From the NCBI GenBank assembly GCA_965238275.1, contig OZ250186.1, positions 960,001 to 1,024,000 of the forward strand: DNA of 64,000 nt, given 5' to 3'. Under the pieces are notes generated by a model. It was not told the origin of the DNA. It saw only the letters and a list, made by a program, of their open reading frames with translations, and did no database searches. Source of the DNA: Nitrosopumilus sp. GTDB lineage: Archaea; Thermoproteota; Nitrososphaeria; Nitrososphaerales; Nitrosopumilaceae. The position numbers were made by a program, and so were the translations under genes. The stretch's first letter is position 1. The number at the start of each line of letters is the position of its first letter. Of the stretch, positions 1 to 64,000 are shown piece after piece.

Positions 1-872
1 TTATCGGGAGCCCTGAGATGATAATTGCACTGTCCCTGGGAGGTAGGCTCTCGTTCAACCCGATGACAGATTCCCTTGTGGCCTCTGACGGCACGCGGTT
101 CCGACTGGAGCCGCCGGCACCGGCACCGGAGGTTCCTGACGGCGGATTCATGAGGCCCGAGGGCGTGTATGTTGCCCCGCCGGAGAACCACGAGGGGATG
201 GAGGTGATGATTGATCCTGGCAGCGGACGACTCCAGCGCCTGGAGCCGTTTCCTGCATGGGACGGAAGAGACTTTGAGGATCTCCCAGTAATGGTAAAGG
301 CTCGCGGCAAGTGCACCACTGATCACATATCCCCTGCAGGCGCGTGGCTCTCGCTCCGGGGGCATCTTGACAACCTCAGCGACAACATGCTGCTTGGGGC
401 AGTCAATGCCTTCAACGGCAAGGTGGGCGTGGGCAAAAATATACTGAACGGCCAGGCAGAGCCGTTTGCAGGCATTGCAAGGCAGTACAAGGCAGGACAG
501 ATCAGGTGGGTCATAATCGGTGATGGCAACTACGGCGAGGGAAGCAGCAGGGAGCATGCTGCAATGACTCCCAGACACCTGGGATGTGCTGCGGTAATAA
601 CAAAGAGCATGGCCAGAATACACGAGACCAACCTCAAAAAACAGGGAATACTGGCACTGACGTTTGCGAATCCGGACGACTATGAGAGGATTCTTCAGGA
701 CGACAGGATCACCCTGCCCGGACTTGACGGGCTGGCACCCGGCAGGCAGGTCCGGTGCGTGATTGTGCATGCAGACGACACCCGAGAGGAGATTCTGCTG
801 AACCACTCATACAATGAGACCCAGCTGGGGTGGTTCCGGGCAGGCTCCGCCCTGAACGTCCTTCGCGGTTAG
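1..872 (+). CDS. acnA: Aconitate hydratase, C-terminal part (5' end outside window)
   Basis: Swivel-domain motifs KCTTDHISPAG, NYGEGSSREHAA, ARIHETNLKKQG; frame is open to the window edge. Confidence 0.9.
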   Translation, partial: IGSPEMIIALSLGGRLSFNPMTDSLVASDGTRFRLEPPAPAPEVPDGGFMRPEGVYVAPPENHEGMEVMIDPGSGRLQRLEPFPAWDGRDFEDLPVMVKARGKCTTDHISPAGAWLSLRGHLDNLSDNMLLGAVNAFNGKVGVGKNILNGQAEPFAGIARQYKAGQIRWVIIGDGNYGEGSSREHAAMTPRHLGCAAVITKSMARIHETNLKKQGILALTFANPDDYERILQDDRITLPGLDGLAPGRQVRCVIVHADDTREEILLNHSYNETQLGWFRAGSALNVLRG

Positions 873-881
873 GGTTTGACG

Positions 882-1034
882 TGGGGCCGACCGGAATCGA
901 ACCGGCGACCTACGGGTCACTACAGCTCCAAACTTACATCATCCCTGAGTCAGTGCAGCTTAGCTTACCTCTGGAGCCCTTAGCGGTGATCTTATCGTAG
1001 ACACTGTCGCCCTACCAGGCTAGGCTACGACCCC
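882..1034 (-). tRNA. tRNA-Trp(CCA) with two introns (918-970 at canonical 37/38; 980-1005 at about 28/29)
   Basis: Reverse complement reads GGGGTCG-TAGCCTAGCCTGGTAGGGCG-AC[26 nt]GGG-CTCCAG[53 nt]A-CCCGT-AGGTC-GCCGG-TTCGATT-CCGGT-CGGCCCC-A; removing both inserts gives a normal cloverleaf. Confidence 0.88.
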
Positions 1035-1920
1035 ACGACATATGGTGAAATGGACTTGGATTTTAACCTATTTTTGGGAGGGATTTTGCATCATCCAAAA
1101 GACGTATCGGCGCTTCCCAGGAATCTCCAAGGTCCCGGCTTTGTCGTGTCAGGCGATACATGCATCCCATTGGGATGCAGACTCAGAAGGCAGGCAGGTG
1201 CAGGCAGGTGCAGGTACCTACATCATTCAGGCGTACCTGCTGCCGTACGGCACAACTGGCAGGTTCCAAACCATGCGCATATGCGGCGTGCACGCCTGAC
1301 GGGCGCAGCACCGGCGGCGTGACACAATGACAGCAAATACCGCACCCCTCTTTTTGCCACTGCGTGTGCTGGAACCCGATATCTGATTCCTGCCGTACCG
1401 CCCTTGCCTGCAATCCTTGTGCAAGATTTGTGAAAATGATGCATCTACCGGGAATTCAGAATAAGATTCATCACCAAACCTATCATAAAGCCCCTGAATA
1501 TTATTTATCATATATGGTCTGTGAACATCTATATTATTTTTTAATTCTAAAACACTCTTGAATTACTTTGAAACTGATAATTCCGTACCAATTAATTTTT
1601 TTTTGATAAATTAGAAATGAGCACTAATCACAATAAACCATGAGACAAATCAATCCGACAGTATGAAATAAAAAAATAAAATGCCGGATAATACCAAATG
1701 CAGGCATGAATCGTGGTATTTTACTGCGTTGCAGGCATGTAAATATCTGAAAAAAGATACAAAATGGAAATTCTCCCAACTCGCATATTCGCCAACAAAC
1801 AGGACACCTGTGCTTATAGCCATCTTCTGGCCGGACGCCGACTGCAGGCATCTGGTTTGAAACCGCGTGTTTTTGGCTAAGACTTATTTGCAATAACTTC
1901 CAATTCGATACTGTACACAC

Positions 1921-2454
1921 ATGGTCAAGAATATCTATCTGGCACTTGGAGCCATTCCGGTAATTGTGGCGCTGCTCCTCTCGGTCCCGCTTTTAATACG
2001 CAACGAGATTCCAATCTCTGCGGCAAACTCCTTTGATAGAATCGAGATAGAGTACACCAAGCACCAGTTAAAAAAGATCTCATACGGCGTTACCGAGAGG
2101 GTCGGGGCGCAAAAGACTGAGATTCTTCTGATCAAGGACGACGGCGCCACAAAATACTCGGTAAACGAGGCGGGGTACCTCCGGCCGGACATCCGGTCCA
2201 CGCTTGACGATGCCGATCTTGACAGGATCAAGGCCCTGATAAAGGAGACCGGATTCATGTCCATCCCGTCCGAATCCTTTGAGGTGCCAGAGAATGTAAC
2301 CGAATACCAAAAATCCAACGTAAAGGTCACGCTTAACGGCAGGGTCAACCAGATCTTCTGGCCGGAACAGGAAGTCACGCCGGACTTTATACCCCCGCTC
2401 ATCACCATGGTCGAGGCCGAGCTTGATCAGATAATATCTGACATTCGTGAATAG
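1921..2454 (+). CDS. Hypothetical protein with N-terminal membrane anchor
   Basis: 177-aa ORF, hydrophobic N-terminus, directly upstream of pdxS. Confidence 0.75.
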   Translation: MVKNIYLALGAIPVIVALLLSVPLLIRNEIPISAANSFDRIEIEYTKHQLKKISYGVTERVGAQKTEILLIKDDGATKYSVNEAGYLRPDIRSTLDDADLDRIKALIKETGFMSIPSESFEVPENVTEYQKSNVKVTLNGRVNQIFWPEQEVTPDFIPPLITMVEAELDQIISDIRE

Positions 2455-2484
2455 GTACAAATAGCCTTGAATGAAAATCATGGC

Positions 2485-3453
2485 ATGATTTCACTGTCCG
2501 GTCAGCGCAATGACGCCCGGGGAATCGTCTCTGAAAAGAGGGACACCTATGACGTTACACGCGGCTCGTCTGTACTCAAGCGCGGCTTTGCCCACATGCT
2601 AAAGAACGGGGTGGTAATGGATGTCACCTCGGTCCAGCAGGCGCAGATAGCAGAGGATGCAGGGGCGGTATCTGTCATGGTACTTGACAAGCTTCCGTCC
2701 GATGTCAGAAAGGCAGGCGGCGTTGCAAGGACTGCAAGCGTAAAGGTAATCCAGGACATTATGAACTCTGTCACCATTCCGGTAATGGCCAAGTGCAGGA
2801 TAGGGCATGTCAGCGAGGCACAGGTGCTGCAGGCATGCGATGTTGACATGATAGACGAATCCGAGGTCCTGACTCCCGCAGACGAGATGCACCACATCTG
2901 GAAGTGGGACTTTACAACCCCCTTTGTAAACGGCGCACGATCCCTTGGGGAGGCGCTGCGCCGTATCGAGGAGGGGGCGGCAATGATAAGGACAAAGGGC
3001 GAGCCCGGAACGGGAAACGTCGCAGAGGCCATCACGCACATCAAGAAGGTAAACGACGAGCTCCGCCTGATATCATCCGTATACGATTCCGGCGACGATC
3101 AGGAACTGGTCCGGATGGCAAGGGAGTTTCGCGTATCATACGACATCGTAGAGCATACCGCAATGCTTCAGAGGCTGCCGGTGGTAAACTTTGCAGCAGG
3201 AGGAATCGCAACCCCTGCCGATGCTGCATACCTGATGTCGCTTGGATGCGACGGAATCTTTGTAGGCTCGGGAATCTTCAACTCTTCGGATGCCTCGCAG
3301 AGGGCCAAGGCGATAGTACTGGCTGCCACCTTCTGGGATGATCCGGATCGTGTCATGGAGGCCCAGCAGATGATTGACGAAAGGGAGTCCATGCTGGGAC
3401 TGGATGTAAACACGCTGGACCTGCGGATGCAGGAACGGGGGGGCATGGCATGA
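2485..3453 (+). CDS. pdxS: Pyridoxal 5'-phosphate synthase lyase subunit
   Basis: [40 protein letters not shown] motifs; start may be 2467. Confidence 0.96.
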
Positions 3454-4076
3454 GCAGCAGTATCAATATCGGCGTTCTCTCAATCCAGGGGGACGTGGAG
3501 GAGAACATGCTGGCTGCAATGACTGCAATAGACGAGCTAGACGTTGACGGGACCGTATCTGATGTCAACACGCCTGAGGACGTACCTGATCTGGATGCCC
3601 TGATAATTCCCGGAGGGGAGAGCACCACCATGGGGCGCCTCTCTGCTGACAACGGCCTGCTTGATGCCATACGGGACAGAATCTCGGAGGGAATGCCCGT
3701 TCTTGGGATATGCGCAGGCATGATAATGCTGTCTGCCAGCGCAGGAGACCGCGTAATGGGGAAGACGCAGCAGCCGCTCCTTGGAACACTTGACATTGCA
3801 GTGGAGAGAAACGCATTTGGAAGGCAGTCCCAGTCCTTTGAGGCAGAAGTCTCGATGGACTCCATTGGAATTCCGACGTTTCTTGGCGTATTCATCCGGG
3901 CGCCGGCAGTGACTGATGCAGGCTCTGCAGAAGTACTGGCCAGGCTCGACGGCAGGGCAGTCGCACTCAAAAAGGACAACATCATAGGGACATCGTTCCA
4001 TCCGGAACTGACCGGTGACGTATCCCTGCACAAGTACCTTGTCAATCTTGCAGTCATATCTGCCAAGGACAAGTGA
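3450..4076 (+). CDS. pdxT: PLP synthase glutaminase subunit
   Basis: [28 protein letters not shown]; overlaps the pdxS stop. Confidence 0.96.
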
Positions 4077-4136
4077 CTGCCTGGGCCTGCCTGTGGGCTG
4101 CTGCTGCTGCCGCTGCTGCATGTAGCTAGCGATTCT

Positions 4137-6464
4137 CTATTCTATACTGTGCATTGCCTTGAGATCCGCCTGGAACGGCCCGAGGGATTCTGGAATCTCC
4201 ATCGTTATGGGATCCTTAAAGGACAGCCCGTCTGACTTTTTTTTGTTCCATACTGCAGAGTTGAATCTGGTAATCTCCTTGGTGGTGTGGCTCACGTCTT
4301 CGGCCTCCTCCTCCTCCTCCTCCGGCTCTGCCTGCCTCTGTTTGTGGATGCTCTGGTCTGAGTACAGCACCCTCCAAAGGTGTTCTGTGATGAACGGCAC
4401 TATGGGTGCCAGCAGCCTGAGTATGGTGGAGAGCACCTTGTGAAGCGTGTACAGCGCACCGTTCCTCTCCTCCTCTGAGAAGCCGATTCCGTATGCCCGC
4501 GCCTTGACCATCTCTACATAGTGGGCTGCAAACAGGTTCCACGTAAACTCCCTGAGCGCGATTGCAGGCACAAAAAAGTTGTACGTGGCGTATCCCTTTT
4601 TGCACTCTGATACCAGCCGGTCAAGCTCTGCGAGGATCCACCTGTCTGATGCAGAAGGCGTCCCCTCGGTTACTACCGGAAAGCTTGAGAGGAACCTTGA
4701 GACGTTCCAGAGTTTGCTGAGGAATTTTTTAGTCGACTCTATCCTCTGCTCGTTGCACCTAAAGTCGTACCCGTGGTTCACCTCGCTTGCGCTCCAGAAC
4801 CTGAAGGTGTCTGCGCCGAGCCTCTCTATTACCGGCAGCGGGTCTATGGCGTTTCCCTTGCTCTTGCTCATCTTCATTCCCTTCTCGTCAAGGCCGTACC
4901 CCATTATCCAGGCCTCAGACCACGGCTTCTCCCCGGTAATCTGGTGGCACCGCAGGATGGTATAGTACAGCCATGTCCGGACGATATCCTTTGACTGCGG
5001 CCTTATTGATGCCGGATACGTCCTTTTGAAGAACTCCTCGTCCCTGCCAAACCTGCTGATGAACAGGGGGGACGCGCTGGAATCCATCCAGGTGTCAAAG
5101 GTTCTCTCCTCCCCTACAAACTCGGAGGCGCCGCACTTGGTGCAGCGCTTTACGGGGCACTTGTCATGCCACGGCCTGTAGTATTTTCCGGGTTCTGGAA
5201 CGTGGGGTTCTGAGCACTCCTTGCAGTACCATATGGGAACCTCCGTGCCGTAGTACCTTCTCCTTGATATGGGCCAATCTATGGATATGGATTCCAGCCA
5301 GTTCATCAGAATCTGCCTGTGCATTACGGGATGAAACAGGGTCTCCTTGCCAATCTGCCTGATCTTTTCCACCGAGTCCTTCTGCCTCAGATAGTACTCG
5401 TCCATGGGGATTATCTCGATGGGATTCCTGCTTCTCTCTGCCACCGGCGTCCTGTGTGTTATGTCCTCGATCCTCTCAACGAACCCCCCCGCCTCCAGAT
5501 CCTCGGTTATCCTTGCCCTTGCCTGCTTGGGCCTCAGTCCTGCATACCTGCCTGCAGCCTCCGTCATCCTGCCGTCCATGCCTATGGCCACGACCTCCTC
5601 CAGGCCCATCTCGCGGAACAGCGCAACATCGTTCCTGTCGCCATAACTGCACACCATCACTGCCCCGGAGCCAAAGTCCTGCTTGGCAGACATGTGCGTC
5701 CTCAACTCGACTTCCTGGCCGGCAATGGGAACGACAAGCCGGCACCCCGCGTGCTTTTTGTACCTTTCATCATCAGGATTCACTATTACGGTCCTGCACG
5801 CACAGAGCAGCTCAGGCCTCGTGCTTGCAATCACAATGTGGGAATTGGTCCCCTTGATTCCAAACTTCATGTGAACCAGTTTTGCAGGCAGGTCGTCGTA
5901 GGCTATCTCGGCGTATGCTATGGTGGTGCCTGAGACCCAGTCGTAGTCGTTGGGCCTGTTGGCCAGGTATACCCTGCCCTCCTTCCACAGCCTGATGAAC
6001 GTGGATTGCGTAAGCGTCCGAAACTCGACTGAATCCGTCCTGTAGTAGTCTGCAAAGTTTCCGCTAATGCCAAGGCTCTTCATGATTAGGATCATCTCTG
6101 CCTCCAGGTCGTCAAGGGACACCCTGCACAGGTCCAGAAACTTCTCCCTGTCAGTCTCCCTCATCCTGATGCCGTGCTTCTTTTCTGTGTACATCTCGAC
6201 TGGAAGCCCGTTCCTGTCTATCCCTATGGGAAAGTAGACGTTCTTCCCTGCCATCCTCGCAGTCCTCGCAATCATGTCTATCTGGGCATAATGGGCTGCC
6301 GCCCCTATGTGCCACGGCCTGCCTGACGGGTACGGGGGAGGGGTGTCTATGGTATAGTTTTCATCCTGCAGCACAAAGTCGTAGGTCTTCTCCTCTGCCC
6401 ACATGCTGAGGATGTCCCTTTCCAGCTCCGGATTCCATGCCTTCTCTTTTATCTTTGGTTCCAT
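4137..6464 (-). CDS. valS: Valine--tRNA ligase
   Basis: DTPPPYPSG, HIGA (HIGH-like), DWPISRRR, FDTWMDSS, KMSKS. Confidence 0.93.
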   Translation of the reverse strand: MEPKIKEKAWNPELERDILSMWAEEKTYDFVLQDENYTIDTPPPYPSGRPWHIGAAAHYAQIDMIARTARMAGKNVYFPIGIDRNGLPVEMYTEKKHGIRMRETDREKFLDLCRVSLDDLEAEMILIMKSLGISGNFADYYRTDSVEFRTLTQSTFIRLWKEGRVYLANRPNDYDWVSGTTIAYAEIAYDDLPAKLVHMKFGIKGTNSHIVIASTRPELLCACRTVIVNPDDERYKKHAGCRLVVPIAGQEVELRTHMSAKQDFGSGAVMVCSYGDRNDVALFREMGLEEVVAIGMDGRMTEAAGRYAGLRPKQARARITEDLEAGGFVERIEDITHRTPVAERSRNPIEIIPMDEYYLRQKDSVEKIRQIGKETLFHPVMHRQILMNWLESISIDWPISRRRYYGTEVPIWYCKECSEPHVPEPGKYYRPWHDKCPVKRCTKCGASEFVGEERTFDTWMDSSASPLFISRFGRDEEFFKRTYPASIRPQSKDIVRTWLYYTILRCHQITGEKPWSEAWIMGYGLDEKGMKMSKSKGNAIDPLPVIERLGADTFRFWSASEVNHGYDFRCNEQRIESTKKFLSKLWNVSRFLSSFPVVTEGTPSASDRWILAELDRLVSECKKGYATYNFFVPAIALREFTWNLFAAHYVEMVKARAYGIGFSEEERNGALYTLHKVLSTILRLLAPIVPFITEHLWRVLYSDQSIHKQRQAEPEEEEEEAEDVSHTTKEITRFNSAVWNKKKSDGLSFKDPITMEIPESLGPFQADLKAMHSIE

Positions 6465-6467
6465 GCC

Positions 6468-7283
6468 TTATCTTGAGATGTTTGATATTATGTGGGATCC
6501 CTTGTTGTATCCCTCGTATATGTAGACCCCGACTGCCTCCACGTTGGCAGGCAACTTTGGCGCCAAGAGCCTGATTATCTCGCCTGCAAGGTTCTCCACC
6601 GTGGCCTCCCCCTCCAGGACGTACGTGGTGTTTTTTGGAACCTGCAGCCTGAACCTGCCCTTTGGGCCATCAAACTCCACCATGTGGTGTAACTCGTCCT
6701 GGGACGTGACGTATCTGCCGTTTATGAAGAATTTATGGTCAAACGTGTTGACTACCTCCTTGATGATCCTCTTTGCCTGCCCAAAATCCAAAAGAAGGTT
6801 GTCCTTCATCTGGCCTACCAGCTCCACCATTACAGAGGACGTGTGCCCGTGCAGGATGGAGCATTTTTCAACCAGTGGAAGGATGTGCGCATAGTCAAAG
6901 GAGAATGAGGCATCCTCGAGAAATATCGAGCCTGTCTGGGGCGCCTTGTCATAAAATACCATCTCCTGCAGCTCGTCTATCCGGGCCACGTGCTTTGCGC
7001 TTCCGACTGCCATTACCTTCCCTGCTGCCAGGCCCCCCTTGATCTTCTTGTACTTTTCAATCTCCTCGTCTGAGTCGATCACCTCAATGAGGCCCTTTTT
7101 TGTCCTAAAGTCGACTGTGACCTCCTCGCCGTCGTCAAGTTTAATCCGGCAGTCGTACTCGTACTCTTCTCCCAAAAAATCCAGCATCTGTGCCACTGTG
7201 AGCTCCGCCCTGGTTCTGAGAATGTTTCTCTTCCCGTCAATGTATCTGAACTCTGAATCCAGTATTGTGGGGTTTGGGGCCAT
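6468..7283 (-). CDS. 6-pyruvoyl-tetrahydropterin synthase/QueD-like protein with extra N-terminal domain
   Basis: C-terminal FDYAH...CSILHGHT...LDFG...FDHKF...TVENLA T-fold motifs. Confidence 0.8.
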   Translation of the reverse strand: MAPNPTILDSEFRYIDGKRNILRTRAELTVAQMLDFLGEEYEYDCRIKLDDGEEVTVDFRTKKGLIEVIDSDEEIEKYKKIKGGLAAGKVMAVGSAKHVARIDELQEMVFYDKAPQTGSIFLEDASFSFDYAHILPLVEKCSILHGHTSSVMVELVGQMKDNLLLDFGQAKRIIKEVVNTFDHKFFINGRYVTSQDELHHMVEFDGPKGRFRLQVPKNTTYVLEGEATVENLAGEIIRLLAPKLPANVEAVGVYIYEGYNKGSHIISNISR

Positions 7284-7459
7284 GCAGAATCATCTGCCCC
7301 TGATTAATATAAATTCTGTAATGTGAGGGGAACCCACAAAAGTCCACATAGCCGACAGTTTGGGCGCGGCCCCTCATTGTGATGCCTGGCTACAGCTCCC
7401 ACTCTGCTGTCATTCTTGCGATACAGGGCATTCATACACACAGTATCTGGCGTATACTG

Positions 7460-7738
7460 TCACACCAGCGAGTCGAGAATCCTTGCAAGATCGGTATCGT
7501 TCTTGGTAATCCCCCCGGCGTCATGCGTCATCAGGTCTATCGTGATTCGGTTGTAAACGTTGAGCCACTCCGGATGGTGGTTCATCTTTTCAATCTCCAT
7601 GGCAGCCCTGGTCATGAATCCAAAGGCCCGGTTGAAGCTCTCAAACTCAAAGACTTTGTGGAGCTTTCCATCCATGACGCTCCAGCCTTCAAGACTCTTC
7701 TGCTCCTCTATAATCTCATCCGGGGTCAGCATTCTCAT
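7460..7738 (-). CDS. Pterin-4-alpha-carbinolamine dehydratase
   Basis: NHHPEWLNVYN, THDAGGIT motifs. Confidence 0.93.
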   Translation of the reverse strand: MRMLTPDEIIEEQKSLEGWSVMDGKLHKVFEFESFNRAFGFMTRAAMEIEKMNHHPEWLNVYNRITIDLMTHDAGGITKNDTDLARILDSLV

Positions 7739-7786
7739 ACCAGTCCGTGTGCAGAACAGTAGTTAAAGGGTTTCACCCATAATGAT

Positions 7787-8569
7787 GTGATGACTCCTGG
7801 GGATACGGATGCGCTCTTTGAGGGGATAAAAAGCGCCATAGCCAAAACCGTCAAAAGCAACAGAATCGGCATTGCATTTTCCGGCGGTGTCGACAGCACG
7901 CTAATCTCAAAGACGTGCCTGGACATGGGGTATGACGTCACGTTGCTGACAGTCGGGTTTTCAGACTCGCATGACATACTGTTTGCAAGGCAGGTCAACG
8001 AGCAGATGCGTCTTGCCCATCACGTGCTTGAAATCGATCCCGAGACATTCCCCCAAACCCTGGCGAAGATTTGCAGCATCGTAAAGACCGACAACCTGTC
8101 GTGGATTGAAAACTGTATCGCGTTTTACTACGTCTCCGTACTGGCAAGGAGCCATGGCCTTGACTTTGTGGTGACTGCAAACGGAATCGACGAGCTCTTC
8201 TGCGGCTATAACGCATACATCAAGGCAATCGAATACGGGGAACAGCGGGTAATGGATGTGATGGCCTCCAAGATAGACAACGAGCTCAAAATGATGAAGG
8301 CGGTGGATTCGGTTGCCTCCGAGCACGGCGTGACGTTCCTGCAGCCTCTGCTGTCCCCCGAGTTCATAACGCTTGCCATGTCGGTTCCCGTGTCAGAAAA
8401 GATTCATGGCCCTGATGACATGTACCGCAAGCACATCATACGCACAATAGCCCGTGCGACAGGCGTTCCTGAGATCTCCTGCTCAAAGAAAAAGAAGGCA
8501 CTCCAGTACGGCTCCAGAATCCACAAAAAACTGCTAAAGGCTAAGAAACTCTCTTTGCTGTATTCCTGA
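7787..8569 (+). CDS. Asparagine synthase C-terminal domain protein (PP-loop)
   Basis: AFSGGVDS, GIDELFCGY, KKALQYGS. Confidence 0.85.
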   Translation: MMTPGDTDALFEGIKSAIAKTVKSNRIGIAFSGGVDSTLISKTCLDMGYDVTLLTVGFSDSHDILFARQVNEQMRLAHHVLEIDPETFPQTLAKICSIVKTDNLSWIENCIAFYYVSVLARSHGLDFVVTANGIDELFCGYNAYIKAIEYGEQRVMDVMASKIDNELKMMKAVDSVASEHGVTFLQPLLSPEFITLAMSVPVSEKIHGPDDMYRKHIIRTIARATGVPEISCSKKKKALQYGSRIHKKLLKAKKLSLLYS

Positions 8570-9902
8570 CAAGCCTTCGCACGTTTTTGATTATTCTGAC
8601 TGACGCGCCAAGATGTCTGTCTGCCCGGAATATGGCATCAATCTCGTCATCGTCAAGCCTTGAGGAGAACGCCCTGTCGTTTCTGACTGCCTGCGCATAC
8701 TGGATCTTGCTGTCCCTTGCCTCAAAGGCGACCCTCTGAACGTCCCTGTATGCCTCAAACCTTGGAACGCCCTTTTTGATGAGCGCCTCCAAAACAAACT
8801 CGGCAAAGATCTGCCCGCCTGTCACCTCCAGGTTCCTTGCAATCCTCTCCTCGTCAACTGACAGGTTTGATATTACCCCTTCCATGGTCCTGAGCATCTC
8901 GTCTACCAGTATGGATACTGTCGGAATCACAAATCTCTCGTTGGCAGAGTTTGACAGGTCCCGTTCATGCCACAGCGGTATGTTCTCAAAAGAGACTGCG
9001 ATGTTGCTCCTCACCATTCTGGACAGCGACGAGACCCGTTCGCTCTTGATCGGGTTTCTCTTGACCGGAACCGCACTGCTTCCCATCTGGCCCTTTTTGA
9101 ACTGTTCGGCCACCTCGCCTATCTCGGTCCTCTGCAAGTTCCTTATCTCCACTGCAATCTTCTCAAGCGTCGCACCTATCAGCGCCAGCTCAAAGACATA
9201 CTCTGCATATCTCTCCCTTGGGACTATCTGGGTGGCGACATCTGCAGGATAAAGTCCGAGGCGCTGCGCCACCATCTTCTGGATATCCAGTGCGCCTGCA
9301 CCCATCAGCGAGCCTGTTCCCACAACGCCAAGGGTCTTGCAGATCAAAACCCTCTTTCTAATCTCTTCAATCCTCTCCACGTGCCTTGCCATCTCTGCGG
9401 CCCAGTTTGCAAACTTTAGGCCAAACGATATGATGCTTGCGTGCTGGCCGTGAGTCCTTCCAACGGCCGGAACCCTCGCATACCTTGTGGCCTTCTCCTC
9501 TAGGATGGTGGCCATCCCTGCCGTCTTTTTCTGGATTATTCTCAGCGTGTCCCTCATCTGCATGGAGTTGCTTGTATCCACCAGATCATTGCTTGTAAGG
9601 CCGTAGTGGATCCACGGCCTTGCATCCGCGCTGCACTTCTCGCTTAACGCCTCCACCAGCGCCGCCGTGTCATGGTCGCTTGCAGCCTCCAGCTCCTTGA
9701 TCCTTTTTGCCGTAACTCCTCCGGAGGTTGCAGCCTTGAAGATATCCTCCCCGGCACTCTCCGGAATCATTCCCATCGTACCCTGGGATATGGCAGCTGC
9801 CCCCTCTATCTCCAACTGGTATTCGATCTTTTGTTGCTCCTCAAAGATGTCTGTCATCTCCTTTGTGCCGTAGCGGCCGCTGTCGATGGGTAGTATTGCC
9901 AA
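8541..9902 (-). CDS. purB: Adenylosuccinate lyase
   Basis: HYGLTSND, GRTHGQHA, GSSAVPVKRNP signature. Confidence 0.95.
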   Translation of the reverse strand: MAILPIDSGRYGTKEMTDIFEEQQKIEYQLEIEGAAAISQGTMGMIPESAGEDIFKAATSGGVTAKRIKELEAASDHDTAALVEALSEKCSADARPWIHYGLTSNDLVDTSNSMQMRDTLRIIQKKTAGMATILEEKATRYARVPAVGRTHGQHASIISFGLKFANWAAEMARHVERIEEIRKRVLICKTLGVVGTGSLMGAGALDIQKMVAQRLGLYPADVATQIVPRERYAEYVFELALIGATLEKIAVEIRNLQRTEIGEVAEQFKKGQMGSSAVPVKRNPIKSERVSSLSRMVRSNIAVSFENIPLWHERDLSNSANERFVIPTVSILVDEMLRTMEGVISNLSVDEERIARNLEVTGGQIFAEFVLEALIKKGVPRFEAYRDVQRVAFEARDSKIQYAQAVRNDRAFSSRLDDDEIDAIFRADRHLGASVRIIKNVRRLVRNTAKRVS

Positions 9903-10169
9903 TGTCTACCATGCATGTGTATCTGAAATAAATCTACTCATGGCAATACGCCCTAGCTGTCTCCGAGGGGGTCGGGCAGGAGCCAAGTTCGGGTGGGAAG
10001 CCTGCCGGGACGTCAGAAAACGACAAAGGAATGCAGCCGCCGGGCGACTGCACTTTTGTATGTGATTTCCAATAACTGCCTTACCAAAGACCCGCATCTG
10101 AATAAATGACGGCATGCCCCGTTCTTCTGATGGTTTAAATTAGATTGGGCGGAAACCCTCCCAATACTT

Positions 10170-11618
10170 ATGTCTGCCACTGCTCCCAGAAGGATTGCCA
10201 ACAACCAGTACCAGATAGACGCAGACTCGAATCTTGGAATGAGGGTGCCTGTACGAATCTATGCCGACGAGACGCTTCTTGCAAAGATGCTCACCGACAG
10301 GACGATAAGGCAGGCCCGGAACGTCTCATCAATTCCGGGAATCGTGGGCTGCAGTATCGTCCTGCCTGATGGCCACGAGGGATATGGGTTTCCGGTAGGC
10401 GGGGTTGCTGCCATGGATGCCAAGGAGGGCATGATAAGTCCAGGTGGTGTCGGATACGACATCAACTGCGGCGTCCGGCTGCTACGATCCAGCCTGACAG
10501 AGAAACAGGTTCGTCCCCGGCTGAAGGATCTTGTAAATGATCTGTTTGGCTCCATTCCGTCCGGAGTGGGCTCCAAGGGCGCAGTAAAGCTGAGCTATTC
10601 TGAGCTTGACGAGGTCCTGGTGAGGGGGGTGGACTGGGCAGTTGATCACGGGTATGGCTCTTCTGATGACTCTGACGTGTGTGAGGAGAATGGCCGTATT
10701 CCAAAGGCGGATCCAAACAAGGTCTCTGAGAAGGCGCGAAAGAGAGGCGCCCCCCAGCTTGGAAGCCTGGGTTCTGGAAACCATTTTCTTGAGGTTCAGA
10801 GGGTCTCAGAGATTCACGACCGGCAGGCAGCAGAGCGGATGGGCATCAAGGAGGGGTCAGTCACGATCCTGATTCACTGCGGCTCAAGGGGGTTTGGGCA
10901 TCAGGTGTGTAGCGACTATCTTAGGATATCAGAACAGGCGATGTCAAGGTATGACATAAGGCTTCCCGACAGGGAGCTTGCATGCGTGCCAAACACGTCC
11001 GAGGAAGGCGAATCCTACAGGAGCGCAATGTTTGCAGCGTTGAACTTTGCATGGAGCAACAGGCAGATGATTACCCACTGGACTAGAAAGTCCTTCCAGC
11101 GCGTCTTTGGGCAGACCGAGTCTGATCTTGACATGGGGCTGGTTTATGACGTATCTCACAATATCGCAAAGATTGAAAAGCACAAGGTTGACGGAGTCCG
11201 GCGGGATCTCGTGGTTCACAGAAAGGGCGCGACAAGGGCATTTCCTGCAAACAGCAAGGAGATACCGTCGCGGTACCAGGACCTGGGTCAGCCTGTCCTG
11301 ATTCCGGGTTCCATGGGAACTGCAAGCTGGATTCTGCTGGGCCAGCCAGGCTCCATGAACCTGAGCTTTGGCTCTACTGCGCACGGTGCAGGAAGGATGA
11401 TGTCAAGGTCAAAGGCCCGGAGAAACTATACCGAGGACGGCGTAAAGAAGTCCCTGCGCGACAAAGGCATATTCATCAAATCCCTGACCCGGGACGGGGT
11501 CGTGGAGGAGACGCCGCAGGCATACAAGGACGTCGATGCCGTTGTTGACGTCTCCCACTCTCTGGGAATTGCCACCAAGGTTGCAAAGCTGGTGCCGATA
11601 GGTGTGATAAAGGGTTGA
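10170..11618 (+). CDS. rtcB: tRNA-splicing ligase RtcB
   Basis: PDGHEGYGFPVG, GYDINCG, GSGNHFLE, HRKGATRA, HGAGR. Confidence 0.97.
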   Translation: MSATAPRRIANNQYQIDADSNLGMRVPVRIYADETLLAKMLTDRTIRQARNVSSIPGIVGCSIVLPDGHEGYGFPVGGVAAMDAKEGMISPGGVGYDINCGVRLLRSSLTEKQVRPRLKDLVNDLFGSIPSGVGSKGAVKLSYSELDEVLVRGVDWAVDHGYGSSDDSDVCEENGRIPKADPNKVSEKARKRGAPQLGSLGSGNHFLEVQRVSEIHDRQAAERMGIKEGSVTILIHCGSRGFGHQVCSDYLRISEQAMSRYDIRLPDRELACVPNTSEEGESYRSAMFAALNFAWSNRQMITHWTRKSFQRVFGQTESDLDMGLVYDVSHNIAKIEKHKVDGVRRDLVVHRKGATRAFPANSKEIPSRYQDLGQPVLIPGSMGTASWILLGQPGSMNLSFGSTAHGAGRMMSRSKARRNYTEDGVKKSLRDKGIFIKSLTRDGVVEETPQAYKDVDAVVDVSHSLGIATKVAKLVPIGVIKG

Positions 11619-12022
11619 GCGACGATCTGGAACTTGAAAGACTCAAGGCAAGGCGCCTGGCTGAGATGCAGCAGAACCTCCAGAGGAAGAGTGAGCAGAT
11701 CCAAAATCCGTCAGAGGGCAGCAGTCCTGCCACTACTCCGCGCGGCATCCTTGCAGGCAGGCTGGGATTCCGGGGCCTGGAGGTGCTGGAGAACGCAGAA
11801 TCCCAGTTCCCAAACGAGACTGCAATGGTCGTGGCCAAGCTCGCAGAACTGATCAAGGCCGGCGAGATCCGGGAGACGCTTGACGGGGGAAAACTTCTTG
11901 CGCTGTTCAGGGCAGTGGGACTGTACGTCAGGATGGCAACCAAGATAAACGTGGAGCAGGATGGCAAGTTTGTATCCCTCACCGAAAAACTCCAAAGACA
12001 GTCCCCCGGTGAGAAATCGTGA
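11615..12022 (+). CDS. PDCD5-like dsDNA-binding protein
   Basis: N-terminal DLELERLKARRLAEMQ helix typical of the family. Confidence 0.65.
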   Translation: MSDDLELERLKARRLAEMQQNLQRKSEQIQNPSEGSSPATTPRGILAGRLGFRGLEVLENAESQFPNETAMVVAKLAELIKAGEIRETLDGGKLLALFRAVGLYVRMATKINVEQDGKFVSLTEKLQRQSPGEKS

Positions 12023-12326
12023 GCGTAATACTGGAGATTGCGACAAAAAGCTACGGCGATGATCTCCTGATGATCAAAAAGGCGCTCTCGCACATGGAGA
12101 GTCTTTCAGGCCACTACAACGGATACGTTCTTGGCAGCCCGTCATCCAGGTTTGGATGGACATTCTTCAGGCTGGCATTCAAGGCAGACCTGCAAGACGG
12201 CATAGAGAAGAGATTCTCTGATATGATATCCGGGTATGGACGGGGAAACCGTCTGGAGAAGTTTGTGCAGTTTATGACTGACTATCTTAACTCTCGCGGC
12301 TGTAACGTAAAGGCAAAACTGGTAAG

Positions 12327-12330
<4 letters not shown>
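12019..12330 (+). CDS. Hypothetical protein
   Basis: 103-aa ORF translationally coupled to the upstream gene. Confidence 0.7.
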
Positions 12331-13015
<685 letters not shown>

Positions 13016-13118
13016 TAACTACACAGATCTCAAAGGGTTTAAAATACATTGATTTTTTGTCCCCCCAAAACCTAAAATTTACAACTACACAAATATCACG
13101 TATGCGTACCCTCTGATA

Positions 13119-13436
13119 GTGGCCTCCATTATTCCAGTCGCAGTCGGGCTTGCAGCAACCGCTACAGTGTTCGGCTTTATAATGCTGCAGTCTCTCTCCC
13201 CTCTTGGCGATGCGGTCCTGTCTCCGGTAGAGCAGAAATGCCGGCAGATCGCCAACGAGGGGTACAGGATACATGCGGCCTATCCGGATTCAAGTCTTGA
13301 TGCGATTCCAGAAGAGGATGTGCAGAAAATGAACAGACTTGACGAGAGGTGGATCAACGAATGTGTATCTGTCCTGCCTGCAGCCACCGTCATTGAGATA
13401 GTGGATGACGTGGAACGCAAGAACTTTGGCGAATGA
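13119..13436 (+). CDS. Hypothetical membrane-anchored protein
   Basis: 105-aa ORF, N-terminal TM segment, two Cys. Confidence 0.7.
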   Translation: MASIIPVAVGLAATATVFGFIMLQSLSPLGDAVLSPVEQKCRQIANEGYRIHAAYPDSSLDAIPEEDVQKMNRLDERWINECVSVLPAATVIEIVDDVERKNFGE

Positions 13437-14390
13437 TTACCCAAAGTGATCCCATCCTGAATCCTTCAGACGGCTCATACCCTTGCCACGACTCACAAAT
13501 ACGCCATCCCCGTCTGCAACATGCCCGATCTGGATGACGGGCGTCTTGTACCGTGTAGCATTGCCCATGATCGCCTCCCTGTGGTTCTGGGGTGCGGTAA
13601 ACACAAACTCGTACTCCTCGCCTCCCTCAAAGACCAGCGTATCCGGGTCAAGCCCCAGAGATTTTGCGTGCTTTTGCAGATCACTTGCTGCCGGGGTATT
13701 GTCGATGACAAACCTTTTCCTGCTCTGCCTTGACATCTCGTTTAGTGTTGCAGCCAGCCCGTCGCTGGAGTCCATTGATGATGAAAAATACCTGCCACTT
13801 TCCAGCCCAAAGTCGAGCCTGGGCTCCGGTCGTGCAAATGCCCGCATGGCCCTTCTTACGAATGCACGTCCTCCCCCCCCCTCTTTCTCCCCTCCAAGGA
13901 ACATCCTCAGTCCTGCAGGCGCATACCCAAACGGGCCCGTTACAAATATCAGATCACCTGTCCTGGCCCCGTCCCTGCTGATGACGCGGCTTGCGCTGCC
14001 AAAGAGGCATACTGTGAACACCATCTCCATTCCACCATTGGTGTCCCCGCCAAGAATCGATATCCCGTATTCGTCGCACGCCTTTCTCAAACCTGTCCCA
14101 ATCCTGGCAACCTCCCGGGACGAGACAGTCTTTGGCATGTTGACTGAGATTATTCCGTATCTCGGCCTTACGCCCTTTGCGGCAAAATCACTCACACAGG
14201 CCACCACGCTCTTTCTTGCCGCATCAGCAAGGCTCATCCCTGGGGGAATGTCCGTGCTTTGTACCATGGTGTCCGTGCTTGCAACAACTGTGACGCCCTC
14301 CAAACCAAACACCTCTACATCCTCCGGTACAAAACCGTCATTGCCGAGTCTTTTCTGAATGATTCTGATTATCGCAGACTCATCTGGCAT
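13437..14390 (-). CDS. thiL: Thiamine-phosphate kinase
   Basis: VSDFAAKG, ILGGDTN, MDSSDGL, GGEEYEFVF. Confidence 0.92.
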   Translation of the reverse strand: MPDESAIIRIIQKRLGNDGFVPEDVEVFGLEGVTVVASTDTMVQSTDIPPGMSLADAARKSVVACVSDFAAKGVRPRYGIISVNMPKTVSSREVARIGTGLRKACDEYGISILGGDTNGGMEMVFTVCLFGSASRVISRDGARTGDLIFVTGPFGYAPAGLRMFLGGEKEGGGGRAFVRRAMRAFARPEPRLDFGLESGRYFSSSMDSSDGLAATLNEMSRQSRKRFVIDNTPAASDLQKHAKSLGLDPDTLVFEGGEEYEFVFTAPQNHREAIMGNATRYKTPVIQIGHVADGDGVFVSRGKGMSRLKDSGWDHFG

Positions 14391-15669
14391 TGTCGCACCC
14401 CTCTTTTACCCGACGTCTCATCTCGTTGATAATCCTTTTGCACCGTTCATCGCTGTCCGACTCTGCTGAGATCCTGATGGCGTCCTCCGTGTTGGATTTT
14501 CTTACAAGCACCCAGCTCTTCTCGTCAATTATCCCCTTGATTCCGTCCTGCATGTCAGTCTCAGAATACTCTGCTGGAAGCATCGCCTCCAGGCCCCCGA
14601 TGACACTGTCATGAATCTCCGATGGAACCGCTACCTTTTCCCTCATCTGGCTGTATCCTTCCATGAAACCCAAGACCTCGTCAAACCCCGAATCCCCAAG
14701 CATGGATGATATCAGGCCGCCGGCAAGCATTCCGTCCCGGCAGTAATTGAACTCCGGCAGGATGAAGCCGCCGCTGCTTCCCTCCCCTCCTGCCTGTGCC
14801 TTGCATTCCAGCATGCGCTCCACCACGTTTGCCTCCCCTACCTTGGATCTGAGAACCGTGCCACCCCGCTCCCTGATGAGCTTCTCAACTGATACGCTTG
14901 TATCCACACTCAGGACAAACCTCCTGTATCCCATCCCCAGGGACCGTGCCACCCCGAGCCCAAGTGTTACATCAGGGGTCTGTTTCCTTCCGTCCCTTAC
15001 TACGACCAGCCTGTCGCCGTCCAGATCAAATGCAAATCCTGTTCTGCCCCCGGCAGTAGCCGATACCAGTCCTGACAGATCATCTGACGTGGGATCCGGT
15101 CCCCTCGATGCTGCGCCCTCCTCGTTTATGACATGCACGGAACACCCTATCCTCCTTAGAAGATCCGGCGCAACCCATCTGGCAGCACCGCCGCCTACGT
15201 CCACTACCACCTCTGGACGGGCTCCAACCTCCCCTATGAGCCCTGCAGCATCACTGGCATAAGACGACGCGATGTCCCGCTCGACTCCGATCCTGGTTGC
15301 CTGCACCTCCTGGTGTTTGATTATCTGCGGCAGCTCCTGCTCGTTTATTCCTCTCCCGTTTATGATGAACTTGATTCCGTTCCACTCCAGGGGATTGTGT
15401 GATGACGAGATTACCAGCCCGGCTGATCCCCTTGCCTCCCTGAACACCACCGGGGTTGGAGCCATCCCAAGACTGTGCACGTCAATCCCGTTTGCCATCA
15501 GTGCCGCACCTGCCGCATCCATCATCATGCGGCCTGACTGCCTCGTGTCCCTGCCAATAACGCACTTTGTCCCAATCATCGATGAAAAGTTGTTGCAAAA
15601 CTCCAATACGTGCCTGAGGGTCAGATCCGCCCCAAAGATTCCCCTGATTCCAGATATCGTCTTCTTCAA
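14380..15669 (-). CDS. Phosphomannomutase/phosphoglucomutase family protein
   Basis: SSSHNP, FDLDGDR, GGEGSSGG, RKSNTE. Confidence 0.92.
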   Translation of the reverse strand: MKKTISGIRGIFGADLTLRHVLEFCNNFSSMIGTKCVIGRDTRQSGRMMMDAAGAALMANGIDVHSLGMAPTPVVFREARGSAGLVISSSHNPLEWNGIKFIINGRGINEQELPQIIKHQEVQATRIGVERDIASSYASDAAGLIGEVGARPEVVVDVGGGAARWVAPDLLRRIGCSVHVINEEGAASRGPDPTSDDLSGLVSATAGGRTGFAFDLDGDRLVVVRDGRKQTPDVTLGLGVARSLGMGYRRFVLSVDTSVSVEKLIRERGGTVLRSKVGEANVVERMLECKAQAGGEGSSGGFILPEFNYCRDGMLAGGLISSMLGDSGFDEVLGFMEGYSQMREKVAVPSEIHDSVIGGLEAMLPAEYSETDMQDGIKGIIDEKSWVLVRKSNTEDAIRISAESDSDERCKRIINEMRRRVKEGCDNAR

Positions 15670-15722
15670 TCAAACCAATTCGGAAAGACTTTTTATTAAC
15701 TCTGATGAATTCATCCAATCGT

Positions 15723-15796
15723 GCCTTGGTAGCTCAGCCTGGTAGAGCGAACGCCTCGTAAGCGTTAGGTCGCGGGTTCAGATCCCGTCCGAGGCT
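15723..15796 (+). tRNA. tRNA-Thr(CGT)
   Basis: GCCTTGG...AACGC-CTCGTAA-GCGTT...GGTTCAGATCC...CCGAGGC-T cloverleaf. Confidence 0.95.
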
Positions 15797-16161
15797 TTCT
15801 TCTGTATTCGGATGTCCGTCTTTGTGCATGTCACACCCGGCGGTGCAGATTGATGCGTTTCCGTCCGATCCGGACAGAATGCATGTTGGAGACGAGATTT
15901 TTTTTTGTGAACGTTCCACGCATGAGCATGGCGGTTCGCGCCTTGGAATTCTGTTCAGGGTCATTGCATTGTGTGAAACGTGGCAGCTCTTAAATCGCCA
16001 CGAGTCGATTCACATGACGTCGGCGTCAAACACGCTTGACAGTCATGAAATGAAGAAGACAGGCCGGTAAGATCGACATGTCTTTGACAGGATAGGTTAC
16101 GTTACCGTAATGCTATCCTCCGTACATGGCATTACCTGGCGGTGGCAAAAAAAGCGTCATG

Positions 16162-17199
16162 CTATCCTCTTCTCGTGGCAGCTGACTTGCCTAACCGCCT
16201 CCAGATGAGGAAGGCACCTCCACCACCACCACCAAATACGGTGCCCACGATCACGGATGTGGTAATGAGGTCGTTGATGTAGGAATGTCCAAATATGTAG
16301 TCCTTGTCAGTCACGCTCGAGACGTCCCACCCGGAGATGTCGCCGTTGAAGGCGGATGCGTCAAACATCCCACTCATTCTAGTCACGCTCGAGACGTCCC
16401 ACCCGGAGATGTCGCCGTTGAAGGCAGCGTTGGCAAACATCGCACTCGTGTCAGTCACACCGGATACGTCCCACCCGGAGATGTCGCCGTTGAAGGCAGC
16501 GTTGGCAAACATCGCACTCGTGTCAGTCACACCGGATACGTCCCACCCGGAGATGTCGCCGTTGAAGGCGTCGGCATTGTAGAACATGCGACCCATGTCA
16601 GTCACACCGGATACGTCCCACCCGGAGATGTCGCCGTTGAAGGCGTCGGCATTGGTAAACATCCTATTCATGCTGGTTACTCTGGAGAGATCTGGAGCAT
16701 CGGTTGCCTTGTATTCCATATTTTTTGCACCGAGAAACGCTTCAGCCATAGTAGACCATTGTATATCGCCCCACTGGTCAATTGATTTGAGTCGTTCAGG
16801 GGTAACACTGAAAGGAAGATCGCAGCAATGTGGAAAAGCGATGCCTCCCAAGGCACCCGAGATGGCGACAGTATGGGTCCCGACTGTACTATACCGATGC
16901 GTCTGAGGGCCGCCGTTGCCAGTGACGGTTTCGGTGGCGCCGTCTCCCCAGTCTATGATGGCCGTTCCGCCAGATACCACAAACATGATGAATTTGATCT
17001 CTTGATTTGCCGAGGTCGTCTCCCATGTGGTGATAAAGGGTAAATCAATCTGGGCACTGGCGCTCTTGATTTCGCCAAACGGGAATATAAGGACAGACTC
17101 TGAAAGGCTGCCGTCTGCATCGAGTTGATCATAAAGGAGCAACGGAGATGCGGATAAAACAACAATGACTGTCAACGCGGTACATGCTGTTCGCGGCAT
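16162..17199 (-). CDS. DUF285/BspA-type surface repeat protein with signal peptide, PKD-like domain and C-terminal TM
   Basis: FITTW, IDWGDG, QWGDIQW, five FNGDISGWDVS repeats; start chosen at the signal-like MPRTAC (ORF extends to 17328). Confidence 0.85.
   Translation of the reverse strand: MPRTACTALTVIVVLSASPLLLYDQLDADGSLSESVLIFPFGEIKSASAQIDLPFITTWETTSANQEIKFIMFVVSGGTAIIDWGDGATETVTGNGGPQTHRYSTVGTHTVAISGALGGIAFPHCCDLPFSVTPERLKSIDQWGDIQWSTMAEAFLGAKNMEYKATDAPDLSRVTSMNRMFTNADAFNGDISGWDVSGVTDMGRMFYNADAFNGDISGWDVSGVTDTSAMFANAAFNGDISGWDVSGVTDTSAMFANAAFNGDISGWDVSSVTRMSGMFDASAFNGDISGWDVSSVTDKDYIFGHSYINDLITTSVIVGTVFGGGGGGAFLIWRRLGKSAATRRG
16307..16655. repeat. Coding tandem repeat, five 72-75-bp units
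   Basis: Recurring gtcccacccggagatgtcgccgttgaaggc. Confidence 0.9.
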
Positions 17200-17622
17200 T
17201 TCAATCCTCTTGGTTCTGCCCAGGGATGATACGGGCATCATTAATGCAAGCAGCATCTTCAGGCTGGAAAATCGGAAGTTTTGCAGTGCAAAGACTAGAA
17301 ACATCCAGAGACGGGAATTTTTCATCATATTTTAAATCGAGTGTAAAACGCACCTGACAGGTTGATTCTGGGAAGATCCACCAACAAATATCCATCCGCA
17401 TGTACATCTATAAGCATTCCATTATGCTCATGTGCAAAACGTTTGCAGAAAAATCCCATGAATAGTGCATGCTTGCCGGGAGTTATTGGGCATTATCTGA
17501 ATTAATCATGACTGCCTGCTGAATCCAATTATGTGTTCTGATACTATTTTTAAAAGCATTTTTCGCACATTTATTATACCCATACCGGCAAGATGCAAAA
17601 CCTCTAAAACTCCCCAAAACCA

Positions 17623-18204
17623 GTGACATGTGAAATCTGTTTGACGCTGTTACAAAACGCCGAATCGTTTGCCCGGGCAAGGCATGCCGGAATGCTCAAA
17701 AAAGACGGCATTACCACACACTCAAGGCATCTTGAGGATGTGGTAAACAGGCTGAAAAGTCTGGGTGTGATAGACGAGGAGGTGCTATGTGCAGGATGGC
17801 TTCATGACACCCTGGAGGACACTGATACCAGCTTTGACGATCTGTTTGAACAGTTTGGAAGCAGGATTGCAGTGATTGTTTCATATCTGACAAAGGACAC
17901 GTCCCTGCCAAGAAAACCGAGGGTGCAGGCATATGTCCGGCAGCTTGAAGGCGCGTCATATGATGCCAAACTAATCAAGCTGTGCGACATCTCGGCAAAT
18001 CTGAGCGCCCTGAAGCGCTGGAACTGTTCAAAGTCACAAAAGATGCGTACGATAAAGCATGTCAGACGCTACGCAGGCGCAATCCGGGACGACCTGGCCT
18101 CCTCCTGTCAGGACTATCCAGGGGTACTTGCAATGCTTGAAGGCATCAACCAGACATTCAGGCAGTTCAATCAAAAGGCAGTCCCACAACGCCCTGCCTC
18201 ATGA
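17623..18204 (+). CDS. HD-domain protein, Mesh1/SpoT-hydrolase-like
   Basis: H...LHDTLEDT, LTKD, IKLCD motifs. Confidence 0.85.
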   Translation: MTCEICLTLLQNAESFARARHAGMLKKDGITTHSRHLEDVVNRLKSLGVIDEEVLCAGWLHDTLEDTDTSFDDLFEQFGSRIAVIVSYLTKDTSLPRKPRVQAYVRQLEGASYDAKLIKLCDISANLSALKRWNCSKSQKMRTIKHVRRYAGAIRDDLASSCQDYPGVLAMLEGINQTFRQFNQKAVPQRPAS

Positions 18205-18660
18205 TTGACATGACTGCGCCGGCCATCTGATGATCTTCAAAGTCAGGACCGACCTCTATCATTGGTACCAAACCCGAGCCATCTTGCGGAACCGTCGTGA
18301 GGATTGGAATTTTGTGGCCTGTACCTGAACGCATGCACAAATATGGATCACGTGTGGAATGCATATCTGAATTTCTGCAGAATGTGTCTATCTGGGGTAA
18401 CTGTAAGCATTCATTGAGACTCGATGTCTATCTCCAGTTCTTCTGCCAGACCTTTCCACCATTGTCCAACTGCCTCATCCATGCTTATTCAATAAATGCC
18501 GTGCTCCTTTATAGATCTGTCGATTCCCATGCGTGGCGCAGTCACGTCCGTCACCTGTTGGGATACAAATCCTGTGATCACTGCACATTGCCTGATGTGG
18601 CATGCGACTCTGTGTGTGTGGTGGGCAGGCAGTCCGGATGCCCGTGCGGGCCTGAACGCT

Positions 18661-18822
18661 TCAAGAACTCTTCCTCCTCTTTCTGTAGATGATTATAATG
18701 AGGGTGCCCCCGGCACATGCCCAGAACAACGGGGACAGTCCGGGTCCTACAGACGGCTGGAACACGCCCACGAAACTCAGTGACATCACAACCACCAGAA
18801 TCAACCCCACAATCTCCAACAT
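18661..18822 (-). CDS. Small two-TM membrane protein
   Basis: Two hydrophobic segments followed by a basic tail. Confidence 0.5.
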   Translation of the reverse strand: MLEIVGLILVVVMSLSFVGVFQPSVGPGLSPLFWACAGGTLIIIIYRKRRKSS

Positions 18823-18893
18823 CCTTATCAATATCTTCCCACCATCCATCTGGAAATCAAAAAGATATATGGTTTTGTACATACCACTAACCT

Positions 18894-19112
18894 GTGGACA
18901 AGTACCTTCTCGTAATCATGGCATTCATGATAGTCAGTATACCAATCGCCTTCATATCGCCTGCCACCGGCGAGCTCAGGGAGGCGCCCCTGTTCCTGTT
19001 GTTCTATGCTGCAATCGCCGGAATATCAATCATCATAGTCTACAGCTCCTACAAGGATCGGAAGGTTCGCCAGAGGGAGAACAGAAGACGGCGATCAAAG
19101 AAACGTGGCTAG
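18894..19112 (+). CDS. Small two-TM membrane protein
   Basis: 72 aa, two TM segments, Arg/Lys-rich tail. Confidence 0.7.
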   Translation: MDKYLLVIMAFMIVSIPIAFISPATGELREAPLFLLFYAAIAGISIIIVYSSYKDRKVRQRENRRRRSKKRG

Positions 19113-19179
19113 GCCAGACTCAGTGTGCAACATCTGGACAGGATGATCCACAGGAAGCAAAAAAGATTAAAAAATATGA

Positions 19180-19461
19180 CTAGACATCCATGCCAAAAGA
19201 CTCGGCTATGCTGGAGAATCTTGCATAAGACTCCAGATACTGCCTGCCTCTTGGTGTAATAACAAATGTGTTCTTGCCGTCAAACTCTATCCTGTTGATG
19301 AGTCCTGCGCCGGTAAGGTTTGCCATAAATTTGGATAGTCTTGAATGGGAGATGTTTGCCTTGGTTAGAAGGGATGTTGTCTTGATTCCTTCCTGCCCGA
19401 ACTCCTCGGTGGCCTTTAACAGATCCGCCACGATGTGCATGCTTGTTCTATATGTAGTCAT
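19180..19461 (-). CDS. Winged-helix transcriptional regulator
   Basis: YRTSMHIVADLL...KANISHSRL...ITPRGRQYL. Confidence 0.85.
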   Translation of the reverse strand: MTTYRTSMHIVADLLKATEEFGQEGIKTTSLLTKANISHSRLSKFMANLTGAGLINRIEFDGKNTFVITPRGRQYLESYARFSSIAESFGMDV

Positions 19462-19691
19462 GTCAACGTAACTATGTTGTACTAATATATATATAGATGT
19501 AACCGCATCCTTCTTCTCTTCCTCAGGCATGACTCTGCTTGGTTGGTTTGACATGCAGCCCTGCGCCATGTGCATACATGCCCAAGATCTGTCTGGGCAT
19601 AAGCAGTGTGGTCGTGTAGCCGTTCATGCATGTCTCCTACCGGATCATACCTTCCCATAAGATAAATAAGATTCATTCTGCTTATCATCTG

Positions 19692-20276
19692 ATGCGTCCA
19701 AATTCGCCCATTCGGTGGTTTGATGATTTTGTAGGAGTGGCCTACAGGTATTACGATCTCCGAATGAATGTCGTTCCGCTGTTCTCTGAACGCAAGCCTG
19801 CCGTTGATCTCTGGCATGATACCATCCACTGGTGGGTAAATGCGTCCATTCGAATCCGGTTTGTCGATGTGGGCAAAATGTACTGGTTTGTCATGGGTTC
19901 AGAGTCCCAGAGACCTGCAACAAACGTGTCATTCTTCAAACTTCTCCCAAAATCCGACCACTATGAACGGTTCAGACGCGGTCATGATGGGGAGGCGTAT
20001 ATCCGGCTGGGGGTGTATGCAAAGCACTCCCTTGACGATGCCAAAAAGGGCGAGGAATGCAAGTGCGGTCACGAGGCACAGGATCATGACGAGGGGGATG
20101 ATGACGTGTGCCTGTTCAACGAGTGTGACTGTAAAAAATTTTCCAGCTTTCAGGTTACCCTTCTCAAGAGAACAAAGACAGTCACTGACATTGCGTTTCT
20201 GGATGAGAAGGACGTAAAGGATGATCCGCTTGCATGGAACTGCCTTAACGTACACAAGTATTCCAAAGAGGGCTAG
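19692..20276 (+). CDS. Hypothetical protein with Cys/His cluster
   Basis: CKCGH...H...C...CDC motif; long clean ORF. Confidence 0.75.
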   Translation: MRPNSPIRWFDDFVGVAYRYYDLRMNVVPLFSERKPAVDLWHDTIHWWVNASIRIRFVDVGKMYWFVMGSESQRPATNVSFFKLLPKSDHYERFRRGHDGEAYIRLGVYAKHSLDDAKKGEECKCGHEAQDHDEGDDDVCLFNECDCKKFSSFQVTLLKRTKTVTDIAFLDEKDVKDDPLAWNCLNVHKYSKEG

Positions 20277-20525
20277 TCAAGATCCTTGTTTACCCGGGCA
20301 TGATCCCCGGGATAGTGATCTTTGAGCCTTTTTGAATAACAGTCCCCGCATATGGTCCCGCTTATTCCCCATTCCTTCATGGGGGTGTAGCGCAACATGA
20401 CCTTCCCGCCACACGCAACACACGCCTCCTTTGAACCCAAACTGCATCTGCTTTATGCCATTTGTATAAAAAACATTCCATATGATCGTGTAAAGCCATA
20501 ATAGTTGAGAATGACAGTATCCACC

Positions 20526-20735
20526 ATGAGGATAAAATGTCCCAAATGTCATGAACCTGCCGAACTTGCAGGTGATTTCTCCGCTGTACGCTGTACATCC
20601 TGCGATCTGGATATGAGCTATGGCGAGTATGTCAAGTACATCGCACACAACGAGCCCACATACTCAGACATCCTTGGCGACTATGCAGGCAGCACGGAGG
20701 GACAGAGTTCGGGATCCCTTGACGAGTGGGATTGA
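20526..20735 (+). CDS. Small zinc-ribbon protein
   Basis: CPKC...CTSC, acidic tail. Confidence 0.7.
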   Translation: MRIKCPKCHEPAELAGDFSAVRCTSCDLDMSYGEYVKYIAHNEPTYSDILGDYAGSTEGQSSGSLDEWD

Positions 20736-20782
20736 GGATCCGCTTCATCAGATTAAAATAATTTGGATGATCCTACACATCA

Positions 20783-21424
20783 TTGGAGTTTTTACTGGTA
20801 AACATACTCAACCTCATCGGATTTCTGGTTGGTCTTGGCATAGGAATCGTGTTCCTGATGGGATTCCGAAGTACCGGAAGCCCCACACTGTTCAGGCTTA
20901 CAATTGCATTTCTATCCATCGGCATAGGATTCCTCGTCATATGGGCAGGATATCTGGTGGACGATCTTGTAACAAAGAACGGCTACATTGAGAGATGGGT
21001 TCAGACGTTGGGAACGGGAATTCAGACGGTGGGATACTTTTTCATCGCGTTCTCGCACAGCATAAAATCATTCTCCCCAAAGTCAAGCTACTTTAGATCG
21101 GTGGGCATTCTTCCGCTGTTTCTGGTATCGTCAGTCCAGCTGGAGCACATATTCCGTTCCGTCTCGTTTATCCTGCTGGCATATGGGGCCATTGAGACCA
21201 TACTGTCATACATTGACAGCAGAAACAAGGGGACGATCTCCGTGGCTGCAGGCCTGGCTCTTTTGGCACTGGGCGAGTTTCTGGGGTGGTACTCGTTCGT
21301 ATTCCCGGAGTCAATCCTGTATCCCGTATCCGTAATAATCAAGATATGCGGCCTGGTAGCACTGTTCATTCCGGTAAGCAGGGCACTGCTGACTCGGATA
21401 AAGTTTGGTGACCTGTCTGAATGA
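20783..21424 (+). CDS. Multi-pass (about 7 TM) membrane protein
   Basis: Seven hydrophobic segments. Confidence 0.8.
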   Translation: MEFLLVNILNLIGFLVGLGIGIVFLMGFRSTGSPTLFRLTIAFLSIGIGFLVIWAGYLVDDLVTKNGYIERWVQTLGTGIQTVGYFFIAFSHSIKSFSPKSSYFRSVGILPLFLVSSVQLEHIFRSVSFILLAYGAIETILSYIDSRNKGTISVAAGLALLALGEFLGWYSFVFPESILYPVSVIIKICGLVALFIPVSRALLTRIKFGDLSE

Positions 21425-21600
21425 CCATGCCGGTATAATCAATGAGTGATTCCATGCGTGCCACCATTCGGAGATGAATCCGCATGCCTCTTGCAAATTA
21501 CCTGATTTGGCCGGTTATTCCGTGCTTGTCAAGATCTTTTATCTTTTTGGTATATTGAAAAATATTACATACTATCATATGGGTTTTGTAATACTGCGGT

Positions 21601-21876
21601 ATGGCAGGGTACCGGACGCACATCAAGATTGTGGGTGACATACTGACAACTGCCCGGGATGAGGACGGATCCACTGTTACCCATCTGATAAGAACTGCAA
21701 ACATACCACATTCCAGAATCTCAGGAATCCTGCAGATTCTGGTGTCGCATGGACTTTTAGAGGTGACGCAGACCAGGGGATCCAGCATGTTTATGATAAG
21801 CAGGTCCGGGAGGGAGTTTCTCCAGGCATACTACGAGTTTGTAGACTTTGTAGATAACTTTGGGCTTAACATCTAG
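21601..21876 (+). CDS. Winged-helix transcriptional regulator (paralog of 19180-19461)
   Basis: YRTHIKIVGDIL...TANIPHSRI...ISRSGREFL. Confidence 0.85.
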   Translation: MAGYRTHIKIVGDILTTARDEDGSTVTHLIRTANIPHSRISGILQILVSHGLLEVTQTRGSSMFMISRSGREFLQAYYEFVDFVDNFGLNI

Positions 21877-21941
21877 TCAAACTCGCCGTCTTCAAAGTCG
21901 TCTTCAAAGTCAGTATCCCAGACTTCAAGGGGTTCGGACAT
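21873..21941 (-). CDS. Putative 22-aa acidic microprotein MSEPLEVWDTDFEDDFEDGEFD
   Basis: ATG about 25 bp downstream of TTTAA; shares a CTAG stop overlap with the convergent gene. Confidence 0.35.
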   Translation of the reverse strand: MSEPLEVWDTDFEDDFEDGEFD

Positions 21942-22022
21942 ACCCCGGAGGGAGATCTGATCCCGTTAAAAGTCTACCCAAAATGCACTCTGTTAACTCT
22001 TCGTGTGTTTTCCCAAATCGAA

Positions 22023-22224
22023 GGCTCTGGTAAATTCTAGTGATCTCTAATGTTCACTGCTCAAAAGTGTGTTTTAGGCTCTTCTCCAGATTCGGCTCCG
22101 CCGCATTTCGTCAGGGTGTTCAAAAGTGTCATGTCTCCAATAATGCTGTTCAAAAGTGAGCTTGGCCACACCCGCACCTTGGTGGTAGATTTCGGTGATC
22201 AGATCACTAGAATTTACCAGAGCC
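22023..22224 (+). mobile_element. 202-bp MITE, copy 1 (24-bp perfect TIRs GGCTCTGGTAAATTCTAGTGATCT)
   Basis: TIRs at both ends; near-identical inverted copy at 22972-23173. Confidence 0.9.
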
Positions 22225-22418
22225 GATATGGCGTGCAGGCTCATCCAAGATCTTCTCTTGTGACATGCAACCTGCATGTCTCGCGCCTTGCCGGATGGCG
22301 TCTGGTCGATCATCTGGAGAATCTTTTCTCAGTTCGTATCCTGCAAGAACCCGTCGCCCCTGGGCAGCCTGTCATTCCTGCACAGCGCCTTTGAAAATAT
22401 CAGGCCAATTTTCAACAT
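22225..22418 (-). pseudogene. Possible degenerate IS630-like transposase N-terminal fragment
   Basis: LPRGDGFLQDTN*EKILQMIDQTPSGKARDMQVACHKRR with internal TGA, truncated at the MITE; family resemblance from memory only. Confidence 0.35.
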
Positions 22419-22547
22419 GTTCCAGGATCAAAATTTTTCGATTGCGTTTGCCCACAAATCCGCACCGTCAAATTAGCGAAACATTATGTCCCCGACTATG
22501 CGTCGCATCGTGGAATGTTTTTTACATGTCGCAGCCGCCAGCGTAGC

Positions 22548-22865
22548 ATGACGCACAGGTGGTGGTTTGCGGCTCTTGCAGCCTCGGGGATTTTTGCCGG
22601 ACACATGACATTTGATGCATTTATCCTCATCGGGTACGTTGGCGTTGGGTGCTACGCATTGACTGCATGGGTCATTGCCGCTACATCCTTCGGGGTCGTC
22701 GCATGGCGGATGCGCGCTAGGAATATTCTCCGGTGGTGGCACGTAGTCCTGGTGTTTGCCATCGGCGGATCGTCGTTTGTGGGCCAAGGTGGCGTGATGT
22801 GGCCAATATGCATACCCGGACCGGAGTTCCACGAGATAAATCTGAGGGTGGGCACAAGCCCGTGA
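22548..22865 (+). CDS. Hypothetical membrane protein between the inverted MITEs
   Basis: About 3 hydrophobic segments, Trp-rich. Confidence 0.5.
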   Translation: MTHRWWFAALAASGIFAGHMTFDAFILIGYVGVGCYALTAWVIAATSFGVVAWRMRARNILRWWHVVLVFAIGGSSFVGQGGVMWPICIPGPEFHEINLRVGTSP

Positions 22866-22971
22866 CTGTCAAAGATTTTTGATTTACCGCCACATCTTAA
22901 AATTGTAAGAGCAGTATGATGGTATGTACTCAGGTCCAATACAATTCTAGGCACGAATTTGCAAGAATTAT

Positions 22972-23173
22972 GGCTCTGGTAAATTCTAGTGATCTGATCA
23001 CCGAAATCTACCACCAAGGTGCGGGTGTGGTCCGACTTACTTTTGAACAGCATTATTGGAGACATGACACTTTTGAACACCCTGACGAAATGCGGCGGAG
23101 CCGAATCTGGAGAAGAACCTAAAACACACTTTTGAGCAGTGAACATTAGAGATCACTAGAATTTACCAGAGCC
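22972..23173 (-). mobile_element. 202-bp MITE, copy 2 (inverted)
   Basis: Reverse complement of 22023-22224 with about 6 substitutions. Confidence 0.9.
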
Positions 23174-23245
23174 TGAATCTGGAGAAACCACCCGAAGAGT
23201 TAAGAGCCCCAAAATGGTAATAAGACAAGTGCTGACAGGACTGCC

Positions 23246-23842
23246 ATGAGGGTAACTTGCAGCAGGCATGGGATACAGCAAGCGTCTGAGATTATAATGC
23301 GTGGCGGAATTGCCGTATTTCCCACGGATACGGTTTATGGAATAGGGTGCAATCCACGCAACAGGGAGTCTGTCCAAAGGATCTACAAGATAAAGTCCCG
23401 GGATCCCTCAAAACCTCTGCCCGTTCTGGTTCACTCCCGGGAGACGGCAGAAAAGATAGCCATATTTGATGATGCCAGCAGCAGGATGGCCGCAAGATTC
23501 TGGCCCGGCCCGCTGACTATGCTGCTGAAGGTGGCAGATGGGAATCTGAAGACTGCATTGAACCTGGATGACAAAATCGCACTCCGTGTACCGAATCACA
23601 GATGTACACAGGAACTTCTCAGGATATGCGGCATGTTGGTGGGCACCAGCGCAAACGTCTCTGGACATGTACCGTTTACGAATCCTGAACGCTGCCCCAA
23701 AGAGATACGGAACTGTGACGTCTTTGTGGACGGGGGGGTGGTTCAGGGCGGTGTCGAATCCACAATAGTCGAGTCAGAAGACGGAGAGATTAGAATAATC
23801 CGGGAGGGATTCCTGGACAGGGAGACTGTGTTGGGGTTATGA
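23246..23842 (+). CDS. sua5: L-threonylcarbamoyladenylate synthase (Sua5/YrdC)
   Basis: FPTDTVYGIGC, KSRDPSKPL, FWPGPLT, TSANVSG. Confidence 0.93.
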   Translation: MRVTCSRHGIQQASEIIMRGGIAVFPTDTVYGIGCNPRNRESVQRIYKIKSRDPSKPLPVLVHSRETAEKIAIFDDASSRMAARFWPGPLTMLLKVADGNLKTALNLDDKIALRVPNHRCTQELLRICGMLVGTSANVSGHVPFTNPERCPKEIRNCDVFVDGGVVQGGVESTIVESEDGEIRIIREGFLDRETVLGL

Positions 23843-24381
23843 ACCTGATCGTCACATGCCCACGACATTACGAGCCTGATGCAGCCGATGAGATCCGGGG
23901 CATTTTAGATGTGCTTGGAGATCCGGACGCCGAGACATCGATTACCAAGATTTCCGGAATACTTACTGCCAGTACAAGTCTTGAGCCGGTGGAGACTGTG
24001 AGAAAGATCAGAGACATGCTTCTTGACGAGCCGTGGAGCATCAGGTACTGCATGAGGGTCATACCGATTCAGCAGACCGTTGATACCGGAATCGAGGAGA
24101 TCCAGAAGGCAGTGGCAGGACTGCCAGGACAAATCTCCGACGGAGAGACATACAGGATTTCAATTGAGAAGAGAAACACGAACATCTCCAGCAGGGATGT
24201 CATCTCAAGACTTGCAGACATGGTAAACGGTACCGTCTCCCTGGAATTCCCAGACAAGATCATTCTAGTTGAGATTCTGGGTGGCAGAACCGGGGTCTCG
24301 ATACTGAAGAGTTCAGACATACTGAGCGTAGAGAAGACAAAACGCAGCATGTCAGAGCAGGACAGCGGCTCTCTCGACTAG
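23839..24381 (+). CDS. THUMP-domain RNA-binding protein
   Basis: NLIVTC, RVIPIQ, YRISIEKR, VSLEFPDKIILVEILG. Confidence 0.88.
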   Translation: MNLIVTCPRHYEPDAADEIRGILDVLGDPDAETSITKISGILTASTSLEPVETVRKIRDMLLDEPWSIRYCMRVIPIQQTVDTGIEEIQKAVAGLPGQISDGETYRISIEKRNTNISSRDVISRLADMVNGTVSLEFPDKIILVEILGGRTGVSILKSSDILSVEKTKRSMSEQDSGSLD

Positions 24382-25122
24382 AATATCCTCCAGAGGAGTG
24401 TCTGAGCAGACAACATCAAGCTGTCTTTTTGTAATCTTGAAGTGCCTTTTGAGAAAAGCGCTACTGCCTTTTAGGAACAGGCCGTCTGAGAGTGGCGCCA
24501 GCCTCCTACATAACGAGTTTAATGTATTCCTGTTTCCGATGGCAATCAGGATAAAGCCGTACCCGGGCCTGATTCCGGCGTTTGTTATAGCCTCGGAGAT
24601 CTGCCCTGTCAGCGCAAAACGCATCAGCATGTCCGTCTCCAGTTTTTTTGAAAGCAGGATGTCGTTTCTTTCTGCCTCCAATGAAACGTTGAGAATTTTT
24701 TCAAGATGTCCCCGGCCCGCCACAAAATTCTTAGAGACTGCCTGGAACAGGATTCCTGGATATGTGCATCTTAAATCCTCTAGAAACCCTGCCCCGACGG
24801 CTTTATTCCCCCTGAGACCTATTATTTGAATCTGTTTTCTGCGTATCCTCAGGGACAGCATTCCTGATCCTCCGTGAATGACTGGTATGATACTTACAAC
24901 GTCGGAGTCGTGTATTATTGTGGCCCTGCCCTGCATTGCCGAGGAATCAGTACCGTTGACTGCGATCAGTATGTTTGCAGTGTCAAATTCGTAGGAGTCT
25001 GCAGGCTTTATCTCTACTAACAAATCAAGCAGATCCCCGATGGAGAGATCAACTCTGTTGATCTGTATCTGGTCGGTTTGAAAGGATTTTTTTGCGCCTC
25101 CCATAAGTTTTACAGTGATCAT
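24352..25122 (-). CDS. Ubiquitin-like (MoaD/ThiS/SAMP) domain fused to KEOPS subunit Cgi121
   Basis: Ubl N-terminus ending IIPVIHGG; C-terminal LETDMLMRFALTGQISEAI...GI and ILVERAAVL. Confidence 0.82.
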   Translation of the reverse strand: MITVKLMGGAKKSFQTDQIQINRVDLSIGDLLDLLVEIKPADSYEFDTANILIAVNGTDSSAMQGRATIIHDSDVVSIIPVIHGGSGMLSLRIRRKQIQIIGLRGNKAVGAGFLEDLRCTYPGILFQAVSKNFVAGRGHLEKILNVSLEAERNDILLSKKLETDMLMRFALTGQISEAITNAGIRPGYGFILIAIGNRNTLNSLCRRLAPLSDGLFLKGSSAFLKRHFKITKRQLDVVCSDTPLEDILVERAAVLL

Positions 25123-25155
25123 TCTATCCAATTTGGAAACTGGGGGATAATACTG

Positions 25156-26006
25156 TTATTCCGTCCTTGCAGGCTCTTCATCCGTGCCAGAAACGTTCTC
25201 TGGTGGTTTGGAATCTGTTTGTACCGGTTCCGTGACTGCTTGTTCCACCACTGGCTCTGAAACTGCCTGCTCTGCCGCCGCCGGTTCCTGCTCCACCACT
25301 GGCTCTGAAACTGCCTGCTCTGCCGCCGCCGGTTCCTGCTCCACCACTGGCTCTGAAACTGCCTGCTCTGCCGCCGCCGGTTCCTGCTCCACCACTGGCT
25401 CTGAAACTGCCTGCTCTGCCGCCGCCGGTTCCTGCTCCACCACTGGCTCTGAAACTGCCTGCTCTGCTCCACCACTGGCTCTGAAACTGCCTGCTCTGCC
25501 GCCGCCGGTTCCTGCTCCACCACTGGCTCTGAAACTGCCTGCTCTGGCTCCACCACTGGCTCTGAAACTGCCTGCTCTGAAACTGCCTGCTCTGCCGCCG
25601 CCGGTTCCTGCTCCACCACTGGCTCTGAAACTGCCTGCTCTGCCGCCGCCGGTTCCTGCTCCACCACTGGCTCTGAAACTGCCTGCTCTGCCGCCGCCGG
25701 TTCCTGCTCCACCACTGGCTCTGAAACTGCCTGCTCTGCTGCTGTTGCTTCTAGTTTGGCTGCCTTGGCAGCAAGTTCTGCCAATTCATTGGCGTGTGCA
25801 GCGTCAATCTGTGCCTGCTTGGTTTTTCTTTCGCGAATCTCCTTTTTGATGAATTTTGTAATGTATCCTGCAATCTCGTTTTTGAGTCCCTTGGAACGGA
25901 TAATTGACACCTCTCCGAGAATCTTCTTATTGTCAGAAAAACTCTCTCCAAATTTTGACTTGTGCTTGTCCAGCACGTCATACGAGAGGCGTTTTATTCT
26001 ATCCAC
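25156..26006 (-). CDS. rps17e: 30S ribosomal protein eS17 with repeat-encoded acidic C-terminal tail; apparent frameshift near 25465
   Basis: MDRIKRLS...FSDNKKIL...SKGLKNEIAGYITK core; as assembled the shifted frame ends at 25119. Confidence 0.88.
25246..25738. repeat. 48-bp tandem repeat array (EQAVSEPVVEQEPAAA), about 10 units with truncated units
   Basis: Unit ccaccactggctctgaaactgcctgctctgccgccgccggttcctgct. Confidence 0.95.
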
Positions 26007-26036
26007 GCTCGTCTAAACAGACGGGGTTTTTTATAC

Positions 26037-26792
26037 CTATATTCTGAGGAATGATTCCGTGTTTTTCTCTAACATGACTGCCGTCTCGTCAAACGTTCTT
26101 CCAATGACCTTTGATGCGCAAAATATGACACTTGGAATGAAACTAACCTGCCCTGACTTTCCCTCAAAGCATCTGGAAAACCTTACAGGACCGTCAGTCT
26201 CTACAAGAATCCTTGACTTGTCTGTTCTAGACAGCAAGGCCTGCTTGTCATTTGCGTAAACTGTCACAGGTCCATAGGATACAAAGAATCCCATGTCCAT
26301 TGCCCTTCGAAGCTGTCTTTTGTTTCCATCAAACCAGTGAAGCAGGGCACGGGTCGCATCATAGGACGTCATTATTTCAAGGATGTCGTCAAGGCTCTTT
26401 CTTGCGTGAATGGATACGGGTTTGTCAAACCTCTCTGCACATGCCATCAGCGTTTCAAAGACATGAACCTGCCTCCTTGCCTCCTTGCCATCCCTTGTGT
26501 ATGTGGGATCCAGTCCTATCTCCCCTATTCCGGCGATATCAGAGTGGGACTGCTCTATCATCCCAACCATCTCTTCAAGATTGTCATCTGCATGCTCTGG
26601 ATGAATCCCGACAAAGGGAAGAACCAAGTCGTCCCTCTCTGCAATCCTGACTGTCTGTAGGGAATTTTCTACGCTTACCGAGACGCAGCATGCCTTGATC
26701 CTCAAATGCCTCATCTGCATCAAGATGAGATCCATGTCCTTGGCGTAGGCGGGATCAGACAGGTGAATGTGGGCGTCAAAGTACCATGTCAT
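26037..26792 (-). CDS. tatD: TatD-family hydrolase
   Basis: DAHIHL, GIHPE, GEIGLD, LHWF, LVETDGP. Confidence 0.92.
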   Translation of the reverse strand: MTWYFDAHIHLSDPAYAKDMDLILMQMRHLRIKACCVSVSVENSLQTVRIAERDDLVLPFVGIHPEHADDNLEEMVGMIEQSHSDIAGIGEIGLDPTYTRDGKEARRQVHVFETLMACAERFDKPVSIHARKSLDDILEIMTSYDATRALLHWFDGNKRQLRRAMDMGFFVSYGPVTVYANDKQALLSRTDKSRILVETDGPVRFSRCFEGKSGQVSFIPSVIFCASKVIGRTFDETAVMLEKNTESFLRI

Positions 26793-26882
26793 TGTTCTGT
26801 CACTCCAAGAGCAGTAGTATTTGATGTCCTGTTAATATTTTTTCACTCATCCTCTTTTTTTAAGGAAACCAGAGCAAATTTC

Positions 26883-27104
26883 ATGCGATCATCGGAACTG
26901 GGAATGTCTGCCATGTATAGATTCCTGAAGAAGGCGGGAGCCGAGAGGGTCAGCGACGAATCGGCAGATGAACTAAGAAGGGTGGTAGAGGAGATTGCCA
27001 GTAGCATTGCAAGGAATGCCGTAGAGATGGCATCACATGCAAGGCGGAGAACGGTAAAGGGCGAGGACGTAAAAATGGCCTCAAGGCAGTTTACCCGATT
27101 TTAA
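26883..27104 (+). CDS. Archaeal histone
   Basis: RFLKKAGAERVSDES...HARRRTVKGEDV histone fold. Confidence 0.92.
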   Translation: MRSSELGMSAMYRFLKKAGAERVSDESADELRRVVEEIASSIARNAVEMASHARRRTVKGEDVKMASRQFTRF

Positions 27105-27143
27105 TCTAAAGGATTTAATTATTCACATCGTGTTTTGCAAAAC

Positions 27144-27215
27144 GGTGCGGTGGCAGAACGGTTATGCGTGGGCCTGCAAAGCCTATACAAGGGGGTTCGA
27201 CTCCCTCCCTCACCT
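27144..27215 (+). tRNA. tRNA-Cys(GCA)
   Basis: TGGGC-CTGCAAA-GCCTA anticodon arm, GGTTCGACTCC T-loop; one C5:U68 acceptor mismatch. Confidence 0.9.
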
Positions 27216-27216
27216 T

Positions 27217-27636
27217 CTACTCTACAACCACCTGTCCCACCATCCATGGATGGAGGGTACAAAAGTAGTCAATCGTGCCTGCCTGCTCGAAGGTAACCGT
27301 GTATGAATCGTATGGATTCATGTATCCGCTGTCAAACAGATCAGTCGGGGCGTCATAAAAGCCGGATGTCACGCTGTGGAATGCAGAATCCTCGTTGACC
27401 CATGTCACGTCTGCCCCTCTTTCAACTGTGATCCTGGTCGGAACGTAACACCCTTCAGTCTCCTCGCAGCCCGGGCGGGACACCTTTGTGGGCATTATCA
27501 CGTCGGCTGCCACGTCTGTATCCTCTGTCTTCTCTAATTCCACATCAGCCGGCTCGGCATCATCATTATTATTGGAAGTGCCAAGCGCGGCTGCGATGAC
27601 GAGTACAAGAACCGCCATTCCGCCAACCGCTATCAT
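27217..27636 (-). CDS. Blue copper (cupredoxin) protein, membrane-anchored
   Basis: WVNEDSAFHSVTSG, YFCTLHPWM type-1 Cu ligands. Confidence 0.92.
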   Translation of the reverse strand: MIAVGGMAVLVLVIAAALGTSNNNDDAEPADVELEKTEDTDVAADVIMPTKVSRPGCEETEGCYVPTRITVERGADVTWVNEDSAFHSVTSGFYDAPTDLFDSGYMNPYDSYTVTFEQAGTIDYFCTLHPWMVGQVVVE

Positions 27637-27898
27637 TTTTCCTGGCAGGTCATCTCACACCCCGGAGATCATTCATGATGGTTACTGGTGTATCAGGACA
27701 TGTTATCATTGTAACTGATCGCCGGTGGCACAAATCTGAATCATGCGTACAAGCCGCTCACATAATCGGAACTGTCTGGCACTTCCGATTAACAAGTCCG
27801 TGCAGCCGATTACTTGTACCCTACAGACCGTATGATACTGCATCCGCTACCTGCCAGGATCTGAAATCCCTGATTTGACGCAACAGGCGAATCCGGCA

Positions 27899-27959
27899 GT
27901 AACTGTTTAGGTTCGATGTCTGCAGCATTGTGGAATTAGGCGTAAACCTAACCACTTAC
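27899..27959 (-). mobile_element. 61-bp MITE (GTAA termini, IS66-like), 8-bp TSD ATCCGGCA
   Basis: Reverse complement of 46371-46431; TSD at 27891-27898 and 27960-27967. Confidence 0.9.
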
Positions 27960-28007
27960 ATCCGGCATTCGTAAAAAGATAAAAGGAGTCCGCTATCCAT
28001 GTTCTTC

Positions 28008-28289
28008 ATGAGCCGTACCTGTACAAAGTGCAAGGGTGCAATACCTGATGACGAGAATCTTGACATGGTTGCAGCAAAGTATCCTGCATGCAACAAGTGC
28101 TGGAACGAGTGGAAGGAATACCGTGTAATGGTGATGAACGAGATGAGGCTTGACATGTCGATACCGGACCACAGAAAACTGGTCAAAAAACACGAGAAGA
28201 TCTTCATTGGCGTCATGTCCCCTGACGGAGAGGTGATAGACTATTCCAACGAGGACAATCGGAAGCCCGATGATCCCCCGGCCTGCTAG
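28008..28289 (+). CDS. YggX-like Fe(II)-trafficking/oxidative damage protection protein
   Basis: CWNEWKEYRVMVMNEMRLDMSIPDHRK. Confidence 0.7.
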   Translation: MSRTCTKCKGAIPDDENLDMVAAKYPACNKCWNEWKEYRVMVMNEMRLDMSIPDHRKLVKKHEKIFIGVMSPDGEVIDYSNEDNRKPDDPPAC

Positions 28290-28750
28290 TAGACTCCAAG
28301 ATGCTTTTTGGCGTTATCCGGAATCATGAGCAGCATTCTTCTCTTGTCTGCCACATCAAGGCTATCTATGATTCCCCTGACAGTCTTTGAAAGTATGTCC
28401 GTCTCTCTTGCGTCGAGCGTCAGAAATATCTCCAGAATGCCGTCCAGATTGAACTCAATCAGCTTTTGCGGGGATTGCAGTGATGCTGTAATGTATGCCC
28501 GGAACAGCCCCTCCCTCTGCTCCTCAGTCAGCGTTGCAAGTATCTCAAGCCATGTCTTGAAGAGTTTTGCAAAGTTGGGAAACGGGATAGTCGGCCCTGC
28601 ATCCAGCGCGTGGCCTATAACTTCATCCCTCTCCGATTCCGAGAGCGAAAAAAACTCCATCATTCTCTTCTTTAGAATGGGGGTTCTTAGAAAGTCGGGA
28701 AGGCTGGCAAGGTTGACTATTATGTTTCCTGCAAAGTTCTCTCCTAGCAT
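28286..28750 (-). CDS. Hypothetical protein
   Basis: 154-aa helical ORF. Confidence 0.75.
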   Translation of the reverse strand: MLGENFAGNIIVNLASLPDFLRTPILKKRMMEFFSLSESERDEVIGHALDAGPTIPFPNFAKLFKTWLEILATLTEEQREGLFRAYITASLQSPQKLIEFNLDGILEIFLTLDARETDILSKTVRGIIDSLDVADKRRMLLMIPDNAKKHLGVY

Positions 28751-28820
28751 GATTCTGGTACGGGATGCGCCTTCTTATAAAGCACTTTAGATTAAATACA
28801 CGTAGCGAGGATCCCTCAGC

Positions 28821-29822
28821 ATGACGCTGACTGTGGTTGTCGGGGGTTTTTTTGGAGATGAAGGCAAGGGAAAGATCATCTCATATCTGGCAGTCCAGGA
28901 CAATCCTGAGATTGTAGTCCGGGGAGGGGCCGGTCCCAACGCAGGCCACACCATAAAGGACGATAACCAGACATACAAAGTCCGAATGCTTCCATGCGGG
29001 TTTCTAAACCGGAACGCAAAGGTAATGATAGGCCCCGGCGTTGTAGTTGATCCTGCCGTGCTTGAACGGGAGATTGACAGCTTTGCCCCGGGACGCTCGT
29101 TCATAGACCGGAACTGTGGAATTATTGAGGATACCCACCGGATCAGGGATTCCAAGGGGGATCTGAAGGAGAAGATCGGTAGTACAGGATCCGGCACGGG
29201 TCCTGCCAATGCCGACAGGGCGATGAGGGTGCTGCGTCTTGCAAAGGACTTTGACTCCCTGTCGCATATCTCCGCAGACGTCCCATTGGAGATCAACTCC
29301 GCGCTGTCCGCAGGCCGCAACGTCCTGGTAGAGGGGACGCAGGGCACGTTTCTGTCACTGTGGCACGGGACGTACCCATTTGTAACCTCGAAGGATGTGA
29401 CTGCATCCGGAATATGTGCTGACGTCGGCATAGGGCCCACCAAGGTCGACGAGGTGGTTATAGTCTTCAAGTCGTATGTGACCCGTGTGGGTACAGGACC
29501 GCTTGGCAGGGAGCTTTTGCCCGAGGAGATGGAAAGAAAGGGATGGGCCGAGTTTGGAACAGTCACAGGCCGCCCAAGACGCGCAGCAGAATTTGATTTT
29601 GATCTGGCCCGGCGCGCCATCATGCTTAACGGCGCAACCCAGATATCCATAACAAAGCTTGATGTGCTGTTCCCGGACTGTGCAGGCGGTACGTCCTATG
29701 ACGGACTCTCAGATGATGCCAAGTCATTCATACAAAAGATTGAAGATGAGCTGGGCATCCCTGTAACCCTCATAGGAACCGGACCGGCAGTACAGGATGT
29801 CATTGACAGAAGGACTGGATAG
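28821..29822 (+). CDS. purA: Adenylosuccinate synthetase
   Basis: GDEGKGK, NAGHT, EGTQG, GTYPFVTS, GTVTGRPRR. Confidence 0.97.
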   Translation: MTLTVVVGGFFGDEGKGKIISYLAVQDNPEIVVRGGAGPNAGHTIKDDNQTYKVRMLPCGFLNRNAKVMIGPGVVVDPAVLEREIDSFAPGRSFIDRNCGIIEDTHRIRDSKGDLKEKIGSTGSGTGPANADRAMRVLRLAKDFDSLSHISADVPLEINSALSAGRNVLVEGTQGTFLSLWHGTYPFVTSKDVTASGICADVGIGPTKVDEVVIVFKSYVTRVGTGPLGRELLPEEMERKGWAEFGTVTGRPRRAAEFDFDLARRAIMLNGATQISITKLDVLFPDCAGGTSYDGLSDDAKSFIQKIEDELGIPVTLIGTGPAVQDVIDRRTG

Positions 29823-29852
29823 GTTTAATTTGAAAGAACCCTGAGCCAATCC

Positions 29853-30539
29853 GTGAGCAAGCCCCCTGATTCCCCTGATGACGCGCTACCGCGATACATA
29901 CAGGTAAACTCGATTCTGGAGTTCTCCAGACTCGTCTGCGCACTGGAGAGGGCACCACGCATATCATTTCTGCACGATCACAACGGGCAGAAGATCCTCT
30001 CAGCGCAGATGGACATGCTTATGGACAAGCCCGTAATCTATTACACTCCGATGGAGCATGATGGCCACTACCTGTGCTACGGACTGAGGCGTGGAAGGGA
30101 GGAGTCTGGAATAGTCGACTCTATTGCAGATACCTGCAAACTCTATTCACCGATTGTCCGGATTAAGTCGCTTCCCAAGACGCTGCTTCCAGGCAACGGT
30201 ACCAATGACAGGTATCTCCCAATCGAGCTGGAGGATACATCCAGTCTTGTAAAGCTTACGTGGAATCTTGAGGAGGTGTCGTTTCCGCTGTTTCTATTTC
30301 CGTGCAGGGGCAAGTGGCTGCTGGGACTCTTCATGACCTTTACTGAGGGCGGCATGTCATACTTTTGCCATGTGGTGCTTGATGAGGATCCCCAGATGCC
30401 ATTTCTCAAGTTTTCAACTGCCAACGGCCACCTGCCAGAGTTTGTCCAGGATCCATCCGAGCATGGCTACTCGTACATCAAGATAATAAAACTAAAAGAC
30501 ACGCATCCGCTGATTGACTATGGCCACCTTCAAAACTAG
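29853..30539 (+). CDS. Hypothetical protein
   Basis: 228-aa ORF between purA and pyrF. Confidence 0.75.
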   Translation: MSKPPDSPDDALPRYIQVNSILEFSRLVCALERAPRISFLHDHNGQKILSAQMDMLMDKPVIYYTPMEHDGHYLCYGLRRGREESGIVDSIADTCKLYSPIVRIKSLPKTLLPGNGTNDRYLPIELEDTSSLVKLTWNLEEVSFPLFLFPCRGKWLLGLFMTFTEGGMSYFCHVVLDEDPQMPFLKFSTANGHLPEFVQDPSEHGYSYIKIIKLKDTHPLIDYGHLQN

Positions 30540-31257
30540 GCTCCTGAAGATTGCACAGTCAAACGGCAGGGTGATTCTTGCAAACGACTACGATCTGCCT
30601 GCACAGGATCTGTACCAAAAAACACTCCGGAACATCAAGGAACTGCACCCCCATGTGTGTGGCATCAAGCTCAACTTCCACCTGCTTGTCCCGCTGGGCG
30701 GCAGGGAGATTGCATCCATCAACGAGGCTGCACACGAATACGGCCTGCAGACGATTGCCGACATCAAACTCAACGACATTCGAAACACAAACCGGATTGC
30801 AGCAGGACGCCTGTGGGATCTGGGATTTGACGCAGTCATTGCAAATCCGATAATGGGCCCGGAGAGCCTCAAGGATCTGACCGGACTGGCACACAGGGAC
30901 GAAAAGGGCGTCATCTCGCTGTGCCACATGAGTGCCCCCGAGGCCAGAATCTCATACGAACTCCTGACCGGAACCCGGGGGCAGCCACTGTACCGCCTGT
31001 TTCTGGAGTGGGCCCTTGCATCTGATGCAGATGGTATCATAGTGGGCGCCACATTCCCGGACATAATCCGATACTGCTCTGAGCATGCAGCAGGACGACT
31101 GGACATACTCTCCCCAGGCGTGGGCACCCAGGGTGGTGATGCAGGCAGCACCGTCTCGTCTGGTGCAGACTATCTTATAGTGGGCAGGACTATTCTTGGT
31201 GCCAGGGATCCTGTTGAGGCTGCATCAAAACTCCGCCTGCGCACCCTTGGCAAGTAG
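30520..31257 (+). CDS. pyrF: Orotidine 5'-phosphate decarboxylase
   Basis: ADIKLNDI, VGATFP, SPGVGTQGG, IVGRTI. Confidence 0.93.
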   Translation: MATFKTRLLKIAQSNGRVILANDYDLPAQDLYQKTLRNIKELHPHVCGIKLNFHLLVPLGGREIASINEAAHEYGLQTIADIKLNDIRNTNRIAAGRLWDLGFDAVIANPIMGPESLKDLTGLAHRDEKGVISLCHMSAPEARISYELLTGTRGQPLYRLFLEWALASDADGIIVGATFPDIIRYCSEHAAGRLDILSPGVGTQGGDAGSTVSSGADYLIVGRTILGARDPVEAASKLRLRTLGK

Positions 31258-31659
31258 TAGCGCCTGCGCCCTTGTAAGCACCCTTTTTGCATTCTCAAAC
31301 GTGGTCTTCTTCATGGCCTCGTTGTATTCAAGCCACGTATAGTCAAGATGCTCGTGGGATATCTGAATCCTGTCAGTACCAGTCTCGGCCAGAAAGAATA
31401 CAACCTTCTTGTATATTGGCTCCCCGTCGTGCTGGAAACTGTACCTGATCCACTCCTCAAAGTCCCCCACAAAAGACACGTCTGTAATCCCTGTCTCCTC
31501 TGTAGTCTCCCTTAATGCAGTCTGAAGTGCAGTCTCTCCTCCCTCCATCTTGCCCTTTACAAAATCCCAGTGTCCCGAAGGGTAGTGCAACAGCAGAAAA
31601 AGAGTCCTTGAACCGCTCCTTCTAAACAGCACAATTCCCGCAGACATCTCCCTTATCAT
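31225..31659 (-). CDS. NUDIX hydrolase (Ap4A hydrolase-like)
   Basis: GHWDFVKG...ALRETTEETG, ISHEH. Confidence 0.9.
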   Translation of the reverse strand: MIREMSAGIVLFRRSGSRTLFLLLHYPSGHWDFVKGKMEGGETALQTALRETTEETGITDVSFVGDFEEWIRYSFQHDGEPIYKKVVFFLAETGTDRIQISHEHLDYTWLEYNEAMKKTTFENAKRVLTRAQALLLAKGAQAEF

Positions 31660-32426
31660 CTTCCGAGCCTTCTCTTCCTTTCCTGAAATGTTCTGATTGC
31701 CCTCATCAAATCAATTTTTCTAAACTCGGGCCAGAATATATCCATAAAGACCAGCTCGCTGTATGCGCTTTGCCATATCAAAAACCCGCTCAGCCTCTTC
31801 TCGCCGGAGGTTCGCAGAATCATGTCCGGGGACGACTGCGGAAGGTGCGATGTGTACAGGTTGGACTCGATCTCATCCCTGCCAATCTTGTCCACATCCA
31901 GATCCCCGTCAACGACCTTTCGGCATATCTTTCTTACCGCATCTACCAGCTCGTTCTGTCCGCCGTATGCCAGCGCAATATTCAAAAAGTGCCCGTCGTA
32001 CTCTTTGGTATCCTCGTCAAGCCTCCTTAGAACATCCCTTATTGGGTCCGGAAGCATCTCTGTTCTCCCGATTGCCTTGACTCTCATCCTGCATCTGTGA
32101 ATCCTCGGATCTGCAAGAAGCTTCTCCAGCCTCATCTGAATCAGCTTGTAGATGTACACCAGTTCGTCATCCTTCCTTCTAAGATTCTCTGCAGACAGTG
32201 CATACAGCGTCACAATCCCGATGTCAAGCTCCTCGCACCAATCCAGAAGATTCTCCACTGCATCGGCTCCCTTCCCGTGTCCGCTTTGAGGCATCACCAG
32301 ATGTCTTTGGGCCCACCGCCTGTTCCCGTCAAGAATCAACGCCACATGGTTTGGTATGTCCCCGTTTCGAATCTCCCTTTCCAGTCTTCTCTCATAGATC
32401 TTGTAAAGACCCGAGAACCGGAACAC
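31656..32426 (-). CDS. uppS: cis-polyprenyl diphosphate synthase
   Basis: ILDGNRRWA, YGGQNE, RTSGEKRLSGFL. Confidence 0.95.
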   Translation of the reverse strand: MFRFSGLYKIYERRLEREIRNGDIPNHVALILDGNRRWAQRHLVMPQSGHGKGADAVENLLDWCEELDIGIVTLYALSAENLRRKDDELVYIYKLIQMRLEKLLADPRIHRCRMRVKAIGRTEMLPDPIRDVLRRLDEDTKEYDGHFLNIALAYGGQNELVDAVRKICRKVVDGDLDVDKIGRDEIESNLYTSHLPQSSPDMILRTSGEKRLSGFLIWQSAYSELVFMDIFWPEFRKIDLMRAIRTFQERKRRLGR

Positions 32427-32718
32427 GCCGTCCTTTATCTTGCTAATACCTGTCCACCTTCAGTATCATACCATCGTTGAAAATATCAGTGTTTTTAGGG
32501 GAAATGCAACAGCAGCCTAGCCAGACCGAACTTTGCCGTATGTGCTTTGCGTGGATAACGCTACTTTTGGCCAACCGGCTGTTCTGGCGGTACCTGTAGT
32601 TGTCTTGGTTCTTTCACTAATCGCAACCAATTCCTGTCAGATTGCCTGGGTCGCCGTTTGAAGTAGCAGTAGCAGTAGCAGCAGCAGCATCTGATGCGGC
32701 TTTTGGATATGCGGCATC

Positions 32719-33861
32719 TCAGTCTGAGACCATCTGCTGATCCTTGCGCTTTCTGTACTTTTTGAACAGGATCGTAGCTGAGACCAGCGTGACTGCCAAG
32801 CCGCCGAGTATGGGCGGAATCAGGGTAAAGGAGTTCTCGTCATGAATCATTATGTTGGTGAACTGATGTATTGTCGGATACAGCGATGCCAGTACCACGA
32901 TTCTCAGGATATCCGTAATCTGTCTTGGAATTCCTCCGATCCAGTTGCTTAGCAGCGTTCCGACAAGAATGGATCCCATCCCGATCCACAGGATCGGCAG
33001 CGATCCGAATATGAACTGTCCAATGATTACCTTGTTTGTAATGATGCTGATGATCTCTGCTGATTCGTACAGACTGAAATCCACCGAATCGATTCCGGAC
33101 GGGATAGATCCCAAAAGCAGCAGGATTCCTGCCAGCATTGTAGAGATCCTGATGAATCCCATCGGAGTGGGTTTGGCCCAGCTTGTCCACCTCTTGTCTA
33201 CGTCAAACGCCCTGATCAAAAACGCCCCTCCCAAGATGCTTACCAGCACTGCGAATATCTCTGCTGTGTAGTTAAAGACGGTGGCGACTCCGCCAATCAA
33301 CAAAAGAATTCCGGGAACCCCCAGAAAGAATTTGGAGTATCTAGAGTCGTATGCGATCATCTTCAGATACCTTCCAAATACTGCATACGAGTACTCGACA
33401 CTCCTGCTTACCTTCATTACGACACGCTGGACTGACACTACCGGCAGAACGTTCTGGATGACGGGAATGACTGCCTCGTCATCCTCCCCATCAGATACTA
33501 TGACTGCCCCGTCTGCCGAGAATCTTTCAATTACCTGCCTTGTCTCGGCAAGAATCTTCTGATCTGCCTGAACCCCCCTGTTCTTGACTCCTGCAATGGT
33601 GACCACCTCCACCTTGTAGTTCTTGCTGACTAGATCCTCGTATGTCTTGATTGCCGCGAAGATGGAGTTTGAATCCGCATCCTCGGGATCCTCCAATGCC
33701 AGTCTCTGCGCAGCCTCGATGCATGCATTCCTGCCTACCACCGGGGTCGTGATCCCTGCCTTCTCGCCTACGTCGTTGTCCCTGTCAACGCAGATTACAA
33801 GCAGCCTGCTGGATGCAGACGCACTTACATCTTTTTCGATTTTTTTGGAACGTTGGGACAC
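32719..33861 (-). CDS. DUF373 family membrane protein
   Basis: LVICVDRDND, DPEDADSN, VSDGEDDE, C-terminal TMs. Confidence 0.88.
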   Translation of the reverse strand: MSQRSKKIEKDVSASASSRLLVICVDRDNDVGEKAGITTPVVGRNACIEAAQRLALEDPEDADSNSIFAAIKTYEDLVSKNYKVEVVTIAGVKNRGVQADQKILAETRQVIERFSADGAVIVSDGEDDEAVIPVIQNVLPVVSVQRVVMKVSRSVEYSYAVFGRYLKMIAYDSRYSKFFLGVPGILLLIGGVATVFNYTAEIFAVLVSILGGAFLIRAFDVDKRWTSWAKPTPMGFIRISTMLAGILLLLGSIPSGIDSVDFSLYESAEIISIITNKVIIGQFIFGSLPILWIGMGSILVGTLLSNWIGGIPRQITDILRIVVLASLYPTIHQFTNIMIHDENSFTLIPPILGGLAVTLVSATILFKKYRKRKDQQMVSD

Positions 33862-33935
33862 GATCTTATTATACAATATTTCCTTTTTAACTTTAGTAAT
33901 TTCTGGTACCTGCATGTGCCAGATGGGGCCTCAAC

Positions 33936-34433
33936 CTACGGCCTGACATTGTCCGATGCCCTTACCTGTTCTTGGGACTCTGCCCTTAGTGATTCTATCC
34001 TTTGCATGGTCTGTGTAATCTGCTCTTCTGACTCTTCGTTTTCAATCATGCCGGCAAGAACCCTGGTCTCTGCAATGTATGTGTTGAACGTCTTCATTGC
34101 CTCCATGTACTCTATGTAGCTTGCCTGCCATTCCTCCGGCGGCTTTGATGTGACAAACTCGCTTATCTGGGATGTTACCTGTGATGACGTGGTCTCTGTT
34201 ATTGCAACATACTCCTCGGGTGTGATGCTGCCGCTGAGAAGATTCTGGTACTCGATACTGATTGACTCCTGCAGCACCTCGTGAATGCCCTGTACCCCGT
34301 CGAGATGCTGTCTGTAGTCTGATATGACAAACGTTGAATCGTTGCCCTGCGGCACCAACCATATAAGAAAACTTACCGCCGTCACAGCAGCCAGAATGAT
34401 CCCTGTTGCGATCACTCCCTTTTTTGAGGCCAT
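33936..34433 (-). CDS. Hypothetical membrane-anchored protein
   Basis: N-terminal TM, helical body. Confidence 0.75.
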   Translation of the reverse strand: MASKKGVIATGIILAAVTAVSFLIWLVPQGNDSTFVISDYRQHLDGVQGIHEVLQESISIEYQNLLSGSITPEEYVAITETTSSQVTSQISEFVTSKPPEEWQASYIEYMEAMKTFNTYIAETRVLAGMIENEESEEQITQTMQRIESLRAESQEQVRASDNVRP

Positions 34434-34711
34434 TTTGTGTTTTATGATCCTGATGCTTATAACTCATATCTGTCACTCACGACATCCTGTAGTCTCCGTC
34501 TCGTGAAGAGTCTGCGCAGTCCGGATGCAGGCACCCTCCCTTACACGTCAAGCATGCATCCGGCCGGATCGTCCCAAAAGCAGGTTCCTGAAACCCGTAT
34601 CATCTCTGAATTCAGGCATTCTGATGGCAGAAGTAATTAGCATATCTCAACCCTATAGTCAAATAGCTTTCACATACTCTTCCTAAATAACCCCTCACAA
34701 TCAGTTTGGGA

Positions 34712-34855
34712 ATGGCTGAAGCATACTGTGTAAAATGTCGAGCAAAACGGGAGATAAAAAACCCTGAAACAACAACGCTCAAGAACGGACGCCCCGCCGT
34801 AAGGGGGACATGTCCCACATGCGGAACAAAAGTTTTCCGGATAGGAAAAGCCTAG
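34712..34855 (+). CDS. 47-aa zinc-ribbon protein (DUF5679/Cren7-like), absent from the ORF track
   Basis: MAEAYCVKCRAKREIKNPETTTLKNGRPAVRGTCPTCGTKVFRIGKA. Confidence 0.85.
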   Translation: MAEAYCVKCRAKREIKNPETTTLKNGRPAVRGTCPTCGTKVFRIGKA

Positions 34856-34914
34856 TGGGCACCACCACCTTTATTTTTCAAAACCAATATAGTGCTCCTC
34901 TGTCAATCCATGTC

Positions 34915-35337
34915 ATGAATGAGGAGCAATACACGAATCTGCTGGGACGCATCCAGGGCAGTTTGGGAGACACTGACAAGAATGCCTCTGCAAGGTTCGA
35001 ACTTCCGGTAGTGGATGTGCTGTGGGAGGGGCAAAAGACGTTTCTGCGAAATTTTTCGGACTTTCCCAAGGTTCTGCGCAGGAACCCGGACAAGGTTCTT
35101 CAGTACCTCTCAAAGGAGTTTGCAGTTCCCGCAGAGAAGCTCGGGGACAAGGCAATGTTTATTGGCCGACGTGCCCCTGACGACTTTACAAGGCTGTTTC
35201 AGATTTATGTAAAGGACTATCTGGAATGCCATACCTGCAAGAGTCCGGATACAAAGATCCACAAGGAGAACCGAATATCGTTTCTGATCTGTGAGGCGTG
35301 TGGGGCAAAATCCACATTGAAAGGCAAGTATGCATGA
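34915..35337 (+). CDS. Translation initiation factor aIF-2 beta
   Basis: RFELP, KTFLRNF, C-terminal CHTCKSPDT...CEACG zinc ribbon. Confidence 0.93.
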   Translation: MNEEQYTNLLGRIQGSLGDTDKNASARFELPVVDVLWEGQKTFLRNFSDFPKVLRRNPDKVLQYLSKEFAVPAEKLGDKAMFIGRRAPDDFTRLFQIYVKDYLECHTCKSPDTKIHKENRISFLICEACGAKSTLKGKYA

Positions 35338-35630
35338 TGCAATTTTCAGTAAAAATGACTGACTATCAGCACAATCTGATGCTCAACATATGCGATGCCG
35401 ATATCCTGGAACGACGCCTGACAGATGGCGATCTTCGTATGCATATCAGCAAGGGCTGCTATGGTGAGAATCTGGTAGGATGGAAGGAGGCAGAGGATCT
35501 GCTGGAAAAGTCCTCCATAATTAACATGGCAGGAGAAAAGATAGTCCGTCTGTCAATAGAGATCGGCGTGGGCTCTGAGGCAGGAATAAGGACCATATCT
35601 GACGTTCCGTTTCTAATAGCCTTCAAGTAG
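35334..35630 (+). CDS. DUF424 family protein
   Basis: LNICDADIL, YGENLV, IINMAGE. Confidence 0.85.
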   Translation: MMQFSVKMTDYQHNLMLNICDADILERRLTDGDLRMHISKGCYGENLVGWKEAEDLLEKSSIINMAGEKIVRLSIEIGVGSEAGIRTISDVPFLIAFK

Positions 35631-35804
35631 TCCCGGCTCCTCCATGGATTCGACAAAAGGAGGCCATGCGTGATATCCGGCATTCAAGATTCCTGCAATC
35701 CTGCCGGTAGGCGTGTGCCTGACGCAGAATGGAGAACATTCAAACCACGGTTATCCATGCCGCTCAAAGGAAATCCATTTACCCTGAGACGTGCAAATTC
35801 TTTC

Positions 35805-36584
35805 ATGTCTGATGAGGTTGGCCGAAAGCTCGGATCCAAGATAGACCGGAAGCTTATCCGGAAGTCCCGACGTGGGGGTCTCAAGGATGGCTTCAAGAAG
35901 GGAAAGGTCGTCAACGAGGTGCTGGACAAGCCTACTGTCATGATGCTATACAAGATGATCTCAGATCATGTCATAGCATACGTCAACGGCGCAGTCAGTG
36001 CAGGCAAGGAGTCAGTACTGTTCTGGGGGGTTGATGAGGACGGCGTCAGCATCGCACTTAAAATCTATCTGGTAAGCACATCAAATTTCAAAAAGCGCGA
36101 GATCTACATTGCGGGGGATCCCAGATTCTCACACATGAAAAGAGGTACCAGAAATTTGGTTTATCTGTGGGCAAGAAAAGAATTTCGCAACCTGTCCCAG
36201 TGTTACAATGCCGGCCTTGATGTTCCAAGACCGCTGTACGTGGCAAACAACATACTTGCCATGGAGTTTGTAGGCAGAGACGGCCGGCCTGCAGCATCCC
36301 TGCTTGAATCCGATGTGGATCGCGACGACTATGATCAGGCAGTATCGATCATTCGTGACATGTACTGCAAGGCGCATCTGGTACACGGCGACTATTCAGA
36401 GTATAACATATTCAAGACACATGATGGCCTGGTACCGTTTGACATGGGCTCTGCAGTAGACCTGAGACACCCAAACTCCATGGAGTTTCTTAAAAGAGAT
36501 ATTAACAACATTACACGGTTCTTCAGTAAAAGGGGAGTCCCTGTTGAAGATCCAGCAAAAATACTTGGGGATGTTACAAGATGA
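35805..36584 (+). CDS. rio1: RIO1 serine kinase
   Basis: SAGKES, WARKEFRNL, LVHGDYSEYNI, FDMGSAV. Confidence 0.93.
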   Translation: MSDEVGRKLGSKIDRKLIRKSRRGGLKDGFKKGKVVNEVLDKPTVMMLYKMISDHVIAYVNGAVSAGKESVLFWGVDEDGVSIALKIYLVSTSNFKKREIYIAGDPRFSHMKRGTRNLVYLWARKEFRNLSQCYNAGLDVPRPLYVANNILAMEFVGRDGRPAASLLESDVDRDDYDQAVSIIRDMYCKAHLVHGDYSEYNIFKTHDGLVPFDMGSAVDLRHPNSMEFLKRDINNITRFFSKRGVPVEDPAKILGDVTR

Positions 36585-37153
36585 TCTTTGAAAAACTCGT
36601 TCGTATTCCAGACGACAGAATCGCAGTCCTGATTGGAAAGTCGGGATCCGTAAAATCCCGAATAGAAACATCCTGTCATGTCGTGCTGGAGATTGACGGC
36701 AATACAGGCGAGATTCTTGTAAAATCCGACGACGACGTGGCAAAGATCAGGCCGTTCAAGGCCGTGGAGATAGTCATGGCCATCGGAAGGGGGTTTTCAC
36801 CCCAGACTGCCATGACCCTGTTGAAGGGCCAGAACACGCTGCATATTATCGATCTCAAGGAGTTTGCCGGCAGGTCCAAGACCGGCATTGAAAGGATTAA
36901 AGGTAGACTTATTGGAGAAGGCGGTAGGGCTAGACGAAACATGGAAAATCTAAGTGGTACCAGCATCTCAGTTTACGGTAAAACCGTCTCCATCATTGGC
37001 AGTGTGGACAGACTGCGGCTGGCAGTTGATGCAGTCTCATCGATCTCAAAGGGTAGTGTGCATGGAGCCGTGTATGGCAGACTGGAGGCTGCAAACAGGC
37101 AAACCAGGCAGGAACGGATGATACTGTGGGAAGATCAAAATGTCCTTGATTAA
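36581..37153 (+). CDS. KH-domain RNA-processing protein (Dim2/Pno1)
   Basis: VLIGKSG, AIGRGFS, RIKGRLIGEGG. Confidence 0.9.
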   Translation: MIFEKLVRIPDDRIAVLIGKSGSVKSRIETSCHVVLEIDGNTGEILVKSDDDVAKIRPFKAVEIVMAIGRGFSPQTAMTLLKGQNTLHIIDLKEFAGRSKTGIERIKGRLIGEGGRARRNMENLSGTSISVYGKTVSIIGSVDRLRLAVDAVSSISKGSVHGAVYGRLEAANRQTRQERMILWEDQNVLD

Positions 37154-38999
37154 GGAACAGTTCAACCAGATATCCCCCAGCGAGTTCTTTTACAGCAACC
37201 GGGATCTGGCAGGATTCAGTAACCCCACGCGCTCGCTTTATACGGCTGTACGGGAGTTTGTCGAGAACTCGCTTGATGCGTGTGATCAGAAGAGAATCCT
37301 TCCCACCGTCTATCTTACAATCAAGCCAGTTGATCCTGACAAGCACGATCCGCGTCACTACATCCTTACCGTTCGTGACAACGGTCCGGGCATTGATCCA
37401 AAGCACATCCCACTTGCATTTGGAACCGTCCTGTATGGCTCCAAGTTTGGCCTCAAGCAGGCGCGGGGCATGTTCGGACTTGGCGCAACCATGGCAATAC
37501 TGTACGGCCAGATTACCACCAACAGGCCTGTAACAGTAAAAAGCTCCACTGATGGAAAGACCCAGCACGTATTTGAGATACTGCTGGACATTCAGAAGAA
37601 CAAGCCTGTGATAGTCAAGCATGAAACTGTAAAGACTTCGACTAGGGGACTTTCTGTGAGTATCTGTCTGGAGGGAGATTACTCCAAGGCCGGAATCAAG
37701 ATTCGCGACTACGTCTACGAGACATCCCTCATTACACCGTATGCCACCATCACATTTGATGATCCCAAGGGACAGACATTCCGCAACCCCCGGTTTGTAA
37801 AAGACATTCCCCCTGCCCCTACCATAATCCAACCACATCCGCACGGAATTGATGTAGAACGGATAAGAAGAATGATAACCGAATCCAGATTCGAGATTCC
37901 TACCATTACTGATGCAATGATTTACAAGATTCGAAAGGATCTGAACCTTTCCAAGGGCAACTTCAAGTATGCTGCAATCATGGGACGGGCAAAAAAGAGA
38001 TGGAAGGGCCTGTCGCGCCAGGTACGGGTCTCGCTTGCCATAATGTCGTTTCTAAAGATGGATTTTGAAAAATTAAGCAAGATCAAGATCGAAGAAATTG
38101 ATGTTCCCAACAAAAAGATATCCTATTGGGACTTTGGAGTCTCCCAGTCCAAGTCAGTCAGCATGAATCCTGCAAGCCAGTATTACAGACAGCTAACAAA
38201 CACTGTTCAGGGGGAGCCGCTTGACACGTTTCTAACCAAGAGGTTCCAACGCGTAGGCCCTACCACTGCAGCAAAGTTTGCCGGGTTTGCCGGCTTCAAG
38301 CCTGAGAAAAGAATGGGAACCATGACCAATCAGGAACTGGTAATGCTAAGCGACTCTCTTCAAAAATTTGACGGTTTTCTTACACCGGATTCAAGCTGCC
38401 TTGCGCCACTTGGAACAAAATCCCTTGAGAAGGGAATCAACAAGTTCTTCAACCCACAATTCACTGCCGTAATACAGCGTCCGGCCTCTGCCTACTCTGG
38501 ATTTCCGTTTATAATTGAGATGGGCATCGCCTACGGAGGAGACATCAAGACCGGCGGACCACATGTCTACCGATACGCAAATCGAATTCCATTGCTCTAT
38601 GACGAGGGAAGCGACGTGGTTCTCAAGGTAATAAACGAGATCGACTGGGGAAGATACAAGGTCAAAGGCGAGCCGCCGTTTGTCATCATATCCCACATAT
38701 GCTCCACTAGAATTCCGTACAAGACGGCCGGAAAGGAGAACGTTGCAGACCGGCAGGAGATCGAACGAGAGATCAGGCTGGCAATACAGTATCTGTCAAG
38801 AAAGCTTGCCTCATACATGTCAAAGAGAGGGCAGGCAGACGCGGCCAAGAAACGGGCCAACCTGTATGCAAAGTACATCCCACTCATCTCCCAGTTTTGT
38901 ACGGAGCTTGCAGGCAAGGAGCAGGAACCAAAATACGGGAGCATGTTGGAAGTCCAGGGTCCGGTGGTACCTGACAGGATTGCAGAGGGGAAAGAATGA
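37140..38999 (+). CDS. top6B: DNA topoisomerase VI subunit B
   Basis: EFVENSLDA, DNGPGI, GSKF..KQARGMFGLG, RYANRIPLL. Confidence 0.96.
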   Translation: MSLIKEQFNQISPSEFFYSNRDLAGFSNPTRSLYTAVREFVENSLDACDQKRILPTVYLTIKPVDPDKHDPRHYILTVRDNGPGIDPKHIPLAFGTVLYGSKFGLKQARGMFGLGATMAILYGQITTNRPVTVKSSTDGKTQHVFEILLDIQKNKPVIVKHETVKTSTRGLSVSICLEGDYSKAGIKIRDYVYETSLITPYATITFDDPKGQTFRNPRFVKDIPPAPTIIQPHPHGIDVERIRRMITESRFEIPTITDAMIYKIRKDLNLSKGNFKYAAIMGRAKKRWKGLSRQVRVSLAIMSFLKMDFEKLSKIKIEEIDVPNKKISYWDFGVSQSKSVSMNPASQYYRQLTNTVQGEPLDTFLTKRFQRVGPTTAAKFAGFAGFKPEKRMGTMTNQELVMLSDSLQKFDGFLTPDSSCLAPLGTKSLEKGINKFFNPQFTAVIQRPASAYSGFPFIIEMGIAYGGDIKTGGPHVYRYANRIPLLYDEGSDVVLKVINEIDWGRYKVKGEPPFVIISHICSTRIPYKTAGKENVADRQEIEREIRLAIQYLSRKLASYMSKRGQADAAKKRANLYAKYIPLISQFCTELAGKEQEPKYGSMLEVQGPVVPDRIAEGKE

Positions 39000-40597
39000 T
39001 GGCAGGCAAGAAGGCATATACTAATAGTAAAAAGGCCACCCCCACCAAGATAGGCGCCACCAAAAAGAAATCCGCCACCAAAAAGAAATCCGCCACCAAA
39101 AAGAAATCCGCCACCAAAAAGGCACCTACAACCAAGCAGACCACCCTCATCAAGAGGAAATCCCCCGGCGGCATCAAAAAGGCCACCCCCACCAAGACAG
39201 GCGCCACCAAAAAGAAATCCGCCACCAAAAAGGCACCTACAACCAAGCAGACCACCCTCACCAGAAAGAAACCCGTCGACGCCAAGAAGGCTACTCAGAT
39301 CAAGAAGACCGGCGCCACCAAAAAGAAGACAGCCGCCACCAAAAAACCCGCTTCCGCTACGAGGACTACTCCAGCCAAGAAGACAGCCGCCACCAAAAAG
39401 AAGACAGCCGCCACCAAAAAACCCGCTTCCGCTACGAGGACTACTCCAGCCAAGAAGACCGGCGCCACCAAAAAGAAGACAGCCGCCACCAAAAAATCCG
39501 CCTCCATTAGGAAGGCCGCCACCAATGCTATGATGAAACAAAAGAACGTGCTTGATGCCCTCAGGATTCATGGCACAAAGATATACGATGATTTGAACTC
39601 TGGAAAATTTCCGCAGTTTTCGATACCTAGCAGATCAGTCAATAACATCGTCTATGACAAAAAGCATAGACAGTATATCCTGGGAAACAATTCGGCATTG
39701 AGAAGTGCAAAGAACTCGTCCCAGCTAAGATCCTTTACACAGCTTATGTGGCTTGCATTCTTTGCCAACAGGCTGACCCATGAGAAAAAGTCCTCGACTC
39801 TGAGGGACGTCTACTATTCGTCGCAGGCCTTTGCAATTGATTTTGACAGCCAGTCAGAATCCGACAACATTATAGTGGATCTAGAGGCGGTAACTGCAAA
39901 ACCGCGGGAAGATTTTCACATATTCCCAGAAGAGAGGAGCTCCATATTTGGCGACTTGGACATCGAGTACACGGTTCCTGGTTATGAGGGAAATTCTATG
40001 AACCTGTCCAACCATCCAGACGGGTATGCCATAGGGCCCAGTCTGACTACTGCCGAACTGGTAGGTACGAGTGCCGAGATTGTTATTGCAATCGAGAAAG
40101 GCGGACTCTTTACAAGATTCGTTGAAGAGCAGGTAGACAAAAAATTCAAGTCCATAATCATAAACACCGGAGGACAGGCACCCCGTTCCACCAGGACCCT
40201 TCTCAAGAGGCTCCATGATGAGCTGGGGCTGCCTATCATCATCCTTACTGACGGTGATGTGTACGGGGAGCATATTGCCATGGTTATAAAATCCGGATCT
40301 GCCAACGCGGCCCACCTCAGGGAACTGACCGTCCCTGATGCAAAGTGGGTCGGTGTGTGGGCAACTGACATTGAAAAATACAAACTGCCTACAATTCCGA
40401 TGACAGAGTCTGACATCAAGAGATGCTACGATCTGAAGAAGGATCCCAGATATGCCGACGGAATATGGAAAAAGGAACTGGAAGTATTCCTGAGGCTTAA
40501 AAGAAAGGCAGAGCTGGAGGCCTTTTCAAAATACGGTCTTACAAACATAACTGACAAGTACCTGCCGCACAAGCTGGAACTGGCAAAGAGCCTCTGA
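38996..40597 (+). CDS. top6A: DNA topoisomerase VI subunit A with ~180-aa Lys/Ala/Thr-rich N-terminal extension
   Basis: TLRDVYY, IEKGG, TDGDVYGEHI, KAELEA. Confidence 0.95.
   Translation: MMAGKKAYTNSKKATPTKIGATKKKSATKKKSATKKKSATKKAPTTKQTTLIKRKSPGGIKKATPTKTGATKKKSATKKAPTTKQTTLTRKKPVDAKKATQIKKTGATKKKTAATKKPASATRTTPAKKTAATKKKTAATKKPASATRTTPAKKTGATKKKTAATKKSASIRKAATNAMMKQKNVLDALRIHGTKIYDDLNSGKFPQFSIPSRSVNNIVYDKKHRQYILGNNSALRSAKNSSQLRSFTQLMWLAFFANRLTHEKKSSTLRDVYYSSQAFAIDFDSQSESDNIIVDLEAVTAKPREDFHIFPEERSSIFGDLDIEYTVPGYEGNSMNLSNHPDGYAIGPSLTTAELVGTSAEIVIAIEKGGLFTRFVEEQVDKKFKSIIINTGGQAPRSTRTLLKRLHDELGLPIIILTDGDVYGEHIAMVIKSGSANAAHLRELTVPDAKWVGVWATDIEKYKLPTIPMTESDIKRCYDLKKDPRYADGIWKKELEVFLRLKRKAELEAFSKYGLTNITDKYLPHKLELAKSL
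39030..39525. repeat. Coding repeats (gccaccaaaaagaaatcc and larger duplications)
   Basis: ATKKKS x3 and duplicated KKTAATKKPASATRTTPAKK. Confidence 0.9.
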
Positions 40598-41056
40598 CTA
40601 TCTTATTCTCAGCGTCAGGACTCCGTTTCTATACTTGAAGTCCAGTATCTGCATGTTGTCTGCACCGTCCATTGGAACCTCTCTTGTGAATCCTGCAGTC
40701 CCGCGTATATACAGGATACAGTCAATGAGCCTAACTGTGATCTTCTCCTCGGGTCCGGGAACCTCGGCCACAAAGACAAACTCGTTTTCACCCTTTATGA
40801 GATCGTATACCCAGTTTTTTGACTCCTGCTCCCTCACACCGCTGTAAAACGGCTTTTGCTCCTTTGTGATCTTCCTCAGGTATCTGACCCAGTAGAACAT
40901 GGTCAGCGCAGCCACGCCAATCAGGATAAAACTCACAAATCCTGAATCCTGCCTCTGTGACATGACGTAGATTATCCCAAGAAGCACGATGACTACAATC
41001 GGAATGACAAAGTTCAGTGACTGTTCATTTGAGTATGTGCCCTTGTAGCTTGCCAA
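40598..41056 (-). CDS. Membrane-anchored Hsp20/alpha-crystallin-like protein
   Basis: Two TMs, then VAEVPG...YRNGVLTLRI. Confidence 0.8.
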   Translation of the reverse strand: MASYKGTYSNEQSLNFVIPIVVIVLLGIIYVMSQRQDSGFVSFILIGVAALTMFYWVRYLRKITKEQKPFYSGVREQESKNWVYDLIKGENEFVFVAEVPGPEEKITVRLIDCILYIRGTAGFTREVPMDGADNMQILDFKYRNGVLTLRIR

Positions 41057-41303
41057 ACAACAAGAATACTGCTCTGCCAAATATAAAAGACTCTATGCGG
41101 AATCCTGCCTCCCCATTGGAGATGGCATCGCCAATCTGAATTACAGGAGCCTGCGAATGTGAGCCGGGAATCACATGAACCATTCTGGCAGACTGACACT
41201 GCCTGCTCAGGCACAAATCCGCGCATCCATACGAACCCCTGCGCCCTTCTCTGCACGACTGGCGATCTCGTACTTTTTATTACCACTCGGCATAATCCCG
41301 CCG

Positions 41304-41525
41304 TTGGCAGATGGGCCAAAGCTTCCCGTATTCACAAAGAGGGACATAATGTTAAGGGGAACGGTAATCGCCGTACTAATCTCGGTTCCATCGCTCGTAG
41401 CCTTTGTACTGGTCTGGATAATTCTAGGCGATATGATACTTGGGGCCATACTTGGTGCCGTCATCCACTTCATAGCCATGGGGTTCTCCCTGAAGATATC
41501 AAAGAGACTGCTGGTCAGAGGATGA
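41304..41525 (+). CDS. Small two-TM protein
   Basis: Hydrophobic hairpin; start uncertain. Confidence 0.6.
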   Translation: MADGPKLPVFTKRDIMLRGTVIAVLISVPSLVAFVLVWIILGDMILGAILGAVIHFIAMGFSLKISKRLLVRG

Positions 41526-41546
41526 CACATATTTCCCACGTCCGCC

Positions 41547-41909
41547 TTGGGAATGATGAGCATGTCACAGATCGAGGCAAACCTAGTCTCTGAGATAGGA
41601 CTGAGTCACATACAGGCAAGAGTGTACCTGCTGGTTACGTGCCATGGAAAGATGTCATCTGCAGAGATTTCCCGACGATTGGGAATTCAGCCCGATGATG
41701 CCCGGAAGGCAGCCGAGGATCTGATGGCGCTGGGCGCATTCATCGACATCTCAGATACTGAGTTTGAAGCGATGCATCCCCGATTCACGGCAGTCAACAT
41801 GTTTCGAAAGATGTGCCAGCGGACGGGGACGACCTTTCAGAGGAACCGGACAGTCGACAACATAGGGGCTCTCCTGGAGAAGCCGTATGATGATGCAAGA
41901 ACTAAATAA
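41547..41909 (+). CDS. TrmB-like HTH protein
   Basis: IGLSHIQARVYLLL...SAEISRRLG. Confidence 0.75.
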   Translation: MGMMSMSQIEANLVSEIGLSHIQARVYLLVTCHGKMSSAEISRRLGIQPDDARKAAEDLMALGAFIDISDTEFEAMHPRFTAVNMFRKMCQRTGTTFQRNRTVDNIGALLEKPYDDARTK

Positions 41910-41925
41910 TGCAGGTGATGGCTTG

Positions 41926-42324
41926 ATGGCATTGGACACCGAGACCTGTAAGCATCAGCCTGTATACAATGGAGTGATAAACATCAACATAAACGAAAGA
42001 ACAATCGGTTCTGTCGATGTATGGCGGTGCGGTGCCTGCAAAAAACGATTCTGTGAAGAAAAGCAGCTTGGAATCGAGGAACTGGCGGATCTGGTGGGCA
42101 TGCCCAAAATAAGCCCCGATCAAAAGTGGGCAGTGACAGTATGCAAGTTACAAAAGGACAAGTACCGATGGAAACTGGTGAGGGTGAACCAGAACGGCAC
42201 CATCAAACACGAGTGCATTGATGAGCGGCAAGTCACACTCAATGTTGCAGAATACAAGGTTGACGACAACGATCACTGGAGCTTTCTAATTGACGACAAC
42301 ATCAACAAGGCAGTAGAGATTTAG
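41926..42324 (+). CDS. Hypothetical Cys-containing protein
   Basis: CKH...CGAC...C; operon position. Confidence 0.7.
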   Translation: MALDTETCKHQPVYNGVINININERTIGSVDVWRCGACKKRFCEEKQLGIEELADLVGMPKISPDQKWAVTVCKLQKDKYRWKLVRVNQNGTIKHECIDERQVTLNVAEYKVDDNDHWSFLIDDNINKAVEI

Positions 42325-42330
42325 GTTCTG

Positions 42331-42615
42331 ATGGATCTCAAAGTTCACATAAATGATGTTCACGGCAGTCAGATGGCAGCCAAGATCAACGGCCGATTCG
42401 TTTTGGACGGCACCGAATTTCATTTTACCGCAATTGCATTTGGTAGGATAGGGGGCCAGAACATAGGTGCAAAGATCTCCAAAACCACTGAAAAAAAACT
42501 GCAGGATCTGGGCTATGACCCGGATGAGGTCATCATGCTACTCCAAAGGAGCCTGCTTCAGGGAGACCTGAATCTTCCGGAGGGCCTTAAAAGGGAGTCT
42601 TTCGCAGACGGCTAG
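42331..42615 (+). CDS. Hypothetical protein
   Basis: 94-aa ORF in operon. Confidence 0.7.
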
Positions 42616-43403
42616 AACTCGGCCTCTTCTAGCGCCTTGGCACAGGAGCATCCCCTCGAGTGTGGAACCCTGCCTATCAGGCTTGTCAGAAGATCCCTTG
42701 TCCTCTTGACGTTTTCAGATATGGTCGCCATGACTTCCTTTGTGGTGACTGGCTTTTCCGCCCATACGTCATAGTCTGTTACAGTCGCTATTGACACATA
42801 GCACATCTGGGCCTCCCTTGCCAGCTGGCACTCCGGAACCAGCGTCATTCCGATTATGTCTGCACCCGTAGACCTGTAGAACCGTGATTCGGCCTTTGTT
42901 GAAAACCGTGGTCCCTCAATGCATACGTACGTGGCATCGGCATGGATCTGCATGTCCTTCTCCTGCGCTGCTGCAAGTACTGATGATTGCATCTCCGGAC
43001 AGAATGGATCTGCCACTGATATGTGAATCACCCTGCCTTCTTCTGAAAACGAGCCCTTTCTTGACTTTGTAAAATCCAGAAACTGTGACGGCATGACAAA
43101 ACGACCCGGTGCCAGATCCTCCCTGAGGCTTCCCACTGCCGAGGGTGAGACGATCCTGCTAATTCCAAGCTCCCTGAATGCCCATATGTTTGCCCTGAAG
43201 TTGATCATGTGGGGCGGAATGGTATGGCCTCTTCCGTGCCTTGGAAGAAATGCGATCCTTCTTCCCTTGAAGGTTCCCACCGTGATGGCATCTGAGGGCA
43301 TCCCGTACGGCGTCTTGATGGTAATCTCGTGTACATCATCAAGAAGACCAGAGTCGTAAATCCCGGTGCCGCCAAATATTCCTATCTCTGCACTCTCTTC
43401 CAC
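42612..43403 (-). CDS. mtnP: S-methyl-5'-thioadenosine phosphorylase
   Basis: [29 protein letters not shown]. Confidence 0.94.
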
Positions 43404-43915
43404 TAGTATTTCACCAATGACTTGCAGCCGTACCCTTTGATCTTTTTGGTTCCGTTGAGATCTGTCAGTTCGATGATAAACGCAAATCCTGCAACCGTCC
43501 CGCCAATCTTCTCTACGAGTCTTGCAGATGTCATCGCAGTACCGCCGGTTGCAAGCATGTCATCACATATGACCACCCTCTGCCCGCTGCTGATGGCATC
43601 CTTTTGGATTTCCATCGTGTCCTTGCTGTATTCTGTGGTGTATGTTGATTTTGCAGTCTTTCCGGGAAGCTTTCCTGCCTTTCTAATCATCACCATGCCC
43701 TTGTTGTATCTTGTGGCAAGCAAGCATGCCAGAATGAATCCCCTCGAGTCAATTCCTGCAAACAGATCGACATCCCTGGGGTTGTAATGCCTTGAAAACT
43801 CGTCTGCAATCGTGCTCATGGCTGAGGGATCCCTGAGCATGGGACCAAAGTCCCTGAATATGATTCCCTTTTTGGGAAAATTCGGATAGTCTGCTATTCT
43901 GTCTCTTAGGTTCAT
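43403..43915 (-). CDS. apt: Adenine phosphoribosyltransferase
   Basis: [29 protein letters not shown]. Confidence 0.94.
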
Positions 43916-44179
43916 ACCACACTGGCAAAACAGGTAAAATAAAATTGTTTGATTCTGCCGTGCGTGGTACCGTTCAGGGCTTGGGCCCGTATATGACGCG
44001 CAACTGTCATGAAACCTGGTACATCCGTACCTGCATTCCGGACGCCGTCAGAGTATTTTGCATGTGGCAGAATTTCTGATGAATCCGTCATGGATATGGA
44101 ATGGCAGTGGCGCTATCCTATTGCATGTGTGGTATTTGCAGACCGGGGCACCCGTTGGCCGGAATTGCCACGTTGGCAG

Positions 44180-46330
44180 CTATCGGGTTCCTATCTGGTA
44201 TGCGGTCTCTGCAGATCTGAAATGGTCACTGGCCTTTACGGTGTATACGCCGGGTTCTAGGTCTGATGGAATGCGCCATATGACTTCGGCCTTCCCTGAA
44301 TCTGTGGATACGATCTCCAGCATAGCTATCTCCTTGCCGTCACTTGAGGTTATTGTTATGATTACCTGGTTCCCGCTGCTGCCTGCCACCTTGATATCAA
44401 GCGTTCCTGAAATTGTCTCCCCTGGGGTTACCTGTATCGACATTCCGTCCTTGGCTGGCGCAAACACACCGATATCTATAGTGTCAAAGTTGGCGCCGCT
44501 TCTTGCAGTGATGGTCCATGTGCCGAGTACCGCATCGTGAGGAATTCTGAAGGTGGACTCTGTTATCCTTCCCTCCAGGTCAGAGTACGTCTCCTTGACC
44601 CTGATCACGTCTCCGTCGGGATCCATCAGTATGATATCTAGCAGGACGTTGGGAGACGTCTCACCCAGTATCAGCATCTGGTCGTCTGGTTCATAGTCGT
44701 ATTTTGTGGTCTTGATTTCAATCTTCCCGGATTTCGTGTCCAGTCCTACCGAGAATTTCTCATCGCTTGCCGAAGTCCCCTTGCTGACGACTGCAGTATA
44801 TATTCCTGGGACATAGTCTGACAGATCAAGCAGGTGTGTCTGTTTTCCGTTTACCTGCAGCGTTATTGATGTTGCATTATTTTTGGGTTTGTCAAACGGA
44901 TCAATTATGAGCAGACTGACAATATCGGATGCATCCCCAGTCAATGTAATTATCGCAATATCGTCTGGCCTGTAGTTTAGCTTGTCAAACTCCAGGTTGA
45001 CTGGAATCTCGGGCAGCTGCCCAAGCCCTGCATAGATGAGCTCCTCTTCAATGCCCTGTGTTGCAATCAGCGTGTATGTCCCCACCGGCGAGTTCTGCGT
45101 GGTTTCATAGCTGAGGCTTATTCTGCCATCCCTGTCCGTACGCAGTTCATCTGCGAGCAGCTCGTTTCCAAACGGATCCTCCAGAACCATCCTGATTGCC
45201 ATGTCCGGCAACGCTGTTCCGCTAAAGACAATGGTCTCGCCGCGGTCAAATTTTAACATGGGGGTGGATATGATGATGACCTGATTTGATTCTACTGTCA
45301 TCTGCCTTTGTATGCTCTCCCGTCCGTCGGTAACTGTTATGCTGAATTTGCCAAACGGTGCATCCAGCGGCACGATGATAGGCTCCTCCAGACTCCAGTC
45401 ACCTCCCGAATAGATCTCGGCTGTTCGGGAGTTTGTTATTACGCCATCCTGGGTTCTCATCTCAACTGTTACGACGTTGCCGGGATTTCCAGTACCTGAC
45501 AGGTCCAAAGAGGTTCCCCTGTGTGCCACTCTTGGGATTCCATCAACTTCCAAATCTATGTCATCTGATACGAAAATATTGACTGGCGTCTCCCTTACTC
45601 TTATGCTGATCTCCTTTTCCTGGTCATCCTCTGCTATGACTGCAAACACCATCCTGCCTGGCTCGATATTGCCCGGTATGTTCATCGTGGTGACGAACCT
45701 GCCTTTCTCATCTGTAGTGAAACTACCTGCCTCTACTGTATCTATGTGAAAATTAAATTCCCTGTCTGCCCCGAAACCGTCTCCGACTACCCTGATAGTT
45801 GATCCCACGTTGGGCGTCTCTGGAATTATCCTAAAGACTGATCCTGGCAGTATGCTTGGGTCCTCCTCCTCTTTTGGAGGTATCACCACCTGTTCACTGG
45901 GAATCTCTTCGGCAAACGTCTTGTTTGTGTCTATCTGGTTGCCGTCTGCATCCAGTGCCCTCCAGTTGATTCCAGCGGAATCCGAATCCATCTTTACCCC
46001 GAACTTTACAGACTCCCCTGGCATGAGCGGCGTCGCCGATGTAAATATCAGCACTCCATGGGGGGTTCTCTCACCCATCCAGCCACTTTCTGCCTTGAAT
46101 GACTTGAATGTGGCGCCGCTACCGGGCCAGATTCTGAGCAGTTCCATGTCCACTCCTGACTCGTTAGTAAACTCTATGACTGTGGTTCCCTCCAACGCTA
46201 TGCTGCTGGCATCGATTCCCTCTGCATGCGCCTCGGGCGTATATGCAACAGGTATAGCTACAAGTACTGCTACAAGCACAGCAAACGAAAGGAAAACCCT
46301 GCCTGATGGGGTTCTGTGCATTGACTTCAA
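44180..46330 (-). CDS. Large secreted Ig-like/beta-sandwich surface protein
   Basis: Signal peptide; repeated acidic beta-rich modules (DP.G, G.YT). Confidence 0.75.
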   Translation of the reverse strand: MKSMHRTPSGRVFLSFAVLVAVLVAIPVAYTPEAHAEGIDASSIALEGTTVIEFTNESGVDMELLRIWPGSGATFKSFKAESGWMGERTPHGVLIFTSATPLMPGESVKFGVKMDSDSAGINWRALDADGNQIDTNKTFAEEIPSEQVVIPPKEEEDPSILPGSVFRIIPETPNVGSTIRVVGDGFGADREFNFHIDTVEAGSFTTDEKGRFVTTMNIPGNIEPGRMVFAVIAEDDQEKEISIRVRETPVNIFVSDDIDLEVDGIPRVAHRGTSLDLSGTGNPGNVVTVEMRTQDGVITNSRTAEIYSGGDWSLEEPIIVPLDAPFGKFSITVTDGRESIQRQMTVESNQVIIISTPMLKFDRGETIVFSGTALPDMAIRMVLEDPFGNELLADELRTDRDGRISLSYETTQNSPVGTYTLIATQGIEEELIYAGLGQLPEIPVNLEFDKLNYRPDDIAIITLTGDASDIVSLLIIDPFDKPKNNATSITLQVNGKQTHLLDLSDYVPGIYTAVVSKGTSASDEKFSVGLDTKSGKIEIKTTKYDYEPDDQMLILGETSPNVLLDIILMDPDGDVIRVKETYSDLEGRITESTFRIPHDAVLGTWTITARSGANFDTIDIGVFAPAKDGMSIQVTPGETISGTLDIKVAGSSGNQVIITITSSDGKEIAMLEIVSTDSGKAEVIWRIPSDLEPGVYTVKASDHFRSAETAYQIGTR

Positions 46331-46370
46331 GTTCTTGATCTCTCACTTAAACCTTAAAGAACTTTTACCG

Positions 46371-46431
46371 GTAAGTGGTTAGGTTTACGCCTAATTCCAC
46401 AATGCTGCAGACATCGAACCTAAACAGTTAC
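46371..46431 (+). mobile_element. 61-bp MITE (IS66-like termini), 9-bp TSD CTTTTACCG
   Basis: TIRs GTAAGTGGTTAGGTT / AACCTAAACAGTTAC (13/15); TSD 46362-46370 and 46432-46440. Confidence 0.92.
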
Positions 46432-46562
46432 CTTTTACCGTATGTGCCCAAGTCCATGCTCAGGTTCTGGTCGGAGATAAGCATGAATGCTGACATGACC
46501 GCATATGCCTGTGCCTGCGTTTTTTCCCTGGCGTGTTGTGAGGTGCCGTATCCCCTGATGTC

Positions 46563-48656
46563 TCAGCGCCTGGGTCTCATGTCTTTATAATTGGGAGCCG
46601 GAGCGGCATTCTGATACTGCCTGATTCTCTCTGCAATAAGCCTGTACAGCGATCTGAACTGATCCTTGGTTTTGTCCGAGAGGAAGCCGGTCTCGCCCAA
46701 TGTGATCTTTTCACAGACGTACCTTGTGATGTCTTCATTGTCAAACACTCCCCAGCCGTCGTCTGCATGCTCCTCCCAGACAGTTCTCAGCTTGTCCAGT
46801 ATCCCCCTTCCATCCTTTGGCATGACATCCTGGGCGGTAATATTTGCAAACCCCTCGTTTCTCAGTTTTATCTCATATGTCTGGTTTACAGGATACATGT
46901 AATCCTCAGGTACGATATAGTCCTCTATCGACTCCAACTTCTTTCCGTTCATCTCAAAGATGATCGTCTGTACCGGCGAAAAGCCGTTGGAATTCAGATG
47001 TGTCGAGATCTGCTTGGATTCGTCCGTGTTGTCCAGCAGGATAAACGTCTTGTATCCGTGGTTTCTGTGAAATATTGCCAGAGGAAGGACTGCGTTCTTG
47101 TTGTATGCGGCTACAACGTTGAGCGGATTCATTGATATGTTTGGATCCTGAAGGAACTTGTCAAATGCGTTGAGATACATCGCATCGGACATCGTCTCCA
47201 CTATGATTACAGGTCTTGAGTTTGTTCCAATCTCCCGGTCCACTATGGATTCAACTTGGCCCCTTGAGAGTCCATAGAGGATAGGCGTCAGCGTCTTGTC
47301 ATCTGCATTCCAATAGTCATAAAAGATTCTGCTGAGGTGCTTTCTCTTGTCCAGCTCCACTACAAGCAGGTTTCCCGGCGTGTAGTCAAATATCATGAAC
47401 GGTGAGTGGGTTGCATACAGAACCTGGTTGGATCCGGCCAGGTTCTTGAGCAGGTTCGAGATTCCCATCTGCTGTGTGGGGTGGAGGTTTCTTGCAGGCT
47501 CGTCTAGCAGCAACAACGCCTCCTTCAGCTCCGCCCTCTGGGTTTCGGCTGCAAAGTTCACAATAAATGAAAACGTCCACTTGAAGCCCTCGGCCCTCCT
47601 GTTGAGCAGTCCTGTGTTTGTAATTGTTCCATCCCTGTGTACATCTGAAATTACCACACTCATGATGTTTCCCGGATTGTATCTTAGATCCACATGGATC
47701 GGTTCTCCCTTCCATGCAGGATTCAACTTTCTAGTCAGTCTGTTGCTTGCCGTGTTGAGAAGCTTTATGCATTTTGACGGGTTGTTCTTTACTGCCTCAA
47801 GCTCATCTATGTTGAGCTCTGCAAGATAAAAGAGGTTTCTTACAGTTTCAGCCCTGTCAAACTCCTCTATAACCTCGATGGAATTGGTTCTCTGATTGTT
47901 CTCTTCCCTGATAAACTCGTTAAGATTGATGCTGCCGTAGATCTTTTTGTAGTCTGAAAAGTAGACAAATCTTGGATGCATCTCTGATTCGATAAAATTC
48001 TGCATGGCAGTCTTTTCGCTGTTGCCGCTGAGCAGACTGGCAAACTGGTTTTCAGGGCTGTTGCAGATCTCCTCCCACTTCTCAATAACCTTTGGTTCCT
48101 GAACTGCTATCACCTGAAAATGGTTGCTAAACTCTGCCAGCTCCCCTTCAAACGTCTCCTGGTTCTTTGGAATAGACCCGTCAAAGAATTTTGTATCTAT
48201 CTGTATCCTCAGATGGTTTGGAATCGTATCCAGAAACCCGATAACCTGTTTTGTAAAGTTCTCCCACGAGTTAATATTGCCGCTATCCCCGTCGTCCAAC
48301 TCGATCTCATCAAACTTGTATTGAACCTTCGATCTTCTGTTTGTCCTGAACAGTCTGATCTTTTTTATCTCCGGAATTCCCGGAAACTTCTCCCTGATTA
48401 TGGCCGTTTCACGCAGATTCAGCTCAAACTCACCTTCGACTAGCTTGACCTCGTCTTTGAGCTCTTCACTCATTTCATCGCAAAGATCCAGCTCTGATAC
48501 CTGCTCGTCTTTGTTTAGCAATGTCAATGCCTGAAGGATGGTCGTCTTGCCACTCTCGTTTCTGCCAACAAAGGCTGCCAAATCCTCAACTGTTATCTCC
48601 CCAGAGTCATGAATGCAACGATATGCCCTGACTCTGAATTTTCTGAGTCGCATCAA
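46563..48656 (-). CDS. ABC-type ATPase with C-terminal TOPRIM-like domain (OLD-family-like)
   Basis: GRNESGKT, LLLLDEP, YATHSP, IIVETMSD...LLD. Confidence 0.8.
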   Translation of the reverse strand: MMRLRKFRVRAYRCIHDSGEITVEDLAAFVGRNESGKTTILQALTLLNKDEQVSELDLCDEMSEELKDEVKLVEGEFELNLRETAIIREKFPGIPEIKKIRLFRTNRRSKVQYKFDEIELDDGDSGNINSWENFTKQVIGFLDTIPNHLRIQIDTKFFDGSIPKNQETFEGELAEFSNHFQVIAVQEPKVIEKWEEICNSPENQFASLLSGNSEKTAMQNFIESEMHPRFVYFSDYKKIYGSINLNEFIREENNQRTNSIEVIEEFDRAETVRNLFYLAELNIDELEAVKNNPSKCIKLLNTASNRLTRKLNPAWKGEPIHVDLRYNPGNIMSVVISDVHRDGTITNTGLLNRRAEGFKWTFSFIVNFAAETQRAELKEALLLLDEPARNLHPTQQMGISNLLKNLAGSNQVLYATHSPFMIFDYTPGNLLVVELDKRKHLSRIFYDYWNADDKTLTPILYGLSRGQVESIVDREIGTNSRPVIIVETMSDAMYLNAFDKFLQDPNISMNPLNVVAAYNKNAVLPLAIFHRNHGYKTFILLDNTDESKQISTHLNSNGFSPVQTIIFEMNGKKLESIEDYIVPEDYMYPVNQTYEIKLRNEGFANITAQDVMPKDGRGILDKLRTVWEEHADDGWGVFDNEDITRYVCEKITLGETGFLSDKTKDQFRSLYRLIAERIRQYQNAAPAPNYKDMRPRR

Positions 48657-48854
48657 GCCATATTTAGTTGGCTTCGATTTAACTTATTCGACGTTTGATT
48701 TGGGAATTATATGGATTGGCAGACCCCACATATTGACAACGCTGTTCCACGCCGGCGAATGTTTGGTTGTCCCGTAGTGCAACCACGTGTTTGGGCAGCT
48801 GCATGCTTGTGCAACCCCGCCTAGATTTGGCTGGGACGAGTATGTACGCCTGAC

Positions 48855-48914
48855 TAAGTGGTTAGGTTTACGCCTAATTCCACAATGCTGCAGACATCGA
48901 ACCTAAACAGTTAC
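48855..48914 (+). mobile_element. 61-bp MITE, third copy (first G missing), degenerate 8-bp TSD CGCCTGAC/CGCCCGAC
   Basis: Identical to 46372-46431. Confidence 0.88.
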
Positions 48915-48927
48915 CGCCCGACTCCGC

Positions 48928-50446
48928 TATAGTGAAAAGCGAAAGTCCGTGCAATTTTGAGATCCTTTTTAAGAAAATAAATCCCAACTACAGGTATGAT
49001 TGTCAGCAGAATCATCAAGATAACACAATCTCGGGAACTGTCGCGCAAGATCGTGAAATGCTCCCGGGAAACAGACATCATTTACGACATGACGATCATG
49101 ATGAAACTTGCACACCCGGGAACCACACAGTTTGATGTCAACAACCTGATAACAGGATGGCGCAGGGAATTCGGCCTGACCAACAGCGTCCGCATGCATG
49201 AGGCCGCCTCAAAACAGGCTTTCCAGGCGGCAGTCAAATTCCGCAAGGCAAACCGGCTCAAGCACAACAAGCGCATCTGGCGCAAGAAACAGATCAAGCT
49301 GGGGGAAAAGAAGACGTACAGGCACAACAGGTGGACCGAGCCGTCTGGCCTGATGAGGCGCGGCAGGAAAACAACCAGGCTGCGCTCGCTGAATTCACGC
49401 GGAAAGCCAAAACTGCGGGACGATGGCACCGTATTTCTGCCCGGACTCGGGGAAGTAAGGCCGCGCGTAAAGATCCCGGAAGGCAGGTTCGTGTCATTCC
49501 AGATGATTGATGTTACGAAAAAAGTCACGCGCAGGACGAAAGATTCTGACTGCGAATTCAGGCCGTGCCTGCAAATCGAGGTTCCGGATCCCGAACCCGT
49601 GACAGACGGCGACGGCGACAGCTGCAAGGCCGGATTGGATCTTGGAGTCAGGCACCTTGCGGCAGTCGCAGACGAGCATGGGAATGAAAAATTGTACAAT
49701 GTCCCGGGAGGCTGCAAGAGGCATGACGGCGACAGGATTGATCAGCTGAAATCACTTAGATCAAGATGCCAGACAGGCTCCAGAAGATGGAAAGAGATCG
49801 GCCGCAAGATAGCGCATGAATTGAAAAATATATCAAACAGGCAAAAACACAACGAGATCGACATTGCCAGGCGGATAACAAAAGGGCTGTCTACATTGTT
49901 CTTGGAAGACATGGATTTGACCAAGATGAGGCGATCCAACGGAAATTCCTCAAAGACGGGGCTGAACCGCGAGATGGCATACTCCAGGATGGGGGAGTTT
50001 CGATGTCAGCTTGAATGGCAGATGAAAAAGAAAGGCGGCGTTGCAAAACGCGTGAAATACAGGTACACGAGCCAGAAATGCGCTGCCTGCCAAATAGTGG
50101 ACAGGAAGTCCAGAAACGGCGAATCCTTTGTCTGCGTGTCCTGCGGGTGGTACCACCATGCCGACAAGAACGCGGCAAAAAACATCTTGGATAATGACTG
50201 TCTCCATACGGAGGAGACTGGCGGCCAAGCCCACGGGAATCGTGGAGGCACCATTGCAGGTGTCGAGGTCGTCACAAGGCGCGAGGATCACGGATCGGAT
50301 GGTTCTGGAATGAACGATTCGACAAGCCGGCTTGGACCCGGCAACAAGGATGATGATGATGTTGGAAGATCTGACAGAGCGCCGGAAAGAGCATCAGGAC
50401 ATGCTACAGAGAGATCTGTTTGCACGAACTTTCGCTCGCCGCTATA
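48928..50446 (+). mobile_element. TIR-bounded non-autonomous element carrying tnpB
   Basis: Left TATAGTGAAAAGCGAAAGTCCGTGCAA (48928-48954) vs reverse complement of right TATAGCGGCGAGCGAAAGTTCGTGCAA (50420-50446), 22/27 identical. Confidence 0.75.
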
Positions 50447-50447
50447 A
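48996..50447 (+). CDS. tnpB: RNA-guided endonuclease TnpB
   Basis: RuvC-I GLDLG, RuvC-II FLEDM, YTSQKCAAC...CVSC zinc finger, RuvC-III HADKNAAKNI. Confidence 0.92.
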   Translation: MIVSRIIKITQSRELSRKIVKCSRETDIIYDMTIMMKLAHPGTTQFDVNNLITGWRREFGLTNSVRMHEAASKQAFQAAVKFRKANRLKHNKRIWRKKQIKLGEKKTYRHNRWTEPSGLMRRGRKTTRLRSLNSRGKPKLRDDGTVFLPGLGEVRPRVKIPEGRFVSFQMIDVTKKVTRRTKDSDCEFRPCLQIEVPDPEPVTDGDGDSCKAGLDLGVRHLAAVADEHGNEKLYNVPGGCKRHDGDRIDQLKSLRSRCQTGSRRWKEIGRKIAHELKNISNRQKHNEIDIARRITKGLSTLFLEDMDLTKMRRSNGNSSKTGLNREMAYSRMGEFRCQLEWQMKKKGGVAKRVKYRYTSQKCAACQIVDRKSRNGESFVCVSCGWYHHADKNAAKNILDNDCLHTEETGGQAHGNRGGTIAGVEVVTRREDHGSDGSGMNDSTSRLGPGNKDDDDVGRSDRAPERASGHATERSVCTNFRSPL

Positions 50448-50472
50448 ATAGATATAAGGGAATTGGAGATCC

Positions 50473-50552
50473 TAGTTAGTTGTATAACTCCAATCTCGTG
50501 CGTAAATTATCACCAATAAAACACGATCTAGACACGATTATGCAACAAACTA
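50473..50552. mobile_element. 80-bp MITE, 15-bp TIRs, 8-bp TSD GGAGATCC
   Basis: TAGTTAGTTGTATAA...TTATGCAACAAACTA (13/15); TSD 50465-50472 and 50553-50560. Confidence 0.75.
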
Positions 50553-50569
50553 GGAGATCCTAAAACAAA

Positions 50570-51013
50570 ATGGCATCAAAGACCGTTCTTATATTTATAC
50601 TGCCTGTGTTGTTCTCGATAGTGTTTGGATCCGCAGTAATGGCCGATATTCTTCAAAAGCCTGATCGTACCCTGAATATGTGGCCTGTGTCATCTGAGAC
50701 CACATCTCATGAAGCCCTTGAGATCATCGGACTATCCGAGCACTACTCTGTATCCGAGTTAATAACAGCACAATTCGTAGTATCCGATCCCTCTTTTGAC
50801 TGCGCCGATCTATATGTTACAATTTATTCAGAAAACGTGTCTGTCAGCCAAAACGGATTCTTTAAACAATGTTTCGGGAATGAAGGCATCATTCCGGTAG
50901 ATGATACGTTCTCTGAGACCATTGACACTCCGGGATCCTATGAATTGGTGGCACAGCTTGGATCAGAAAACTTGGGATTCATTCTGGCTAGCGAAATATT
51001 TACTGTTAAATAG
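50570..51013 (+). CDS. Hypothetical secreted/membrane-anchored protein
   Basis: Signal-like N-terminus, beta-rich body. Confidence 0.75.
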   Translation: MASKTVLIFILPVLFSIVFGSAVMADILQKPDRTLNMWPVSSETTSHEALEIIGLSEHYSVSELITAQFVVSDPSFDCADLYVTIYSENVSVSQNGFFKQCFGNEGIIPVDDTFSETIDTPGSYELVAQLGSENLGFILASEIFTVK

Positions 51014-51058
51014 GAACATCCTATGATAAATATGAGGCGATTCTAAAGGTGTGGTGTT

Positions 51059-52012
51059 ATGGACGTAACAGGTGATTCGCAAACCATAGAAGAGATCCGG
51101 GCAGAGATTGATAAACTAAAAAGGAAGGCGATGATTCTGGATTCGTCGTCCACAAGCACTATCAAGGGATCCTATTCAAAGAAACCGGCATCAAAGACTG
51201 CAGCCAAGAAGCCTGCAGCCAAGAAAACCGCATCAAAGACTGCAGCCAAGAAAACCGCATCAAAGACTGCAGCCAAGAAGCCGGCAGCCAAGAAAACCGC
51301 ATCAAAGACTGCAGCCAAGAAGCCGGCAGCCAAGAAAACCGCATCAAAGACTGCAGCCAAGAAAACCGCATCAAAGACTGCAGCCAAGAAGCCGGCAGCC
51401 AAGAAAACCGCATCAAAGACTGCAGCCAAGAAGCCGGCAGCCAAGAAAACCGCATCAAAGACTGCAGCCAAGAAGCCGGCAGCCAAGAAAACCGCATCAA
51501 AGACTGCAGCCAAGAAAACCGCATCAAAGACTGCAGCCAAGAAGCCGGCAGCCAAGAAAACCAAACCCAAAGAATCTGAAAAAACGCCCGAAGAGGAGAT
51601 GGAGGCAAGCCTCTCTAATGAGGAGATTGAAAATTTTCGGATTGAAAAGGTCGACATGGACAAACTCACAAACAAGGTATGCGTCATTCTGGCAGAACGC
51701 GAATCAAACGGAATGCTTCAAAACGAACTGTGGAAGAAACTCAAACTCTCAAACCGTGACGGCTCCCGTCTGTCATTGAAGCTTGAGAGAATGGGAACCA
51801 TTACCAGAGAGAAACTTCTTCAGAAGAACCGCTGGACTTACAAACTAATCCTAAAAAAGACCCCAATCAGTACCAAATCTATCGAGAATGCCCCCTGCCT
51901 GGTGTGTCCTGTTGAACAAAGATGTACCATAGACGGTGAAATCAGCCCTAGAAGCTGTCAGCTTATTGAGGACTGGGTAATCAATTCGATGAAGAAGCCG
52001 AAGTCCCGATGA
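51059..52012 (+). CDS. TFE-beta/RPC34-like protein (wHTH plus Fe-S motif) with histone H1-like repeat N-terminus
   Basis: GMLQNELWKKL wHTH; PCLVCP....C...GEISPRSC.LIEDW motif. Confidence 0.8.
   Translation: MDVTGDSQTIEEIRAEIDKLKRKAMILDSSSTSTIKGSYSKKPASKTAAKKPAAKKTASKTAAKKTASKTAAKKPAAKKTASKTAAKKPAAKKTASKTAAKKTASKTAAKKPAAKKTASKTAAKKPAAKKTASKTAAKKPAAKKTASKTAAKKTASKTAAKKPAAKKTKPKESEKTPEEEMEASLSNEEIENFRIEKVDMDKLTNKVCVILAERESNGMLQNELWKKLKLSNRDGSRLSLKLERMGTITREKLLQKNRWTYKLILKKTPISTKSIENAPCLVCPVEQRCTIDGEISPRSCQLIEDWVINSMKKPKSR
51178..51562. repeat. Coding tandem repeat of 27-bp (KKTASKTAA) and 15-bp (KKPAA) units
   Basis: aagaaaaccgcatcaaagactgcagcc / aagaagccggcagcc mosaic. Confidence 0.95.
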
Positions 52013-52599
52013 GGCTCATAGACGCCCGCAAGGATCCCTACAGGAAGCTGGCCCATGAGCAGGGTTATAGAAGTAGGGCCGCATACAAGCTCAAGGAACT
52101 GAACCAGTCTTACCGCATAATCGGTCCGGGATTCAACGTACTTGATCTCGGATGCGCTCCCGGAGGCTGGACCCAGATGGCTGTAAAACTGGCAGGAAAC
52201 CAGGGCAAGGTAATGGGAGTAGATCTGTCCTATGTGGAGGAGATTTCAGGGGCTTACATCATCCGGGATGATATAGGAAACGAGGCTGTCATAGACGAGA
52301 TCATGTCGTATTTTGAACGCAAGGTCAACGCCGTAATATGCGATCTCTCCCCGCAGGTCAGTGGAAACTGGTCAGTTGATCATGCAAAGCAGATCTCACT
52401 CAACTATGACTGTGCCCGAATCATGGATCAGGTTCTGGCACGCAAGGGGAATGCCGTCTTCAAGTTGTTTGACGGGGAGTATTCCATGGAGTTTCGGGAC
52501 TACATACGCAAGAAGTTCGCCCGGACAAACCTTACCAAACCCAAGGCAAGCAGAAAACAGAGCAGCGAGTTGTACTGCGTATGCCTGGGATTTATGTGA
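52009..52599 (+). CDS. rlmE: 23S rRNA Um2552 methyltransferase
   Basis: YRSRAAYKL, DLGCAPGGW, KPKASR..SSELY. Confidence 0.93.
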   Translation: MRLIDARKDPYRKLAHEQGYRSRAAYKLKELNQSYRIIGPGFNVLDLGCAPGGWTQMAVKLAGNQGKVMGVDLSYVEEISGAYIIRDDIGNEAVIDEIMSYFERKVNAVICDLSPQVSGNWSVDHAKQISLNYDCARIMDQVLARKGNAVFKLFDGEYSMEFRDYIRKKFARTNLTKPKASRKQSSELYCVCLGFM

Positions 52600-53752
52600 T
52601 GGACGAAAAGATCTCCCCAACCTCGTCAATTCTGGCATCGGTTCTGAATCCTGTAGGGTCAAGCGATGTGGGGCTGGCAAGAAAATCCTTTCTCTGCAGG
52701 CAACGTACTGCATCCTCCAGACTGGGCGGCGAGATCCCCGTCCTTGAGGCTACCTCGTCAAGTGTAAAATACGTTCCAGGCATATCTGATTCCATCACGC
52801 ATCTGTCGATGATCCTATGACAGGCCTTGTTTACATTCAAACCTGCAATCTCTGACGACATTGCCTGCACAAACTTTCTCTCAAAGATCTGCCCTGTCCA
52901 CAGGGGACCTGCTGTGCTCACATCCTGTCTGCATACCTGGCATTTGGAATCCATTACAGGCGAGACTCTTCTGTGTTTGCAGTTATTGCAGTGCAGAATG
53001 TAGCCTGTGTTCTCCTGCGGATCCGGCCTGCTTTGGACCCTGACGTACGTTCTGTAGTAGTGCATGTTGCTCTCTACAAACACCGGCGTTATCGTGACTC
53101 CCAGCCTTGCAGCAACCGTCCTCAGGCATCCCAGAATCAGCCTTATTGCAATCTCATTTCTATACACGGCCCTGACAGGAGTTCCCCCGTACCTTCTCTT
53201 GCACGCATCATTAAAGAGCCCGTTGAGCACTTGAAGATCCGTTGCCGTTGCAGAGAGGATTCCCTTGTGCATGGTTGCGCGAATCCCACAGTCAAAGAAC
53301 TGGGCAGGCGAGCCAAACGGGTCAATGTCGACAATTGCCCCCCTGCTTCCGCTTCTTGAACAGCTACTCAGAAACCTGCATGCCTCGTCCCCGGAAAACT
53401 TTACGTTTTCCATACCGTTGAGCTTTGCAGAATGGCGAGCCATCTCCAGTGCAGACGGGTTTAGATCATTGACGATGACGCTCTGTACATCAAGCTCGTT
53501 TCCAACCCTTAGTCCCCTGGCCCCCACCCCGGAAAGCGCCTCCAGGAATACCCTTGCACCCTCAAAGCCTCTCAGAAATGCAGCATATGCGGCAATCGAC
53601 AAGTCCCGGGTAAGGGACGCCCTGGGATTGAAAAACGCCGGCCTTCTTGGCGGAACGCTCTCCGTCATTGACTTGCTTGGAACCAGCAGCCTTGTCCTGC
53701 CCTCGACAATCTCCACAAGCGATCCGTCCAAAACTTCCAATTGATTCTCCAC
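52592..53752 (-). CDS. trm1: tRNA (guanine-N2)-dimethyltransferase
   Basis: FFNP, GARGLR, DIDPFGSP, TATD, GPLWTG. Confidence 0.92.
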   Translation of the reverse strand: MENQLEVLDGSLVEIVEGRTRLLVPSKSMTESVPPRRPAFFNPRASLTRDLSIAAYAAFLRGFEGARVFLEALSGVGARGLRVGNELDVQSVIVNDLNPSALEMARHSAKLNGMENVKFSGDEACRFLSSCSRSGSRGAIVDIDPFGSPAQFFDCGIRATMHKGILSATATDLQVLNGLFNDACKRRYGGTPVRAVYRNEIAIRLILGCLRTVAARLGVTITPVFVESNMHYYRTYVRVQSRPDPQENTGYILHCNNCKHRRVSPVMDSKCQVCRQDVSTAGPLWTGQIFERKFVQAMSSEIAGLNVNKACHRIIDRCVMESDMPGTYFTLDEVASRTGISPPSLEDAVRCLQRKDFLASPTSLDPTGFRTDARIDEVGEIFSSIT

Positions 53753-53798
53753 TGTCGGAGACTACAACGGTTTAATACCTGTATCTTGGGACAGAATC

Positions 53799-54416
53799 GT
53801 GCAAATATCTGGGGTCGACGAGGCCGGGCGCGGTTCCATGCTGGGCCCGTTGGTAGTTGCAGGGGTTCGGATGGAGAAAAACCGGATACGCCAGTTGTCT
53901 GCACTGGGCGTTAGGGACTCTAAGAAACTCTCTCCAAAATCCCGCCAGAACCTCTATCATAAGATAACCGGGATGGTAGACGACTACTGCATAGTAAGCG
54001 TACCTCCGAGATCCATTGATGCAAGCGTCAGAATGCACCACCTTAACATACTGGAGGCCAGGTACATGGCAAGGGTCGTCTCAAGACTGGCCCCTGACGT
54101 ATCGTACGTTGATTCATGCGATGTCAACGCTGACAGGTTTGGAAGGGAGGTCTCCCGTCTCTCCGGGCATAGGGTTCGCTCGTACCATCATGCAGACAGC
54201 AGGTTTGTAGTGGTGTCTGCTGCCTCCATTCTTGCAAAGGTTGCCCGGGACGAGGCAGTTGCCAGACTCCGCCGGGTTCATGATCTGGGAAGCGGATATC
54301 CGTCGGATCGTACCACGGTAAAATTTGTAACCGGATACTATGAGGCACATCACGCCATGCCAAGCTTTGTGCGCAAGAGCTGGAAGCCGATCCGGCGAAT
54401 CATGAATCAGTTGTGA
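53799..54416 (+). CDS. rnhB: Ribonuclease HII
   Basis: GVDEAGRG, DSKKL, SAASILAKV.RD, GSGYPSD. Confidence 0.95.
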   Translation: MQISGVDEAGRGSMLGPLVVAGVRMEKNRIRQLSALGVRDSKKLSPKSRQNLYHKITGMVDDYCIVSVPPRSIDASVRMHHLNILEARYMARVVSRLAPDVSYVDSCDVNADRFGREVSRLSGHRVRSYHHADSRFVVVSAASILAKVARDEAVARLRRVHDLGSGYPSDRTTVKFVTGYYEAHHAMPSFVRKSWKPIRRIMNQL

Positions 54417-55081
54417 TATCTTGCAATGACAATTGCATGATCCTTGTCATACGGGTGTAAGTCGATGGTCTGCATTATGTCAAATTTTCCTCTCAGCTTT
54501 TCTGACTCCTCCCTGACAATCCTCTGCGGCTCCTTTGTCACATCTATACTTCTTGTCTTGATTACCAGTAGCAGGTATCCCCGGTCCTTGAGAAACGTCT
54601 CGCAGTTCAATATTGCAATCCTTGTCTGATCCGGCTGCGCAATGTCAGTATACACGACATCCATCCTGCCAAACACTGCAGAGTACTCCTTTGGGGTTCT
54701 TGCATCCTGCAGTACGGGAATTATGTTTGATCTGTGCGAGGCCACCCTGTCCAGAAAGTCCCTTGCAACCCTGCTTGCATGCTCCACGCCGAAGACTATT
54801 CCGCCGGGGCCTACTATGTCTGAGATGTGGCTGACAGTGGTTCCAGTCGAGGCCCCAAGGTACAGAACCTTGGTCCTGTTTTCAAATGGGAACTCTTCAA
54901 GACCGTTCATTATTGCAGCTGCCAGCTTGCTTCTGAACGGATCCCACAGCCTGTACTCTGTTCCCTTTTTGACTAGCAGTTTCTCCTTGTACACCTGGCG
55001 TCCGGGCACCATGTTCTCTGTTGCCAGTCTTTTCTCCCCGTCTGATCTTATCCACTGGAATGGTGGGTTATCTCCGTCCAA
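54407..55081 (-). CDS. flpA: Fibrillarin-like 2'-O-methyltransferase
   Basis: WDPFRSKLAA, LYLGASTGTTVSH, DIAQPDQ; TTG start inferred. Confidence 0.93.
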   Translation of the reverse strand: MDGDNPPFQWIRSDGEKRLATENMVPGRQVYKEKLLVKKGTEYRLWDPFRSKLAAAIMNGLEEFPFENRTKVLYLGASTGTTVSHISDIVGPGGIVFGVEHASRVARDFLDRVASHRSNIIPVLQDARTPKEYSAVFGRMDVVYTDIAQPDQTRIAILNCETFLKDRGYLLLVIKTRSIDVTKEPQRIVREESEKLRGKFDIMQTIDLHPYDKDHAIVIARYHN

Positions 55082-56336
55082 ACTTTTTTCTCTTCTTGCC
55101 CCCTGCATCGGGTTTTTTCCCGCCTTTTTTGTATCTGTCTCCTCTTCTGGAGCCGTCCCTTCCCCTGGAGCCGTCTCTTGGCCCGTCATGCCTGAACGGC
55201 TGGGTTCTTGGATCCCTCTCAACCGGGTTCTCATACTTTTTACCTATCTCATCGACTCTGATGTTGAGTTTTTCAAGCAGGGTGTTGTTTATCCCCTCTC
55301 CGTATACGTCCACCCTTGCTGCAATTGCCGCCTTTGCCGCAATTGCCCGTGCAATCTTTCCCCTCTGCCATCTCGGAGCGGAATGAACCATCGCATGCTG
55401 GAAGAGCAGTCCGTGCTTTGGCGGCTGGGATCCTGTCTTGAGTGATCTGAACAGGGCCCTTTCTGCCCCTATTACCTGTATGGTGCTGGCCGGCAGTGAT
55501 GCCAGCCTCTTGATGCTTCCGGCCCGTGCAAGAATTCTTGCACCAACTGCCGTCCCAAGTATGACCGAAAGGTTTGGTGCGACTTCCTCCATGCCGATTC
55601 TGATGTGTTCTTCAAGACTCCTTCGCATCTCGTACAGGTTTAGCAGCTGTTCTGCCATGGACTGTACTATTGCCAGATTCCCGTCAGAGATGTCCCCGCC
55701 CCTGCTCCTTGATGCCACCAGCAGGAGCATCTCTACCTTGGATTCTGGAAATCCTGCATCCTCAAAGGACTGCTTTGTGAGGGAGCTGCGCCTTCCCGCA
55801 GAGACGATCTGCGCATAGCCGTTGATGCTGTCAATGACGTTGTCCAGCTCTGGAAAATGCAGTCCGTACCACTCCCTCAGTCTTGAGCTTAACGCGTTTG
55901 CTATCTTGTCAATCTCATCAAGCGAGTTTATTGCCTGTATGATGTGCAGGTCCGGACTCTCAGAGGCCTCGGTAACTCTGGATGAGGAGAGTCCGAGTGC
56001 AAACTCCCTCAGTTTTCCCAGTGCGTCATGCGGATTGGATGCAAAACCCGAATCCGCTATCACCTGGGGCTTGGATGCCTGGACTGCCTCGATCTCAGAA
56101 TCCTCCATGATTCTGGCATCAATGGAGTTCCTCTTCAGAATGTTGAGAAGAGACTGGTCACTTACCGTCACCCCCCTCTGAATGGATGTAAGATAATCGC
56201 TCAGCTGGCTAAGCCCTGCCTTCTTGTCCTTTACTGCAAGATAGTCCCTGACCGGTTCTCGGAATGCAAATGATTTCTGCAATGCCCCATCGTCAAACAC
56301 TGCGATTCCAAGCTCTGTCAGGATTACAGAATACAT
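55068..56336 (-). CDS. nop5: C/D box RNP protein Nop5 (Nop56/58)
   Basis: REWYGLHFPEL, PASTIQVIGAE, PPKHG. Confidence 0.94.
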   Translation of the reverse strand: MYSVILTELGIAVFDDGALQKSFAFREPVRDYLAVKDKKAGLSQLSDYLTSIQRGVTVSDQSLLNILKRNSIDARIMEDSEIEAVQASKPQVIADSGFASNPHDALGKLREFALGLSSSRVTEASESPDLHIIQAINSLDEIDKIANALSSRLREWYGLHFPELDNVIDSINGYAQIVSAGRRSSLTKQSFEDAGFPESKVEMLLLVASRSRGGDISDGNLAIVQSMAEQLLNLYEMRRSLEEHIRIGMEEVAPNLSVILGTAVGARILARAGSIKRLASLPASTIQVIGAERALFRSLKTGSQPPKHGLLFQHAMVHSAPRWQRGKIARAIAAKAAIAARVDVYGEGINNTLLEKLNIRVDEIGKKYENPVERDPRTQPFRHDGPRDGSRGRDGSRRGDRYKKGGKKPDAGGKKRKKFGRR

Positions 56337-56473
56337 GACTGATACACCTATGATGCCTTTAAAAAAGATACCAGAACCGCCTCAGGATGGATGGGTGTGG
56401 ACGGGATGACCGTGCACAAGTATGATTGTACTGCAACAAAAGACGTGATGCCTGCAGATAGTCTCCTGACCGG

Positions 56474-56656
56474 CTAGCGCTTCCTTCTTCTCTGCCCGGG
56501 CTTGTTCTGTCCTGGAAACCTGCCAAGCACAAACCGCTTCTTGAAGTTGCTTTTGTTTCGAAGGCTAGAGTTGGTTCCGACGATCTTTCTTCCCTCCACC
56601 TTTGGAGTCTGTCCCCGTACCTTTCCTGCCTTGGTCAGCGAACCGTGAGTTGCCAT
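56474..56656 (-). CDS. rps30e: 30S ribosomal protein eS30
   Basis: HGSLTKAGKVRGQTPKV. Confidence 0.95.
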   Translation of the reverse strand: MATHGSLTKAGKVRGQTPKVEGRKIVGTNSSLRNKSNFKKRFVLGRFPGQNKPGQRRRKR

Positions 56657-56751
56657 ATCTTAGACGACACTGCAGTGAATTTATGTATTTGGAATGACTC
56701 TCCTTTTTTCATGTTACTGACGCCTGCCATGAACTGCCAGGCAGCATGACA

Positions 56752-58482
56752 CTACCAGTATTTGGCCTTTACAGTCTCGATTACCTGTTCGTGTTCCTTG
56801 CTCTTCTTTCGGGCGTATCTTTCCATGGCTCCTAGTGGAACGCCGCCGAGGGATCTTGCAATGGCATTAAAGAAGTATCTCTGGGGGCCCTTGGCGCCTG
56901 TCTTGGTCATGAACTTCTGGATGCCATACTTGAAGTTGTGCTGCCATGTCTTGTAAAGGACGCCAAGCTGTGCAGGCGTCATCTCGTTTCCAATGTTGAA
57001 AAAGTCGGACTTTTCAAGCAGTCCTATGGGAACAAACGTCAGCGCCGTGGCCGTAAACATCGATTCAGGCTGCTCGCGTTCCAGCTCGTTAATCAAACGT
57101 ATGGTCTCCCACGAGTCCTCCGGAGTCTCGTCGTTGTCAAGTCCCATGATGAGGGTGAATGCCGGAATCCAGTAGTCCTGGTTCAGGGTCTTGACGCCCT
57201 CCTTGACAACCCAGTGCCACTCGTCTGGACTGTATGGCGCAAGCTTTCTATCGGCGTACTTGCCTATCAGCCTCAGACTCCCCGTCTCAAATCCCGCCTG
57301 GACGCCGATCATGTTGTCAGGTCCTGCCTTCATGATCCTTGAGAGGCTTGGAATCAGCTTTTCATCGGCAATGGCTCCTGCAAGCGTGCCGTGGGTCGGG
57401 TTTGTATGTTTGACGCCTGTGGACATGATTGCAGTGAACAGCTCCTCTAGCGCCTCCCTGTTTGGCTCCATGCCCTTGGCGGTTCTAGGATTCATCCCAT
57501 AGACAAAGATGTCGTCGCTGTGCACCCATGCAGACGTGGCACCGCCCTTCTTCATGTTGATCTCAATCTCTTTTTTGACCTTCTCTGGCGGATAGTATCT
57601 GAGCGATCTCAGCGTGACGTCGCAAAACTTGCATCCCCTTCCGCAGCCCCTCATCACCTCGACCATTCCGTGCATGCTGGGCTCCACTATGTTGGGAATC
57701 TCCTCAAGATCCGGCCTGTCCCAAAAGTTCACGAACCTGGCATGTATCTTCTTGCCATCCCTTTCAAACTCCTTTATGTTGACCTTGAAATTACTCCTCT
57801 TCCTGAACGGGTCCATGTTTTCAAAGTCGCCGTTAATCAGATAGTTGAAGAATCTTCCTGCGTGGCCGTCGATCTCCGGGGCTATTCCTCCAAGCTCCCC
57901 TTCCAAAATGGCATATATTCCAAACTCCTCGATCTTTGCCGGGTCATAGTTGTACTGCCATGTTCCAGATGCGCCGGAGATTACCTTGGCCTTGCTTCCT
58001 GTCTTGGCCTTGGCAGCCTTGATTCTCTGATGAAGCTCCGTATTGTAGTATTCGTCATATGAGATCTGTTTTCTGCCGTACGTAAACGTCATGGTTACCG
58101 GACCCATTCCGAGCGGATCCATCTCGTATGTTCCTACAGCCTCTGTCCTGGGCCCGATGAACTTCTCTATGTGATCCGGATGCGCCACCACCACCTCGCT
58201 TCTGTCAAATCCGTCCCGCAGAAGTCCTGCCTCAAGCTTTCTTAGTCCGTACGGTGCATAGTCTGCAACGCCGTTGGTATGGGGAATGTAGTTGCAGATA
58301 AAATCAAACAGAACCTTGGGGGTTACCTGTTTTCCAAGAATCTTGTACAGCAGGCTGCTCTTGTCCCTGTGCGGATCAAGTGCGGGCGCACACCCAAAGA
58401 ACGTAGCAAGAGACAGTCCCCTGTATGGAGACATTAGTGTACGATCTGCTGTTAGGACTATTTTTGGTGTTTTCATCCCCAA
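56752..58482 (-). CDS. Radical SAM protein, probably B12-binding; candidate GDGT ring synthase (Grs) family
   Basis: CGRGCKFC; N-terminal LTADRTLMS, APYGLRKLEA, DPLGMGP. Radical SAM is secure; the Grs assignment is from memory. Confidence 0.75.
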   Translation of the reverse strand: MGMKTPKIVLTADRTLMSPYRGLSLATFFGCAPALDPHRDKSSLLYKILGKQVTPKVLFDFICNYIPHTNGVADYAPYGLRKLEAGLLRDGFDRSEVVVAHPDHIEKFIGPRTEAVGTYEMDPLGMGPVTMTFTYGRKQISYDEYYNTELHQRIKAAKAKTGSKAKVISGASGTWQYNYDPAKIEEFGIYAILEGELGGIAPEIDGHAGRFFNYLINGDFENMDPFRKRSNFKVNIKEFERDGKKIHARFVNFWDRPDLEEIPNIVEPSMHGMVEVMRGCGRGCKFCDVTLRSLRYYPPEKVKKEIEINMKKGGATSAWVHSDDIFVYGMNPRTAKGMEPNREALEELFTAIMSTGVKHTNPTHGTLAGAIADEKLIPSLSRIMKAGPDNMIGVQAGFETGSLRLIGKYADRKLAPYSPDEWHWVVKEGVKTLNQDYWIPAFTLIMGLDNDETPEDSWETIRLINELEREQPESMFTATALTFVPIGLLEKSDFFNIGNEMTPAQLGVLYKTWQHNFKYGIQKFMTKTGAKGPQRYFFNAIARSLGGVPLGAMERYARKKSKEHEQVIETVKAKYW

Positions 58483-58524
58483 CAGAATACTCGAGTGATT
58501 TATTTTAAACCTTGCTAGTCTCGC

Positions 58525-59337
58525 CTAGTATGCCTCTAGCATTCCGGCCTTATTCCTGTAAAAATGCCCAAATTCCCTGTTTTGTAGAAGATGTTCTCCG
58601 TCAAAGACGGTTCCATCCCTGCAGACAAGATCTCCTCCCGTACAGCAGCTGCCGCAGATTCCTACCCCGCACTTCATCATCCGCTCAAGACTGGCCTGTA
58701 CAAAGATTCCGCGTGAGTGCGCAGCCTGCACGGTCTTGTGCATCATAATCTCAGGCCCGCAGACGTACACGCCGTCATAGGATATCTTGCCGACTAGGCT
58801 CTTGACAAGTTCGGTAACGAGTCCCCTCTCCCCATAACTCCCGTCGTCAGTGGATACCATTATCCTGTGCCGGTTGCCCGCCAAAAGCCTGTCTGCAAGA
58901 TCCTCAAAGAATACCTCCTCTCTTGACCTTGCCCCGATTAGGACCGTGACATCGTCTTCTGGACTGACGGTGGTAAGCAGTCTCATTATGGGAACCAGGC
59001 CGGTACCGCCTCCCACCATCAAGAGCCTGCCTGTCTTGAGACAAAACGAGTTTCCATAGGGCCCACGTACTCCGATCCTCCCCCCGGCCCCTATCTGAAA
59101 CAGTCCTGACGATGCAGGTCCGTGACGCCTTACGGTAAATGCAGCCTTTCCGGCCTCTTCTGATATCATCACACTCATGGGCAGCTCGTTTATGCCCGGA
59201 ACCCAGACCATTGCAAACTGTCCGGGAAGGGCACTTGACATTATCTCATCTGAGAATACCAGGGTTCTGACAGTCGGGGTCTCATCAATCACCTTTTCGA
59301 CTGTGACGATTGCAGGATGGTTACGATCCCTGTGCAA
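58525..59337 (-). CDS. pyrK: Dihydroorotate dehydrogenase electron transfer subunit
   Basis: PGQF, RGPYGN, GGGTG, CGPE, MKCGVGICGSC. Confidence 0.93.
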   Translation of the reverse strand: MHRDRNHPAIVTVEKVIDETPTVRTLVFSDEIMSSALPGQFAMVWVPGINELPMSVMISEEAGKAAFTVRRHGPASSGLFQIGAGGRIGVRGPYGNSFCLKTGRLLMVGGGTGLVPIMRLLTTVSPEDDVTVLIGARSREEVFFEDLADRLLAGNRHRIMVSTDDGSYGERGLVTELVKSLVGKISYDGVYVCGPEIMMHKTVQAAHSRGIFVQASLERMMKCGVGICGSCCTGGDLVCRDGTVFDGEHLLQNREFGHFYRNKAGMLEAY

Positions 59338-60232
59338 GTCCCACCATGTCCGTTATCCTGGCAATGTCCATCTCTGCCATGTACTGTAATATGCCGCCGT
59401 TGATCTCGTCAAATATGTTGATCCATCTGTCCCCCACTGCGCTTCCAAGCTGTACTGCGCATGCTCCTGCCAGAAGAAACTCGACGGCATCCTCCCACGA
59501 TGATATGCCGCCGCATCCGATGACAGGGATGTCATACTTGGAGACTATCTCATAGACGCAGCGCAGCGCGATCTGCTTGATAGGGGTTCCGGAGAGCCCC
59601 CCGAACCCATTGCTGAGAATGGGCCTCTGTGTTCTGACATCAATTGCAATGGACCGGACAGTGTTTATGGCAGTTATTGCATCAATTCCCGCGCTGATGG
59701 CAGTCCCTACGGTATCGAGGTAGTGTGTTGTGCCTAGGCCCACTTTTGCAATGACTGGCACGTCAGATGCGCCCTTGACTGCAGTCACGATATCCTCTAC
59801 CAGCCTTGGGTCATCGCCTACCTCCAGTCCGACCTTCTCCACATGCGGACATGACAGGTTCAGTTCGTATGCCGTAACCCTGCAGCCCTTAAACCGGGAA
59901 ATCATCGTCTCAAACTCCTCCGGGACGGATCCCACAAGACTCACAATTATTGGAACATCCTGGTTGGATCTTATAATTTCTGCAAATGCCGTCGCTCCCG
60001 GATTGGACAACCCTACTGCATTGATCCATCCTCCCCCCTTTACGCTGATTATGGTGGGGTTGGGGTATCCCTCCCACGGTTCATTACTCAGGGACTTTGT
60101 TACAACTGCACCCGCTCCCGAGCGGTACAGCCTGTCAAAGACATCCATGGAGATTCCAAGGATACCTGATGCCAGTATCACCGGCCTGTCCAGTTGTATT
60201 GTGCCTATGCAGGTTGCTAAGCTGGGCTCCAC
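59321..60232 (-). CDS. pyrD: Dihydroorotate dehydrogenase catalytic subunit
   Basis: ASGILG, VTKS, NAVGLSNPG, NLSCPH, GGLSG; GTG start inferred. Confidence 0.94.
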   Translation of the reverse strand: MEPSLATCIGTIQLDRPVILASGILGISMDVFDRLYRSGAGAVVTKSLSNEPWEGYPNPTIISVKGGGWINAVGLSNPGATAFAEIIRSNQDVPIIVSLVGSVPEEFETMISRFKGCRVTAYELNLSCPHVEKVGLEVGDDPRLVEDIVTAVKGASDVPVIAKVGLGTTHYLDTVGTAISAGIDAITAINTVRSIAIDVRTQRPILSNGFGGLSGTPIKQIALRCVYEIVSKYDIPVIGCGGISSWEDAVEFLLAGACAVQLGSAVGDRWINIFDEINGGILQYMAEMDIARITDMVGLAQGS

Positions 60233-60686
60233 CTTGTTCAATTGGCTTGGCTTTGAATATAACAGTTGTTTGCGCGTTGTGTCTGAGGCAGTGGTCAAGT
60301 CCAAACCCATGGAATTGCGGGCATGGCTATGGAGATGTTTATGGACGGGATGGTGCCAGATCATGCCCCACCCTCTTGTCCCCGAACATCAGGAAGATGG
60401 TCTGGGATGCCAGTCTCAAGGTTACAGTCTATCACATGCTGATAGATACGGGAACAGGAAGGCGCAGAGTCGATTGGATGAATACTTTACAAGTTCTAAT
60501 GGAATGTGGCGACATACTATTTTTACGGGTTCTGTAACATCTTCGAGGGATGAATGGATCTTCTCCAGATCGGATCCGGCAGAAGGGAAATAGTACTCTT
60601 ATCCACACAAACATGAAATAACCATCGTGCTGGCCATGTTCTGGCCGTTCTATGGGGTTTTTTAGGACTGGCAAACAAGTATTAAC

Positions 60687-61220
60687 ATGAACAAAAAAAT
60701 GTTGGTACCGCTTGCCGTCATATTGATTCTCCCCGGAATGTATCTTGGGGGAGCCATACCCATGTCTGTGAACACCGAGGCTTGGTCCCCGGTGTACACC
60801 AACGAGGAGCTGGTGGAGTACAGCGACCTGATCATACACGGCACCCTTACGGACAACTACTCCTACGTGGAGTGGTACACCAGCGGGAACATTGCAGTCC
60901 CATCGGTGTACACTGTTTGGACCATAGAGCACAGTGAAACGTTCAAGGGCCCCGCTGACGGCAAGACCGAGTTCGTCGTAAATGGAGGATCCTACAACAA
61001 CATCGTCCAAGACGTGATGCATGAGACGGAATTGATCAAGGGAGACGACGTGATCGTCTTTCTGACCAAGGAGCCTGACAGCGTCTACAAGGACCACTAT
61101 TACATGGTGGGAATCGAATCCGGCATCTACAAGATCAACGACGGTTTTGCAACAAACAGTTATGTAAAGTCATCCTATGATGTGGATTCGCTCAAATCCT
61201 CCCTCCGGTCATTCACTTGA
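60687..61220 (+). CDS. Hypothetical secreted protein
   Basis: Signal peptide; EELVEYSDLIIHG...VIVFL. Confidence 0.75.
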   Translation: MNKKMLVPLAVILILPGMYLGGAIPMSVNTEAWSPVYTNEELVEYSDLIIHGTLTDNYSYVEWYTSGNIAVPSVYTVWTIEHSETFKGPADGKTEFVVNGGSYNNIVQDVMHETELIKGDDVIVFLTKEPDSVYKDHYYMVGIESGIYKINDGFATNSYVKSSYDVDSLKSSLRSFT

Positions 61221-61259
61221 CTTTTTTTTATATCGTATTGCACCCTCTGTGGTCAGTCG

Positions 61260-61379
61260 CTACTTCCGGTTGAAGACGGGATTCTTGGTGGGATCGAATC
61301 GATGCACTTCCCCGGTCTCCAGATCCGTTACGTGCCACAGGCCGTCAATGACCTCGAATTTGCCCTCGTGATTACTCAT
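61260..61379 (-). CDS. Putative 39-aa protein
   Basis: MSNHEGKFEVIDGLWHVTDLETGEVHRFDPTKNPVFNRK. Confidence 0.45.
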   Translation of the reverse strand: MSNHEGKFEVIDGLWHVTDLETGEVHRFDPTKNPVFNRK

Positions 61380-61404
61380 GTGGAAAAATGTGGTTGGGAA
61401 TTAT

Positions 61405-61608
61405 TTAAGGAGTAAAAGCGTCATGCAGTGCTTTTCTCAAGGCACGCGTATCGTTGCCGCGATCCTTGTTCCCGAAGAACAGCTCACAGTGTGCGCATTT
61501 TTGGCAGGCGCACACCCTGAAAGGACGGCGTGGATCCGGGGTCAATGTTTCCCAAATGAACTCGGCGCCTCCACAAAATCGGCATTCCTTCTTGATCTCA
61601 TCCATCAT
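61405..61608 (-). CDS. Small zinc-finger protein
   Basis: CRFC...CQKCAHC. Confidence 0.5.
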   Translation of the reverse strand: MMDEIKKECRFCGGAEFIWETLTPDPRRPFRVCACQKCAHCELFFGNKDRGNDTRALRKALHDAFTP

Positions 61609-61741
61609 GGCGATCCGATCTAACGGGTATAAAACAGGGATTATTCAGCAATCGGGAGAAGATCCGCACCATCCCAGCTCTCGAAGATTATACAGAACCT
61701 TTTTACGGTAACTTTATAAGTACGGTACCATACGGTATATC

Positions 61742-62884
61742 ATGGTAGATGATATCAGACTCGATAGTTTGGAGGGCGTTGGCCCCGTAACTACAAGAAA
61801 GCTATCTGACGCAGGTATTCACAACGTTATGGATCTCATAGTGAGGGGTCCTGTGGAAATATCTGAGATAACCGGAATGGAGAGGGATACTGCAGACAAG
61901 ATTGTCAACAAGGCCAGGCAACACATGGTTGAAGGCGGAATGATTGCCAAGGATTTTGTCAGTGCAAGCGAGATCTACAAACACAGACAGAGCATCGGCA
62001 AGATTACAACCGGCACAAACTGCCTTGATACGTTGTTTGACGGCGGAGTTGAAACACAGGCTCTGACAGAAGTCTATGGAGAGTTCGGATGCGGCAAGAC
62101 ACAATTTGCCCATACCATGTCTGTCATGGTTCAAAAGACCAAGGCAGAAGGCGGACTTGAGGGCGGTGTCTTGTATATTGACACTGAAAACACCTTCAGG
62201 CCCGAAAGAATCGTCTCGATTGCCCAGGTACATGAGATGGATCCAGAAAAGGTTCTAGACAACATCATCGTTGCACGTGCCTACAACAGCGCACACCAGA
62301 CACTGATTCTAGAAGAGGCAGGCCAGGTAATTAAAGAGAACAACATCCGACTGATCGTTGCAGATTCTGCAGTGGGGCTTTTCCGTTCCGAATATCTTGG
62401 AAGGGGAACGTTGTCCAACAGGCAGCAAAAACTAAATCATTTTGTGCACCTGTTGTCCCGAATTGCAGAGACATACAACTGTGCTGCAATTGCAACCAAC
62501 CAGGTAATGGCATCCCCTGACGTCTTTTTTGGAGATCCCACACGCCCGATTGGTGGAAACGTCGTTGCGCACACAAGCACCTACCGGATATACTTCAAGA
62601 AATCCGGCAAGAAGCGAATCGCCAGAATGGTCGACAGTCCTCACCACCCAGAGGAGGAGACAATATTTGCCCTCGGCGAGGCAGGTGTCATGGATCTCGA
62701 AGATACTGTTAAGACCAAAAAGAGTACCAAAAAAGAGACTTCCAAGAAAGAAACCCCCAAAGAGTCCAATGCTACGACATCCGATGAAACCGAATCCGAG
62801 AATGCTGCTGCTGCTGCTGCTGCTGCTGTGAACGCAGAGCCTGCAACAGATCTCAGTGACGCTGATCCTGAACCCCTAGAGTAA
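61742..62884 (+). CDS. radA: DNA repair and recombination protein RadA
   Basis: GEFGCGKTQ, YIDTENTFRPER, RPIGGNVVAH. Confidence 0.97.
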   Translation: MVDDIRLDSLEGVGPVTTRKLSDAGIHNVMDLIVRGPVEISEITGMERDTADKIVNKARQHMVEGGMIAKDFVSASEIYKHRQSIGKITTGTNCLDTLFDGGVETQALTEVYGEFGCGKTQFAHTMSVMVQKTKAEGGLEGGVLYIDTENTFRPERIVSIAQVHEMDPEKVLDNIIVARAYNSAHQTLILEEAGQVIKENNIRLIVADSAVGLFRSEYLGRGTLSNRQQKLNHFVHLLSRIAETYNCAAIATNQVMASPDVFFGDPTRPIGGNVVAHTSTYRIYFKKSGKKRIARMVDSPHHPEEETIFALGEAGVMDLEDTVKTKKSTKKETSKKETPKESNATTSDETESENAAAAAAAAVNAEPATDLSDADPEPLE

Positions 62885-62991
62885 ACCACTCTCTTTTTAT
62901 TTTTATAATCAATCTTTGGCTGGTCCCGTATGGCCTGTCCTTGGCTGAACCAGCATGGTTTTAAATAGGGCTTTGGAAGGTTTTACACTAC

Positions 62992-63291
62992 ATGGCAACC
63001 AAGAAGTCCCACGGCCGTTCCCACGGGTTCAGGCACAAGTCCAGATCCGTCATGAAAAAGAGGGCACCAAGAGGCGTCTCGTTCCTGTTGCGTGAATACC
63101 AGACAGGCCAGCAGGCACTCGTAATTATTGATCCCAGGCAGCACAAGGGGCTGCCACACCGGAGATACCACGGCAAGGTTGGCGTGATTACCGATGTTGG
63201 CCGGCGAGCTATAACACTTGATGTAAAACTTGGAAACAAATCGAAAACCTTAATCACTAGGTTGGATCATATAAAACCGTTCGGTGTATAG
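62992..63291 (+). CDS. rpl21e: 50S ribosomal protein eL21
   Basis: SHGFRHKSR, KGLPHRRYHGKVG. Confidence 0.95.
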   Translation: MATKKSHGRSHGFRHKSRSVMKKRAPRGVSFLLREYQTGQQALVIIDPRQHKGLPHRRYHGKVGVITDVGRRAITLDVKLGNKSKTLITRLDHIKPFGV

Positions 63292-63295
63292 AGAT

Positions 63296-63622
63296 ATGGA
63301 AGAAATACAAAAGAGACAGGCAATCTCGCTGCCAGAGACCAAACAGATTCTGGGCAAGGTTGATCCCGAGGACATGGATCAGATTCAGCGCTGGACGTTT
63401 GACTATGTATCAAAATTTACATCAATTGACCCTGATAGCGCCCGGGAGATGAAGAAGATGCTCATAGAGGGATGCGAACTGACTGAAGACGAGGCAGTTG
63501 AAATCGTAAACATCAGACCAACAAGTATGGCCGAGCTTCGCTCCTTTACTTTTGGGTGGAAGAAGCTGATTCTTGCAGAGACTCTGGAAAGAATACTTAG
63601 GATAATCCGGGAGCATTCCTAA
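63296..63622 (+). CDS. rpoF: RNA polymerase subunit Rpo4 (F)
   Basis: Follows rpl21e; AVEIVNIRPTSMAELR. Confidence 0.88.
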   Translation: MEEIQKRQAISLPETKQILGKVDPEDMDQIQRWTFDYVSKFTSIDPDSAREMKKMLIEGCELTEDEAVEIVNIRPTSMAELRSFTFGWKKLILAETLERILRIIREHS

Positions 63623-63642
63623 ATATTCAAGCGTGTTTAATC

Positions 63643-64000
63643 TTGGACCGGGCACAACAACCACCCAGAAGATATGAGGAATACACTTATGTACTGGATT
63701 TTAACCCGCGGGGAAGGTCATCGACCATCCGTGGCAAGGATGGAATAATCGTGACTGTAATAGGCGAGGACCGGCTAACCCTCCTGGAGGTTCTCGGGGT
63801 GCCAAACTCGACATTTGACGTCGGGGAGCGGATCTACATTGGCAGGGAGGGACGTACAAAGGCCCTCTCCGTACTGGGAAAGATGGATTATTCCGGGATC
63901 TCAATGTCAGCGCAAAACGAACTGCCCGGAGTGGTTGAAAATATTGTGACTCGTAACGAGTCCCGGTTTATTGAATATTTGAACAACGCAAGACCCCTGA
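63643..64000 (+). CDS. DUF655 family RNA-binding protein (runs off window)
   Basis: EEYTYVLDF...IGEDRLTLLE...GERIYIGREGR; conserved rpl21e-rpoF-DUF655 order. Confidence 0.85.
   Translation, partial: MDRAQQPPRRYEEYTYVLDFNPRGRSSTIRGKDGIIVTVIGEDRLTLLEVLGVPNSTFDVGERIYIGREGRTKALSVLGKMDYSGISMSAQNELPGVVENIVTRNESRFIEYLNNARPL

Follow-up and report, generated by a model that had tools for sequence, protein, structure and literature searches.

The window analysed here is a stretch of 64,000 nt from the genome of Nitrosopumilus sp., an ammonia-oxidising archaeon (contig OZ250186.1 of assembly GCA_965238275.1, positions 960,001-1,024,000), and coordinates are window positions except where genome positions are named. 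The genome examined is complete, in one contig of 2.2 Mb (99.9% completeness). At positions 48930-50444 of the window lies a 1.5-kb element with inverted ends of 25 nt and a duplicated TA on both sides, the cargo of which consists of one intact tnpB gene together with a structured guide-RNA scaffold, and nothing else. The features of the locus are as follows.

48927, forward strand: flanking target base C, in host DNA outside the element; the same base lies to the left of every copy
48928..48929, no strand: left copy of the duplicated target TA; the filled site reads C-TA[element]TA, against 3 nt (C plus 2) in empty sites
48930..48954, forward strand: left terminal inverted repeat, which with the TA is TATAGTGAAAAGCGAAAGTCCGTGCAA
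48966..48982, forward strand: A/T-rich stretch resembling a TATA box, some 26 nt before the tnpB ATG, read off the sequence
48996..50447, forward strand: tnpB open reading frame of 483 aa, identified by Pfam, NCBIfam and structure-based alignments
50201..50444, forward strand: omega-RNA-like structured scaffold, overlapping the 3' end of tnpB and extending into the right inverted repeat
50420..50444, reverse strand: right terminal inverted repeat, the reverse complement of which with the TA is TATAGCGGCGAGCGAAAGTTCGTGCAA
50445..50446, no strand: right copy of the duplicated target TA; homology to three related genomes (G002, G004 and G017) restarts at 50445, with a single TA

Measured from 48928-48954 to 50420-50446, the inverted repeat is 27 nt long and complementary at 22 of 27 positions (81%), the same value that an earlier sequence-only reading of the window had given, and it is the longest within a 2-kb region. 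The ends read TA-TAG and CTA-TA, again as previously noted. The repeat is not a product of chance, since this pair of ends delimits 22 copies in the genome, nor is it a palindromic hairpin encountered twice: its core is self-complementary over merely 3-4 bp (judged by eye), which makes it a true inversion between two ends. An 8-bp direct repeat, CCGCTATA, had been put forward as an alternative boundary of the element; it turned out to be confined to one locus and was discarded, because the bases to the left of the C vary and other copies therefore share CTATA only. No tRNA gene was detected near the insertion site by ARAGORN. By the spacing rule for archaeal promoters, the TATA-box-like stretch at 48966-48982 is likely to be the promoter of a leaderless tnpB mRNA.

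Copies of the element with both ends are present at 22 places in the genome, in addition to fragments, as would be expected of a mobile unit with the boundaries proposed in the sequence-only reading. In nearly all copies homology ends at positions corresponding to 48927 and 50446 of the window, conservation stops at the inverted repeats, and in all 22 tnpB stands alone between the ends. Identity among the 17 full-length copies that were aligned ranges from 79 to 99%; the window copy shares 89-90% identity with most of the others, and the most similar pairs of copies are at 97-99%. Two relatives of the window copy at other loci are 97% identical to it, implying fairly recent movement.

Empty sites give the size of the target duplication. 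At one orthologous site the congeneric genome G296 reads ...GATC-CTG-GTGG where the Nitrosopumilus sp. genome reads ...GATC-C TA[element]TA-GTAG, and two paralogous empty sites read CTG and CAA where the filled site has C TA..TA. The presence of 3 nt (C plus 2) at all three full empty sites indicates a duplication of 2 bp and not an IS605-type target; because the pair reads TG or AA, these sites establish the number of bases, and the original pair would presumably have been TA. The window's own site in G002, G004 and G017 has a single TA at the right junction and reads (G)C-TA or G-TA, not CTATA. The single-TA empty allele that the sequence-only reading had suggested looking for was thus recovered as a 3-nt equivalent at one orthologous and two paralogous sites, and as a single TA in three relatives; no empty site retained one inverted repeat. 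Among the contigs of two DNA-like runs (X1 and X2), none joins both flanks across the element, which is not counted against the model.

These observations bear on the placement of the element relative to IS1341-type elements of the IS200/IS605 group, which have asymmetric ends with subterminal hairpins, rely on a Y1 TnpA and cause no duplication. According to such a reading, a tnpB-only element would move as single-stranded DNA through the action in trans of a Y1 TnpA, and CTATA at both ends would be the target and cleavage motif. It would explain why every copy has CTATA directly repeated at its two ends, as the target on the left and the cleavage site on the right, and it accords with the membership of the TnpB in the OrfB_IS605 family and with a second tnpB family of the same genome (34% identical), the ends of which are in fact asymmetric and IS605-like, with a GC-rich hairpin. 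The ends of the present element, however, are symmetric inverted repeats of 25-27 nt rather than subterminal hairpins and match those of DDE-type IS630 elements, the three full empty sites have 3 nt instead of the 5-nt CTATA, and a search for Y1 TnpA (PF01797) gave no matches in the one-contig, 99.9%-complete genome, while the same search was positive in 6 of 14 control genomes. Serine TnpA (Resolvase, PF00239) was likewise without matches in the genome and present in 12 of 14 control genomes by the same search, so that the lack of a TnpA next to tnpB, pointed out earlier for the window, extends to Y1 and serine TnpA genome-wide. Neither the characters of IS200/IS605 (Y1 TnpA; asymmetric hairpin ends without duplication) nor that of IS607 (serine TnpA) were found, and none of the copies is bounded by IS605-type hairpins. 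The IS605-type reading with a CTATA target is largely refuted by the empty sites and the absence of Y1 TnpA, and is considered extremely improbable.

The 483-aa predicted protein matches the Pfam families OrfB_IS605 and Cas12f1-like_TNB and passes the NCBIfam model guided_TnpB (109.6 bits; cut-off 100); of the NCBIfam type models, IS607-type TnpB scored higher (91 bits) than IS200-type (56 bits), each below its own cut-off. In alignments to two solved TnpB-family nucleases (9yyg and 9j09; ISDra2 TnpB chains were weaker matches), residues D215 (GLDLG), E304 (FLEDM) and D390 (HHADKNAAKNI) and the CxxC...CxxC motif fall on conserved positions, confirming that the RuvC acidic triad and the zinc finger, with its two CxxC pairs, are intact. 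The reading frame has no stop codon inside the element, its stop TAA being made up of the right TA duplication and the first flanking base. An open reading frame of 479-493 aa is kept in 13 of 17 full-length copies examined and broken in the other 4, and dN/dS values of 0.17-0.27 for the TnpB core indicate purifying selection. The only long open reading frame between the element ends is tnpB, and no DDE (DDE_3) transposase is encoded there, which makes the element non-autonomous and distinguishes it from a canonical IS630.

A structured omega RNA overlaps the 3' end of tnpB and reaches the right end of the transposon. The scaffold has 58 base pairs, which are 99.2% paired across 16 sequences, with compensatory changes at 11 pairs; its covariation score was attained by none of 500 shuffles, and slid controls were 34-50% paired. 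From approximately position 50157 onward, conservation is equal at all three codon positions, and dS drops 2- to 13-fold across tnpB codons 401-480. The last stem of the scaffold pairs 50385-50397 with 50416-50433, and 13 unpaired nucleotides separate the last supported stem from the element end. A pseudoknot between these terminal nucleotides and an invariant strand, UGGCGGCC, was considered by eye and rejected, as the G017 sequences would break the pairing. No family in Rfam corresponds to the scaffold (the sole match was at chance level, E=0.92). Contigs from RNA libraries cover 50210-50324 and 50417-50446 only, a weak hint, and RNA run X18 yielded none; the 5' end of the RNA is predicted to lie near 50210.

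In the genome there are 35 IS630-type DDE_3 matches. Five IS630 families (A-E) were defined, of which only D has ends similar to those of the tnpB element, matching them at 17-23 of 27 positions, against 9-17 of 27 for families A, B, C and E. Family D includes two intact transposases of 337 aa with DDE_3 and HTH domains, located at genome positions 1873253-1874348 and 2123842-2124945; the former, which was the one scanned, scored 175 bits against the NCBIfam model transpos_IS630 (cut-off 100). Of the 27 positions in the right end of the IS630 copy at 1873253, 23 agree with the tnpB right end, and its transposase is 94-95% identical to copies in G296. In that genome, 17 of 20 further autonomous copies that were retrieved start like the tnpB left end, the best of them with 23 identical nucleotides and others with 1-2 changes; the consensus left end of the Nitrosopumilus sp. 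tnpB copies is identical to the autonomous G296 IS630 over the first 23 nt and agrees with it at 25 of 27 positions overall. An IS110-family element is inserted in the same inverted-repeat core in four of four cases (the left ends of two tnpB copies and of one member of a tnpB family 45% identical to this one, and the right end of one IS630-D copy), and a sequence-specific recombinase thus makes no distinction between these ends as targets. Of 121 genomes of the genus that were searched, only three (G000, G017 and G296) have transposases with 58% or more identity to family D, and the same three, of 301 genomes of the class that were searched, hold the TnpB family at a level of at least 55% identity. 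Resident family D and the autonomous copies of G296 are the kind of DDE element sharing the inverted repeat that had been proposed as a check.

The end similarity and the co-occurrence support mobilisation in trans, and, with the multiple copies, the empty sites and the lack of Y1 and serine TnpA, they strengthen the earlier proposal of a non-autonomous IS630-like element. Very probably, the element belongs to the IS630/Tc1-mariner transposons as a non-autonomous member, carries tnpB and its omega RNA as cargo and depends for its movement on the DDE transposase of a separate resident IS630 acting in trans; TnpB would serve homing. It is improbable that an IS630-type element of this kind is instead moved by a transposase other than that of family D (from a lost G296-type IS630 or another DDE family), or that the copies are now immobile relics. 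The exact 23-nt match of the left end is to autonomous copies of another genome, the best-matching autonomous left end in the Nitrosopumilus sp. genome being a solo remnant of G296 type (genome position 1082170), and the elements that hold both intact resident transposases agree with the tnpB ends at no more than 17-23 of 27 positions; the family-D transposase at 1873253, on the other hand, is intact, close to the G296 copies, and associated with the 23-of-27 right end. The broken reading frames in 4 of 17 copies and the prevalence of 89-90% identity to the window copy, with 97-99% in the closest pairs, could indicate relics, against which stands the recent movement implied by the two 97% relatives of the window copy.

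IS630 elements prefer CTAG targets, and the bases that flank the copies differ from this pattern on one side. The base before TATAG is a C in all 22 copies of the Nitrosopumilus sp. genome, in 4 of 4 in G017 and in the single copy in G296, and it is found in empty sites also. The right flank is relaxed, with G in 9 of 22 copies as against the left C in all 22. The autonomous relatives, by contrast, have C at 22 of 23 left flanks and, read on the reverse strand, at 22 of 26 right flanks, in keeping with symmetric use of CTAG, and the asymmetry of the tnpB copies relative to them is significant (Fisher P=0.002). The four resident family-D copies have no clear preference for C, which flanks 1 of 4 on the left and 2 of 3 on the right. 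As the asymmetry is absent from the autonomous relatives, it agrees with a motif being needed only on the left, and indirectly suggests CTA as the target-adjacent motif of the TnpB.

In the proposed mechanism, the transposase of family D would act in trans on the near-identical ends of the tnpB element and insert it at C-TA(-G) sites. The right inverted repeat would be used doubly, serving the transposase as an end and supplying the last stem of the omega RNA; since it ends that RNA, transcription past the right end would add flanking DNA as the guide, and TnpB would be predicted to take its guide from the flank and to cleave in a motif-dependent manner. As IS605 TnpB and Fanzor suggest by analogy, TnpB in complex with its omega RNA could then cut the restored empty donor site (C-TA plus the right flank), and recombination after cleavage would copy the element back.

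Transposition could also proceed as described with TnpB and its RNA serving something other than homing, as a regulator, a defence or exclusion factor or a selfish passenger. Nuclease-dead TnpB relatives that act as regulators exist, and the nuclease role of the present TnpB is read from its sequence, in which the D-E-D triad and zinc finger are, however, intact. Selection acts on protein and RNA scaffold alike across subfamilies with differences of up to about 20%, the scaffold adjoins the element end as in guide-capturing TnpBs, and the contrast between C on 22 of 22 left flanks and G on 9 of 22 right flanks, unlike the autonomous relatives, fits a motif on the left only. A 2026 review (PMC13565253) records doubt and debate over what a cut-and-paste DDE element would gain from a homing nuclease, because DDE excision itself already leaves a break. 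On balance, a role other than homing is considered unlikely.

Returning to the transposon mobilised in trans with a homing TnpB, a more specific history can be offered tentatively, at somewhat less than even chances: an archaeal TnpB module may be hitch-hiking on a nuclease-free IS630 lineage, with the 25-nt repeat in a dual role and with C plus the duplicated TA read as the target-adjacent motif. If the motif is so composed, the C would be kept on the left of all 22 copies and the right half of the palindromic CTAG would be relaxed.

The tnpB copies of G017 (55-58% amino acid identity) and G296 (73%), and the 45%-identical tnpB family of the Nitrosopumilus sp. genome, have the same type of inverted repeat. 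A scan of genome contigs yielded 10 loci, 9 of them in two Nitrosopumilus sp. MAG records and 1, a weak match (25% identity), in an unrelated bacterial MAG; none of 85 pattern matches in metagenome contigs and none of 14 in viral contigs was confirmed as a relative. A word-based protein search returned 22 clusters of at least 44% identity and one short partial match, the next matches being at most 41% identical over at most 60% of the query. A literature search found no paper on TnpB in Nitrosopumilus.

Cas12 and, in eukaryotes, Fanzor descend from TnpB; nucleases that serve DDE cut-and-paste transposons are common in eukaryotes and rare in prokaryotes. The present element is a clean natural case, with 22 tnpB-only copies, no IS605 or IS607 transposase, an IS630 partner with intact transposases and a testable motif prediction, all parts being small enough for rebuilding in a laboratory host. 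If TnpB has indeed hitch-hiked on an IS630 lineage, the element would be a compact prokaryotic counterpart of the partnership of Fanzor1 with Tc1/mariner, possibly a relative of its ancestor, and a tractable system for learning what an RNA-guided nuclease gives to a cut-and-paste DDE transposon.

Among known systems, the closest in architecture are the IS630-linked TnpBs with symmetric inverted terminal repeats (the 'DDE-6' branch) described by Altae-Tran et al. 2023 in PNAS (PMC10691335). In that paper, the 3' end of DDE-6 tnpB is given as at most 250 bp from the transposon end, and solo TnpBs are reported whose ends are nearly identical to those of transposase-bearing elements and for which mobilisation in trans was proposed; the premise that prokaryotic TnpB travels only in IS605 and IS607 elements is accordingly outdated. 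The element described here resembles the DDE-6 TnpBs in having tnpB inside symmetric ends of the IS630 family, with its 3' end near the transposon end, and the solo TnpBs in having ends like those of transposase-bearing elements. DDE-6 combines TnpB, a DDE transposase and a separate HTH protein in one element, whereas here, compared by architecture, each of the 22 copies has tnpB as the sole gene between its ends and the partner IS630 is without tnpB and has its HTH fused to the DDE domain. The link between IS630 and TnpB is therefore already published, and the present element extends it to ammonia-oxidising archaea without overturning current understanding; the asymmetry of the flanks is a new detail. 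Fanzor1 is found in eukaryotic Tc1/mariner and other DDE transposons, the gene for its guide RNA overlaps with the right inverted repeat, and the target duplication on the 5' side has been proposed to form part of its target-adjacent motif, according to PMC13565253. The present element is similar in architecture, in that a TnpB-family nuclease is the cargo of a TA-duplicating, inverted-repeat element and the RNA overlaps the right repeat, but it differs in its archaeal host and in a protein of TnpB size (483 aa) that passes the prokaryotic guided_TnpB model. With IS1341-type elements of the IS200/IS605 group it shares multiple copies, tnpB as the sole open reading frame and an omega RNA at the 3' end, but not its inverted repeats, its duplicated TA or the lack of Y1 TnpA in the genome. 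With IS630 elements and TA-flanked MITEs it has in common the terminal inverted repeats, the TA duplication, CTAG-like targets and a full-length relative that would act in trans; unlike them, it carries 1.45 kb of protein-plus-RNA cargo under purifying selection and appears to need the C on the left side only.

The tnpB element of the window (48930-50444) carries a tnpB gene and a structured RNA between inverted ends of the IS630 type, is flanked by a duplicated TA, and is present in its own genome as many independent insertions. The features concerned are listed here by window position.

46563-48656, minus strand: AriA/OLD-like AAA ATPase of 697 aa, the neighbour of tnpB (best PADLOC matches, AriA and OLD/GajA models)
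48996-50447, plus strand: tnpB ORF of 483 aa (ORF call, Pfam, NCBIfam)
~50201-50433, plus strand: RNA scaffold (covariation-supported consensus fold)
50385-50397 with 50416-50433: last stem of the RNA, inside the right inverted repeat (consensus fold)

An inverted-repeat search of the region recovered as its longest repeat the imperfect 27-nt pair that the sequence-only reading had described around tnpB (48928-48954 and 50420-50446, complementary at 22 of 27 positions). The genome, a single contig of 2,216,668 bp estimated to be 99.92% complete, contains about 19 full-length BLAST matches to the window region plus fragments; that reading had looked to further copies with the same boundaries, and there are 22 tnpB elements with both ends, including copies split by other insertions. 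In nearly all copies homology starts at 48927 (CTATAG...) and stops at 50446 (...GCCGCTATA). No two copies have the same flanks, which makes each of them an independent insertion. An 8-bp direct repeat, held out earlier as an alternative boundary, is a local coincidence, because only CTATA is common to all copies. Full-length copies share 79-97% identity with the window copy, and pairs among the 17 aligned reach 99%; the copies form one subfamily of the window copy and two others (97%), one of seven copies (95-99%), one of four copies (93-96% identical to the group of seven), and three singletons near 80%.

Other mobile elements were observed within such ends. In another tnpB copy, the left inverted repeat is split after ...GCGAAAGTTCG by an insertion sequence of 1.77 kb that has a 502-aa ORF (genome 644168-645940; about 12 full-length copies plus fragments). 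A 1.3-kb element, which we take from its IGIDVHK motif to belong to the IS110 family, has four copies (genome 827296-828588, 2148614-2149882, 503013-504375 and 1289005-1289790), all inserted at an identical position within the inverted-repeat core (CAAAAG^GTTCGTGCA), the hosts being two tnpB-element left ends, one left end of a 45%-identical tnpB, and one right end of an IS630 family D element. This placement suggests an insertion sequence whose target is the ends of a different transposon family.

Empty sites were compared with filled ones. Three cases define both junctions: the copy at genome 316708 (...AAGATC-C TA[element]TA-GTAGCCG) has an orthologous empty site of 92-93% identity in G296, another Nitrosopumilus-genus genome (...AAGATC-CTG-GTGGCCG), and the copies at genome 710218 and 883618 each have two paralogous empty loci (...GATGGTA-CTG-GCTGTCGC and ...TTATATT-CAA-CGCACACG, respectively). 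Where the empty sites have 3 nt, the filled sites have C, TA, the element and TA; thus, each insertion lengthens the site by the element and 2 bp. The 3-nt empty sites do not fit an IS605-type model, in which they would retain a 5-nt CTATA target. The expectation of a single TA at empty sites holds for the base count, but the bases now found are TG or AA, and the original TA at these three sites is inferred. At the window's own site, the genus relatives G002, G004 and G017 have a single TA (...(G)C-TA-AATAGATATAAGGG or ...G-TA-AATAG...), compared with ...GC-TA-[element]-TA-AATAGATATAAGGG when filled; this site informs the right junction only, because the left flank (48691-48926) has no counterpart in those three genomes.

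No match to Y1_Tnp (PF01797) or to Resolvase (PF00239) was found in the genome by searches that were positive in 6 and 12, respectively, of 14 control genomes, and no transposase gene adjoining tnpB was found within the window, as had been noted for TnpA. There are 35 matches to DDE_3, 32 of them above the cut-off. These copies were sorted by DNA into five IS630-type families, A to E, and their ends were read. Family D alone resembles the tnpB element at its ends (TATA(C/G)TGACG(C/A)(G/T)CAAAAGT...), with 17-23 of 27 positions equal to the tnpB ends, compared to 9-17 of 27 for families A, B, C and E. Two intact 337-aa transposases of family D, both with HTH and DDE_3 domains, are encoded at genome 2123842-2124945 and 1873253-1874348; the latter, the one of the two scanned against NCBIfam, reaches 175.5 bits with transpos_IS630, an equivalog-level match (cut-off 100). 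Thus, the genome has no IS605 or IS607 transposase, and has a resident IS630 family with matching ends and intact transposases.

A closer likeness was found in G296, where a transposase with 88-95% identity to that at genome 1873253 occurs in about 27 copies. The left ends begin like the tnpB left end in 17 of 20 further autonomous copies fetched; the best copy (L137) is identical to it over the first 23 nt and the others differ at 1-2 positions, while their right ends agree with that of the tnpB element at 22-23 of 27 positions. An autonomous DDE element sharing the ends, as the sequence-only reading had envisaged, therefore exists in G296 and, at lower similarity, as family D. A surviving solo end of the G296 type is located at genome 1082170. 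The distribution across genomes agrees with this: a search of 121 genus genomes found transposases with at least 58% identity to family D in three (G000, G017 and G296), and the TnpB family at 55% identity or more was found in the same three out of 301 class genomes searched. This pattern is a co-occurrence and no formal test, because the two genome samples differ. The shared ends, the TA duplication and the absence of Y1 and serine TnpA support the proposal of a non-autonomous IS630-like element mobilised in trans, and the presence of tnpB between IS630-type ends is confirmed.

The tnpB product matches Pfam OrfB_IS605 and Cas12f1-like_TNB, and NCBIfam guided_TnpB at 109.6 bits (cut-off 100). 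In an alignment with two solved TnpB-family nucleases, D215 (GLDLG), E304 (FLEDM) and D390 (HHADKNAAKNI) occupy the conserved catalytic positions and two CxxC pairs fall on the conserved zinc positions, which bears out the earlier description of intact RuvC acidic residues and zinc finger; ISDra2 TnpB chains are also among the structural matches. Of 17 full-length copies examined, 13 keep an intact ORF of 479-493 aa, and dN/dS of the TnpB core is 0.17-0.27. There is no stop codon inside the element, so the ORF closes at the TA plus the first flank base (50445-50447 in the window); TAA or TAG is formed in this way in 12 of 22 copies, and the other 10 read through, so that translation would extend into host DNA.

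From about 50157 to the element end, conservation among copies is high at every codon position and equal across the three (0.85-0.99); in most bins upstream, by contrast, third positions are least conserved. In five between-subfamily comparisons, dS falls from 0.31-0.96 (codons 1-395) to 0.07-0.35 (codons 401-480). An alignment of the final 330 nt from 16 elements (11 own copies, 1 of G296 and 4 of G017) gave a consensus fold in which five helices show compensatory changes. Predicted pairs of the first 100 columns and one long-range helix were left out before scoring; the 58 retained pairs are 99.2% paired, 11 with changes on both sides, with a covariation score reached by 0 of 500 shuffles, and control structures slid by 1-3 columns are just 34-50% paired. 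Thus, selection acts on both the TnpB protein and the scaffold RNA. Thirteen unpaired nucleotides lie between the last stem and the flank, and the RNA matches no Rfam family. Within a 2-kb stretch, contigs of the metatranscriptome library X17 cover only 50210-50324 (121 nt, depth 81) and 50417-50446 of the tnpB element, with a further piece at 50473-50552 on a miniature element, and 48700-50173 is uncovered; being contigs and not reads, they give a weak hint that the scaffold RNA is abundant and starts near 50210.

C stands immediately left of the left TA in all 22 own copies, in 4 of 4 of G017 and in 1 of 1 of G296, and belongs to the target DNA outside the element, because empty sites also have C. 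After the right TA, the 22 own copies have 9 G, 9 C, 3 A and 1 T (left versus right, P = 2e-5). In contrast, the autonomous relatives of G296 are symmetric (left C in 22 of 23; right-end C, on the reverse strand, in 22 of 26), which indicates a CTAG target; the two groups differ at the right end (9 of 22 versus 22 of 26, Fisher P = 0.002). The resident family D copies (left C in 1 of 4, right C in 2 of 3) are too few to add anything. Chances appear even that C-TA is required on the left only, as a TnpB target-adjacent motif abutting a guide-matched right flank would impose. The IS630 transposase would mobilise the tnpB element in trans, and transcription across the right end would yield RNA with the flank as its 3' tail. 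TnpB with this RNA could then cut the restored empty site (C-TA plus flank), which would recombine with the filled sister copy to reinstate the element; the filled junction (...CTA-TA-flank), out of register, would be spared.

Of 18 genus relatives searched, 15 conserve the AAA ATPase that lies beside tnpB here, and the spacer downstream of this gene (48657-50569) is an insertion hot spot, occupied here by 236 bp of unrelated DNA, the tnpB element and a miniature element, and in G017 by a different 2.6-kb insert bearing a 400-aa ORF. The miniature element (50473-50552, 80 bp) has inverted ends of about 15 nt (TAGTTAGTTGTATAA...) and an 8-bp target duplication, GGAGATCC (50465-50472 and 50553-50560). 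It is missing at the equivalent spot of G017, G002 and G004 and has two more copies (genome 1288730-1288809 and 1992783-1992864); loose contig ends of X17 and of X1, an assembled DNA-like run, fall exactly at 50473 and 50552. The genome contains 8 copies, each with unique flanks, of a conserved unit about 60 nt long (TAAGTGGTTAGGTTTACGCCTAATTCCACAATGCTGCAGACATCGAACCTAAACAGTTA), three of them in the window at 48855-48924, 46372-46432 and 27889-27958 (minus strand) and five elsewhere; one copy stops 3 nt short of the tnpB element. A tRNA search excluded its being a tRNA, and the unit may be a small RNA, a regulatory site or a mobile repeat. Other genes near tnpB are small and of unknown function. 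In a 317-aa protein (51059-52012), an extended stretch of AKKPAAKKTASKTA-like repeats matches Pfam HC2 (histone H1-like nucleoprotein), and a non-repetitive domain forms the C-terminal part.

The TnpB family is narrow, with 22 protein clusters of at least 44% identity and, in addition, one short partial match, then a gap before proteins of at most 41% identity over at most 60% of the query; scans of metagenome and viral contigs found no relatives. The 45%-identical tnpB of the same genome has ends of the same inverted-repeat type. A second resident family, 34% identical (genome 1130190-1131572, 1086609-1087880 and 1183691-1184566), has asymmetric IS605-like ends, of which the right one lies close to a GC-rich hairpin, in a genome without a Y1 TnpA match. 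The link to IS630 ends thus covers relatives found at 45% identity or more, not the 34% family.

A literature search found no paper combining 'TnpB' and 'Nitrosopumilus'. Altae-Tran et al. 2023 (PMC10691335) describe DDE-6, a branch of TnpBs linked to IS630 transposases and to a separate HTH protein, so this kind of system is already known; a 2026 review (PMC13565253) repeats the association and discusses why such associations are rare. The locus described here would not surprise specialists, and offers a clean, rebuildable natural system with a specific target-adjacent-motif prediction. Compared with DDE-6 as described there, the host is an archaeon, with related loci in records titled Nitrosopumilus sp. 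MAG; tnpB is never in one element with a transposase; and the partner is an ordinary IS630 transposase with its HTH fused.
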